A stretch of 63,585 nucleotides of DNA, filler included, from Octopus bimaculoides (lineage: Eukaryota): the NCBI RefSeq assembly GCF_001194135.2. It is 9 parts of 9 records of this genome, joined end to end, with 100 filler letters (N's around TTAATTAATTAA, not from the genome) between each part and the next. Parts side by side here need not be neighbours in the genome. Positions count along the whole stretch, not along the records: positions 40,818 to 48,064 come from NC_068995.1; 8 more parts are not named here. One strand, given 5' to 3'. Position numbers and translations under genes: made by a program. Under the pieces are notes generated by a model, which saw only the letters and a program-made list of their open reading frames with translations, had not been told where the DNA came from and made no database searches. Shown piece by piece: positions 1 through 63,585 of this stretch (position 1 is its first letter; each line of letters opens with the position of its first letter).

Positions 1-260
1 ATTGACCCAAGCCTCCATCCCATCATGAAATGGTTTAATTATAGATATAAGTAATCCAGACATCCAAGTTTGCCAAGTATTTTCCATAGAAAGGCCCTAT
101 TTACAGTATCAAAGGCCTTTGTTAAATCAATGAATACCTGAACAAGATCCATATTCTGCTCATAGCACTTCTCCTGCATCTGTCTTGCTGTGAAAATCAT
201 ATCCATTGTCCCTCTACCAGATCGGAAGCCACATTGAGATTCAGATAGGACATCATTTAC
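1..260 (-). mobile_element. RTE-clade LINE reverse transcriptase fragment, running off the window edge
   Basis: Minus-strand translation VNDVLSESQCGFRSGRGTMDMIFTARQMQEKCYEQNMDLVQVFIDLTKAFDTVNRAFLWKILGKLG matches the non-LTR RT motifs QxGFR and DLxKAFD in the RTE (BovB-like) wording; it continues with frameshift as ...PFHDGMEAWV. Confidence 0.9.
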
Positions 261-370
261 ACTGATATATACATACATACATACATATATATACACATAT
301 AGATAGATATATACATACATATATATATACATATATATACACATATATATACACAGATATATATACATAT

Positions 371-1556
371 TGATACGGACGCCGATAAACAAACAAAATA
401 ATGTTATGCCCCTATCTCCCGAGCTGGGTTTGAAACCGTATTCTGGTTGTTGAGGACAATGGTATTTCTTTTGTCCTGACAACAAGCACAGTTATTTTTA
501 GCGTAGGTATGATCGCTGACCCTTTCCGGTCACCGAAAGTTTAGAAAAACAAGTTAGGAACTGTACTAAACTGACCCAGCTTTGGAGGGGGGTAAGGTAG
601 CACTGTTGGGTATGGTATCTCTCATAAATACGGAGCAGAGAGTTGGCGTACGGCAGTTGGCGGACAAGCAGTTGGTGCGAGTGCGGTTTGATGTAAACAC
701 AGCAGCCAGATGGGCAGGGCAGTTGGCGTACAGCAGTTGGTGAAAACAAAGTCAGTGGATGAAGAACGCGAGTTCGGTGTGAAGGCCAGCAGCCAGTGAA
801 GATGGACAGAGCGGTTGGTGATAAGAGACTGAGAAAGAGACTGAGAGAGAGAGCCTATGGTCAGAAGGTACCAGTCAGCAGAAATGGATAGAGTCAATGA
901 GAGAGAAGGGACTGTTGTGGCAGGCAAAAAGATTGTAGTTGGTCACTTCTTGTGGATTGTAGTGGGAGCTTTGAAGGAAAGGAAATTCTTGCGGTGAAGG
1001 TTTGTTTAAATATTCTTTAAAGAGAGAACTTTGTTGTTACATGTTTTAAAAGAAAAAGAGATTTTGTTAACTGTGATGTTAACTGGTGGAAAAGAAAAGA
1101 AAAGAAAGAACTTTGCTAACTCTTGTTAAATGGTTGAAAAGAAAAGAGAGAACTTTGTTGTGACATGTTGTTCAAAGAAAAGAAAAACAAAGAAGTAAAA
1201 GAACTTTTAATTGACTTGATATACGAACTCTGATTGTAAACTTTTGATTATGCAATGTTCTGAAACTTTGATTATGTTAAATGCTTGGAGACTGTTGTTG
1301 CATACACTATTGTTACATGTTATTATATGCAATGATGTTTTGTATTGATGATGTATTGTTTTGCTAAGAAAAAAAAGTTAGTTTCACTACACAACGTATG
1401 GACTCCGTGTTATTTCTTCCTCCTTGCCTGTTGTCATCGTTACGTGCTCCAGCTGGGCTTAGTCGTGGCGAACATCCAGACTCACTGAGCGTTGACGTTC
1501 GCGCGCATGCGAGTTTTCTCTTCATTGAGGTGCTTCGCGTGCGGGCGTTCGTAACA
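371..1556. mobile_element. Probable solo LTR (about 1186 bp) inserted in an AT/AC microsatellite
   Basis: Begins TGATACGGAC and ends GTTCGTAACA (reverse complement TGTTACGAAC, 8/10 match), giving TG...CA termini. ATAT lies on both sides (367-370, 1557-1560). TATA-like CATAAATA at 623-630. No coding capacity. The TSD is weak evidence because the flank is a microsatellite. Confidence 0.65.
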
Positions 1557-1669
1557 ATATATATACACATACATATATACAAATATATACACATATATGT
1601 ATACATATTGATATACACACATAGATACACACGTACATGTATATACACATATATACATACACATACATA

Positions 1670-3325
1670 TAAGGTTGAGGAGGGTATTGGATTTAACCAA
1701 ACCCAGGAGGATACAGGTAATACCGAGTAAGTGCTGTATACCGACTAGTTTGCCCCAGTCGTTGTATGAACAGGATTGGGTATTATAAGTCGTGTATTAG
1801 CGTGTGTATATGTAAATATATAAAAACAAAAAGATAAAGAGAGCAAAGGTAAGGTTGGAGAAGTATTTTATGGATAGAGTCTTACAGCTGTTTCTGGGAA
1901 GATCCAGTACTTCCCTTCATCGGAGACAGAAAAAATAAAGTAATCTATTATTATATCCATAGGCGGATATTTTTAGTATGAAATGGTAAAGAGTGTGATG
2001 TGCTGAAAAAAGAGAGAACAGNNNNNNNNNNNNNNNNNNNNNNNNNNNNNNNNNNNNNNNNNNNNNNNNNNNNNNNNNNNNNNNNNNNNNNNNNNNNNNN
2101 NNNNNNNNNNNNNNNNNNNNNNNNNNNNNNNNNNNNNNNNNNNNNNNNNNNNNNNNNNNNNNNNNNNNNNNNNNNNNNNNNNNNNNNNNNNNNNNNNNNN
2201 NNNNNNNNNNNNNNNNNNNNNNNNNNNNNNNNNNNNNNNNNNNNNNNNNNNNNNNNNNNNNNNNNNNNNNNNNNNNNNNNNNNNNNNNNNNNNNNNNNNN
2301 NNNNNNNNNNNNNNNNNNNNNNNNNNNNNNNNNNNNNNNNNNNNNNNNNNNNNNNNNNNNNNNNNNNNNNNNNNNNNNNNNNNNNNNNNNNNNNNNNNNN
2401 NNNNNNNNNNNNNNNNNNNNNNNNNNNNNNNNNNNNNNNNNNNNNNNNNNNNNNNNNNNNNNNNNNNNNNNNNNNNNNNNNNNNNNNNNNNNNNNNNNNN
2501 NNNNNNNNNNNNNNNNNNNNNNNNNNNNNNNNNNNNNNNNNNNNNNNNNNNNNNNNNNNNNNNNNNNNNNNNNNNNNNNNNNNNNNNNNNNNNNNNNNNN
2601 NNNNNNNNNNNNNNNNNNNNNNNNNNNNNNNNNNNNNNNNNNNNNNNNNNNNNNNNNNNNNNNNNNNNNNNNNNNNNNNNNNNNNNNNNNNNNNNNNNNN
2701 NNNNNNNNNNNNNNNNNNNNNNNNNNNNNNNNNNNNNNNNNNNNNNNNNNNNNNNNNNNNNNNNNNNNNNNNNNNNNNNNNNNNNNNNNNNNNNNNNNNN
2801 AAAGGGAAGGGATGGGTGGGAAAGGTAGTTAGTAGTATCATATTTTAGGATGCTGCCAAGCCTATTTATAGACGGTGGAAAGGGATTGAAAGAAGTGACG
2901 TAGTCTGTATGTGTAGGTGGTGTTCTTGTGAATTTGAGAATAGAAGAAATAGATTTGGTGGTATATGTGTGGTGAGATGATCGAAAGCAAATAATCCTAT
3001 TCAAAAGATGGTGAAAGATGGATGTTTTTGCCAGGTTGAATAGGTTGCCTGTGGGGTGTTGTGTGATTATGTTGCGTGATCGTTTGTGCAATTTTGCTTG
3101 TGATAGAACCTAAATGTGTGAAACGAGCGGTGGTTGCAGTTGCTAAACACTTCGTTATATCGATTAAGTAGTGTGGGAGAATTGTATTTTAAAATATGGA
3201 ACGCCTCCATTAGGCAAAGCTTGCAATTGGAGTGCTGGCCCTGGTATAGAGTTCCAGAATCTAAGATAGACCATGTTAAGGTGTATTGAGTATTTTTGTT
3301 TTTGAGGTGATGAATATGATTGGCT
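1670..3325 (-). mobile_element. Penelope-like element: GIY-YIG endonuclease C-terminus plus 3' pseudo-LTR, interrupted by a gap
   Basis: Minus strand at about 3100-3310 reads NKNTQYTLTWSILDSGTLYQGQHSNCKLCLMEAFHILKYNSPTLLNRYNEVFSNCNH, resembling the PLE CxLCLxE...LN.RxE...C.H ending. A hammerhead motif lies downstream at 1879-1927. Confidence 0.75.
1879..1927 (-). ncRNA. Minimal type I hammerhead ribozyme motif (CCGAUGA core variant)
   Basis: Minus strand reads GUCU CCGAUGA A GGGAAG uacuggau CUUCCC A GAAAC AGCU GUA AGAC: stem I GUCU/AGAC, 6-bp stem II, palindromic stem III ACAGCUGU, GUA triplet. Confidence 0.7.
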
Positions 3326-3369
3326 NNNNNNNNNNNNNNNNNNNNNNNNNNNNNNNNNNNNNNNNNNNN

Positions 3370-3381
3370 TTAATTAATTAA
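3370..3381. other. Artificial TTAATTAATTAA spacer inside an N run (assembly linker)
   Basis: The identical 12-mer is centred in a 100-nt N block at 3370, 17176, 20587, 26289, 40762, 48109, 54782 and 60190. Confidence 0.95.
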
Positions 3382-3425
3382 NNNNNNNNNNNNNNNNNNN
3401 NNNNNNNNNNNNNNNNNNNNNNNNN

Positions 3426-3460
<35 letters not shown>

Positions 3461-3685
3461 TGTGTGTATATGTTTGTGTGTCTGTGTTTGTCCCCCCGAC
3501 ATCACTTGACAACCGATGCTGGTATGTTTATGTCCCCGTAACTTAGCAGTTCGGCAAAAGAGACCGATAGAATGAGTACTAGGCATCCAAAGAATAAGTC
3601 CTGGGGGCGATTTGCTCGACTAAAGGCGGTGCTCCAGCATGGCCACAGTCAAATGACTGAAACTAGTAAAAGAGTAAAAGAGTAT
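3426..3685 (+). mobile_element. SINE family A, 3' half (head lost in gap)
   Basis: Aligns by eye to the 3' half of the complete copy at 59215-59670 (tgtttgtcccccc...gtaacttagc.gttcggcaaaa...ggcggtgctccagcatggcc.cagtcaaatgactgaaac). Confidence 0.9.
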
Positions 3686-3719
3686 ATGTATACATACATG
3701 TATGCACACACGCATACAT

Positions 3720-3863
3720 CTTTCATCTTTTACTTGTTTATCATTAGACTGTGTCCATGCTAGGGCATTGCTTGGAAGAATCGACTTATTTTTTTTAAAG
3801 CTAGGTACTTATTGTATTATTCTCTTTTGTCGAACTGCTAAGTTATGAGGACGTAAACACACC

Positions 3864-3933
<70 letters not shown>

Positions 3934-4014
3934 CCTCAGTCTCTGTCCACCAAATCCACTCTCAAGTCTTTGAACGGACCGAAGCCTAGTACTTATTCTA
4001 TCGGTATCTTTTGC
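3720..4014 (-). mobile_element. SINE family A, rearranged partial copy
   Basis: Reverse complement of the family A tail and central (CA)n tract, tail-to-tail with 3426-3685. Confidence 0.75.
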
Positions 4015-4325
4015 CNNNNNNNNNNNNNNNNNNNNNNNNNNNNNNNNNNNNNNNNNNNNNNNNNNNNNNNNNNNNNNNNNNNNNNNNNNNNNNNNNNNNN
4101 NNNNNNNNNNNNNNNNNNNNNNNNNNNNNNNNNNNNNNNNNNNNNNNNNNNNNNNNNNNNNNNNNNNNNNNNNNNNNNNNNNNNNNNNNNNNNNNNNNNN
4201 NNNNNNNNNNNNNNNNNNNNNNNNNNNNNNNNNNNNNNNNNNNNNNNNNNNNNNNNNNNNNNNNNNNNNNNNNNNNNNNNNNNNNNNNNNNNNNNNNNNN
4301 NNNNNNNNNNNNNNNNNNNNNNNNN

Positions 4326-4360
<35 letters not shown>

Positions 4361-5420
4361 AAGCGCGCACGAACACACACACACATACAGACACAAAACA
4401 CACACACACACACACAAAACACACACACACATACACACACAAAACACACACACACCCATATATATGACAGTCTTCTTTCAGTTTCCGCGTAATATAATAA
4501 TAATAACACCAAAGCATCAACAAGGAAAACATGTGTTCACGTGATACTGCATGTTCACGTGATACCGCGTGTTCATATTTTCATATCCTTTATAACAATA
4601 TTTTAAGAGAGCGAATTGAAAGGGCTGTAAGAGCATTCTGATAGCATGTAACTCTATTTATTCTAGCTTTCTAGTCCCTAATTCTAATCCCGCCGTATGT
4701 ATGTGTATGTTCGTTTGTTTATGTCTCAGTAACTTAACGCTAAACAAAATGGCTCTGATACCAAAAGTACCAGACATAAAAAATAAGTACTCTCAGAGAC
4801 CATTTGTGCGAGTGGAACATTTCAAAGTAGTGCTCCAGCATAGCTGCAGTTCAATGACTAAATAAAAGAAATACTCCATTTTTTTGTCGTCATAGCGTTT
4901 CTAGAACTGCATTATTCCTTTATAAGAAAGCTATGATTTGAAGGAGACTTGACTGCAATTTCTAACAAATAAAGCAACCATACAGAAGCTTCCTTATTGG
5001 CTCGTAGTAGTGTGGAAATTTCGTCGATGTGCCAACAAAAAGACAAAAATTCGAAACACACCAAGCGCTCATAATTTTGTATAGATTTTGCTTAAATGCA
5101 AATATGTATTCGCTGTTCAGTTTTTGGCTAAACATCAATATATTATGCTAATATATTTACGTTGATTCGTTTACGTTAATACACTGTACGTTTACGTTAA
5201 TACACAAGCGCATATACACACACATCTTTACTCATAAAGAAATAATTTACGGTTGCTATGAATCAGATAGCTACTTGATGCAATACAGCGCAGTTGGCAC
5301 CCGTGAAATCAATTAGTCTGCAGGAATAATTCCTGGCAAATATTGAACAACAACAACAACAACAACCTAATTCATAGAAGCTATTCAATCATAATTCTAA
5401 CCTATTCTATAGGAAATATT

Positions 5421-5479
<59 letters not shown>

Positions 5480-6453
5480 TTTAAAAATTTATTTGCCTCA
5501 AGGAACCATTCTTTCGTGCAGTGCGTTACAAAAATGGTTTACAGGACAGGACATACCATATTATGTAAAACAAGGGCGAGGGAAAAAATATACATCTAGA
5601 TAATTAAAATTAGTAATATGATCATAAATAAATTTATATATATATATATNNNNNNNNNNNNNNNNNNNNNNNNNNNNNNNNNNNNNNNNNNNNNNNNNNN
5701 NNNNNNNNNNNNNNNNNNNNNNNNNNNNNNNNNNNNNNNNNNNNNNNNNNNNNNNNNNNNNNNNNNNNNNNNNNNNNNNNNNNNNNNNNNNNNNNNNNNN
5801 NNNNNNNNNNNNNNNNNNNNNNNNNNNNNNNNNNNNNNNNNNNNNNNNNNNNNNNNNNNNNNNNNNNNNNNNNNNNNNNNNNNNNNNNNNNNNNNNNNNN
5901 NNNNNNNNNNNNNNNNNNNNNNNNNNNNNNNNNNNNNNNNNNNNNNNNNNNNNNNNNNNNNNNNNNNNNNNNNNNNNNNNNNNNNNNNNNNNNNNNNNNN
6001 NNNNNNNNNNNNNNNNNNNNNNNNNNNNNNNNNNNNNNNNNNNNNNNNNNNNNNNNNNNNNNNNNNNNNNNNNNNNNNNNNNNNNNNNNNNNNNNNNNNN
6101 NNNNNNNNNNNNNNNNNNNNNNNGTGTGTGTGTGTGTGTGTGTGTGTGTGGCTGGGTAAAGGCACAACAAATCCATTCATCCATTCTCCAGAATTGCCCT
6201 GTTGATGCTTCACGTTTCCAATCCTGCGCAACGCAGCATGGCCCGGCAGCATGTCTGTCATCTATGTCATCCATGTCTGAACTATATAATGCAAAATGTT
6301 CATACAAAAAAACAAAACAAAAAAACAAAACAAAAAAGCAAACAAAAAAACAAACTGCGGTTGTGATCCACAGCCACTTCCGGAAGCTACGCTCGCCACC
6401 TGGAATTAGTCTGCTCCTGTATTCCTTCCCCCGTTTAGTCGGATGAGTAAATA

Positions 6454-6931
6454 CAGGATGTCCCAGAATTAATGATGATTTGAGTGAAATTGGATGCAGT
6501 CTTTTTTAAAACTCACTGTTATTTATGTTTATCATGTTTAATAGGTATAAATTTTGAATTTTGTTTATAATTCTATTATCATTCCTGTTGGACCCCTCTT
6601 ATTTGTCCAGAACAGCTTTTTTTTCAATTTGGTAGCAACCATTTTCTTTACCTCCATCCCCAAGATGGAACAATCATTTATTTAGCTGAACTTAATGGAA
6701 AAATTCAGTTAGCAGTGCAAGAGTTAACACCTGAAATGCTTCAAAATGTGTTTCACAATGCTAAGGAGAGATCTGAAGTATGCAAAGATACAGACATGTT
6801 GAAAATTTTCAATAAAAGTTTAACATAAGATTTATAAATCTATTTGTTTTGGTATTAAACATAAAATTCTGTCAGTTTTTTTAAAAAATTGCTCAATTTC
6901 ATTGAAACATAGTTAATTCTGGAACACTCTA
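6454..6931 (+). mobile_element. Tc1/mariner-superfamily internally deleted element (MITE-like, 478 bp)
   Basis: TIRs CAGGATGTCCCAGAATTAA (6454-6472) and TTAATTCTGGAACACTCTA (6913-6931), 15/19 complementary, with TA on both sides. Internal remnant AVQELTPEMLQNVFHNAKERSEVC resembles transposase C-termini. Confidence 0.75.
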
Positions 6932-6939
6932 TATGGTGT

Positions 6940-7135
6940 AGCGTTGTTAGTTGAGTGCCCAGTAAAACTATTACAAAAAGTTTGCCCCCTTGGCACGGCT
7001 AGAATAATCAGGAAAGTGTTAGATAGTTGAAAAGAACAGATAGCATGGTACCGTAGGCTGCAGGCAGCAAGCCCGCTACACACGCAAGACTCCAGGAGTT
7101 ACTGCAGAACCTGAGATAAATATAAATAATAATAA
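6940..7135 (+). mobile_element. R4/Dong-like (restriction-like endonuclease) LINE 3' end
   Basis: VECPVKLLQKVCPLGTARIIRKVLDS* (stop at 7028-7030) matches the QKxxLLGTARILRKVL terminus, followed by a 3' UTR and (AAT)n tail. Confidence 0.75.
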
Positions 7136-8040
7136 TGGTTTCTTTTATTTGCTACGAGGGCGAAGGAAGAGGGGGTCAATACAAAGACATACATAAAATG
7201 TGTGCGTGTGTGTGTGTGTGGGGGGGGGGAGGGTTCATACAATGGAATGATTAAAAAAAGGGAGAGAAAAGTATACATGGTATACAATAAAAGAAGGGTG
7301 GCATACATAGTATACGACAGTAAGAGAGAGTGGGAAAAAGATGATAGCGGTTATCTAGGGATAATAGAGGAATCCTACTGTCCAAGATCTCTCTGAAAAC
7401 CAAGAACAAGTGCCCTCTCCAATTCCTTTCCCCCCAGTCATAGGTCTACACCTAGAGCGGCACCATCGACTCTAGCCATTTTCGCAACTTTCACCCACCT
7501 TTTAATAAATTCACTCGAGGACAGCACCTCCCTCTCCCCCCTCACTTTCCTTTTCAAGTGAAACTTGAAAACGTCGATGAGGGCTCTACCAAAGAGGAAT
7601 ATTCCGGTCCTCATTTCTTTCAACCTCGTCCACGAGACAACCTCTTTTGCCACAGTCACCGATCAAAGGAAAACTGTATTGCCTGCCCTATTAAAAGAGG
7701 GCAGCGGGGCAATCATCACTATGGACTCGGCCGACAGACGGATCTGTTCCATACGCAACAGCAGCAGTTTGACATAACTCCACAAAGCAGCAATGCCCGG
7801 ACACTGAGTAAGCGCATGCAGAACGGTTTTGTCGCTCTACGCGCACCTTGAACAAGCCCGTCTGACAGCACGTCCGTTTCTGTAGAGTTTATCTCGAACC
7901 CCTAGCATTCCCCGGTAGCACTGCCAAGCCAAACACATCTGGAAATTATCCATAGTAGTCCACGACAGGAAAGTCTTCCGGAACAGACTAGCCAGTTTGC
8001 TTTCGTCAACATCCTGGGTCTCCATGAGGACATCGCCGTC
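7136..8040 (-). mobile_element. Tx1/L1-clade LINE, 5'-truncated 3' end
   Basis: Minus-strand frames give LAWQCYRGMLGVRDKLYRNGRAVRRACSRC, then ...TVLHALTQCP...LW (CCHC-type zinc knuckle region), then AKEVVSWTRLK...LIDVFKFHLKRKVRGEREVLSSSEFIKRWVKVA, typical of Tx1-like ORF2 C-termini. Stops and frameshifts present. Confidence 0.75.
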
Positions 8041-8089
8041 GCACTTCTCCGCTACTTATCCTCTCTATAATCGCTAAAGTAGAACATCT

Positions 8090-8292
8090 AACGATGCTAT
8101 AGCATTGGTAGAGGATAGTGAGTACCTGAACGGTGAGCCAGCCCATCGCAGGGTTACCCATTTACAGTTGAGTGGACTGGAGCAACGCGATATGAAGTGT
8201 TTTGTCCAAGAACATAACACACACACCGACTGGGGAATCGAAACCACGATCTTGCGATCGTCAGTACAGCACCCTAACTACTAGGCCATGCA
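8090..8292 (-). mobile_element. tRNA-derived SINE family D, 5' part
   Basis: Reverse complement has A-box-like TGGCCTAGTAGTTAGG and B-box-like GGTTTCGATTCCC, then ...TTCTTGGACAAAACACTT...GCTCCAGTCCACTCAACTG. Related heads at about 15715-15830 (+) and 58723-58920 (+). Confidence 0.7.
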
Positions 8293-8437
8293 CATTCTAG
8301 AAAGGTTAATGGACCTAAGAACTTTGCCACTTCAAACAAAGTTCAAAGAACTCATAAAGAAATATGAAAAAGCAGACAAACAAACCAAACTTAATATAAA
8401 ACAGTCTTGTTTTCAATAAAACACCATNNNNNNNNNN

Positions 8438-8482
<45 letters not shown>

Positions 8483-11319
8483 TGCCTTCTCTGGCTTGTA
8501 AGAAATCGACAGGATAATTTACTGCATAATGGAATAACAGCATTAAACGAATATACAAGATGCTGAATATGTTTGCGTAGCGATAAAGAGATGTATGCTA
8601 AACAATCTTCCAGTGTTTTGTGGCAATCACATGGGTCTATTTTTTATTTGTCTTCTTGAACCATCAGTGTCAATCTCCTACAAAGTCATTACATCTGAGA
8701 ATAGAATAAATCACTATTATGCTGCTAGGAAAACAAAGAAGACGTCAAGAAAAGGCGCTTAAAATAAATACCTTAGAATTAGCGTTAAACTTCTTTCGAG
8801 AGAATTGTGAAAATATAGATAATGTCATTGGATCCGACCACACCTTTGTTTTTGTTTTATTCTGTTTACTCATCATTTTATCTAAAGTTTGAATCCACTG
8901 TATCTTTCTTCTGCGTACGAATTCCTGTTGTGAAATGACTAACTAAATAATTGCTAATAAACGTTTTGTGAAACATCTCTCAGGTAAACAAATGAATATA
9001 ATGTATGTCAACAAAGCTGTCTAAAATACATTAAGATTCTGTTTGCCTGTTTCGAATATACTGGAAAAAGCAGGAAATATCTTTTTAAGTTCGTAGACAC
9101 TGACTTTAGAATGACGCTCGACATGTAGTTATATATATATATATATATATATNNNNNNNNNNNNNNNNNNNNNNNNNNNNNNNNNNNNNNNNNNNNNNNN
9201 NNNNNNNNNNNNNNNNNNNNNNNNNNNNNNNNNNNNNNNNNNNNNNNNNNNNNNNNNNNNNNNNNNNNNNNNNNNNNNNNNNNNNNNNNNNNNNNNNNNN
9301 NNNNNNNNNNNNNNNNNNNNNNNNNNNNNNNNNNNNNNNNNNNNNNNNNNNNNNNNNNNNNNNNNNNNNNNNNNNNNNNNNNNNNNNNNNNNNNNNNNNN
9401 NNNNNNNNNNNNNNNNNNNNNNNNNNNNNNNNNNNNNNNNNNNNNNNNNNNNNNNNNNNNNNNNNNNNNNNNNNNNNNNNNNNNNNNNNNNNNNNNNNNN
9501 NNNNNNNNNNNNNNNNNNNNNNNNNNNNNNNNNNNNNNNNNNNNNNNNNNNNNNNNNNNNNNNNNNNNNNNNNNNNNNNNNNNNNNNNNNNNNNNNNNNN
9601 NNNNNNNNNNNNNNNNNNNNNNNNNNNNNNNNNNNNNNNNNNNNNNNNNNNNNNNNNNNNNNNNNNNNNNNNNNNNNNNNNNNNNNNNNNNNNNNNNNNN
9701 NNNNNNNNNNNNNNNNNNNNNNNNNNNNNNNNNNNNNNNNNNNNNNNNNNNNNNNNNNNNNNNNNNNNNNNNNNNNNNNNNNNNNNNNNNNNNNNNNNNN
9801 NNNNNNNNNNNNNNNNNNNNNNNNNNNNNNNNNNNNNNNNNNNNNNNNNNNNNNNNNNNNNNNNNNNNNNNNNNNNNNNNNNNNNNNNNNNNNNNNNNNN
9901 NNNNNNNNNNNNNNNNNNNNNNNNNNNNNNNNNNNNNNNNNNNNNNNNNNNNNNNNNNNNNNTATATATATATATATATCGGTCGACTCAATTGCTGATG
10001 AAATCCGAACAGAGGACTGAAGTTAATCCGGTTGATAACTCCCTTTTACTGCCTACGACAATATTGTATATATGGACATCTATCTATCTGTCTGTCTGTC
10101 TGACTGTCTATACAGTGTTGATTATAATCTATAGATATAATCTGTAGTATAGCATTGCATTGTAACAATACTCGTAACATGCCTCTAATATATTAATCGA
10201 AATAACTGTCAGAATGCATTAACGTATGCAGATCAATCTATCCGATTTACGTAAGCCATCACTTATAAAGTGAATAGTTAAAGAGGCTACATAGTCACAT
10301 ATGAAATCTCAACACAAGATTGAAACTAGTATGGTTGATTTCTCATTTTTCTGTCAACAAAGAAAATATAAAAATAGCACTATATTTATATTTGATTACT
10401 ACACACAATGTAAGCTAATATTTATGACATATTCTATAGGGCATTATAGTAACGCTGTTGTCATGAAAGGTAAGACCTACATTTCGTGTAAATCTGTTTC
10501 ATAATACTGCTCTATCAAGAGTCAGCCTTAAATACTGAATCCTAATTCAATATTTAATTCTCCTCGCAAAGAAGAACAATAGATATTGATTGCTCGAACT
10601 CAACACGATCTCTTCTAGAATTAATCATTTCAATAACTCCTGTGTTTTGCAGCTACCATATTTATATATCGGATTGTTGTTGCTTAGCCTTATGTCTAAT
10701 CTTTCATCAGGGAAATCAGGGTGAGAGAAACCTCTTGATAAGTGTGAGGTGTACACAATGTGGCTTAAACCAGACTTGGTTAAATAATTTTTTTGTCGCT
10801 TTGTCGAAAACGACAGGCGAATACTATTCCTTACTTGAATGGCAGTCATTTTATCGATCTCTGAAGGATAAACAACGAAGTCGATTTCGACAGGATTTGA
10901 ACCAAGAACATAAGACCCTCAGCGTAAATAAATGTAAGGATGTTTATGTGGAACATAAGTTGCACCACTCTCTTCCATATCAGAATATTTACGAAGTTTA
11001 TGAGCACAACCCTCTCCCTACCACCATCACTAAGAAATATCTATCCAATTATTCTAATGTTTCTACCATACATTACCTTCTAATATTATGTGACAAGCTC
11101 TTTACCAAATGGTGGTACGATGATTCGATAAAGAAATCATTAAAATTATTTAAGTAGCAGAGTAAGGGCAACTACAACTGGATGAATTTGCAATCTGAAA
11201 ATATGAGCTACGGGGTGGTCATTCGACTTGGTGAAAATAGCAGTTAGATATTCCTCAAATCATACCGCTGCTGTTCTAAAAAAGAAAATATTTGATAATT
11301 TAGGCTGGAATAACTTCTT

Positions 11320-11499
11320 TTATGTTTCTTTTGTTTCAATCATTAGACTGCGGCCATACTGGGATACCGCCTTAAAGGATTGTAGTCGAACGAATCGACC
11401 CCAGCATTTATTTTGTAAACTTATTCCATGGGTCACTTTTGTCGAACCGCTAAGTTACGGGGACGTAAACAAACCAGCACTGGTTGTCAATCAGTAGTG

Positions 11500-11592
<93 letters not shown>

Positions 11593-11730
11593 TTTCAGTT
11601 TCCTTCTACCAATTTGGCCAGCCCGGGGCTATACTAGAAGACCCTTGCCCAGGGTGCTACGTAGTGGGACTGAACACGGAACCATGAGGTTGGGAAGCAA
11701 ACTTTTTACCAAACAGTCACACCTGCGCCT
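11320..11730 (-). mobile_element. SINE family A, full length with a long central (CA)n
   Basis: Head, core, microsatellite and tail all align to the reverse complement of 59215-59670. Confidence 0.9.
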
Positions 11731-14099
11731 AATGTATGCACAATACATAGACAGAAGACGCAAAAATCACGACTAGACTGCATTTAAACGTAGGTTATAG
11801 ATCATAGATCAACTAAGGCTGAATATAGGTTACCGGTCCCAATCCTTGGTCATGGATTATCGATCGATCAGGGCCGTCATGGGTATAGATCACGGTTATA
11901 GCCCATAAATCAGAGATCGATCAGAGCTGGTTAAAAGTCGGTCAGAGCTGACTTGTGGCAGAACGACAATTAGCAACCATTTGAGAAATTTTGTCTTATT
12001 ATGACAGTTATTACTGTAATAGTTTGAAATTGAATAAAATGTTATCACATTTAAATAATACTTTATCATTATATTGTTACAAAGATTTCGAAAACTATGA
12101 AAGCTAGTCGTGAATAGTTTATTTCAAAATGTTTTCGTTTTCTTTGGAATATAAATTACTAAAGAAAAAAAGAAAAAAGAAATAAAGAAATTTAGATCTC
12201 GTACGTATTAGCAGTTTGATTTCCGGCAGTATGGTAGGCGGTAAATAGTAACTGGTTTTCTCGTTTAGATTTTCCCATGTAAAGTTAAAAACAAAGTAAC
12301 AGACATTAAAAACAAGCAGTTCTTTAAACCAGTACATGCATACTCACACATGAAACACACACACACGTACACACATTCGCCTGCATATACACTTATTTTT
12401 AGTGCTGAATCAAATTAGGCATGGTTTGTCGAGCTAAAAGACGTGACATAAAATGTCGGAAGTATTCGATGTAAATTATAAGCTTCCATTTTAGATGCTG
12501 TTATTGTTTAACTTCTTGAGAAAGATCCGTCAAAAATTGCGCGGGTTCACGACCACTATAGTTGCTGTATTCGTACTGCGTACATCAAAAGGTTATCGCT
12601 TATTTTAATTTACCAAAGTGTGCTTGGTAAACTGCACTAAAGTTTAAATTGCGCACATTAGCTTTGAACTTAAAATATTTTTGCTCAAAGTATCAAAAGT
12701 TTCGTTCAGTGGGAGGTAACATTTAAAGAGAACGTTACATCCAGGCTAACTCTAACTGAGCAGGCTTCTGAACAAAGGCCTTTCCAGTTGTGATCATCCC
12801 ATTTTGTTTCAGACATAGTTGAACTCAAAGTAGATTGTTCAATAGGTTGTCTTCATTTCCTTTTTGTTTTGTTTTAAAGAAAGCAGCATGTGAATTCATA
12901 AGAATTTGGCTGCTATTTATACCAGATCGAGTAGCCATTAGAGGCCGGTTCTTTAACTTGAATCCAGATTAGAAATAGAGTAAAATAGAAATATCACCCT
13001 AACCCTGCCATCCACCAGAAAATTAGTATGTAGTCTTGCAGTTCAAAATATTGTTTCGGCTTGTTTAACCACCAACTCATATATTACATAAGCAGATGTT
13101 ATGCTAAAAAATTCAAAGTGGGTGTCGGTGATGACGTAGACGATAGAGGGTGGGGCTAAACAGGTTGCTTTCATTTACGAGTTCGAATCACACGTTTAGC
13201 AAATTTGATATATTTCACCATATTTAACAAAATATGTACTGCTGTTGCTGAAATTTAACACCAAGTCAGCCTTGACCAAGCGCTCTTATTTTAACAGTAT
13301 CAGTGTTAGTTGTGAGATCAACTGAACTATATGCTCATTGAATTGGTTTGAAAGTGGCTGAGTATTCCACAGATATGCGTATATTTAAAGTAACTCAAAG
13401 GATTTTTCTTTACTCTTCCGCGCTACGTGTACTTCTTTGCCTCACTCGCTTATCTTGGTGTTCCTTTCCAGTCTGATGTTTGTCACTCACTGTCTCACTC
13501 TCACTTTACCAAACTGACGGCTCTTCTTATCGGCTTTTTGCCCTTTTTAATTCTTGCCATTATTTTTTGGGTTCACCAATCCTTCTTCACTCTGTCAAAG
13601 GTCTATAACTGGAAACGTCAGTTTGCTTTTCGACTCCTCACGACAACCGAACTTATTGAGCACTCTCCTGTGACTTAAGTACCACTCTGAGGTAGAAAAT
13701 AGCCCCAGGCCTACTGATCACTACTACTATTTTTTCCCACACAAATTAATATTTATGTCATCTGCTTTAAATTGTTATTGATTCATGATCGCATTGACCT
13801 GAGATAGGACACCCCTCTATATTGTACATTAGGAAAACATATCCTTTCTTGTATTGTTAAGTGACTGACGAATCTATCATGTAGAAATGAATGAGAAGAG
13901 TTTAAAAAAAACAAAGCTTCTTAAGACTTATTTTGATAAGAATGTTAAACAGGTACTTTGCTGTTTAAGCAGTACAACAGTTGCCCAGCAAATTGAAGAC
14001 TCGTCAGTGAGACTAGCATGGTTCAGGTCTCGTCAGTGAAACTGTTGCTCTTTACTATCTGAAATTGGTGTTTATAATTTCTAATATTAACAGGAGGTC

Positions 14100-14312
14100 G
14101 AAGGCGGCGAGCTGGCAGAATCATTCTTAGCGGCATTTCGTCCGTCTTTACGTTCTGAGTTCAAATTCCGCCCGAGTCAACTTTGCCTTTCATCCTTTCG
14201 GAGCCGATAAAATAAATAATTGTCAAGCACTGGGATTGATGTAATCAACTTACTCTGTACCCTGAAATCGCTGGCATTGTGCCAAAATTTGAAACCAATG
14301 TTAATAAAATGT
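14100..14312 (+). mobile_element. tRNA-derived SINE family B
   Basis: ggcggcgagctggcagaatc...gttctgagttcaaattccgcc...ctttgcctttcatcctttcgg, shared with many other copies in the window. Confidence 0.9.
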
Positions 14313-14744
14313 CGTGTTTATCAATTGCTTCATTTATTCTTTGTTATTGAGAATTTTGTTGACGTCCATCAACGAGAATCTCATAACGTAGTAGCCTTGA
14401 TGATACAAGCCATTTAGAGAGTCTCTATGTAGCCACTCGATCTGCAAGAAGCATCAGCCAAATGTACCCTAAGTACCACTCCACAATCTTGAAAGGAGAG
14501 GACGAACACATTAGATAATGTAGTTCTGGATACTTTTTTCTGCAAAAAGACGGGATGGTCACAAGAGAATATCTTTGGTTACAGATCTCATCATGACAAT
14601 ACTTTCTTTTCAGATATATTTCCGATATCATTGACCGGCATTCCTTTTATATAGCTAAGAAGAACGGAGTGTTTAAGTGACATAATGTGGCGATGGTAGT
14701 GGTGGTGGTGTTGATGATATGAACGGAGAATCGTGAAAGTAGAG

Positions 14745-14845
14745 GGCACACTCCTCCTCCTCCTCCTCCTCCTCCTTTTCTTCTTCTTCTTCTTCTTCTT
14801 CTTCTTCTTCTTCTTCTTCTTCTTCTTCTTCTTCTTCTTCTTCTT
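14745..14845. repeat. (CTC)n(TTC)n microsatellite running into a gap
   Basis: Read directly from the sequence. Confidence 0.95.
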
Positions 14846-15872
14846 NNNNNNNNNNNNNNNNNNNNNNNNNNNNNNNNNNNNNNNNNNNNNNNNNNNNNNN
14901 NNNNNNNNNNNNNNNNNNNNNNNNNNNNNNNNNNNNNNNNNNNNNNNNNNNNNNNNNNNNNNNNNNNNNNNNNNNNNNNNNNNNNNNNNNNNNNNNNNNN
15001 NNNNNNNNNNNNNNNNNNNNNNNNNNNNNNNNNNNNNNNNNNNNNNNNNNNNNNNNNNNNNNNNNNNNNNNNNNNNNNNNNNNNNNNNNNNNNNNNNNNN
15101 NNNNNNNNNNNNNNNNNNNNNNNNNNNNNNNNNNNNNNNNNNNNNNNNNNNNNNNNNNNNNNNNNNNNNNNNNNNNNNNNNNNNNNNNNNNNNNNNNNNN
15201 NNNNNNNNNNNNNNNNNNNNNNNNNNNNNNNNNNNNNNNNNNNNNNNNNNNNNNNNNNNNNNNNNNNNNNNNNNNNNNNNNNNNNNNNNNNNNNNNNNNN
15301 NNNNNNNNNNNNNNNNNNNNNNNNNNNNNNNNNNNNNNNNNNNNNNNNNNNNNNNNNNNNNNNNNNNNNNNNNNNNNNNNNNNNNNNNNNNNNNNNNNNN
15401 NNNNNNNNNNNNNNNNNNNNNNNNNNNNNNNNNNNNNNNNNNNNNNNNNNNNNNNNNNNNNNNNNNNNNNNNNNNNNNNNNNNNNNNNNNNNNNNNNNNN
15501 NNNNNNNNNNNNNNNNNNNNNNNNNNNNNNNNNNNNNNNNNNNNNNNNNNNNNNNNNNNNNNNNNNNNNNNNNNNNNNNNNNNNNNNNNNNNNNNNNNNN
15601 NNNNNNNNNNCAAAAGATTAAAGTAGTTAAAAATAAAAACTTTTGACAGAAGAAAAAGATGCGAATGTGTATTCGCATATGTTCAGTGTACACACGTACA
15701 CAGATATGTAGGCCCATAGTTTACTGGTTGGGGCAGTTGGTCATATGGTCGTCAGGTCATGGGTTTGATTCCCTGACTGGTCGACATGTTATTTTCTTGA
15801 GCAAAATACTTCATTTCACGTTTTGCGCACCCCTCCAAAAAAGGCGGCAAAACTATCACAGTCGCTAGGGCG

Positions 15873-15923
<51 letters not shown>

Positions 15924-16013
15924 CGTATGTACGTGCACGCGTATGTATACGCACGCATGTATATAATATATGTGTGTTTATAGATATGTATGTATTTATA
16001 TATATACATGTAT

Positions 16014-16049
<36 letters not shown>

Positions 16050-16057
16050 GTATATAT

Positions 16058-16221
16058 AGGCGCAGTAGTGGCTGTGTGGTAAGTAGCTTACTTACCAACC
16101 ACATAGTTCTGGGTTCATTCCCACTACGTGGCACCTTGGACAGGTGTCTTCTGCTATAGCCTCGAGCCGACCAAAGCCTTGTGAGTGGATTTGGTTAACG
16201 GAAACTGAAAGAAGCCCGTCG

Positions 16222-16254
<33 letters not shown>

Positions 16255-16436
16255 TTACCCCCGCCATCGCTTGACAACCGATGCTGGCGTGTCTACGTTG
16301 CCGCAATTTAGCGGTTCGGCAAAAGAACCGATAGAATAAGTACTAGGCTTACAAAGAATAAGTTCTGTGGTCGATTTGTTCGACTAAAGGCGGTGCTCCA
16401 GCATGGCCACAGTCAAATGACTGAAACAAATAAAGG
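16058..16436 (+). mobile_element. SINE family A, full length
   Basis: aggcgcagtagtggctgtgtggtaag head, B-box-like gggttcattccc, core gcaccttggacaggtgtcttc, central (AT)n(GT)n, tail gactgaaacaaataaa. Confidence 0.92.
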
Positions 16437-16440
16437 TATA

Positions 16441-16521
<81 letters not shown>

Positions 16522-16949
16522 TCATTCATTGGTAATCCGAACAGTGGGCATCAGCTTGGTAATAGAATATCTAAGTACTCACGAGGAAGAAAAGGGAAAA
16601 TGAAAAAATCCCCCAAAACAACCTTTTCTTTCAACGCTGTGACAAAAGCAACACCAGCAAACAAAAGTACAGTCATTATAATTAACTGTGAAGACAGAAA
16701 AGCAATGTAATTACATTGAATATTTACTTTTGCTCTTTGTTCTTGTTTTGAATTTTGGTTTATGGTTTTTTTCCTTGCTTTTCTTTACGTGCGCGCGCTC
16801 GTCTGTAAGTGCGTGTGCGTGTATAAGTGCGTGTGTGTTGTGTGTGTATATTGGGGATGTGTGTTGTGTTTGCATTCACGACCATATATATACTACGTGC
16901 TTATGGGTTCGTGAATAATTTTCATACAGGAATATATATATATATATAT

Positions 16950-17110
16950 TCACCATGTTTTTCTCCTTGTCTCCGTATTCTTTCTGTTGAATAGCGTAGC
17001 TCGAGACGTTAAAGACTTTCCGTATTCCCGAGCGTCATACTAATACATCCTTTTGTTGTTTACACCACCTGTCCTCGTCTGTTGTTGTTTTTTCGTACAT
17101 TCTCCCATAT
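16950..17110 (+). mobile_element. PLE-derived pseudo-LTR fragment with a degenerate hammerhead-like motif (16979-17015)
   Basis: UCUUU CUGUUGA A UAGC GUA GCUC GAGAC GUU AAAGA has the same layout as 58265-58300 but carries core substitutions. Confidence 0.5.
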
Positions 17111-17294
17111 ATATATATATATATATATATANNNNNNNNNNNNNNNNNNNNNNNNNNNNNNNNNNNNNNNNNNNNTTAATTAATTAANNNNNNNNNNNNN
17201 NNNNNNNNNNNNNNNNNNNNNNNNNNNNNNNAAACGGAGTAAAAAGGAAAAGGAATGATACAATGATATATTAGTTTCAAATAGTTTCCTCAGA

Positions 17295-17337
17295 CAAACC
17301 GTCCAACCCATGCTAGCATGGAAAGCGGACATTAAGC

Positions 17338-17368
<31 letters not shown>

Positions 17369-17480
17369 ATGATGATGATGATGATTATGATGATGATTAT
17401 GATGATTATGATGATGATGACGATGATGACGACGACGACGACGACGACGATGATGACGATGATGATGATGATGATGATGA
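17295..17480 (+). mobile_element. RTE 3'-terminal fragment with an expanded (GAT)n tail
   Basis: aaccgtccaacccatgctagcatggaaagcggacattaagcgatgatg matches the terminus of the RTE at 61265-61329. Confidence 0.8.
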
Positions 17481-17499
17481 AGAACCTTTTAACCTCTGT

Positions 17500-17880
17500 A
17501 GGTCATTTTATTTCCACTTGGCCTTATATGCAGCTCTGAAGAAGTGTCTGCCATTCTACCTAAATGAAATGTGGGGTTGTTGTCCATTAATAGCCCATCA
17601 ACTGGGCCCTCTTTCCAGAAATATCTTGCCCAGCACCCTGGCAATTTCAGCTGAAGCCCTCTTTCTGATTTTTCACCATATTACCATCAGTCTTGGTCCA
17701 CAGTCAATCGTTGAGAGGTACAATCCTTCCTCATCACATGTCCCATCACTTGCTAGCCTCTTCCAGCCTTCTTCTAGCGGAACCTTGTACATATTCAGTG
17801 TGGGATCAATGGACTGACACCTGTCACTGACCCTGACCAACTGCCAGACGCTCTCCTTGGTCACATCAGGCCTTGAAATG
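17500..17880 (-). mobile_element. Degenerate RTE-like LINE C-terminal fragment
   Basis: One minus frame contains GHVMRKD...YGEKSERG, like the RTE WxGHVxRM...YG...RGR region. Many stops. Confidence 0.4.
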
Positions 17881-18077
17881 CTGAAAGCAAAATTGACTTT
17901 GGCAGGATCTCTAGCTAAATACTGGAAAGGATTTTGTTTGATCTAATGATTCTGTTAATCCACTACTCTTGATTATGATGATAATGATGATGATGACAAC
18001 GACGACGATGATGATGATGACAACGACGACGATGATGATGATGGCCATGACAACATCACTGAGGGGGCAAGAAGAGA

Positions 18078-18310
18078 AGGGGGAGCTGGCAGAAACGTTA
18101 GCGTGCCGGGCGAAATGCTTAGCGGTATTTTGTCTGCCATTGCATTCTGAGTTCAAATTCTGCCAACGTCGACTTTGTCTTTCATCCTTTCGGGGTCGAT
18201 AAATTAAGTACCAGTTATGCACCAAGGTCGATCTAATCAACTTAATCCCTTTGTCTGTCCTTGATTGTCCCCTCTATGTTTAGCCCCCTGTGGGCAATAA
18301 AGAAATAAGA
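18078..18310 (+). mobile_element. SINE family B, subtype ending ttagcccc.tgtgggcaataaagaaata
   Basis: Near-identical to 51795-52005 and 28925-29140. Confidence 0.92.
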
Positions 18311-18620
18311 AGAGAAGGGGGGAGGAGGAAGAAGGAGAAGAAGAAGAAGAAGAAGAAGAAGGGATGATGAGGAGGTAGAAGAGGAGAAAGAAGAGGAGAA
18401 AGAAGAGGAGGAGGAGGAAGAGAAGAAGAAAGGGAGGGAGGAAGGGAGGGAGGAGGGAGAAGAGAAGAAAGAGAAAGGAGGAAGAGGAGGAGGAGGAAGA
18501 AGAGGAGAAAGAGAAGAAGAAGAACAAGAAGAAGAACAAGAACAACAACAACAACAACAACAACAATAACAACAACAACAACAAGCAGAAAAAGAACAAG
18601 AAGAAAAATGAGAACACAGA
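18311..18620. repeat. Purine-rich (GAA/GAG)n to (AAC)n low-complexity tract
   Basis: Read directly; it explains the poly-L/S/V ORFs. Confidence 0.95.
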
Positions 18621-18805
18621 GCAAGACAGAAGAAAGCCGCAGACACAGTAATTAGATATTTGCTCGTTAACATTAAGATTATAAAAATAAATAAATAATA
18701 ATAATATTAACGATGAAGTCAAATGATATTTTTCAAAGCAGACAGTGTTGAAACGAGGCCACATCAAAAGTATTGGACAGTTTTGTGTTTTGAGTTATTA
18801 ATTAT

Positions 18806-18990
18806 ACAGGCAGGTCTGTAGTGTTAAGAAGCCTGCTTTGTAGCCACATGGTTTTAGGTTCAGTCCCATGGCATGGCACAGCACTTTGGGTGAGTGTCTT
18901 CTACTAAAGCTCTGAGCCAACAAATGCACCAGAAGCTTGTGAGAATTTGGTAAATGGAAACTGTGAGGAAGCCCATTGACTCGATTTCTG
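18806..18990 (+). mobile_element. SINE family A, 5' half, diverged
   Basis: Head and core align to family A. Confidence 0.8.
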
Positions 18991-19149
18991 AGTGTTTCCA
19001 CATGTCCGTGACATGGAAAGTTTTAATTTTTTGTCGTTGTATAGAGTCTAATGAGCTCTCCACAAGGCTTTGGCTTTGTGGATATGAAATCTTTGGTAAC
19101 TTTACGTCCAAAATTTAAATCTTTGTAATATATATATATATATATATAC

Positions 19150-19410
19150 ATACCATCCGAACGTGGTTGGTGCCAGTACCCCTGACTAGCTCCCATGCCA
19201 GTGGGACGTAAAAAGCACTATCTGAATGTGATCGATGCCAGGGCCACCTGACTGGTTCCTGTGCCAGTGGCACGTAAAAAGGCATCCAGCTGTAGAAATA
19301 TTGTTGGATCAGATTGAAGCCTGGTGCAGTCTCCTGGCTTTCCAGACCTCAGTCAAACCATCCAACCCATGACAGTATGGAAAATGGACGTTAAACGATG
19401 ATGATGATAT
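19150..19410 (+). mobile_element. RTE 3' UTR fragment
   Basis: Two actggc...gccagtgg units, then catccaacccatg...gacgttaaacgatgatgat, as at 60860-61329. Confidence 0.85.
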
Positions 19411-19519
19411 TGATACATGTGCACATGTATATACACATTTGTACATACTTGCAAACATGGCATATCACTGACACATTTCAAGAAAGATGAAATGCCTCTG
19501 TCATTCTTGTGAATCACTG

Positions 19520-20040
19520 TAGTGACAACATTCATCCTAAAATGGCTTGTATTGTGCTTTTTGACACAAAATGTCTAGGAAGAGATTTTACCTCAGACAA
19601 TTCCACAGCATCATGTCTTCTAACAGTGTATATACATTTACTATAATACACAGGTGGCTATTTTACTTTAATACTGTTTCAATTGCAAACTCTGAAATTT
19701 TTATAACCAGAAATGAGATCACATTTAAAAGCTCCTTTAAGCCAATTGTTCCAAGGTGGACGATGCTCTTCTTCGGTAAACATGTCTTATCTTGTGTACT
19801 TAAAAGTGCTGTTACTATTGATGCTTAAGTTCTTATTGACAATGGCTTGCTTCATGCATTCCATGTTCTTTTAAGTCTTTGATTTTTTCATTCTAGTGCT
19901 TCTTGCTGCAAGCAGTTTATTTCACACGATCTTTTTCTTCAAACATATGTTGTCTCTTTTCTGGAGATTCTTGTTGTTCACAGTTCATTTCATGGATTTT
20001 TGCTTTACATTTTCAAGACTTTGTCGTCTTTTGTCCCAGG
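19520..20040 (-). mobile_element. Possible decayed Helitron RepHel N-terminal region
   Basis: Frameshifted minus frames give charged R/E-rich repeats, then WLKGAFKCDLISGYK and ...GKISLP, resembling the AFxYD...CC..GK..LP zinc-finger region of Helitrons. Confidence 0.35.
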
Positions 20041-20206
20041 TCATTTAGTTTGCCAAATTTTGGCAGCATCTTAACCCTTTCGTTACTGTAAATATTTTGA
20101 GATGCACTGTGTTTCTTTCAATTAATTTAAAAATATAACAAAGAATTTAGTAAAATAACCCTTTCGATACCAATCCAGCTGAAACCGCCTCTGGCTCTGA
20201 GTACAA

Positions 20207-20253
<47 letters not shown>

Positions 20254-20399
20254 AATGTATATACATATATCCATATATATATGTGTATATATATATAAAT
20301 AGTGGAGGCACAATGGCCCAGTGGTTATGTATATATAAATATGTCTATATATTTATGTATATACATAAATATATTTATATATGTATATATATATGTGTG

Positions 20400-20467
<68 letters not shown>

Positions 20468-20877
20468 CATATATATACATATATATATATATGTATGTAT
20501 GTATGTATATATCCCACCGGCATGGAAAACAGATGTTACAGGNNNNNNNNNNNNNNNNNNNNNNNNNNNNNNNNNNNNNNNNNNNNTTAATTAATTAANN
20601 NNNNNNNNNNNNNNNNNNNNNNNNNNNNNNNNNNNNNNNNNNTAAAGAGAGGAGGAGAGAGAATCGTCAGAGTGCATTTCTTCTGGCTTTACGTTCTTAG
20701 TTCATTTTTTGCTGACATCACCTTTCATTCTTTCGGTGGGTGGGGCAATTTAAAATAAGTATCATGTGCGCACTGAAGTTGATGTAATCGACTAGACGCC
20801 TACCCACGAATTTTCAGAACGTGTGCCTCTAGTAGAAACGATTATTATTATCATTATTATTATTACTATTATTTGAA

Positions 20878-21095
20878 GACAGCGAGCTGACAGAATCGTT
20901 AGCGCGCTGGACGAAATGCTTAGAGGTATTTCGCCCGTCGCTACGTTCTGAGTTCAAATTCCGCCGACATCGACTTTGTCTTTCATCCTTTCGCGGTCGA
21001 TAAATTAAGCACCAGTTGCATACTGTGGTTGATCTAATCGACTGGCCCCCTCCCCGCAAAATTTCGGGCTCTGTGCCTATAGTAGAAAGGATTAT
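20878..21095 (+). mobile_element. SINE family B, subtype ending gactggcccctcccc...gtgcctatagtagaaaggattatt
   Basis: Aligns to 40897-41105 and 49825-50040. Confidence 0.9.
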
Positions 21096-21198
21096 TACAA
21101 TTACATGGTCACGGCTATGGTGAGCTTGCGAAAATATGAAAAAATTCTCTATATATAATTCACTATTTTAGATATTGAGTTCTTTCATATATTGACTA

Positions 21199-21363
21199 CG
21201 GCGGGCTTCTTTCAGTTTCCGTCTACCAAATCCACTTACAAGGTTTTGGTTGACCTGGTGCTATAGCAGAAGACAGTTTGCTCAAGGTGCCATGTAGTAG
21301 GACTGAACCCGGAACCATGTAGATGAGAAGCAAACTTCTTACCACACAGCCACGCCTGCGCCT
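21199..21363 (-). mobile_element. SINE family A, 5' half
   Basis: Reverse complement of the family A head and core. Confidence 0.88.
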
Positions 21364-22386
21364 GTGACGAAAAGGCAATAAATAACATCAGGATGTTCAC
21401 GATTGGAAGACTTTTGACCAGAAATCTGCTCGATCCTAGTTAATCTCGAGCTAAACAATAAAACGTAATCAGTAAATATTGAAAAAATATATAAATTCAT
21501 TGACATGTTTGTGTAGGATTACTATTTGAGCATTAAAAAAAGATATGCAGTGTGAACATGTGATCCGTAGTGCGTGTTCGACCGACGAATAAAAAAAATA
21601 TCTATATATCTAACAAAAAGGTATATTACCTTGAAGATTTATCACACTGAAATTTCTACCAACCTAATGCATGATACATAAAAGCCAGGTGCGAGATTAT
21701 TCGACAAATATCAAGTGACAGCAGACGCGATTTTTATTTATGAAGTGAAATACTGAGCGAATGAGTCACACAACGACACCTATAAAGTGGAGAGAGACGT
21801 TGGCTCCCTTTTTTAAGATCAATTCATCCTAATGATGTTCCGTTAGATTCTGTTGAAGATTATAAAATTAGTTCCAGCCCATAGTTTGCCTACATTTATC
21901 TTGTTTTACTACGTAAATCTTTTCTTAATCCGAAAGGATCACATTCTTTCCTATTAGTGTTACTTCTGCACATGCCTTCATTCTGCCGAAAAGTCTTTTA
22001 TGACTACAAATTCTTATGTCGTCTATTACACACACACACACACACGATATTATCCATGCTTTTTGATTTTTATATTTCCTGTTCTCCTCATAACTCATCC
22101 ATTTAACCGTTCGCTTTTCTAGACCCTCGTCTTTTTTTTTTTCTTCTTTTTGCACTTCTCTTATTTAGTCTCATGCGTAATTTTTTACACCCCAGTGGCT
22201 TTTTGTTGTTGACGCTACCAGGGTTAAAAATTATTGTCGATAAGGTGTCGAGACAGTGATGATTTTTGGCCGATATCTGATGGGGGGTGAGCTTGTCTAC
22301 GTCTTGCGTGTATTTTCCTGTTTTCCGTATGTCTTCTCGTCGTCCTCCAGTGCCACATTTTACTATAATATATATAATATATTATA

Positions 22387-22420
22387 CTAGAGTTTTACCT
22401 GACATACGACAGGTCCCGTT
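22387..22420 (-). mobile_element. Possible Helitron 3' terminus
   Basis: Minus strand: hairpin ACCTG...CAGGT, 6 nt, then CTAG followed by T. 5' end not identified. Confidence 0.4.
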
Positions 22421-23005
22421 GGAAGTATACCTTTACCATTATGGATAATAGAAAATATGGCGTACATACTATAATCATATTTGAACTCATCAAATTTCCT
22501 GGTACTTATACAAAATACTGAAACGAATACAAATTTTCAAAAGAAAACTATTTATTACCATAAAATAAAACTAAATAAAACAAAGCAATAACGTGCATAT
22601 TCATCATTAATACATTCCAGCAGATTGGAACGTGAATTTACTAATCACTGATGTATTTTGTCTCAGGAAAACAACTTATTTCTCATTTGTATAATTCCTG
22701 CTGTAATTACTCTGTCATTTACTCATTTAATCTTTCTCTTCCGCATCCTTTTCCTCATTCCATGTTTCTGTAGTATTCTTTTATTGCATGCGACGAAGCC
22801 TAGTATGTTCACTCATCTTGCACTTTCTTCTTAACACTATATGTGTCTCATTTTTACTCTTACCTTCCTCTCTCTATGGTATAAAGAGTAGCTATCCAAA
22901 TCAATCAATCAACCAACCAACCAACTGGTATTTAATATTGACTATTATTGTATAGGTACAAATATAATTCTTTCTCAAATAATAATTCTTTCACTTCATA
23001 TTCCA

Positions 23006-23086
23006 GGCTCCGATGAAGCTATAAGGTGTTACTCAAGCACTCGACTATGAGTCCATTGCATCATATAGCAGGAACAGCTGTAAGCT
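23006..23086 (+). ncRNA. Hammerhead ribozyme-like motif (CCGAUGA core variant, long stem II loop)
   Basis: GGCU CCGAUGA A GCUAUA [40 nt] UAUAGC A GGAAC AGCU GUA AGCU. Same layout as 1879-1927, with one core change (GGAAC for GAAAC). Confidence 0.55.
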
Positions 23087-23301
23087 AATGAAGTTTATAA
23101 GATAATCATGTATTCTTTTGTCATCTCTTTCTTATTTCCACTCTATGCTAAGCCAACACTTACTTCTGAAACATACGTATATTGAGTTCTACATCAGGTT
23201 TCGCAATGTCAAAGCGATGTTATACGTGTGTGTGTTTGTCTGTGTGTGTGTGTGTGTGCGTGTGTGTGTGTGTGCGCGCGCGCGCGTGTGTGTGTGCGTA
23301 T

Positions 23302-23555
23302 GGAAATCGTGCAGGAGAATTGGAGGGCAGGGTGGAAAGATTGGACAAAATAGAGGAAGTAATCTAGTTGTTCGCGGGAGAGCGAGGTCGCACAAATACA
23401 GTCATCAATATAACGACCATATAGTTCGGGAGTGGGGCCAGTGAATCTTGAAAATATTTGGGCCTCAACGTAGCGAACGAACAGGTTTGCATAGTTGGGG
23501 CCCATTCTCATTCCCATGGTCACTCCCGAGACCTCTTGATAAAACTTCCCTGCAA
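23302..23555 (-). mobile_element. Penelope-like element reverse transcriptase fragment
   Basis: GKFYQEVSGVTMGMRMGPNYANLFVRYVEAQIFSRFTGPTPELYGRYIDDCICATSLSREQLDYFLYFVQSFHPALQFSCTIS contains the PLE GxxMG...PxYANLF and RYIDD motifs. Confidence 0.9.
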
Positions 23556-23759
23556 NNNNNNNNNNNNNNNNNNNNNNNNNNNNNNNNNNNNNNNNNNNNN
23601 NNNNNNNNNNNNNNNNNNNNNNNNNNNNNNNNNNNNNNNNNNNNNNNNNNNNNNNNNNNNNNNNNNNNNNNNNNNNNNNNNNNNNNNNNNNNNNNNNNNN
23701 NNNNNNNNNNNNNNNNNNNNNNNNNNNNNNNNNATATATATATATATATATATATATAA

Positions 23760-24100
23760 TTAAGGGATCAGCAACAGTTGCTTCACCACATACCGAAGTT
23801 CAGAAATAGCAGCTAAAGTGCTAAAACTCCAACAGATAGCAATACTTGTAACTCACAAAGGCAAAACAAATAAAAACGGACAACATGAGGACGTGCATAA
23901 GAAATGTCGTAGTTTGACCCTCGGTAAAAGGAGAGAGTTTGATATTTCGAACATAGCTCTTCGTCGGAAATGAGAAAGGAAAAGTCCAAAGAAAGAAAAG
24001 AAATCACCAACAGCACACGGAAGTAGAAAGAGATACAGAAAGTGGCTTTTTGAAACAGGAGAGTGTGAAGATGTGTGTGGGACAGGAGAATGTGAAGATG
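23760..24100 (-). mobile_element. PLE pseudo-LTR-like segment with a hammerhead motif at 23937-23970
   Basis: Minus strand reads UUU CCGACGA A GAGC UAU GUUC GAAAU AUC AAAC. The flank (gttggtgattt...ttggacttttcc) is shared with 58210-58300. Confidence 0.6.
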
Positions 24101-24489
24101 TGTGTGTGGTAGTATCTGTGTTCGCGCGTGTTTGTGTGGGTAATATGTGTGTGTATGTCTGTATGCGTGTGTGGTTTTGTATTTGTATGGGTGGTATGTG
24201 TGTGTGTGTGTGTGGTATATTCAGTGTGCCTGTGTTTGTGTGAGCAGTATGTGTATGTAGTATCGGCACATTGGACAAAAAAGACTAGATAGTCACAACT
24301 GTTAGTCTTTTGAGTATGAGAATGTCTTATCATATTTGTTTTGGGGCCATTCAACAACAGTACCCAGCTATATATCCACACATATGTAACTAAGAAAATG
24401 TGTTTGTATTTACTCTAATAACATTAAACAGAATCACGCACAAATGTCCTTGCAGTCATAATTTCTATTCTTTTCACGATCTTCTCTTA

Positions 24490-24490
24490 T

Positions 24491-24585
<95 letters not shown>

Positions 24586-24611
24586 CTCTCTCTCTCTCTG
24601 TCTCTCTCTCA

Positions 24612-24678
<67 letters not shown>

Positions 24679-25031
24679 ACTCCCCTCTTTCGTCTTCTTT
24701 TTGTCGCAGTCTTTATGTCTTTCTCTATCTCAATTCAATCTTACACCTCATTCTCATCATCATCATCATCATCTTTCGTCATCGTCATCATCTATCGTCA
24801 TCATCATGGTCATCAAAATTAGAATGCTTCAATCATCATACATCGTCATTGTCACCATAGTAACCCCAATCATGATCATCACTACCATCACCACCACCAC
24901 CACCACCACCACCACCTACGAGCATCATCATCAGCATCATCGTTGTTATTGTCATCATCGTCATCATGATGACGGCGATGATGACTAGCAACATCATCGT
25001 CATCATCATCTTTGTTATCATCATCATCATC

Positions 25032-25063
<32 letters not shown>

Positions 25064-25125
25064 CATCGTCGTCGTCGTCGTCGTTACCATCATCATCGTC
25101 GTTGTTGCCATCATCATCGCCATCA
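24490..25125. repeat. Compound (CT)n, (CTAT)n and (CAT/CAC/GTC)n microsatellites
   Basis: Read directly from the sequence. Confidence 0.95.
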
Positions 25126-25359
25126 TATTATTCATTCAGAGAAACCGCCAAAATGACAGCCACACTATAACAGTGGTATCTCTACTTATCTGATAATAAG
25201 GTCAACCCCATCAAACGATATCATATCGGTTCGTATGGGAGAGCGCGAACATTTTGTTTTCTCTTTTCCCGCTCTTTCACGGGTAAACATCAAGACAATA
25301 ACAATAGCAACACGCCAACAACAAGAACAAACAAAGTTATTGTCATCGGCTGTTTAAAT

Positions 25360-25480
25360 GTTACAAGGAAAGCCACGTGCTTTCCCGCTCGCCGTCACAT
25401 GATGTGGCTATTGTGTTGGCCGATACCGACGCCAGATGGCAGTGCAAGCAAAGCTAATTGAACAGACGACAAGTGAATGG
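25360..25480. promoter_or_regulatory. Candidate cis-regulatory island with E-boxes and a CTCF-like site
   Basis: CACGTG (25374-25379), CACATG and CAAGTG, plus ACGCCAGATGGCAG (25429-25442), one mismatch from CCRSYAGRKGGCRS. Lies in non-repetitive, CpG-containing sequence. Motif evidence only. Confidence 0.3.
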
Positions 25481-25502
25481 TCGATGTATTTTTTACTGTT
25501 TC

Positions 25503-25535
<33 letters not shown>

Positions 25536-25669
25536 TTTATCTTAATTTACTTTTTGATCTATTAATTTTTTGTGGGAGATGTGAAGATGCTGTTGCTTAG
25601 TAAGTGAACTGTGATGGTGGTGAAGGTGGTGAAGGTGTTGTTGAATTTTAGGGGCATGGCGATGAAAGG

Positions 25670-25722
25670 AATGACAGACAGACGGACAGACAGACAAACA
25701 GACAGACAAACAAAAAGACAGG

Positions 25723-25773
<51 letters not shown>

Positions 25774-25791
25774 GTAGATAGGTAGATAGGT

Positions 25792-25834
<43 letters not shown>

Positions 25835-25932
25835 CAGAGAGAGAGAGAGAGACAGACAGATAGGTTGATTGATAGATAAACAGACAGACAGATACAGACA
25901 GGTAGACAGGCAGACAGATAGATAGACAAGTG

Positions 25933-25975
<43 letters not shown>

Positions 25976-25980
25976 GACAA
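25670..25980. repeat. (GACA)n/(GATA)n/(GA)n compound microsatellite
   Basis: Read directly from the sequence. Confidence 0.95.
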
Positions 25981-26344
25981 GCAGAAAACAGACAGAAAGG
26001 GAGAGCCAGGGGGAGGAGGAGGAAAAGTGAAAATAGTATACTCAATATAATGGTCTCGTTCTTAAATTTGACTCCAATTTAATATCTAATTTGTATTAGT
26101 TTTTGTTGTTTATTTATTATAATAATTTAGATTAAATCCCTCAAACGCCTACCCATGGTCACGTTAGCCTTTCATCTTTCCATGATCGATAAAATTAGTA
26201 CCAGTCATGTGGTGTATCAATTCAGTTCACTAATCATTCGCTTTNNNNNNNNNNNNNNNNNNNNNNNNNNNNNNNNNNNNNNNNNNNNTTAATTAATTAA
26301 NNNNNNNNNNNNNNNNNNNNNNNNNNNNNNNNNNNNNNNNNNNN

Positions 26345-26625
26345 GGAATCTAAAAACAGAAACAATTCCTATCATAGTAGGTGCCTTAGGTATAATAAAA
26401 AATATTCAGACAAATACATAACAAAAACACCAGGACTTACAAATATATATAACATACAGAAAATTGCACTACTGGGTACTGCACACATTCTACGCAAAAC
26501 ACTTTCAATACAGTAAACATAAGAGCACCACAGCAAACCACAGCACATACCCAAGGCGCACAGAGCTGCGCTCGGTAGTGAAGTGAAAGCACGTTATAAA
26601 AATAAAACTACTGAATAATAATAAT
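26345..26625 (+). mobile_element. R4/Dong-like LINE 3' end with (AAT)n tail
   Basis: With one frameshift reads NLKTETIPIIVGALGII...DKYITKTPGLTNIYNIQKIALLGTAHILRKTLSIQ*. Confidence 0.88.
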
Positions 26626-26626
26626 A

Positions 26627-26785
26627 ACATCGAAAAATACCTTAGGAATGAGAACCCAGTTTCGAAATTTCCCCAAGACACCTAATGAAGGCTGGAGGGT
26701 ATATCAGCCAAAACGTTGTGTTAACAACAAACAAGATGAGAAATATCAGTCAAATGTAAATAATATAAATAATGTGCATAATTCT
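26627..26785 (+). mobile_element. PLE-derived short element with a degenerate hammerhead at 26678-26721
   Basis: ACAC CUAAUGA A GGCUG gagggtatat CAGCC AAAAC GUU GUGU: stems I and II intact, G5 and G12 replaced by A. Confidence 0.65.
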
Positions 26786-27379
26786 TCATCTCTTTTGGTG
26801 CAACTTCTTTTGGTGCACCTTCTTTTGGTGCAACTTTGGCTTCTGAAAGTGCCGTGGAGCTTCGTCGGCGTCCAACCACTGAGCTGAGGGTCGCCGGTTG
26901 TCGTAAAGAATCCACTTTTCATCGCAAGTCACAATCCGGTCGAGAAACAGGTCGTTCTTGTTGCGTAAAAGAAGGGAAGACGACACTTCAAAACGGCGTT
27001 TTTTTTTTCTTTGGTTGTCGTTCAATTCGTGCGGTACCCATTTCTCAAGTATTTTTGTTTTTCCAATCTCTTTCAAGTGGTTGGAAATTGTCATATACGT
27101 TACGGCTAATTCAGAAGCAAGCTCACGGACAGTTGTGCGTGGATTGGCTTCGATTAAGGCTCTTAGTTGATCGTTGTCAACATCCGATGGCCGACCACTA
27201 CGCTTATCATCTTCAAGACTCTCGTCACCGCTATGAAATATCTTGAACCACCATTGTGCTGTACGTTCATTATTGGTTCCTGGGCCAAACGCATCGTTGA
27301 TATCGTGAGCTGTTTCAGCAGCTTTTCGGCCTAGCTTGAACTGGAATAAGAAAATTGTGCGAATTTGATTTTTATCCAT
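26786..27379 (-). pseudogene. Mariner (Hsmar1/SETMAR-like) transposase, open N-terminal 197 aa, C-terminally truncated
   Basis: MDKNQIRTIFLFQFKLGRKAAETA...WFKIFHSGDESLEDDKRSGRPS...WVPHELN...IVTCDEKWILYDNRR...KPKLHQKK: bipartite HTH, WVPHEL linker and first catalytic D present; second and third D and YSPDLAP absent. Confidence 0.93.
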
Positions 27380-27880
27380 GTTGTATTCAACGTTCTGGAA
27401 AAAATAGCCTAATTATTCAAAAAGAAAAAGAGTAACACGATCAGATAGAGCGAAAAACGGGCTTTAAAATGAGATATAAAGTCGAAGTAATTTAACGAAA
27501 ATTAATTTGAAAATACANNNNNNNNNNNNNNNNNNNNNNNNNNNNNNNNNNNNNNNNNNNNNNNNNNNNNNNNNNNNNNNNNNNNNNNNNNNNNNNNNNN
27601 NNNNNNNNNNNNNNNNNNNNNNNNNNNNNNNNNNNNNNNNNNNNNNNNNNNNNNNNNNNNNNNNNNNNNNNNNNNNNNNNNNNNNNNNNNNNNNNNNNNN
27701 NNNNNNNNNNNNNNNNNNNNNNNNNNNNNNNNNNNNNNNNNNNNNNNNNNNNNNNNNNNNNNNNNNNNNNNNNNNNNNNNNNNNNNNNNNNNNNNNNNNN
27801 NNNNNNNNNNNNNNNNNNNNNNNNNNNNNNNNNNNNNNNNNNNNNNNNNNNNNNNNNNNNNNNNNNNNNNNNNNNNNNNN

Positions 27881-27938
<58 letters not shown>

Positions 27939-28924
27939 GCATGCATACAAATATTTATATATACATATACATGTGTGTGTGTGCAGTTCGGTCTTCTCAC
28001 ACAGTAATCAACCTCACTGAGAGCGGGGGTAAAATTCTTTCGTCGAACAATTGGAGGGTTTTAGCTGTTTCTTTTTGAAAGGGAAATTTTATGCAATATA
28101 CTTCATTGCATTAACTTTGAAAAACAAACAAATACTGAATGCTTAATGTATTTTTATTCAATGGTCTATAAAAGTCTCAATCACGTCTCAGTCTTCTAAA
28201 CCGCATCTGCAGAACTGGCAACTATCTCTTGCATTTAAAAGTATATTAAGACATTCATATTAATCCAGTTTAAAATGATAATGGTATTTACTCTTATGTG
28301 TAATTATACAGATCAGTGAGGTTAATGGTAGAAATGGATAAAGTTAAATAAAACTTGATATTGGAGAGTGTACTTCAATAGTGTTATTCTTTCTTTATGC
28401 TCAAAATAATCTCATTTATAATGTAATCGGATTAGTTAAGAATGGACGTGTGAATAAAGTTTTGATGAATACACTTATTTTATTCTTTTTTTTCTACATT
28501 AAGCAAGACAGTTCTTCTAGATATATGATTTATATGTTTTCTGTAAAGTCATGTCCTCGCCTTTGTTTGGCTTGGCCCTTCAAAAGAAGTCGGATCCATT
28601 GTTTCCAACCATTGGGTTGCAATCTTGACACAAGCAGCCTGGCACAGAATGAGGTTAAAATCATAGTATCAATCAAGTAAGCTTATTTAATGAAAACTAT
28701 CTGGTTAAGTATAAACCAACTTATCGATAGCTTGGATTATGTTTGACCAGATATTTTTCTCGTACAATCTTCGGGATGTCATCGGTTATACAGCAAGATG
28801 ATCACTGATTGCATGAGATTTTGTGCGAGAAATGTTATTTGTGAGTGAACATCTTTTTTGTTTGAAAGGGGAAATAATTCGGCGTATTTAAACATTAGTA
28901 GCGTCTTGTCGATTAGTATTAATT

Positions 28925-29140
28925 AGGCGACGAGCTGGTAGAAACGTTAGCACGCCGGACGAACTACTGCTACATTCTGAGTTCAAATTCCGCCGAGGTC
29001 GACTTTGACTTTCATCCTTTCGGGGTCGATTAAATAAGCACCAGTTACGCACTGGGGTCGATATAGTCGACTTAATCCCTTTGTCTGTCTTTGATTGTAC
29101 CCTATGTGTGTAGCCCCTTGAGGGCAGTAAAGAAATAGTA
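28925..29140 (+). mobile_element. SINE family B
   Basis: Aligns to 18078-18310 with an internal deletion in the head. Confidence 0.9.
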
Positions 29141-30335
29141 TTAATTAGGCTAATGTCCTTAAGCGAGGCCAATGCTTTAACAAAAATTCCATAAGTGTTT
29201 AAGATGTTTTGGTGAATATATCGTCGTGGACGGCTCCATACCTTAGTAGCTCTAGTGAATATATAAGCATTGAGTTTTTTTACTCTATCGGGGAGTATGC
29301 GTGGTAGTAGTTTTCGATATGTAGAGAAAAGAATGTGCGAACGGCAGATGTTTGGATTTCTAATGTAAGTAGTATTTTCCACTTAGGATTAGTTGCATAT
29401 ATAAATCCATTTTGAGAATAATTTGTCTTGTAATTTAGAGAGTTATTGTGGTTCATCTTAGGTGGTAAATGTTTTTGGTGTTGGGGTATATGAAATTCTA
29501 TGTTTGAACTCACTATCCTGGCAGGGTAACTGATGGAAACCATTAACTTTGTTTAGAGATTGAATTTCAGCTTCATTATATTAGTTAAATAAGTCAGTGT
29601 AAACGATACGAATCGTACTTGTAATTGTCTCGTCTTTTCAGCATTATTTTGTCGACGAATAAGAGAAGCCTGATTAGTCTCTTACTTCAATATTCCTCTC
29701 TCACTTTTATTTGATTTCATTTTGCGACAAATGTTTTCTTCTTACTAAAATTCTTATTCAATTGATTCTTCGCTTTTCATTAGTTTCTTCGGTTCCTAAG
29801 TGGCATATTCCTTTTACGACTCCCTCTTTTTCTATCCTGATATTTTCTTCTATTTTCTTCCCAATGAATAACCGATTTGAAGGTAGTTTTCTCCCTTTGT
29901 ATTCTTCTTATCCTCAATACTTCTTGAGACTCACTAATTCTTTCCAAATATTTTCTTAAACCCACTTTTCTTCTGGTCTCCTTTTCTTCAGTCAACGATG
30001 TTTCCTGCCTTCGTTGTTTGCAGTTGTGACAGCTTCTGCTTTATTTGTCATTCTCTTGCAATTTGTTTTTAATTTCTCATGCTAATTTGTGTTGCAATTC
30101 TTATTTAGTTTAATACATTTTGTTTCATGAAAGAAATATCCGAAAAGCTATACACATACGTCCGTTTCACTAAAAAAATGGTTGTGTACGTTTGTGTAGA
30201 ATATGGTATATGAGCTAATTAGATTTTCGATTTTTAATCATAGAATATTTCGTAGGAGATTTAAATAAGAAAAGGAAGAGATAAAAGAGAAAATGTCAAG
30301 GCGTAAGAAAGTTTGTTTGTCACTGAGTTCTTGGT

Positions 30336-30398
<63 letters not shown>

Positions 30399-30411
<13 letters not shown>

Positions 30412-30530
30412 AGCTCTCTGTCTCTCTTTCTCTAGCTCTCTGCCTCTCTTTCTCTAGCTCTCTGTCTCTCTTTCTCTAGCTCTCTGTCTCTCTTTCTCTA
30501 GCTCTCTGTCTCTCTTTCTCTAGCTCTCTG
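30399..30530. repeat. 22-bp minisatellite TCTCTCTTTCTCTAGCTCTCTG x6, continuing from a (CT)n tract
   Basis: Units end at 30420, 30442, 30464, 30486, 30508 and 30530. Confidence 0.92.
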
Positions 30531-31034
30531 TCTCTCTTCCTCTCTACGTTTATTTAAATTATCTTTGAATCTATTGTATTTATGTATGATAGTGTGCATG
30601 CGTGCATGTATTTAAGTTGTATGTATGCACATATGAATTCATGCGTGTATGTATGTATGTATGTATGTATGCGCGCGCGTGTGTGTCTGTGAGCACACGC
30701 GCGTGCATCTGTGTTTGTTTGTTTGTATTGTAAAACGATAACTGGATGTGAAGGTTCAATGAACGATGGAGTCGTTTAACGCGTATTTGTGCAAAACACA
30801 CTAATTACTATATTTAAAGCATAATTACATAAATGATGATATTTATATAATTTTGTTTATTTCACCTGTTGCCAGTTATTGGATTGTGGTTCCGCAGAGG
30901 AATACCCTTCAAGTGTTTAATGGAATAAATTGTATTTAATCTTATTATGTATTGCATCAGAAGTATTTACGAACTGCTATGTTACGATACATCAACATTA
31001 CTTGTTTTAAGCTACTTAAACGTGCACGCAAGAG

Positions 31035-31103
<69 letters not shown>

Positions 31104-31116
31104 CCTATCTATCTAC

Positions 31117-31190
<74 letters not shown>
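31035..31190. repeat. (TATC)n microsatellite
   Basis: Read directly from the sequence. Confidence 0.97.
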
Positions 31191-31191
<1 letters not shown>

Positions 31192-31214
31192 GTTCGTCTA
31201 TGAGGATAATGTTC

Positions 31215-31500
31215 GGCCACATACAGCGAGGATGACATTCTAAAGGCAGGAACAGTTCGAATGGGAAACAATGCCCTACCCACCACATTCTGCAGACATT
31301 GCCCCATCTTATTATCATTTATTCAGCAGTTTTCAAAATCATTTGGACGGGAAAAAAAAAATGAATTCTGCAGAACAGTACCGGAGGAATACTTTTCGTT
31401 ACGGACAAGCTAATTTTGGAAGTAGAGCCTTGCAAGTCTATCAGATTGATGGAAGAACATTGTAGGAAATGAAGGAGAGTATATTTTAGATTAAAAAGAA
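31215..31500 (+). pseudogene. Decayed mariner transposase C-terminal fragment
   Basis: WETMPYPPHSADIAPSYYHLFSSFQNHLDGKK matches the LPHPPYSPDLAPSDYHLF motif; a later frame gives ...WKNIVGNEGEYILD*. Confidence 0.85.
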
Positions 31501-32048
31501 CTATGTGCATCTTAATTTTGAAAACTAAAAGAAGCATAAAAAAACGCATTATTCATGTGCATTATTTCTTTTACATAGCACTGCAGTTAAGCTTTGTCAT
31601 ATGAACTTTACCCTGATATATAAATAAGGATGTAATATAAGAATATTAAGATTTGTTAAATCTTTACCAATCTTTACCAACGAGTAGCATAATATTATTC
31701 CAAATTTAAGACTGTAAAATTAAAACTGTTTACTTCTTGATGTGAAGTGAAAAGGCATAGATAACAACTCTCAAGATAGAAGTGGTGACCAATATATAGT
31801 AATGATTATAGATTTCAGAAATGCTGTCTCTGAAAACTCTATAATAAATACTACCTATGTAGACTTTTACACCATCTAAGCAATCAAATGTTTCAAACAA
31901 AATATAATTTCAAAGGAAATTATACTTTTCATGTTTCTCCACAAACTTCCATTCATTTAAAGATTTTTAAAATAACCATTGTATTTCCATGGACAGACAT
32001 TATTAGTATTTCGTAAGTTCTACTTATCTGCCTGTCTTTGTCTGTCTG

Positions 32049-32106
<58 letters not shown>

Positions 32107-34084
32107 CAACCATCTATCTATCTATCTGTATGTATGCTTGTCTGTCTGTTTGTCTGTCCGTCTGTCTATACATGTGTCCGTCCGTCCATCTCTCTATCTA
32201 TGCGTGTCTCTGTGCGTAATATAGAGAGCTAGTTAACTATCTAGCTGATTACATAAATGGGCAGAGAACGAAGTCGAACACAATATATTATAATAGAACT
32301 TATTCAGTTGATTAATCCACATAGGTTGTGTAACGAAATGTTAAGTGAAATAAAAATCCGATTAACACTTGGCCTTGCAGGTAACCTATTATGGTATTGG
32401 AATCATGCAAATTGGCAAATGAAAGAAATAGCAGAGTACTACTTCCAACCATTGTGCTTCTCTGTCATGAAAGCCTACTTTTCCACTTAATCTTGCTCGG
32501 TAGATCTATTACTTGCCAGTGAAATATTGGGTTTGATGTAATAGACGAAACTTGGTTTCACGTCTTCGTTAAAAATCGTTATTAGAAACCAATAGAGCGA
32601 TGGATTGGTAGAATTGATTGAGTGACAAACAAAATATATTAAGATATTCAATTACATCATTTGAGCTTAAGCGTTCGAATTCTGCCCGTGTTGAGTTTGT
32701 TTTACAACAGCTCTGGGTTATGATTACTTTGACAACACTGCTCCTCAAAAAATCGTGACCTTGTAAATGGAAAGGAATAACTTTGAACATTACACTGGAT
32801 TACACAAAATTCTTTACGAACGAGCGGATAAACCTGAGTGCAGGCTTTCGATTTGCTAGAAATAACAACCATATCTTCCTCTTGCAACGAGAAAGAAACT
32901 TTAGACAATATAGCCAGGACATACAAAAGGGTGAGATATTTGGAACGCCTTTGATAGAGGTTGATTTTAGTGTAAAGAAATAACATCATTTTTTAACATA
33001 CATTGTTATCTATATATTATACAGAGGCAAAATACCATAAATAATTAAGGAGCAAGGGATTCAATATTGCCGATTAATTCCACTTTTGTTCATTAGTAAT
33101 TGTTCATGGCCCATGAAAGTATGAAAAGTGATCGATTCTGGCGGTGTTAGAACCCAGAATAAAGAAGGGAAATGATAGTATAAAGTCTCGATTGCACGTT
33201 TCTATTGAATTTGTTTGTGCATGTTGTTACTCATGAAAATACTTTAACTTGAACCAAACCAGAAGTTCGTATATTAGCTGGACAGAGGGCAAGTCAGCTT
33301 CAGCATGCATTGATCCCAGTGTTAAGGGGGACCACCGCCCCTGCCAACTTCATCTTTTTAATTTTGATCTTAGTAATCTGTACGATGCAGTTTATTACTT
33401 TATAAAATAAAATAACAAACTTCAATATCTCGAGGTTGGAAGATTTCAATATTTTATCAAAAATACTGATTACATAAACCGGTTTCAGTAACAATAGTAA
33501 AAACAAGAATAACATGGGCACCGAATAATCGCCACAACGAAATAAGCATTTTAGCCGAATAATAAGTAACTCACTTTTGCAAATTTTCCACGATGTATTT
33601 GGTTTGTATATTCAGGAAATATCGTAATAATTGCAAAGAAATGCCAACTTATTCAAACAGGAAATTGTTCTGGCAAAGACATCGAATAAACAGCATCGTG
33701 AGTTAAAAATGAAAAAGTAGTTGTCACCCGAGGTGTTATTGCAAGTGAGTATCAAATTAAGAAGCAGTACGAAGTCAGAAACACTTAAATGGAAGTATGT
33801 CTATCATTATTTAATAAAGAAGTATTATTATTAAGTATGGCAGCTTATGTTTCGTTGCATTCTGGGTTCCAATCACGCTGAGAACGACTTTGCATTTCAC
33901 CCTTCCGGCTCTGTAAAGCGAGAACTCGTCAAATACTGAGATCAATATAATCGGCTCTTATCTTCTCCAGCTTGTGCATATGTTAGAAAACAACGTAGGA
34001 AGGGAACCACAATGATAGTTGCCGCTGGCCATATTGTTTCTTTTAAATATTTCTTTGCAGGGAATAGAAATAAAATGAGAAACA

Positions 34085-34115
<31 letters not shown>

Positions 34116-36249
34116 TGTCGAAATAAGCCAGAAATGTGAGCTGGCATTGTTATTATCTGTCAATAATTGAAATACTGAAGAGAAAATTGTTAATAGTAAA
34201 AATATGGAAACGAAAGCTAAACAAAAGAAATAGGTGTAACTGGTGCACCTGATGTTGTGTGACTCTATGTAAATACGCGGTGGGCAAAACTATGAATGGT
34301 TACATTTCATTTTCATCATCCTTAAGTATAAAGGAACCATACCAATGAACAACCTTTTTGAGAAATGTAGGATGTTCGGCTTCTATGTCTTTGCTGAGGT
34401 ATGTTAGTCTTGCGATTTTGGTGTCGCGAGGTAGGTAATCGAGAAGTACGATGTGCATTCCATAAGTTTTGAGAATTCTTTTAGGGGAGGCAGTTATAAC
34501 TATCTCAGATTATTGTAATTTTAGTATATCATTACTATACATCTAATACGCTGCACTGCCAACTTGAAGGAGACGGCTATAACAGCTCTTTGAACACACC
34601 CTAATAAACACAGCTTAGTTTGCAGAATGCAGTCGGAACACGAAGGTAATTTTCCCTATAGACAGAACCTGTCAAGATCACTGCTTCTTGCAGCTGGTAT
34701 CAGTTTCTTGCGGGCTTTAATGACTATGGCGGGATTTCCTCTTCAGGCTAGGCAAGTACCTCTAATATTGGTATATGTACTGGCTTTGAAACTTTGAAAC
34801 ATTGTGGGACCTTGTTCTAAAAGAAAACTCCGTTAATATCCTGTAGTCGCTGTGACTTTGTTCATTGTACATTTGTATGTTATATTTTCACCAATACCTA
34901 TGTATTTGTAGCACAAATAATGTTAAACAGGGGGCGGTGTTTCGCGTTCATCCCTTAAATATGAATATATTTTTTTCATGACCCCTATATATGTGTGTAA
35001 TTCTAACTCTAGTATTGTAAATAGTTCCAGAATTCATATTTACATCGTCCATAAACGAACTATGGGTTTTATTAATGTATCTTTCTGTTGTAGACTCTGG
35101 CACATAACCACTATACTTTTGTTAAAGAAACGACTGGGTGTAGTGCTAAAGTAAACGGAAGCGCAGATTCAGTGTATTATAAAAATATTCCTTTTGAAAT
35201 ATTTATAATACAACAGAGAGATATTCAGCTTTTAATTACAAGTGCGTGAATTGTCGATCAGTCTTTGTGAGCCTTTCGTTGGCATCAACAAAAGCAGTAT
35301 TTGCCAACTGCTGTAACTTCAGTCGCCATATATAGAGAACAGAATTAGATATATTCCCGTAATCAAGCCCCTTGTCACAAGATTTTCCTACTTCAGACGG
35401 CACAGCTGTATTTATTAAAAAAATTAACTTTTCGGCTCGAAATACCCTCACACTCTTCTCTTTCCGTCTGCCTGCTAATCAGTCACTGTTTTATTAGGCT
35501 CACAATGTGATTGAAGAAATTAGTTTAGACAGTTTGTGTAAAATTCGTACATAATGGATCAATAGATTTCTGCCAAGCCAGTGTTTTCATTATTGGCTAT
35601 AAGATTTGTCCATGCTACGGCAAAACAATTTTAGTGTGTCAATCTGACCTTCTATGGTTCTTTGAAATATGCATAGTAATGACTTTTAGTACAGCAACAT
35701 CTTGTTCTAGTATCCATCTGTTATGTATCATCCTGCCTTCTTTATATAATTCAGCTTTGCTAAAGCTTTGGTGCAAGTTTCAAAGTCCAATATATTACCT
35801 TTACTATTGATGTCGATACAGTATTGATGATATGAACGATGGTATCTATGATGCACTCTAATTAAAATTTTTCCTTTCATTCAAGATCATAGGCGTTATT
35901 TCTCAGAAAACTTTTCTTTCACAAAGGTATTGCTTCTTCTTCATTCTCCTGTACACAGCTTGTGGGTTAAAAGCAAACTTATGATTAATGCTGGTTCGAT
36001 TTTCTGTTTTATTTCGTCAACAATTTTTTTTTATTAACTCAGCATCTCAAGTTCAAACTTTGAAGTTATTCGATATTCTCCAATTTCTTGGTTTGTGGAA
36101 TCTCAGAATATTGTTGATCTCCGCATGTGATGTAACTGATGTGCTGTCATATTATCCGCTTTTATTATGATATCTAAATATCCGATACTACGGTGTAGAG
36201 TATTTATATTTCCTCATTTGGTTATCTATCTACTTGGATTGCTTACTAT

Positions 36250-36720
36250 GACTTACATTAGCGAGTGCTCTGCAGCGGAGACAGGTCGAACATATCTCAA
36301 CAGTAAGAAGACCAAAACACTGCTGATATAACAAAACAACATTACACAAAAACCATTTGCATGTGAACGGTATACAATTAGAACCTTCACGACTGCTCCA
36401 AACGTTCAACCAAGCATAGCAGCCGGATTTCCGGTCATTATCTTCAGAGCAAAAGGTGTTTTCAACCATCAACAATTATTGACACTCTGCGAGGTAATAG
36501 AGCTTTGTACACACGTCTGAGCGGCTTCACCGCTGTCCACACAGGCATTCTAAACTACATCCAGAATAAGATCATCCGACTAATCGATATACAGTCAGTC
36601 TTCTAGCTCTACTTTGAAGGTCTCTGCACTTACGAGATACTGGTCTCATGCTACCCTGCACTTAAATATTCTCGGCTCACTCTACTCTTCTCAACGCCCT
36701 TGCTGTGTCCAATACCTCAA
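36250..36720 (+). mobile_element. Decayed CR1/Jockey-group LINE RT C-terminal fragment
   Basis: Frames give LNSKKTKTLLI, IFRAKGVFNHQQLLTLCEVIELCTHV and ILNYIQNKIIRLID. Confidence 0.5.
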
Positions 36721-36771
36721 GCCACAAATAAACCACAGCCAACATTTCTTAATCCCCTTAGCGCTACGTCT

Positions 36772-36845
<74 letters not shown>

Positions 36846-37419
36846 CTCTGTCTCATTCTCTCTTTCTGCTTGTCTTTCTGTTCACTTCATTATCGCAGGC
36901 CTTGACTGCCAATAGTTGTAAAGTAAAAGAAACATGTAAAGTTTTTCTTAAAACTGATGACACCGGATCTTTCAATTTGCAACGAGCGAAATCAAGCATA
37001 TTGAAAGTTCAAAAGGTTTCGTCTGGCGCTTACATTGTTATTCCTCACTGATGAATACAACTGGATTGACTGCATGAGGAGATGAGGATGACAAACAAAT
37101 GTAATATGACAGCCAAATATATTTAGTTTAGGTTGAATCTTAACTCCACTGAAGCCATCGCAAGAAAAGTAAAACACATCTACGGTAATAGATATGTTGC
37201 TGGAATTACATTTTTACATATGTCTATTAATGTATCTACGTTTCTATTATCTTCTATCTGTCTGAATCGCTGAGTGGATGCCCAAGTGTCAAGTTTATTT
37301 CATTCTAGTCATACGTGTGCATCCATACGCATCCATAAATGCGTATTGGTGAATAATTCTACTTATACCAGTATGGTTATTAGTAGGTACGTGCCTTTTT
37401 ATTATTATGTGCGTGTGCT

Positions 37420-37745
37420 AAGGCGGCAAGATGACAGAGTCGTTAGGATGCCAGGCAAAATACTTAGCGATGTTTCATGTGTTTAGGTTTTGAGTTCAAT
37501 TTCCACCGAGGTCGAATCTGCCATTTATCCTTTCGGAATCGATAAAATAAGTACCAGGTAAGCACTGGGTGTCGATGTAATCAATCTAAACCTCCGGCGA
37601 AATTGGCCTTGTGCCAAAATTTGCAATCAGTATTATGACTGCTAGGCGGTAAGCTGGGGCAGGGTCGTTATCGTGCCGGACAAAAGTCTACTGGCAATTT
37701 GTCCGTCTTTACGTTCTGAGTACGAATTCCGCCGTGGTCGACTTT
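37420..37745 (+). mobile_element. Two tandem SINE family B copies, the second 3'-truncated
   Basis: Heads at about 37420 and 37643 with gagttcaatttcc / gagtacgaattccgcc B-box regions. Confidence 0.8.
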
Positions 37746-38117
37746 AATACAATCGTAATATTTAAAAAGGTTTTATTAAATAAATAAATTAAAAAATGCA
37801 TTCCCTATAAAAAAGACATCTTTGAATAATAAAAAAAAATTATCAACTTTGTAAGACATCTTTGAAAGAAAGAAAACAGTGGTAATTTGCTTATGTATAA
37901 GAGAATTTTTTAATTAATCTTTTAGTGCAAGAATATATTTTAAAAAATACATGCATATTACATGCATAATACATATGTACAAACACACACACACACACAC
38001 ATACACACACACGCACACACACATATATATATATATATATATAGTAGCACATTGGCAATCCACCTAGTGGCCTCCTTTATATATATATATATTATATGTA
38101 CATATATATTTTTATAT

Positions 38118-38202
<85 letters not shown>

Positions 38203-38249
38203 AACAAACATTTACAAGCGTGTGTGTTTTGGGGTGTGTATGCTTGTGT

Positions 38250-38480
38250 TAAAGATTGCTTTGTGGGAGGATAATGCGTTCATATTCTTCCTTGATCGTT
38301 AATAGTAAGACGTAATTATTTGATTCTTGAAGATCCCAGTTGTGCGCCCACTCATGCTGTTGGGAATAATGTGCTGGTAATCCTTGTAAAAATATGCTAA
38401 CGCCATTAAAATACTTTCTCGTCTTATTCATCTGAAACAAGTCAGCAATCAGGTTAAAAATTTCCTTCCACCTGAGCTAC
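38250..38480 (-). mobile_element. Very decayed CR1-like RT fragment
   Basis: ...QQHEWAHNWDLQESN resembles the LxxWAxxWxLxFN motif after the catalytic DD. Confidence 0.3.
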
Positions 38481-40606
38481 ACTTGATGTCATTAACAATG
38501 CTCGTTTTATTCAGGCTGATATGTATAATGATACACAAGATTCTTTCTGTCATGTTATTTTCAGTAATAATGATAACTTATAAGAGATTGTTTGCTTATG
38601 GAAGAGATTCATCACATCGAATTGAAAATTTTGCATTTGTTTTTCCTTTGGAAGACGCTAATGACAAGCGATGCTCCACATATTCGATTCCTAGACTGTT
38701 TTATATGAGTTTTTACTCCATCAAATAACATTTAGTTATATATACCAAAAATCTGATAGCAAGAAGGTGATATAGTTCGAACAATTTCCGAGTCCTTTAA
38801 TGTGATGAAGATTGTTTTTATCGGTTGATCATTTTAGTTGGTCTTGCGACCATCTGCACTGCTGTGTTGATTTCATTGGATGAATTACTGGTATGGCATT
38901 TGTGGAGGGTTTTTAATGCTGCTGTGTAAAAAAAAAAAGTCGTAAAGACCATGGCTTCCTGTTTAAAGGATAGCTGTTCTGTTTACATATTTAATTGTGT
39001 TACGAGTTGAAATGTTAAAGATTTAATGAGAAGTTAAAAGAAAAAAGGAAATTTCTTCAACAACGCTTTTAATAATAATATTATTTAAAGTAGTAATGTA
39101 TATAATTTTTAGTTTGTTGTGCATTTTTGTCAATAGGTATGTAGGAAATATAGAATATTTGAATAGCCAGAAAAATTCGAGAGAGGTCTTAACGTGCGCC
39201 TCACGATATATAGACTTCAGCCGCAATAAGAGGACCAACTTCTGGGATTCGAGAGGGTTCTTTTTGCATTTAGGTGCGAAAATGAAAAAGCTTCATTTTT
39301 GTCTGTCAAGTACTATTAAAAGTTACGTCAAAAGAAAAAAAAAAAACGCCTAGCTGGAAAAAGTGTCAATAGGCATTTGTTATGTTATTGAGTTCACTAA
39401 TTTGTATGAGCATATTCTATGAGCACTCGTGTGTACGACCGTCTGATTGCTTGATTTATTTGCTTGACTAATGACAAACACACTTCGAGAGGATTCGTGT
39501 AACATATAACTTCTTTGATATCCCGTCGTCTATGTTAAAAGTTACTGTTGACCACAATTAGCTATATCATATTCCTGAACTCATTATAACAGTAATATGT
39601 ATACATTCATATGATCACTATTAAGGAAATTTGTTTGAAAATGTGAGTAAAGCTCTAGTTAGCCCGTGTTTTCAGGAACTCCATGGCGTGAAGTGAGCAT
39701 AACACTAATAAAATCTTGGTTTGTTGCGTCAGAGCGTTTGAATCCCGTTTTGGTGGCGTCTGCATTAAAGCATGTATAGTCACGAATATGATTACGATAT
39801 GTAGAAGTTGCTGTGACGATAGAACTGACATGCTACGGTGCAGTATTTATTTTAAAGCTGTGTTTCATGGTCTGTATTGCTATTAAGTCAAGAGTACCAA
39901 ATTTGAGAAAAAAAAAAAATGTTGGTTTTGTATCTTTCAACAGCAAGCATGGTCGATTTTTTTTATAAGTTGGGAATCAATATGCCCAAGTCGGTACTCC
40001 ATACTTCTCCAGCTCAGTAGTTAGTCAGCAGGAGAATGTTTCTTTTAAGCTGCATTACTATATCTTAGACGCAATTTCGTCTACCGTAAAATATACATGA
40101 ATCTGAGCAAAGTATCGATGGAGCACCGTTCACAGCAGAGGCATCGAAAATGAAGTCACTGTTTGCTGGAATTGGATTCAAAATACCACTACAGGTAACA
40201 ATAAAAATTTTACGTTGAGCTAGATTAGCAAAAGAAGAATTAAAGTAATTGGAATATGCAGCAAAATATTAAAGCATACAGATAAAGAAATTATAAGATT
40301 TGATCTCAGTCGGGAGAGCAGAAAAAGAATTTCCAAGAGTGGCGACAATTCGTTTCTCTTTCAATTATTTGTCTATCTGTGACTATTAATACAATGTGGA
40401 AGCTGTATAATTTTCATTCTTTGAGAGATAAAAGTTTTTGTAGTGCTATGAATTTAAATGTTAATATACATGTAACGACTAGTTGAAAAACAGGAAATAT
40501 CTCCAACTATGTTTTTTGATAACACTAAGTAGTCATAAACAAACAGTCTAGTTTCATACGTAATTTGTACAGAGATGTGTGTGGAATAGTGGAATAGATA
40601 AAGAGC

Positions 40607-40717
<111 letters not shown>

Positions 40718-40896
40718 NNNNNNNNNNNNNNNNNNNNNNNNNNNNNNNNNNNNNNNNNNNNTTAATTAATTAANNNNNNNNNNNNNNNNNNNNNNNNNNN
40801 NNNNNNNNNNNNNNNNNTATATATATATATATATATATCCCTATCTGAACTGAGATAGGGTTAATACGGTTCTCATTATTTGATTTTTTATTAAAG

Positions 40897-41105
40897 GGGT
40901 GAGCTGGTAGAATCGTTAACGCGCCGGGCGAAATGATTAGCAGCATTTCGTCCGTCTCTGCGTTCTGAGTTCAAATTCTGCCGAGGTCGACTTTACTTTT
41001 TATCCTTTCGGGGTCGATAAATTAAGTACCAATTAAGCGCTGGGATCGATGTAAGCGATGCGCCCCCCCCCTAATTTCAGGTGTTGCACCTGTAGTGGAG
41101 AGGAT
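40897..41105 (+). mobile_element. SINE family B
   Basis: Head, B-box region and conserved block align to other copies. Confidence 0.9.
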
Positions 41106-41171
41106 CGTCACCTCACAAATTGGTGTCTGTCCATGTGAGGTCCCCTTCAATAATGCCCCAATGGCTAATTT

Positions 41172-41523
41172 TATTATTACACTATTATTGTTTTCAGTCC
41201 TGTTTGTTTCTTTGTTTGTCCGTAGACAAGATATCTCAAGAACCGCTGGATGGATCCAGATGAAACTTTCAGGGATGTTTGGCATCGTGACTGGTACGAA
41301 CTGATGAGATTTTGAGATCGATCCGATACCGGACAAGGATTCTGGATTATTTTTTCTGTTTTTTTACTTTATTTTTTAGAGCGGTCAAGTTCATTTTTAG
41401 TATTCTTGTTTGTGAGAGCATTCGAGTTTATTTCAGATATTCTCATTTTAAAAATCATCTCCGTCTAACCGTTGAGAGGACATTGGTGCTGTCTTGGCGG
41501 AGGTATGGACTCCCTGAGCGCTC

Positions 41524-41525
<2 letters not shown>
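41172..41525 (+). mobile_element. Non-autonomous Helentron-associated (HINE/DINE-1-like) element
   Basis: Has the (TGTT)n-like tract followed by gatatctcaagaaccgctggatggatc...tgaaactttcaggg, and the 3' end CTTGGCGGAGGT...GACTCCCTGAGCGCTCT before a T-rich tail. Layout recalled from HINE-type elements; the 5' subterminal repeat is degenerate. Confidence 0.55.
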
Positions 41526-41590
<65 letters not shown>

Positions 41591-41842
41591 TACTATTACG
41601 GAATTTGAACTCTGAACATGAAGACGGACGAAATGCCGCTAAGCATATTGTCCGGCGTGCTAACGATTCAGCCAGCTCGCCGCCTTATGTATGTTTTATT
41701 AAAAGCCCTCACTATTCACCAATCAGGTCCCTGTATAGGTCCAAAATCCGCGCTGGTTTGGTGATTTTACTTTGAGAAATATATAAGATCTGAGTTCACG
41801 AACGATAGAGCGAGGGTGACCCCCGCATCCATATCCACCAGC

Positions 41843-42035
41843 CAGTGGTGTTTTAAGGGTATGGACAGACTGGACAATGGCCCCGGTGAGGTGGGGTGAG
41901 AGAGAAGAACCAAGGGTTTAGGGGTACAATTACCTGCCTTATGTATGTCTTTGCTTTGCTGTCAGTAAACAAATACGGCAGGGCCCCAGTGCACTGCTTT
42001 CAATGGGAGCCTTTAAAGCAGTTAAGACAGCCCTC
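41843..42035. mobile_element. Possible hAT-type MITE
   Basis: Starts CAGTGGTGTTTTAAG and ends GTTAAGACAGCCCTC (about 10/15 complementary); internal gggccccagtgcactgcttt. No TSD seen. Confidence 0.35.
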
Positions 42036-43627
42036 ACCCCGAACCCGACCCTGCGCGCCCCTATTTTGATAGCAGGATAGATATCAAGTGTTCCTTTGAC
42101 ACATATACATGGATATATATATANNNNNNNNNNNNNNNNNNNNNNNNNNNNNNNNNNNNNNNNNNNNNNNNNNNNNNNNNNNNNNNNNNNNNNNNNNNNN
42201 NNNNNNNNNNNNNNNNNNNNNNNNNNNNNNNNNNNNNNNNNNNNNNNNNNNNNNNNNNNNNNNNNNNNNNNNNNNNNNNNNNNNNNNNNNNNNNNNNNNN
42301 NNNNNNNNNNNNNNNNNNNNNNNNNNNNNNNNNNNNNNNNNNNNNNNNNNNNNNNNNNNNNNNNNNNNNNNNNNNNNNNNNNNNNNNNNNNNNNNNNNNN
42401 NNNNNNNNNNNNNNNNNNNNNNNNNNNNNNNNNNNNNNNNNNNNNNNNNNNNNNNNNNNNNNNNNNNNNNNNNNNNNNNNNNNNNNNNNNNNNNNNNNNN
42501 NNNNNNNNNNNNNNNNNNNNNNNNNNNNNNNNNNNNNNNNNNNNNNNNNNNTATATATATATATATATATATGTCCTGGCAGTATAGACTGGCTTATCAG
42601 GAACAACAAGTGTTTGTAGACTAAGGTAGTAAATGTTTGCTGAGAAGTTCAACTATAGGGCCCTGATTATACACACGTACACACAAAACATATACATACA
42701 TAAACACACACACTGGGGCATACACATACACACAAGTATAACCTGGCTAGTTTGGTGGCTGGTTGGTGGGTAGGTGGGTGGACGTTTAGGTCTGGGTGAG
42801 CAAATGGTTAGGTGGTGGGGTGTGTAGTTTGTGAGGGTTCAATCTGGAATATTCAGGGTGGAATGTATTGAAACGGGTGGTATTCCGAATGGTGGACACT
42901 TCATTATTGAGCGGAATAATTCATAACCTGTTAGAATGAAGTCTGAGGTCGGATGGCAAATATCAAACAGAGAGAGGGAGAGAGATTGACACATGTATAT
43001 ACGCATACGTGTATAAATATATACAGGTATGCATTTGTCTTATATTATGTATGTATGCGTCTGTGTATGTGAGTATGTCTGAATAAATAAATATTCATAA
43101 CTGTGTGCCTGCGAGTCCGTGTGCACGTCAATCTGTGGGGGAGGACTGAATGCATGTCGGTGCGCATATATGCATTATGTATGTATGTATATATTATGTA
43201 TATATGTGTAAATATATGCGTGTATATCTATATAAGTATATACATGTATGTAAATGTATATATATACGTATATATGTATGTATATATATAAATATATACA
43301 TATATATATATATAAACATATATATGTATATATGCACGCACACATATATACATAAATATGTATATACATATACATAATATATGCATATATATATATAATG
43401 CATAGTTGCGCACACACATTTATGTAGGTGTGTATTTGTATGTAAGTGGGTGTGTGTGTGCGCGCGTGTGGGTGTGTGCCTGCGCGCGGTTGTAGGAGTT
43501 TTGGGGAAGTGATCAACTTCCTTCAGAATCTCTATAGTCCAGTTACTATAGCAACTGTAATGGTGACATTTATCAGGTCAAGTTGCAATGACCTGGACAT
43601 TTGACCTCTCACCTTCCCACCACTTCC

Positions 43628-43695
<68 letters not shown>

Positions 43696-44469
43696 CCCTC
43701 GTGAAAACGCCCTAAATTTTACTCGTGTATTTACTTTCATTCCTCAAATGTCGGTGGGGCATGAACATCACATACTCTCACATTTTGCTCTCTCTTACCC
43801 CTCCCCCCGTAGATATTAAGTCCGTATTCCTATATAGAACGACACTTGTAAGTCTAGCCTTTGCTCGTCTTGTATCTTTACATCAGTCATGGGCAAGCTG
43901 TGGCCCGCGAGACGTTCGGAATGGCACGTACTGAAAAATTACCTTTAATTTTCTGAGTAGTGTGGTCTGCCTGATGATGTGCCATGTCTTATGCAGCCCA
44001 CTTCTCGACAAAGGTTATTCATGCATGGCTTATATGCTCGCTCCTTCTGCAAGAAGCAACGAACAAACTTCCCTCAAATCACATTACACCGTCTTAAAAA
44101 TGGAAAGGACACGGTAATGTTGTGCTGGGGATTTTCGAGAGAAAAGAAAACGGCGTAGTGTACCAAGTTATAATAAAAGGACAACTGGAACGGAGCTAAT
44201 CTGAAACAGAACAACAACGACGACGATGATGACGACAACAACAACAACAAAAACAACAGGGGACCCTTGTACGGTCGTCTGACTTTGTTAGAAATAGCAA
44301 CCAAAGTCTCTTGAAGATACACCATACACTCTTCAAATAGAAGGAATACATTGGATAGTCTAGTCCTAAATGCGTAACATGCGAGAGATGAGCAAAATGG
44401 TCGTAGCTGAAATGCCTTATACGTCTGTTTCAGCAAGGCTGACCTAGAGCTAAACTACGGCAATAATAA

Positions 44470-44700
44470 TGGTTTCTCTTTGAATAAAAGGACAGTAGTT
44501 TTGAGGGGAGGGAGCAGGTTGACACCATCAACTCCATTATTCGATTGGTACTTTATTTTTACCAACCACGAAAGGATGAAAGGCAAAGTAGATCCCGTTA
44601 GAATTCGAACACAGAACGTAGACAGCCGGAAGAAACCTCTAAGCCAGCTCACCGCCATTAATAATGTTTCAAACTTTGGTACAAAGCCAGCAAATTTAGG
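44470..44700 (-). mobile_element. SINE family B, diverged
   Basis: Reverse complement of the family B body. Confidence 0.8.
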
Positions 44701-44886
44701 GGGACACAGCTAGAACACCTTTGATCTACTCGATCGGGGTTGGCCTGGGGTTAAACAACAGCCACAACAAAACTTCGATAATTTCTCGTGTTTAATTAAA
44801 GTTGTTTTATGAACGCGAGGAACTTCACGGGAATTTGAACCTCTGTGTTGTTTCTGAGAGTTCCTGTAGATTCTTCATTTATACTC

Positions 44887-44997
44887 CCACCAGGTGTCGC
44901 CAAACTTCATTAACCAAACCACCAGATGTCGCCCTATAAACAGCATTATGCTGCAAGGTGTCGCCCTAAAGACAGTCAAATGCCACCGGGTGTCAGC
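44887..44997 (+). promoter_or_regulatory. Array of four CTCF-like 15-mers at an exact 32-bp period
   Basis: CCACCAGGTGTCGCC (44887), CCACCAGATGTCGCC (44919), CTGCAAGGTGTCGCC (44951), CCACCGGGTGTCAGC (44983), each separated by 17 nt. The array is certain; CTCF binding is inferred. Confidence 0.5.
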
Positions 44998-45477
44998 GTT
45001 AATATGAAGAAAATCTCTGTCTCTCTGCTGTCGCCATCATTCGTATTTGTGATGCACCCTGTACATGGGTGGCGTCGGGCACTTAAGAACTGTTGCACAC
45101 TGTTTAATATCAAAGGGTCAGATATGGATGGGGTGAGAAAAGGAAGGTGAGATTCTGATTCACAAATAAAGATTGTGTTGTGTGTGTGTGTAATACATAC
45201 ACACAGACATACATATGCATACATACAGCTGGACATATATATGTATATACTTATATATGTATACACACACACCCACATATATAAGCATGTATATGCACAT
45301 ACATGTATACATATATTTATTTATATATACACATGCACATAGATGTTATTTTAGAAATAACATAAGGTATACATGCCTGTGGAGAGCATGGTGTCAGTAT
45401 GTGAGTGAGTGTGTGAGTATATATATATATATATATATATACATACATACATACATACATACATACATACAGATATG

Positions 45478-45511
<34 letters not shown>

Positions 45512-45543
45512 TATACATACATACAGATATATGCACGGATATA

Positions 45544-45581
<38 letters not shown>

Positions 45582-45866
45582 CATATATGGAAAAAAGAGT
45601 ACTCAAATACCAGAGGTAGAGTAATATGCTTTATTTAAAAGCAGCAGAAATATACCAAAAGCTGTTACTCAGAGTTTCACGTTCCCATTCGTCTGACAAC
45701 TGTCCGANNNNNNNNNNNNNNNNNNNNNNNNNNNNNNNNNNNNNNNNNNNNNNNNNNNNNNNNNNNNNNNNNNNNNNNNNNNNNNNNNNNNNNNNNNNNN
45801 NNNNNNNNNNNNNNNNNNNNNNNNNNNNNNNNCATATACATACATACAGATATATGCACGGATATA

Positions 45867-45904
<38 letters not shown>

Positions 45905-45956
45905 CATATATGGAAAAAAGAGTACTCAAATACCAGAGGTAGAGTAATATGCTTTA

Positions 45957-46087
45957 TTTAAAAGCAGCAGAAATATACCAAAAGCTGTTACTCAGAGTTT
46001 CACGTTCCCATTCGTCTGACAACTGTCCGAAAACGGAAACATGAAACTCTGAGTAACAGCTTTTGTTATATTTCTGCTGCTTTTAAA
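45957..46087. repeat. 131-bp imperfect palindrome of PLE pseudo-LTR-like sequence
   Basis: Left arm TTTAAAAGCAGCAGAAATATACCAAAAGCTGTTACTCAGAGTTTCACGTTCCC; the reverse complement of the right arm differs at 3 of 53 positions. Confidence 0.92.
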
Positions 46088-46205
46088 GGCGGTGCTCCAG
46101 CATGGCTGCAATCAAATGACGGAAACAAATAAAGAATAAAGATATATATATAAAGGAATAAAAGAATATAGTGAAGAAACAAGAATAAACGCCTCAAAAC
46201 CTAAC

Positions 46206-46311
46206 TACACGACGCGTTTCAAAAGTATGGTTATTTTTTTAACAATGCGTAATACATTATATATTACGTAAGTATCCATTATTGCGTAACCATACCATTT
46301 CATCAGGAGAT
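46206..46311 (-). ncRNA. Hammerhead-like motif with canonical core and long stem II
   Basis: Minus strand reads CUC CUGAUGA AAUG GUAUGGUUA ... UAACCAUAC UUUU GAAAC GC GUC GUG. Stem III ACGCGU is palindromic; stem I is weak. Confidence 0.5.
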
Positions 46312-46559
46312 ATTCAACCTTCAATCGACGAAATACACTTAATGTATTTATAGATTGATTGATTGATTGATCGATTGATTGATTGATTGATTTCAGCCCG
46401 TTGACATAAAATTATACCGCTCACTGCATACTTGATCCACACGTGCATTTCGGATTTCAGCCCGTCATCCTGTTGTCTCGGTCATCCGTTCTCTACATTC
46501 AAGAGATAATAGAATGAATGCGATGCCAGCAATCTACTAATTTAGACTTTAAATATGTC

Positions 46560-47068
46560 CGTTTTTTCTTCGCCAACCAGTCAATATTTTTGAATGTTGA
46601 CTTAATGATTTCTCTGTCACTACTTCGGAATGTACGGACGTAAACATACCAACACCGGTGGTCATGCGATAATGGGAAGACAGAGACACAAACATACACG
46701 TACCCACGCGCACCCACACACGTATATACACACACACATACATACACGCACACATACACGCACACATACATACATACATACATACATACACACACATACA
46801 CACATACACACATATACATACATACACACATGCATACATAATGGATACACACACACGCATACATACATACAATACCATACATACATACATACTATACCAT
46901 ACATACATACACACATACAGACAGGCTTCTTTCAATTTCCATCTACCAAATCCAGTCACAAAGCTTTCGTTGGCCCGAAGCTATAACAGAAGACACTTGC
47001 CTAAGGCGCCACGCAGTGGGACTGAACCCGGAACTCAGCGGTTCAAAAGCAAACCGCGTCTGCGCCTA
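46560..47068 (-). mobile_element. SINE family A with an expanded central microsatellite
   Basis: Head reverse complement at 46920-47068; tail remnants at 46560-46700. Confidence 0.82.
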
Positions 47069-47799
47069 GTGTATATAACTTATTTGTATAAACATTTTAA
47101 TTGTACATGTAATGTATAAGTGTATATAATATTTCGGAATACATCCATTTAGCTGTGCGGGACTCCCATCCACCCCTCCCACTACCCTTCCACCCCACTC
47201 ACCCTGGTTTCTGCTGCTGTCTTTGATTCTGCAGATGTTCAGGCTGGGATCGGTTTCAGTCTGGGGGGGGGGGCAGAGAAGCTGCCTACATATCACACTG
47301 GTACCACCCCTCCTTCTCCTCACTAATTTACATAATTTATTAATGCTTAAAATTATATGATATAGATGTGTGCATAATGTTTAGAGTTTACCGTATCAAG
47401 TATGCTAACCCCGATGTGTCTATGTGTATATATGTGTGTGTGTGCGATGTGTTTGTGCATGTGTGTGTGTGTGCGTGTGTGTGTGTATACTATTTACGTG
47501 TAATAATATATTTATCTGTATAATTTATTAGTATATATAATTGATATGTTTATATAATTTAGCTGTGTGTATATTTTAGTTGTATATATAATTCTCTTCT
47601 GGATGCGACTTAGTTACACACACACACATGCACACACATTCACACATACATACACACACGCACACATACAGACGCTCGCACAGATACATACAGATGTATA
47701 TGCGTGTGTGTGTGTGTGTGTCTGGCAGAGCCTACAGATAACTTTAGGAATGTAAGCTAGACACCCCCCCCCCGAACTGGACGCCAGTTACTATCATGA

Positions 47800-48040
47800 A
47801 AAGCACTACGCGTCCCTCGTAGATTTCGGAAATTAGGGCCCAATGATAAGATATCGTAGTGTGCAAGGACCTACAGTTTTTCAATGCTTTGCCCTCAAAT
47901 TTAAGCGATCTTCAAGGTGCTGATATGCGTATTTCAAAAAAGGGACAAACGTCTCTTCATCTGGGGTCCCAGACTAACTTATGTAGCGGCAAGAAACACA
48001 AATCAGGGCAACGATATCCGACTCCCTCATTTCACGAAAA
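47800..48040 (+). mobile_element. Decayed CR1-like LINE 3' end
   Basis: Frameshifted QGP.LFNALPSNLSDLQG...FKK...GVPD resembles CR1 ORF2 C-termini. Confidence 0.5.
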
Positions 48041-48184
48041 ACTAGATAGGGCTGTGGAAATACANNNNNNNNNNNNNNNNNNNNNNNNNNNNNNNNNNNN
48101 NNNNNNNNTTAATTAATTAANNNNNNNNNNNNNNNNNNNNNNNNNNNNNNNNNNNNNNNNNNNNTATATATATATATATATATA

Positions 48185-48480
48185 TATCATCATCGTTTAA
48201 TGTCTGCTTTCCATGCTGGCATGGGTTGGATGGTTTGACTGAGGGCTGGTGAACCAGAAGCCTACACCAGGCTCCAATCTGATCTGGCAAACTTTCAACA
48301 GCTGGATACCCTTCCTAACGCCAACCACTCTGAGAGTGTAGTGGGTGCTTTTACATGTCACCGGCACGAGGGCCAGTCAGGCGGTACTGGCAACGACCAC
48401 ACTCAAATGGTGCTTTTTATGTGCCACCTGCACAAGAGCCAGTCAGTGGCTCTGGCAACGATCACACTCGAATGGTGCTT
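48185..48480 (-). mobile_element. RTE 3' UTR fragment
   Basis: catcatcgtttaatgtctgctttccatgctggcatgggttggatgg is the reverse complement of the RTE terminus at about 61265-61320. Confidence 0.88.
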
Positions 48481-48999
48481 TTCGCTAGAATATTGTTTAG
48501 GTTTCTTACAATCTCTACCAATCAAATTCACTCTCTAGGCTTTGGTCATCCCAGGACTATAGTAGTTGACACTTGTCCCAGTGAGAAAGAACTGAAACCA
48601 CATGGTTTTGAAGCGAACTTCTTAACTACACAACTATGCCTGCACCTATTCTTATCATATAGAAATGATTTGTATCTGCTTTGCAATTTACTTAATTTGA
48701 GAATCATGTGTTGAAGCAATGGCAGAATCACATTAAACTATTTAAAACCCATTTCTGTCTACTATATCCACATTTGTGATAATATCATATATAATATCAT
48801 CATAATATCATACAAAGTGTTGATAATTATCACACACCTATGACCTGGTCATTGATATAATTTCACCACACCACAATTGTTACATTAAGAGGAACTGTGT
48901 CACAATACAAGACCATAAATGTCTCACAATAATATAACAATGAGTTATGTATGTTTTGAATGGCTATCATGAGTTTCTGTAACATATACCATATATATT

Positions 49000-49215
49000 G
49001 GTTTCAAATTTTGGCACATGATCAAGTTTCAGAGGAGGGGGTAAGCTGATTACATCAATCCTCAGTGTTCAACTGGTGCTTATTTTATCAACCCTTGAAA
49101 GAAAAAAAGGCAAAGTTGACCCCGGCAGAATTTGAACTCACAATGTAAAGATGGATGAAACACTGCTAAGTATTTTGCTCAGCGTGCTAATGATTCTGCC
49201 AGCTTGCTGCCTCGT
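49000..49215 (-). mobile_element. SINE family B
   Basis: Reverse complement of the family B body. Confidence 0.85.
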
Positions 49216-49243
49216 CATAGATCACATATTATTATTATTATAA

Positions 49244-49560
49244 CTAGCTGACCCCGTGTGTCAAAACTGACAACTAATTGTTGTATTTTATATATAAATA
49301 AGGTACAAAACCAAAATTTTGGTTTAATAATTCTTTTATTACCAATTTTTTTCTGAAATATTTATCCACAACAAACACACCTTGACTGCTTGTTTCCCTC
49401 AAAAGAATTTTTAAGTTTTCCGTCCTTCTTGTATGACTTAAGGCCACATAAAGCTAATGGTGACTAAATACGGGAGCTGGCGAGTAAATACCAAATACAC
49501 AGAGTTGAAATGCTGTTTGGCTTTTCTTTTTAGTGTTGAATGTTCACCATCCAACTCCCA
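49244..49560 (-). mobile_element. Helitron 3' end: helicase C-terminus and CTAG terminus
   Basis: Minus strand reads VFSHH*LYVALSHTRRTENLKILL...LVIKELL (compare PVFSHGQLYVALSR...LKIL...IVYKELL), then ...TTTTGACACACGGGGTCAG CTAG followed by T at 49244. Confidence 0.8.
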
Positions 49561-49824
49561 TTGCACACACACACACACACACACACACNNNNNNNNNNNN
49601 NNNNNNNNNNNNNNNNNNNNNNNNNNNNNNNNNNNNNNNNNNNNNNNNNNNNNNNNNNNNNNNNNNNNNNNNNNNNNNNNNNNNNTCACCGTACAATTTC
49701 CATCATCCGGCTACTAAGTTTGCCATCACCCCTTCCTTCCTTATTCATCTATCACTCCTTCCTTTCTCATTCATATGTTGTGATGGAGAAAAACACAAGA
49801 GTATTATTATAGTAGATACTTCCG

Positions 49825-50040
49825 AAGGTGGTGAGCTGGCAGAATCGTTAAAGCATCGAGCAAAAATGCATCGAGCAAATTCCAGTGAGGTTGACTTTGC
49901 CTTTCATGCTTTCAGGGTCGATAAATTAAGTACCAGTTGCATACTGGGGTCGATAAATTAAGTACCAGTTGCATACTGGGGTCGATATAATCGACTGGCC
50001 CCCTCCCCCAAAATTTCAGGCCTTGAGCCTAGAGTAGAAA
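49825..50040 (+). mobile_element. SINE family B with an internal deletion and a 32-bp tandem duplication
   Basis: GGGTCGATAAATTAAGTACCAGTTGCATACTG starts at 49915 and again at 49947. Confidence 0.88.
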
Positions 50041-50260
50041 TGATTTCAAGAACTTTGCTGAGGATTCTTGCAATTTCAAGCAATGCTATTTTCTGTAGAT
50101 ACCCTATCTTCACATTTAGTCTTGTATTTTGTACTTATAGTTCCCAGGACTCCAACAACAGTGTACACTGCTCACCTTCTTCTGGGACCAAAGTCTTTTT
50201 ATATCTTACTTCAAGTTATCTTTTATCTCACACTTCAAAATAATTCCCCTTGGTATGAAA
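50040..50260 (-). mobile_element. Decayed R4/Dong-like LINE C-terminal fragment
   Basis: DIKRLWSQKKV...VVGVLGTIS...YLQKIALLEIARILSKVLEI across frameshifts. Confidence 0.7.
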
Positions 50261-50542
50261 AGACAATGTTATTACCTTATCTGTATGAAACCCTTTCTCC
50301 ACTCCCAGAAATCCCCCTTCCTATCATCCTTAGTTATGGAGGCCTTTTATCTTTTTCTGCTCTTTTCCTGTCTTGTAAGTTGCTTGATAACGTCACTATT
50401 GTCAACGGTGTGGGAAAAGCATCCAGTACACACAGCTGTAGAAACCATGTCAAAGCCAATTATAAAGCACAATGCAGCTCACCAGATTCTGTCAAACTGT
50501 GAAACCCATGCCGGCCTAGAAAACAGATGTAAAATGATGATT

Positions 50543-50582
<40 letters not shown>

Positions 50583-51794
50583 TGCAGTGTGGAAGGTGTT
50601 TATAAGCCATTTAAGAAACACACAAAATCCGTTAGATTCATNNNNNNNNNNNNNNNNNNNNNNNNNNNNNNNNNNNNNNNNNNNNNNNNNNNNNNNNNNN
50701 NNNNNNNNNNNNNNNNNNNNNNNNNNNNNNNNNNNNNNNNNNNNNNNNNNNNNNNNNNNNNNNNNNNNNNNNNNNNNNNNNNNNNNNNNNNNNNNNNNNN
50801 NNNNNNNNNNNNNNNNNNNNNNNNNNNNNNNNNNNNNNNNNNNNNNNNNNNNNNNNNNNNNNNNNNNNNNNNNNNNNNNNNNNNNNNNNNNNNNNNNNNN
50901 NNNNNNNNNNNNNNNNNNNNNNNNNNNNNNNNNNNNNNNNNNNNNNNNNNNNNNNNNNNNNNNNNNNNNNNNNNNNNNNNNNNNNNNNNNNNNNNNNNNN
51001 NNNNNNNNNNNNNNNNNNNNNNNNNNNNNNNNNNNNNNNNNNNNNNNNNNNNNNNNNNNNNNNNNNNNNNNNNNNNNNNNNNNNNNNNNNNNNNNNNNNN
51101 NNNNNNNNNNNNNNNNNNNNNNNNNNNNNNNNNNNNNNNNNNNNNNNNNNNNNNNNNNNNNNNNNNNNNNNNNNNNNNNNNNNNNNNNNNNNNNNNNNNN
51201 NNNNNNNNNNNNNNNNNNNNNNNNNNNNNNNNNNNNNNNNNNNNNNNNGACCAAATTCTATTTTTTTTTCATTTAATTAATTATTCCCTTTGAATCTCTG
51301 GTTTTTACATTTTCTCCCAAAATTTCAAAGGGTGAAAATTAAAAATACAGCTATTATAAATTCTTCATAAGATTACGTGCAAGATGGAGTCTAGAGTAAA
51401 AGTAGAGAGCTGAGTTCACAAGCTGATGTTAACTCTCTGTTTTCCTATCACTTATACTCTTGAGAAAGGCATGAATATTACAACCTCAAAGATCACCATC
51501 TCCAGTTGAATTCTACACAAAAGTAAAAAGACATCCCTCATTCTACTGTTTCATTTGTGTGGATACCACTTGGTGCTTCAAACTTGCTATAGTATTATCA
51601 TTTTATTATAAGTAGCTAAGTTGATGGAAATACTTCACAGAATTGCTTTTACTTATTTGAAGTCGCTCTGCTACATCAGCTACCTTGCAACGTGGGCGAT
51701 ATAATGATATATTGAATTTATTGCCTACAGTGCTCAAGTGCACAACAACTCATCAGAAAATGTGAGCAAAACATTGTAAGCAAAACAATGAGGG

Positions 51795-52005
51795 CGGAAA
51801 GCTGGCAGAAAGGTTAGCACGCCGGGCGAAATGCTTAGCGGTATTTTGTCTGCCGTTACGTTCTGAGTTCAAATTCCACCGAGGTCGACTTTGCCTTTCA
51901 TCCTTTCGGGGTCGATAAATTAAGTACCAGTTACGCACTGGGGTCGATGTAATCGACTTAATCACTTTGTCTGTCCTTGTTTGTCCCCCTCTATGTTTAG
52001 CCCCT
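51795..52005 (+). mobile_element. SINE family B, young-looking copy
   Basis: Near-identical to 18078-18310. Confidence 0.93.
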
Positions 52006-52029
52006 NNNNNNNNNNTACAGTTGGCAAAT

Positions 52030-52300
52030 TTCAGGAAGCATGGAAGTTTTGAAGAATGTAGTGTTTTGTTAGCTAACAAGTGCTTCATGCATTTTTTTCC
52101 AACGACCTGCTTCACAGCTCAAAGAGGGTCCTTGTTGACTTGTGTGAGGTGCCGTTGATTCCTCTCCTTTGTTGGTGAATTGTACAACCACTGTTGACTA
52201 TGGCAAGAGGAATCTCAAAGATTTGTGCAATCTGATACAGGCTAAGTCCATCCATAAACTGACCCACATTACATCCTCTTCAAAAATCAGACAACTCTTT
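52030..52300 (-). pseudogene. Decayed Tc1-like transposase N-terminus
   Basis: ELSDF(E)...GQFMDGLSLYQIAQIFEIPLAIV resembles Tc1 ELSDFERGxIVG...GxSxxEIA...IPxSTV; frameshifted. Confidence 0.5.
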
Positions 52301-52342
52301 TGCTTCCAGTGTTTGTTAATATTCTGAAATCTGAAATGAAAG

Positions 52343-52722
52343 ATTGTATGGTAAGAAGCTTGCTGCCCAACCACATGGTTCCGAGTTCAGTCCCACTGCA
52401 TGGCACCTTGGGCAGGTGTCTTCTACTGTAGCCTTGGGCCAGCCAAAGACTTGTGAGTGGATTTGGATGATGGAAACTGTAAGAAGCCCATCACATATAT
52501 ATGTGTGTGTATGTGTGTGTGTGTGTGTGTTCCCCCACCATTACTTGACAACTGATGTTGGTGTGTTTACGTACCCGTAACTTAGTGGTTTGGCAAAAGA
52601 GGCCGATAAAGTAAGTACTAGGCTTACAAAGAATAAGTCCTGGGGTTGATTTGTTCAACTAAAGCTGGTGCTCCAGCATGGCTGCAGGCAAATGACTGAA
52701 ACAAATAAAAGAATAAAAGAAT
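52343..52722 (+). mobile_element. SINE family A, full length
   Basis: Head, core, microsatellite and tail present. Confidence 0.9.
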
Positions 52723-52784
52723 AGCAAGTCTGAAGCCAATATAACTAATCACACACAAAGGAAGAAGCACTGTAGAGTATCTTC

Positions 52785-52982
52785 TTTGATATTTTACTTG
52801 ATTCAGCCACTGGGCTGTGGCCATGCTGGGGCACTGCCTAGAAGGGTGCAGTTGAACAAATTGATCCCAATACTTATGTTTAAGTCTGGTTCTTATTCTA
52901 TTGGCCTCTGCTAAGTTATGGAAATGTAAACAAACCAACACTGGTTGTCAAGCAGAGGAGGAGGACAAACGGAAAAGCAAAG

Positions 52983-53028
<46 letters not shown>

Positions 53029-53204
53029 AACAACCAAACGACGGGCTTCCACATAGTTCCTGTCTTTCAAATTTGCTCACAAGGCACTGGTCGGCCCAGG
53101 ACTATAGTTAAAGACTCTTCTCCAAGGTACTGTGCAATGAGATTGAACCTGAAGCCATGTGGTTGCAAAGCAAGCTTCTTAATCACATGACCATACCTGC
53201 ACCT
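52785..53204 (-). mobile_element. SINE family A, full length, inverted relative to the adjacent copy
   Basis: Reverse complement of tail, (CA)n, core and head. Confidence 0.85.
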
Positions 53205-53491
53205 ATCTAAATTTTTTTTTTTTTAGAAATCTGTGCATTTATCTATAAAATGAAATCAACCACTCCACAGTGAAGTGGAACCTGCTGTCATCTAAGCAGA
53301 CTGAGACAATTGTATGTTTTACTAAAGAATATATGCAACACAATTGCTTTAGTAAGTAATAAAGTTTGAGCTCACCAGTGTAGGCTTTGCTAAAAATATG
53401 TTGGCATGAATAATAAGCAAGGATTCATTCCGTCAGTGATAAGTCACAACCTTTGGCCTATTGTTATATTGGGATCCTACCTCTGATTCAA

Positions 53492-53492
53492 T

Positions 53493-53529
<37 letters not shown>

Positions 53530-53701
53530 GCTGCCGCTGCTACTACTACTACTACTACTACCACTACCACTACTACTACTACTACTACTGCTACTGCTGC
53601 TGCTGCTACTACTACTACTACCACTACCACTACTACTACTACTACTACTGCTACTGCTGCTGCTGCTACTACTACTACTACCACTACCACTACTACTACT
53701 A
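53492..53701. repeat. (CTA/CTG)n tract with a 60-bp higher-order unit
   Basis: 53581-53640 is identical to 53641-53700; 53521-53580 is a variant. Confidence 0.93.
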
Positions 53702-54329
53702 NNNNNNNNNNNNNNNNNNNNNNNNNNNNNNNNNNNNNNNNNNNNNNNNNNNNNNNNNNNNNNNNNNNNNNNNNNNNNNNNNNNNNNNNNNNNNNNNNNN
53801 NNNNNNNNNNNNNNNNNNNNNNNNNNNNNNNNNNNNNNNNNNNNNNNNATACAGGTTTTCACCCCATGAACTATTAAAACATTATGAACCTAATGAACAT
53901 TAAAACAATGCATAATCTTTTTTTTTTTTTTTATTCATTCAAAACAATGTCCCACTAGAACACTTCAATCTTTGCTTTTTAAACCATTGTCTATGAGAAA
54001 ATGGGAGACCATCTACAAGGGTACATTAACCTTAACAAAGGGTCATTTTGCCTCTGTATGACCAATACTGCACGAGAGTAGCTAGAGTATGTGCTGCCTG
54101 GGGCAGCTCTTCTGTTTACTACCCTCAGACCCCACAATAACCATATTACCTATACCAGACCCAAAAGTGTCACCCCTTTAAAAGTGCCGCATGGGGCAGA
54201 CCACCCCTACTGCCCACCCACCAGCTATGCTAGTGACTCTACTCTATCGTATGAAATCCCTCACTCTTACCAAAACAACCTTCACTCATGGCTGAGAAAT
54301 GAACTTCTTAATCAAAATGGAATGGTTTC

Positions 54330-54737
54330 AAATTTTGGCATAAAGACAGTTATTTCGAGGGGTGGGGCTTAGTTGGTCAAATCAGCTCCAGAGCTCAATG
54401 CGTACTTATTTTATTGTCCATGGAGGGATGGAAAGCAAATTTGACCTCAGCAGACTTTGAACTCAGAATATAAAGAACTGAAAGAAATCCTACTAAAAAT
54501 AGTGTCTGGTGCTCTACCAGTTCACTACCTTCTTAAAGAAAGTAACAGTTCTTTCTAATATTTGACTCAAGTTCAGCAATATTGAGGGGCGTGGTGCAAG
54601 TCAATTACATTGACCCCAGTACTTGATTAGTACTTTATTTTATTGACCCTGAAAGGATGAAAGGCAAAGTTGACCTCAGTGGAATTTGAACTCAGAATAT
54701 AAAGAACTGAAAGAAATCCTACTAAAAATAGTGTCTG
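54330..54737 (-). mobile_element. Two tandem SINE family B copies sharing an identical block of about 50 bp
   Basis: GAACTCAGAATATAAAGAACTGAAAGAAATCCTACTAAAAATAGTGTCTG at about 54460 and about 54688. Confidence 0.8.
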
Positions 54738-54864
54738 NNNNNNNNNNNNNNNNNNNNNNNNNNNNNNNNNNNNNNNNNNNNTTAATTAATTAANNNNNNN
54801 NNNNNNNNNNNNNNNNNNNNNNNNNNNNNNNNNNNNNATATATATATATATATAATACAAAAGG

Positions 54865-55290
54865 CGTGGTGCTGTGGTCAAGAAGTTCGCTTTGCAACCA
54901 CGTGGTTTCAAGTCCAGTCCCACTATGTGGCACCTTGGTCAAGTATTCGCTAATTATAGCCCCAGGCCAACCAAAAAGCTTTTTGAGTGAATTTGGTAGA
55001 CGGAAACTGAGTGGAAGACCGTCGTATATATATATGTATGTGTGTATATATGTGTGACACAGTGGCTGTGTGGGTAAATGTATCTTCATGTTTGATACCC
55101 ACACACCGCTTGACTATCGATGTTGGTTTGTTTACGCTCCCGTAATTTAGCGGTTCGGCAAAAGTCACTGAGAAAATAAGCACCAGGCTTATAAACGAAG
55201 TACTGGGGTCGATTTGTGTGACTAAACGCTTGAAATTGATGCTCCATCTTGGCCGCAGTTCAGCGAATGAAGCAAAATATGGCAGAAGGA
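54865..55290 (+). mobile_element. SINE family A, full length, diverged
   Basis: Head, core, microsatellite and tail align to family A. Confidence 0.85.
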
Positions 55291-56889
55291 TAACAATGGA
55301 GTGATCCATAATCCAGAGATTTTATTATCGATTTTTAAGAACAAAATCCAGATTTTTTAAAATATCTCAAATTTAATAACTAAACGTTAATATGGAGTAA
55401 ATCTATACATTTTAGCCGTCGCTTCATCCATATATGAATTAAATGTGTTAAATACATAAGACGGTCGTAGACGCTGGCCGTGGTTATGCAAAATCGTTAA
55501 CAGTTAATGTAGAAAAAGCTAAAGAGAATACAAATATACTTGAAACGGCTATCAAGTCGATCCCTCTTTTCCGGCTCACTTTGAGGATGTATAAACGCGA
55601 TAGATGCCCGCGACCGTCTTGTGGTCTTATGCATTTTCACTTTCATTTATAAATTTAATTTATAAATATTATAAACGATTAAAATCTATGGGTATACTCC
55701 ATGGTAAAATTTAGCATGAAAAATAATCACTGCTGACACATCAGTAATTAAAAAATGAATGCAAAATCAATGTATAATGCCACGTGGTAAAAAAAAAGGT
55801 AAAAAAAAACTATCAATGTTTTGAGCATAAGCTCTTATTCAAGATAAAGAGACGTATTACGAAAGGGAGAGCAATAAAAAAATATATATGATGTCTCTGA
55901 GTTATGTGATGAAAATGAATGTATTGGTTTATGAATGTATTGGTTTATGATTTCTCTTTAGAGAACAGCGGAAGTGAACTGAGCGACAAAAATATTGGAC
56001 AATTGATGTATGCGAAATATGGGATGTACAAGAAAATGAAGGCTGTAAACAATAAATATTAACAGGTAGGTTTTGATTAGCATGCGGAGCACATCGCTTT
56101 CATCCACTTCATCATCACTTAACGTCCAATTTTTTCCATTCTTGCAAGAGTCAGACAAAATTTTGAGGCAGATTTTCTACGGCTGGATACCCTAACTGTC
56201 GTCAACCCTCACGTATTTCCAAGCAAGATTGCAAACGCATTGCATTTGGTTGAATGACGGCGGTGTTCGTTTAAAGCATCACGTTATGTCCACACAAGGA
56301 TATGCACGTACACACATACCTACACGTGTGTGTGCGTGTGTGTGTGTATACCCCTGTCTAGACATCATATGATGGATATAAACGAGCATCACTGTAACAC
56401 AAGTGATGTTTGTATATCATAATGATAAAATAAATAAATAAATAAATAAATAAATAACACAAATGGATTACCTAGTTTTGCTACAATCGTTTTGTTACGA
56501 GTCTTTGAGACATAAGCGTACTTCAGTTAGATTGCGTAATATGTTACATAACTCCCAACTCATCAGGCTACCAAATAAACAGAGGAGCATCGACTCCTGA
56601 ATTAATCAACAGTTCATCAACAAATGTGTGTGTGTGATACAAGTTGGAAGGATACATACAATAAATGATGCATTTCTCAACAACGTAGTCACTTCCATGA
56701 CTATAAGTTTCGCGGTTCCGTTCTTCAAACGAAATCGGACGAATAAAAATATAACATCGTTAATAAAAATATTGAGATGACGGGACCAATAAATAAAAAC
56801 GAAGTATTTCCTAGGACCAGGTATGAAAAGAGAATTAAATATGTATATGCATGCGTGTTCCTGTGTATGTGTGTGTGTGTGCATATATA

Positions 56890-57045
56890 TATATTCTTTT
56901 ACTTGTCTCAGTCATTTGACTGCGGCCATGCTAGGGCACCGCCTTTCGTCGAACAAATTGACCCCAGGACTTATTCTTTGTTAGCCTAGTTCTTATTCCA
57001 TCGTACTTTTTGCCGACCGCTAAGTTACTGGGACGTAAACACACG
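56890..57045 (-). mobile_element. SINE family A, 3' half
   Basis: Reverse complement of the family A tail. Confidence 0.85.
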
Positions 57046-57468
57046 CTAATTGCTTGAACTGTATAAAGTAGATAACTATGCCATTTATTTCTTCATTATA
57101 TATATATAAATATATATATATGTATGTATGTATATATAGATATGTATGTATGTATATATAGATATGTATGTATGTATGTATATATAGATATGTGTGTATG
57201 TATGTATCAACACGCTTTCTAAAGCTACAAGAGAGTTTCCTGATCTTCGGAGGCAACTGGACTCGTGCCATGTTCATACAGGCACTCTCAACGTGTGGGG
57301 TAGTGAATGGGTATATATATATGTATGTATATATACACATGCAAAGTGCCGAGATTATACGCAAATCTATACATTATGTGTATGTACGCACATATATATA
57401 AAATATATATACCCATATACACACATATGTACATACATATGTACACGCACATTACGTATGTGTGCATG

Positions 57469-57499
<31 letters not shown>

Positions 57500-57753
57500 C
57501 TTGATATCAACATACAGACCTACATATTCATATGCAGATATAGATACATATACATTTATACACACACACACACACACAGCCACATATAATGATAAGGAGG
57601 TTGATAATGCCACCCCTCTGTCAGTATTCGGGTTGTTCCCGTCACCATGACGTACTTATTGTCTTGTCCAGCGGTACCCGGGGTCATTAAGTACAGTTGC
57701 CAGAGATCTTACAATAGATGTGGGACAGACTTTTGGTGCCATTCTTTGACTTG

Positions 57754-57806
<53 letters not shown>

Positions 57807-57819
57807 NNNNNNNNNNTTG

Positions 57820-57871
<52 letters not shown>

Positions 57872-57951
57872 CTGTGTGTGTGTGCGTGTGTATAAATTGT
57901 GCTACTTATAAATAATGTATAGACACACATGTATATATGTATATATATATA

Positions 57952-57983
<32 letters not shown>

Positions 57984-58264
57984 TATATAGATAGATATAT
58001 AAATATACTTCACAATTTCGTGCTGTTACTGTTTACATCTCGTTCAGAGATTTGTTATTGCTATATAAATATAACTATAATCAAGGGTACTAAGAACTGT
58101 ACCAACATGCTAGAAATAGAAGTCAAAATGACTCTAAAACTACATCGAGCAGGCCACTCATATGACCGTTATTTTTATGATTTTATATATATATGATGTA
58201 ACCAGATGTGAATCGTTGGCGATTTTTTTCCCCTCCGTCTTCCTTTTCTATTGGACTTTCCTCT

Positions 58265-58300
58265 GTTTCTGAAGAAGAGCGTCTGCTCGAAACGTTAAAC
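58265..58300 (+). ncRNA. Minimal type I hammerhead ribozyme with intact core (PLE type)
   Basis: GUUU CUGAAGA A GAGC gucu GCUC GAAAC GUU AAAC: stem I GUUU/AAAC, canonical CUGANGA and GAAA, 4-bp stem II, loopless palindromic stem III ACGU. Confidence 0.8.
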
Positions 58301-58494
58301 CATCTTTCTTTNNNNNNNNNNTGTATATATAAACTTATATATAATGTGTATGTATGTATGTATGTATGTATGTATGTATATACAAACAATTATGCATGCT
58401 CAAAATCGTAATTATGCGTATATACAATAATGCTTTATACGTGTGTTTATGTATATGTAGAACCTCGCTTGGCCCTACCTAAAATTCGATGTGC

Positions 58495-58567
58495 GTGTGT
58501 AAGAGAGACAGAGAGAGAGAGAGAGAGGGAGAGAGAGAGAGTATTGAAGAGAGAGAGAGAGTATTGA

Positions 58568-58598
<31 letters not shown>

Positions 58599-58643
58599 AA
58601 GAGAGAGAGAGAAAGAGAGAGAGAGAGAAAGAGAGAGAGAGAA

Positions 58644-58706
<63 letters not shown>

Positions 58707-58720
58707 AAGAGAGAGAGAGT
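58495..58720. repeat. (GA)n tract with GAAA interruptions
   Basis: Read directly from the sequence. Confidence 0.95.
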
Positions 58721-58921
58721 ATGCGCGTGACCTAGTAGTTTAGATATTAAGCTCACAATTGTAAATTCGTGAGTTCGATTCCTGGCGGCGCAATGTGACC
58801 TTGAACGAGACACTTTATTTCGCGCTGCTCCAAAAACGAGTGGTACCAGTAATTCAAAAGAGACCAGCCTTTTCACATTGTGTGTCACATTGAATTTCCC
58901 TGAGAACCACGTTAAGGGTGT

Positions 58922-59210
58922 CGTAGGTGTCATCAAACAGGAAATAACTGTTCTCAAGTATAAACTTTAAAATTTCAATAATAAAAACCTGCTTTATACG
59001 TTCCGGAAGTTCTTCGGGGTACTTTTCCAGCCAAAATTTTATTGCTTCTATCCCATCATCTATGAGTGAGGGTGGATTGTGTCTCTCGGCTGTTGGTGTA
59101 AAGATTAATAACATCGAAGAAAGCCATTAGTGTCTCTTCATTAGATGTTTTCAGCATGTCTAGATCGTCTCCAGTAAAACTTTTGATTGATTTCAACAAG
59201 TGTATTTCAA
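58922..59210 (-). mobile_element. Penelope-like element RT fragment, N-terminal RT motifs
   Basis: IKSFTGDDLDML...ETLMAFFDVINLYTN, then ...DDGIEAIKFWLEKYPEELPERIKQVFIIEILKFILENSYFLFDDTY (PLE DVxxLYTNIP...NxFxF). Confidence 0.85.
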
Positions 59211-59214
59211 CATA

Positions 59215-59379
59215 AGCGCAGGAGCGGCTGTGTGGTAAGTAGCTTGCTTACCAACCACATGGTTCCGGGTTCAGTCCCACTGCGTGGCACCTTGGGCAAG
59301 TGTCTTCTACTATAGCCTCGGGCCGACCAAAGCCTTGTGAGTGGATTTGGTAGACGGAAACTGAAAGAAGCCCGTCATA

Positions 59380-59448
<69 letters not shown>

Positions 59449-59670
59449 CTATATGTTTGTGTGTCTGTGTTTGTCCCCCCAACATCGCTTGACACCCGAT
59501 GGTGGTGTGTTTACGTCCCCGTAACTTAGCGGTTCGGCAAAACAGACCGATAGAATAAGTACTAGGCTTACAAAGAATAAGTCCTGGGGGTCGATTTGAT
59601 TCGACTAAAGGCGGTGCTCCAGCATGGCCGCAGTCAAATGACTGAAACAAGCAAAAGAGTAAAAAGAGTA
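59215..59670 (+). mobile_element. SINE family A, full length (reference copy)
   Basis: tRNA-like A box (GGCTGTGTGGT) and B box (GGGTTCAGTCCC), MIR/CORE-like CCTTGGGCAAGT, central (AT)n(GT)n, tail AAAAGAGTAAAAAGAG. Confidence 0.93.
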
Positions 59671-60113
59671 TCTTGGTCGGCTTTATGATCCTTCCAGCCG
59701 ACCCTCCTAGGCCTGGTCGACCAGGACTGGCCTGGGGCTACACAACAACCGCCCTTAAACAAGCAACAAGTTTGAGGTTTATTAAAAATCAACCGCTTGC
59801 CTTCTCTCCCCACCCACATAGCGTCTACCCGTATATTCGCCACCCGTATAAAACAGATTAACTACTCACAACAACAAGACGGTGAGAAAGGCCGGGTAGA
59901 AGCCTTAACTTCATGGGTATATGTTTGTATACACGTGTGTGTGTGTGTGTGTGTGTGTGCGGGTATGTTTGTATATACATGTACATGTCAGTGTATGTCT
60001 ACGCGTTTATATATATATGTGTGTATATTTGTATATATGTGTTTATATGTTTTTCTGTGAGTGTGTGTGTGTGTATAAGTTTCTATATATATATGTGCGT
60101 GTATATATGTTTG

Positions 60114-60145
<32 letters not shown>

Positions 60146-60245
60146 NNNNNNNNNNNNNNNNNNNNNNNNNNNNNNNNNNNNNNNNNNNNTTAATTAATTA
60201 ANNNNNNNNNNNNNNNNNNNNNNNNNNNNNNNNNNNNNNNNNNNN

Positions 60246-61329
60246 AAGAATAGCCTGGGCAAACTTCAGAGAGCTCTTACCTCTGCTGGTGACAAAGGGC
60301 CTCTCGCTCAGAGTAAAAGGCACACTGTATGACGCATGTGTACGAACAGCCATGCTACATGGCAGTGAAACATGGGTCATGACTGCTGAGGACATGTGTA
60401 AGCTCATAAGGAATGAAGCCAGTATGCTCCGCTGGATGTGTAATGTCAGTGTGAATACTCGACAGAGTGTAAGTACCTTGAGAGAAAAGTTGGACCTAAG
60501 AATCATCAGATGTGGTGTGCAAGAGAGACGACTGCACTGGTATGGTCATATGATGAGAATGGATGAGGATAGATGTGTGAAAAAGTGCCACACCCTAGCG
60601 ATTGAGAGAACCTGTGGAAGGGCTAGACCCAAGAAGACCTGGGATGAGGTGGTGAAGCATGACCTTTGAACATTAGGCCTCACTGAGGCAATGAGTAGTG
60701 ACCGAGACCTTTGGAAATATGCAGTGCGTGAGAAGACCCAGCAAGCAGTGGCCTATGCCAGGGGTGTAACAGGGCCACTTATGCATACCTTTCCTTCATT
60801 GGACACTAAACTCTGCTTGCGAAGACCTGTTGAGGTAATCGAAATTGAATCAAATCTGATGACTGGCACCCGTGCCAGTGGAGCACTAAGGGCACCATCC
60901 AAGCATGGTTCTTGCCAGAGCAGCTGACTGGCTTCCGTGCCAGTGGCACACAAAAAGCACTATTCAACCGTGATCGTTACCAGTGTCGCCTTACTGGCAC
61001 TTGTGCTGGTGACATATGAAAAATCATTCGAGCAAGGTTGTTGCCATTACCGTTGGACTGGCTCCTGTGCAGGTGGCATGTAAAAAACACCATTTGAGCA
61101 TGGCCATTGCCAGTACAACCTGACTGGCCCTCATGTCAGTGGCACGTCAAACCACTCACTACACTCTCAGAGTGGTTGGCGTTAGGAAGGGTATTCAGCT
61201 GTAGAAACTCTGCCAGATCAGATTGGAGTCTAGTGCAGCCATCTAGTTCGCCAGTCCTCAATCAAATCGTCCAACCCATGCTAACATGGAAAGCAGACGT
61301 TAAACGATGATGATGATGATGATGATGAT
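60246..61329 (+). mobile_element. RTE-clade LINE 3' portion: ORF C-terminus, structured 3' UTR, (GAT)n tail
   Basis: Open frame ...LRVKGTLYDACVRTAMLHGSETW...EASMLRWMCNV...QERRLHWYGHMMRMDEDRCVKK...RARPKKTWDEVVKHDL* (stop at 60667-60669), typical of RTE. Confidence 0.93.
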
Positions 61330-61656
61330 NNNNNNNNNNNNNNNNNNNNNNNNNNNNNNNNNNNNNNNNNNNNNNNNNNNNNNNNNNNNNNNNNNNNNNN
61401 NNNNNNNNNNNNNNNNNNNNNNNNNNNNNNNNNNNNNNNNNNNNNNNNNNNNNNNNNNNNNNNNNNNNNNNNNNNNNNNNNNNNNNNNNNNNNNNNNNNN
61501 NNNNNNNNNNNNNNNNNNNNNNNNNNNNNNNNNNNNNNNNNNNNNNNNNNNNNNNNNNNNNNNNNNNNNNNNNNNNNNNNNNNNNNNNNNNNNNNNNNNN
61601 NNNNNNNNNNNNNNNNNNNNNNNNNNNNNNNNNNNNNNNNNNNNNNNNNNNNNNGG

Positions 61657-62200
61657 TACAGGATGTCACAAACAGTAAACAACATGAAATACGAAAGCAA
61701 ATGAGTTCAATGCACAAACAACAAGAGAAACAAATGGAAAACAGGACAAGTAACATAAAGAACGACCCTTCATCAGTTTCCAGCTGTCTATCTACTCCTC
61801 ATTTCAACCATTGAATGGCAATATGACTCTTCGAAGGTAGTTGCTCCCACGAAAACCAAAATAAAATTTGGGATTTATGGAGGGCCAAAGTTGGGAATGA
61901 AAACAGGACAGTGGAGACATACAAGGAAACCAAATGAAAACAAACATGGAGGGTCCTTAGACCAGAACGAGCGTAAAATAGCGAACACTGGAGAAATACT
62001 TTCTTTGACAAGAGATAAGATAGGAGAGAGAGATAAATAAGATACACCCAGCCTCTAGGACAGCCCTGAAAGAAAAGAAAGACAATCGTGTGAGGAAAAG
62101 AAAGACAATTGTGTGAGGAAAAGAAAGATGGACGATGGTCACATGTGAGCAACGATAGAGAGGAGAAAGAGGTGGAGAGAGAGACAGATAGAAAACGGTG
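61657..62200 (-). mobile_element. PLE-derived pseudo-LTR-like segment
   Basis: Minus strand is pyrimidine-rich with CUGAUGAAGGG at about 61766-61776; the partner GAAAC is not visible and may lie in the gap. Confidence 0.35.
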
Positions 62201-62239
62201 AAGGGGAGGAAAAAGGAATTAGAGAAAGAATGGGCAGTG

Positions 62240-62372
62240 CTTATTTTATCAGCCTTGAAAAGATGGAAACAAAGTCAATCTTGGCAAGATTTGAACTAGA
62301 ATGTAGAGATCAACAAAATGCCACTAAGCAACTTGCCTGACATGCTAACGACTCTGCCAGCTTGCCACCTTA
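62240..62372 (-). mobile_element. SINE family B, 5' part
   Basis: Reverse complement of the head through ataaaataagc. Confidence 0.8.
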
Positions 62373-63535
62373 TGCTGAGCACACATATTGATGTAAATAT
62401 GTACATATAATTTTGCATGCTAAAATTAGTAACACTACATGATGAGGATTACAAAATGGCTGAATATCATGTGGAAAAACTAAATCTATGCCCACTTCTT
62501 GCACTTCCTGACTCTATGCTTTATATNNNNNNNNNNNNNNNNNNNNNNNNNNNNNNNNNNNNNNNNNNNNNNNNNNNNNNNNNNNNNNNNNNNNNNNNNN
62601 NNNNNNNNNNNNNNNNNNNNNNNNNNNNNNNNNNNNNNATATATATATACGTATATATATCGTTAATCAAATATATTCAATGAGAATACAGTATACTGAA
62701 TTTTGAATAAGTGCTCTTGGTAGGGAAATGTCTAAAACCTAAAAGGTATTTAGAGATTTAATAAGAGCAATGATATATTATAAAGTAAGAGCAGGAAAAA
62801 TTACATCAAAAAATCACATAAGATATACATCAATAATATAAATAATATTGTATTAATAGATAAATATATAAAGTATGATTATTTAAAAGGTCTGAGATAT
62901 TTTACGATCGTTTCATGAATGTATTACCCATCAAAATGAAATCCTAAATTGATAATCATTATGAGGTAGTACATCCACTTGTCAGAGAAAAGGATGAATT
63001 TCCATGTAGTCAATCGAATGAGAGAGATGCTATTTAAAAATGTATGATAAAGATGTTGTTCAAAAAAGTTACGGGTATAGATGTGCATTGGTCCAAACTT
63101 AGGCTAAAAATTTTGGAAATAATATAAATCCATGGTAAAATCATATGTAGTAGTCCATAATGGTTGTGTGTAAATAGAAGACCCATATATATATATATAT
63201 ATATTAATGTGAGTTTGGAGGGATGTATCATCTGGGCAGATACCGTGGTGGCTCTCACTTATGTTCCAGGTTACGGCTAACCACATCGATTAGCATTTAA
63301 CATCTATGACTACTATTAGTTGTCATTCAAACTGTAAATTCCTCTGATGGGTAAGCTGCACCTGAAGAAACTGCACTGAAAATCATGCTAGGCTGCATCT
63401 ACAACTGCCCATAATCTGTGCAGGGGAAACACGTGCAAGTCTTATTGACAATAAAAATATGCTGTATGAAATTGTAAAATAAGAAGAAATAAATTTTGAG
63501 GATGAACAAGTGTTCTATATCATTATAATTATTGC

Positions 63536-63585
<50 letters not shown>

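What the first reader, a model, noticed from the sequence alone, without database searches (positions are those of the whole stretch)
44887..45035. Four CTCF-like motifs phased at exactly 32 bp with diverged spacers
Seen: 15-mers at 44887, 44919, 44951 and 44983 (CCACCAGGTGTCGCC, CCACCAGATGTCGCC, CTGCAAGGTGTCGCC, CCACCGGGTGTCAGC), all in the same orientation. The 17-nt spacers are AAACTTCATTAACCAAA, CTATAAACAGCATTATG and CTAAAGACAGTCAAATG; spacers 2 and 3 share about 11/17 and spacer 1 is unrelated. A further TGTCGCC lies at 45029, off phase. Motif and spacer length are kept while spacer sequence drifts. Known: the CTCF core is CCRSYAGRKGGCRS, so these differ mainly by T for G in GGCGC, and 32 bp is about three helical turns. 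Inference: an old tandem duplication under selection as a helically phased homotypic zinc-finger binding array (insulator or loop anchor), or a site for another C2H2 protein. This is the strongest unexplained signal in the window.
Basis: partly seen in the sequence, partly recalled or inferred. Interest (0 to 1): 0.72.

Follow-up and report, generated by a model that had tools for sequence, protein, structure and literature searches.

The report
Phased CTCF-like motif array, function untested
A 166-base stretch of repeat-rich animal (apparently cephalopod) DNA holds five head-to-tail 32-base units. A 15-base GC-rich core resembling a CTCF site is kept in them while the linkers have drifted, so it looks like an old protein-binding array, but neither binding nor genomic copy number could be tested here.

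Summary
CCACCAGGTGTCGCC and three variants start at 44887, 44919, 44951 and 44983, exactly 32 bp apart on one strand (4 matches against 0.02 expected by chance). A fifth, decayed unit lies at 45021-45035, six bases out of phase.

Conserved columns cluster in the 15-bp core: 77% pairwise identity against 32% in the linkers (permutation p about 5e-5). The array is therefore not a uniformly decaying minisatellite.

The core fits the published CTCF consensus CCASYAGRKGGCRS at 13/14 positions in units 1 and 2. With the vertebrate CTCF matrix, recalled from memory, units 1, 2 and 4 are the three best hits in the 7.2-kb piece (p 1e-7 to 3e-6). All copies carry T where CTCF sites nearly always have G, and units 3 and 5 are poor sites.

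No structured RNA, coding remnant or inverted partner array was found. No collection on hand holds cephalopod DNA. Copy number (the mobile-element rival), orthologue conservation and binding therefore stay untested.

Best reading: a relic tandem array of sites for a multi-zinc-finger protein of CTCF-type specificity, whose carrier (this locus or a mobile element) is unknown. Interest is modest.

The parts
44870..44901 (+). Unit 1: linker attcttcatttatactc plus core M1 CCACCAGGTGTCGCC (44887-44901)
   Evidence: CTCF matrix score 19.7 bits, p = 1.4e-7 (matrix recalled from memory). Fits the published consensus at 13/14.
44902..44933 (+). Unit 2: linker aaacttcattaaccaaa plus core M2 CCACCAGATGTCGCC (44919-44933)
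   Evidence: Core matches M1 at 14/15; linker matches the unit 1 linker at 9/17. Matrix p = 7.4e-7.
44934..44965 (+). Unit 3: linker ctataaacagcattatg plus core M3 CTGCAAGGTGTCGCC (44951-44965), partly decayed
   Evidence: Core matches M1 at 12/15. Matrix p = 2e-4. Fits the consensus at 10/14.
44966..44997 (+). Unit 4: linker ctaaagacagtcaaatg plus core M4 CCACCGGGTGTCAGC (44983-44997)
   Evidence: Linker matches the unit 3 linker at 11/17; core matches M3 at 9/15 and M1 at 12/15. Matrix p = 2.9e-6.
44998..45035 (+). Unit 5, degenerate: 23-nt linker (6 nt too long) plus core CTCTCTGCTGTCGCC (45021-45035)
   Evidence: Core matches the consensus core at 10/15, p about 0.017 after allowing 21 offsets. 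The matrix score is negative.
44658..45175 (.). Non-repetitive host sequence holding the array. It is bounded on the left by a SINE and on the right by (TG)n/(ATAC)n microsatellites.
   Evidence: No second copy exists anywhere in the 7.2-kb piece. No Pfam remnant in any of six frames. No Rfam or tRNA hit over it.
44473..44657 (-). tRNA-like SINE copy inserted into the host sequence (context, not part of the array)
   Evidence: It aligns to the copies at about 40890-41075 (+) and 41598-41700 (-). Flanking target-site duplication: 44458-44474 against 44653-44669 (D6).

Best explanation
The block is a short tandem array made by duplication of single 32-bp units: four in exact phase and a fifth with six extra bases. 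Within it a 15-bp GC-rich core has been held, at some stage of its history, by selection for binding of a sequence-specific protein, while the AT-rich 17-bp linkers were free to change.

A 15-bp core is the length read by five C2H2 zinc fingers. Its sequence is of the CTCF type, and CTCF is the best named candidate. A lineage-specific zinc-finger protein that prefers T at the eleventh core position is the alternative.

Units 1 and 2, and less so unit 4, are still good sites. Units 3 and 5 are decayed. The array today looks like a partly eroded relic rather than a tuned four-site device.

Shown: the array, its phase, the clustering of conserved columns, and the match to the CTCF consensus.
Inferred: protein binding, the identity of the protein, and any effect on chromatin.
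Unresolved: whether selection acted at this locus or in a mobile element that brought the array here.
For: - Four in-phase matches against 0.02 expected; the three-in-phase pattern gave 0 of 100 shuffles.
- Conserved columns are clustered: core 77% against linker 32% pairwise identity, and 1 of 20000 column permutations reaches the observed 15-column block.
- Between the two unit pairs the cores keep 11-12/15 identity while the linkers fall to chance (2-4/17).
- Within pair 1/2 the core is 14/15 against a linker of 9/17.
- The piece is AT-rich (background GC about 39%). A GC-rich core would be expected to erode faster under neutral drift, not slower (inference).
- The core fits CCASYAGRKGGCRS at 13/14 in M1 and M2 (consensus from PMC6746451).
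- M1, M2 and M4 are the three best CTCF-matrix hits on both strands of the 7.2-kb piece, p = 1.4e-7, 7.4e-7 and 2.9e-6. The next independent hit is p = 2e-4.
- CTCF is present in cephalopods and CTCF-like motifs are enriched at their domain boundaries and loop anchors (PMC9023564; PMC13652810).
- No RNA structure signal on either strand, z = 0.1 and 0.5, and no coding remnant. A DNA-level role is what is left.
Against: - T replaces the near-invariant G of GGC in every copy. In the recalled matrix T is seen at that position in about 8% of sites, and the swap costs about 4 bits.
- Units 3 and 4 differ from each other as much in the core (9/15) as in the linker (11/17), which looks neutral since their duplication.
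- The core/linker partition was chosen after seeing the data. The permutation test corrects for window position but not for having picked this array.
- The matrix is vertebrate and was recalled from memory. No cephalopod CTCF binding data exist in the papers read.
- In echinoderms CTCF motifs do not behave as in vertebrates (PMC13317027).
- A 32-bp period is shorter than the roughly 40-50 bp footprint usually quoted for full-length CTCF (own knowledge), so neighbouring sites may compete rather than cooperate.
- No relatives of the array were found anywhere, so there is no comparative support.
Confidence: 0.45

Rival explanations
1. The array is an internal module of a multicopy mobile element, for example enhancer repeats of an LTR or 5' UTR, or subterminal transposase-binding repeats. 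The core/linker pattern was shaped in the element's master copies. This copy is a dead insertion with no host function.
For: - The piece is dominated by interspersed repeats and microsatellites: four SINE copies in 7.2 kb.
- Arrays of short conserved binding cores with free spacers are typical of such modules (established knowledge: the gypsy Su(Hw) array, subterminal repeats of hAT, CACTA and Mutator elements).
- AATAAA at 45165 is followed by a GT-rich run and a microsatellite, which could be a retroelement 3' end.
- Partial decay of units 3-5 fits a neutral insertion.
Against: - There is no inverted partner array on either strand within 4 kb upstream or 3 kb downstream.
- No second copy of 44660-45175 exists in the piece.
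- No reverse transcriptase, transposase or other domain remnant in six frames of 43700-45175.
- The host sequence predates an old SINE insertion (target-site duplication).
- None of this excludes a truncated or non-autonomous element. Copy number could not be measured.
Confidence: 0.3
2. It is a neutrally decaying minisatellite. A 32-mer was duplicated a few times, and the apparent core is a product of history (two duplication rounds) and chance, with no binding function at any time.
For: - The exact phase follows trivially from tandem duplication.
- Pair 3/4 shows no core-specific conservation (core 9/15 against linker 11/17).
- The fifth unit has slipped by 6 nt and decayed.
- A shifted match between linkers 1 and 2 (AAACnnCATTA at offset 4, p = 0.04 uncorrected) hints that all linkers may be homologous after indels.
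Against: - The clustering of conserved columns is very unlikely under uniform decay (1 of 20000 permutations).
- Cores stay at 11-12/15 between pairs whose linkers are at chance level.
- The GC-rich part survives in an AT-rich background.
- The conserved block coincides in length and sequence with a known 15-bp zinc-finger core at p about 1e-7.
Confidence: 0.22
3. One reading: the array is a working, helically phased CTCF insulator or loop anchor at this locus.
For: - Three of the four cores pass usual CTCF motif thresholds, all in one orientation.
- CTCF-like motifs are reported as enriched at cephalopod domain boundaries and loop anchors.
- The 32-bp period is close to three helical turns, and to the 33 bp that eleven zinc fingers would span (inference).
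Against: - There are no binding, accessibility or contact data.
- T sits at the key G position in all copies.
- Two of five units are decayed.
- There is no convergent partner site in the piece.
- Loop extrusion by CTCF is not demonstrated in any spiralian (PMC10658181).
- The close spacing would make neighbouring full-length CTCF molecules clash (own knowledge).
Confidence: 0.1
4. The core is a site for a different factor. Its invariant part, G[GA]TGTC, overlaps a T-box half-site (AGGTGT) and, in units 1 and 2, an E-box (CAGGTG, CAGATG) of the kind bound by bHLH, Snail or ZEB proteins.
For: - Columns 7 and 9-12 of the core are invariant, G at column 7 and TGTC at 9-12, and column 8 is G or A, giving G[GA]TGTC.
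- CACCAGGTG in M1 and CACCGGGTG in M4 are near-palindromes (read directly from the sequence).
- The conserved T argues for a factor that prefers T at that position.
Against: - The E-box is present in only 2 of 4 units.
- The T-box half-site lacks its usual GA continuation (motifs recalled from memory, not tested).
- The conserved block is 15 bp, longer than these 6-8 bp sites.
Confidence: 0.12

Closest known systems
Vertebrate/bilaterian CTCF core site (CCASYAGRKGGCRS; JASPAR MA0139.1)
   Same: The 15-bp core aligns position for position. M1 and M2 fit at 13/14. The matrix p-values of 1e-7 to 3e-6 are the best in the piece.
   Different: T stands for the near-invariant G of GGC in every copy. 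No upstream CTCF module was seen. Binding is untested. The matrix is vertebrate and was recalled from memory.
Su(Hw) binding-site array of the Drosophila gypsy retrotransposon insulator (12 zinc-finger sites within about 350 bp, separated by AT-rich spacers; established knowledge)
   Same: It is a direct array of short conserved zinc-finger-type cores with AT-rich, non-conserved spacers of about 15-20 bp, all in one orientation. It is the best analogue for how the octopus array would work.
   Different: The motif and protein are different. Here there are only 4-5 sites. Carriage by a mobile element is not shown. No insulator assay has been done.
Clustered or repeated CTCF sites at vertebrate boundaries and imprinting control regions (H19/Igf2 ICR repeats; consensus quoted in PMC6746451), and SINE-borne CTCF sites in mouse
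   Same: These are several same-type CTCF sites created by duplication or repeat expansion.
   Different: Known clusters are spaced by tens to thousands of bp without strict phase. Here the period is an exact 32 bp, shorter than a full CTCF footprint.
Subterminal transposase-binding repeats of DNA transposons (hAT, CACTA, Mutator, IR-DR Tc1 elements; established knowledge)
   Same: These also have short conserved cores repeated at short intervals, with free spacers.
   Different: No terminal inverted repeat, no inverted partner array and no transposase remnant lie within the piece.

Membership tests
CTCF binding site | Match to the core consensus or matrix at usual thresholds (p < 1e-5) | tested here: met
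   M1 p = 1.4e-7, M2 p = 7.4e-7 and M4 p = 2.9e-6 are met. M3 (p = 2e-4) and unit 5 are not (matrix recalled from memory). Fit to the published CCASYAGRKGGCRS: M1 13/14, M2 13/14, M4 12/14, M3 10/14.
CTCF binding site | G-G-C triplet of the core (positions 10-12 of the 14-mer) | tested here: not met
   All five copies read G-T-C. In the recalled matrix T occurs there in about 8% of sites.
CTCF binding site | Occupancy by CTCF in vivo or in vitro | not testable with these tools
   The papers read contain no cephalopod CTCF ChIP or CUT&RUN data.
Insulator / loop anchor | Coincidence with a Hi-C boundary or loop anchor and with open chromatin | not testable with these tools
   The genomic position of the piece is unknown. 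No Hi-C or ATAC tracks are on hand.
Selected cis-regulatory element | Lower substitution rate in cores than in linkers across orthologous loci | not testable with these tools
   No cephalopod DNA is in any collection. Only the within-array comparison was possible: core 77% against linker 32%.
Tandem repeat (minisatellite) | Head-to-tail units of constant period and shared descent | tested here: met
   Four units lie at exactly 32 bp. Linkers are homologous within the pairs 1/2 and 3/4. The array is too diverged for Tandem Repeats Finder at score 30.
Internal module of a mobile element | Many copies in the genome | not testable with these tools
   There is no second copy in the 7.2-kb piece. 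The genome is not available.
Internal module of a mobile element | Element hallmarks nearby (inverted partner array, terminal repeats, coding remnants) | tested here: not met
   There are no reverse-strand motif matches and no Pfam hits in six frames of 43700-45175.
Structured RNA gene | Rfam match, or folding energy below that of shuffles | tested here: not met
   No Rfam or tRNA hit overlaps 44870-45035. z = 0.09 on the + strand and 0.50 on the - strand.

The most novel reading that the evidence does not exclude
Cephalopod CTCF, or one of the many lineage-specific octopus zinc-finger proteins, prefers a G-T-C core and is loaded as a head-to-tail tile on 32-bp phased arrays, one protein per three helical turns. 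Such arrays would form a compact boundary element of a kind not described in vertebrates or flies.
Probability: 0.08. Interest if true: 0.6.

Novelty: new member of a known kind. Interest (0 to 1): 0.3.

Why it matters
Cephalopods have large, rearranged genomes with domains and loops. So far only motif enrichment links CTCF to them, and no binding site has been validated in any spiralian. A compact array with two or three near-consensus sites would make a convenient, well-defined probe for a first gel-shift or DAP-seq test of octopus CTCF specificity, including the G/T position.

If the array turns out to be carried by a repeat family, it would be a candidate for repeat-driven spread of architectural-protein sites in octopus, as with SINE B2 in mouse or gypsy in flies. 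If it is single-copy and not conserved, it is an ordinary decaying tandem duplication.

Tried and rejected
- **DNA relatives.** The strict two-core pattern found nothing in viral, metagenome and prokaryotic genome contigs. The loose three-core pattern gave 22 metagenome loci. All are unrelated perfect 16- or 32-bp tandem repeats with other cores. It gave none in viral contigs.
- **Protein route to eukaryotic contigs.**
  - A translation across the array had no word-sharing candidates.
  - Exact look-up of ten window ORFs found none in the collection.
  - A composite of SINE-derived ORFs, meant to fetch cephalopod loci, gave no significant hit.
  - The exhaustive HMMER search with the 78-aa frame gave three hits. 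All are spurious repeat ORFs whose scores add up over repeats. The pairwise E-value is 2.3. The contig behind the best hit has 64% GC and no core motif.
  - The third word-index search was left unused, because these controls show the collections do not hold cephalopod non-coding sequence.
- **Literature string searches.** Searches for the core and for SINE fragments found only unrelated primers, or nothing.
- **Structured RNA, miRNA and tRNA.** Rejected. All Rfam 'miRNA' hits in the piece are microsatellite artefacts.
- **Coding repeat.** Rejected. The period of 32 is not a multiple of 3, and there are stops in most frames.
- **MITE or transposon arm.** There is no inverted partner.
- **13-nt inverted match.** 44695-44707 against 44958-44970 (I20) is about what chance gives in 1 kb (my estimate: 0.3-0.6 expected).
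- **Shifted homology of linkers 1 and 2.** Marginal, p = 0.04 before correction for ten comparisons.

Full report
**What the piece is.** Positions 40818-48064 are AT-rich eukaryotic DNA (GC about 39%). The piece has two assembly gaps (N runs 42125-42551 and 45709-45832) and many microsatellites.

It also carries at least three copies of one tRNA-like SINE family, at about 40890-41075 (+), 41598-41700 (-) and 44473-44657 (-), plus a second SINE-like element at 46935-47060. I could not verify the organism. No long ORF has a Pfam match. ARAGORN finds no tRNA. Every Rfam hit below gathering score sits on a microsatellite or on one long hairpin, and none overlaps the finding.

**The observation.** They are the only matches to CCACCAGGTGTCGCC with up to 3 mismatches on either strand, against 0.02 expected. 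A much looser three-in-phase pattern never occurred in 100 shuffles.

Two details need amending. First, the 17 nt before M1 (44870-44886) are homologous to spacer 1: 9/17, with an exact CTTCATT (D2). Spacers 2 and 3 share 11/17. The array therefore consists of two pairs of units, (1,2) and (3,4). Second, the 'off-phase TGTCGCC' is the end of a fifth, degenerate core at 45021-45035. It matches 10/15 and sits 38 rather than 32 nt after M4. The array spans 44870-45035.

**Is the core really more conserved than the linkers?** Yes. Mean pairwise identity is 77% over the 15 core columns and 32% over the 17 linker columns. Only 1 of 20000 permutations of the columns gives a 15-column block as conserved as the one observed.

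The contrast comes mainly from comparisons between the two pairs: cores 11-12/15, linkers 2-4/17, which is chance level. Pair 1/2 also contributes, with core 14/15 against linker 9/17. Pair 3/4 shows no contrast (core 9/15, linker 11/17). M3 and M4 each differ from the consensus at three positions, about the same per-site divergence as their linkers.

So the data say two things. At a deeper level of the array's history the core was kept while the linkers were replaced. Units 3, 4 and 5 have since drifted about as fast as neutral sequence.

A possible shifted homology between linkers 1 and 2 (AAACnnCATTA, offset 4) is marginal (p = 0.04 uncorrected). If real, it would mean that compensating indels preserved the 17-nt length.

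**What the core resembles.** The published CTCF consensus is CCASYAGRKGGCRS (quoted in PMC6746451). M1 and M2 fit 13 of 14 positions, M4 fits 12 and M3 fits 10. The shared misfit is T for the second G of GGC.

I scored the piece with the vertebrate matrix MA0139.1 as I recall it. The column sums are consistent, but it is a recalled resource and not a curated file. M1, M2 and M4 are the three best hits on both strands of the 7.2-kb piece, at p = 1.4e-7, 7.4e-7 and 2.9e-6. M3 reaches 2e-4, unit 5 scores negatively, and the best hit outside the array is 2e-4. The T costs about 4 bits, and in the recalled counts T occurs there in about 8% of sites.

The conserved block therefore coincides in length and sequence with a CTCF-type five-finger core. 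That is unlikely to be an accident once the block is accepted as conserved. The invariant T leaves open a different zinc-finger protein, or a shifted preference of the cephalopod protein.

The invariant part G[GA]TGTC also overlaps a T-box half-site. In units 1 and 2 it overlaps an E-box. These are shorter than the conserved block and are not present in all units.

**What it is not.**
- It is not a structured RNA: folding energies equal those of shuffles on both strands (z = 0.09 and 0.50).
- It is not coding: the period of 32 is not a multiple of three, there are stops in most frames, and six-frame Pfam scans of 43700-45175 are empty.
- It is not a short inverted-repeat transposon: no reverse-strand core lies within the piece, and no second copy of 44660-45175 exists.

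**Local history.** The SINE at 44473-44657 is flanked by a 14-15-nt target-site duplication (44458-44474 against 44653-44669). The sequence left of it (43700-44470) and the array-bearing sequence right of it were therefore once contiguous, and both predate that insertion.

**The main untested rival.** It could not be tested, because none of the collections holds cephalopod DNA.
- DNA scans with a strict two-core pattern found nothing in viral, metagenome or prokaryotic contigs.
- A loose three-core pattern found only unrelated perfect 16- or 32-bp tandem repeats.
- Protein-level routes failed as well.
- The only 'hits' of the exhaustive search are spurious repeat ORFs with a pairwise E-value of 2.3.

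**Context from the literature.** CTCF and cohesin genes are present in Euprymna, and a CTCF-like motif is enriched at its domain boundaries (PMC9023564). CTCF-like motifs are also detected at loop anchors in three coleoids, among them O. bimaculoides, whose anchors are rich in SINE-derived motifs (PMC13652810).

No direct evidence for loop extrusion or CTCF binding exists for any spiralian (PMC10658181). In echinoderms CTCF motifs show no orientation rule (PMC13317027). The insulator reading is therefore plausible in kind but unsupported for this locus.

**Verdict.** The array is real and non-random. Its most likely nature is a relic tandem array of binding sites for a multi-zinc-finger protein of CTCF-type specificity (confidence about 0.45). 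The carrier, host locus or mobile element, is unknown.
- A pure mobile-element module without host function: about 0.3. This overlaps with the best reading.
- A neutral minisatellite: about 0.22.
- A working CTCF insulator at this locus: about 0.1.

The closest working analogue is the Su(Hw) site array of gypsy. The closest sequence relative is the CTCF core, whose defining G-G-C triplet is not met. I file it as a new member of a known kind, of modest interest until copy number, orthologue conservation and binding are checked.

Noticed in passing
window 45957-46087: A long hairpin: 56-nt arms (45957-46012 and 46032-46087) that are 93% complementary, with a 19-nt loop. It is a candidate MITE or hairpin-RNA precursor. 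The weak Rfam mir-196 and mir-191 hits here only reflect the hairpin.
   Followed up: partly
window 45511-45708 and 45834-46031: The same roughly 200 bp appear on both sides of the N run 45709-45832. This looks like an assembly-gap duplication artefact (I1/I2).
   Followed up: partly
window 40890-41075 (+), 41598-41700 (-), 44473-44657 (-); 46935-47060: There are three diverged copies of one tRNA-like SINE family, about 75-80% alike, and a second SINE-like element. Several abut microsatellite tails, (TTA)n and (ATAC)n. The copy at 44473-44657 has a clear target-site duplication.
   Followed up: partly
window 44834-44849 (- strand): A B-box-like GGTTCAAATTCC lies 40 nt upstream of the array, on the opposite strand. 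It has a 16-nt match to the SINE-like element at 47032-47047. It may be a fragment of a tRNA-derived element next to the array.
   Followed up: no
window 45165-45192: AATAAA is followed directly by a GT-rich run and then a 400-bp (ATAC)n/(TA)n microsatellite, about 130 nt after the array. It could be a polyadenylation signal or retroelement 3' end, or chance in AT-rich DNA.
   Followed up: no
L016 6834-7296 and L020 5232-5385 (metagenome contigs WLWD01002571.1, WLWI01016704.1): Long, perfect 32-bp tandem arrays CACCTGGATGTCACC + ctctcaacaatcacata turned up in the loose pattern scan. They share the period and the G+C-rich core / A+T-rich spacer layout, but the sequence is unrelated.
   Followed up: no
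window 43631-43695 and 43176-43480: A 65-bp perfect (CT)n and a roughly 300-bp (TA)n/(GT)n block lie upstream. Together with the other microsatellites they produce all the sub-threshold Rfam 'miRNA' hits in the piece.
   Followed up: yes
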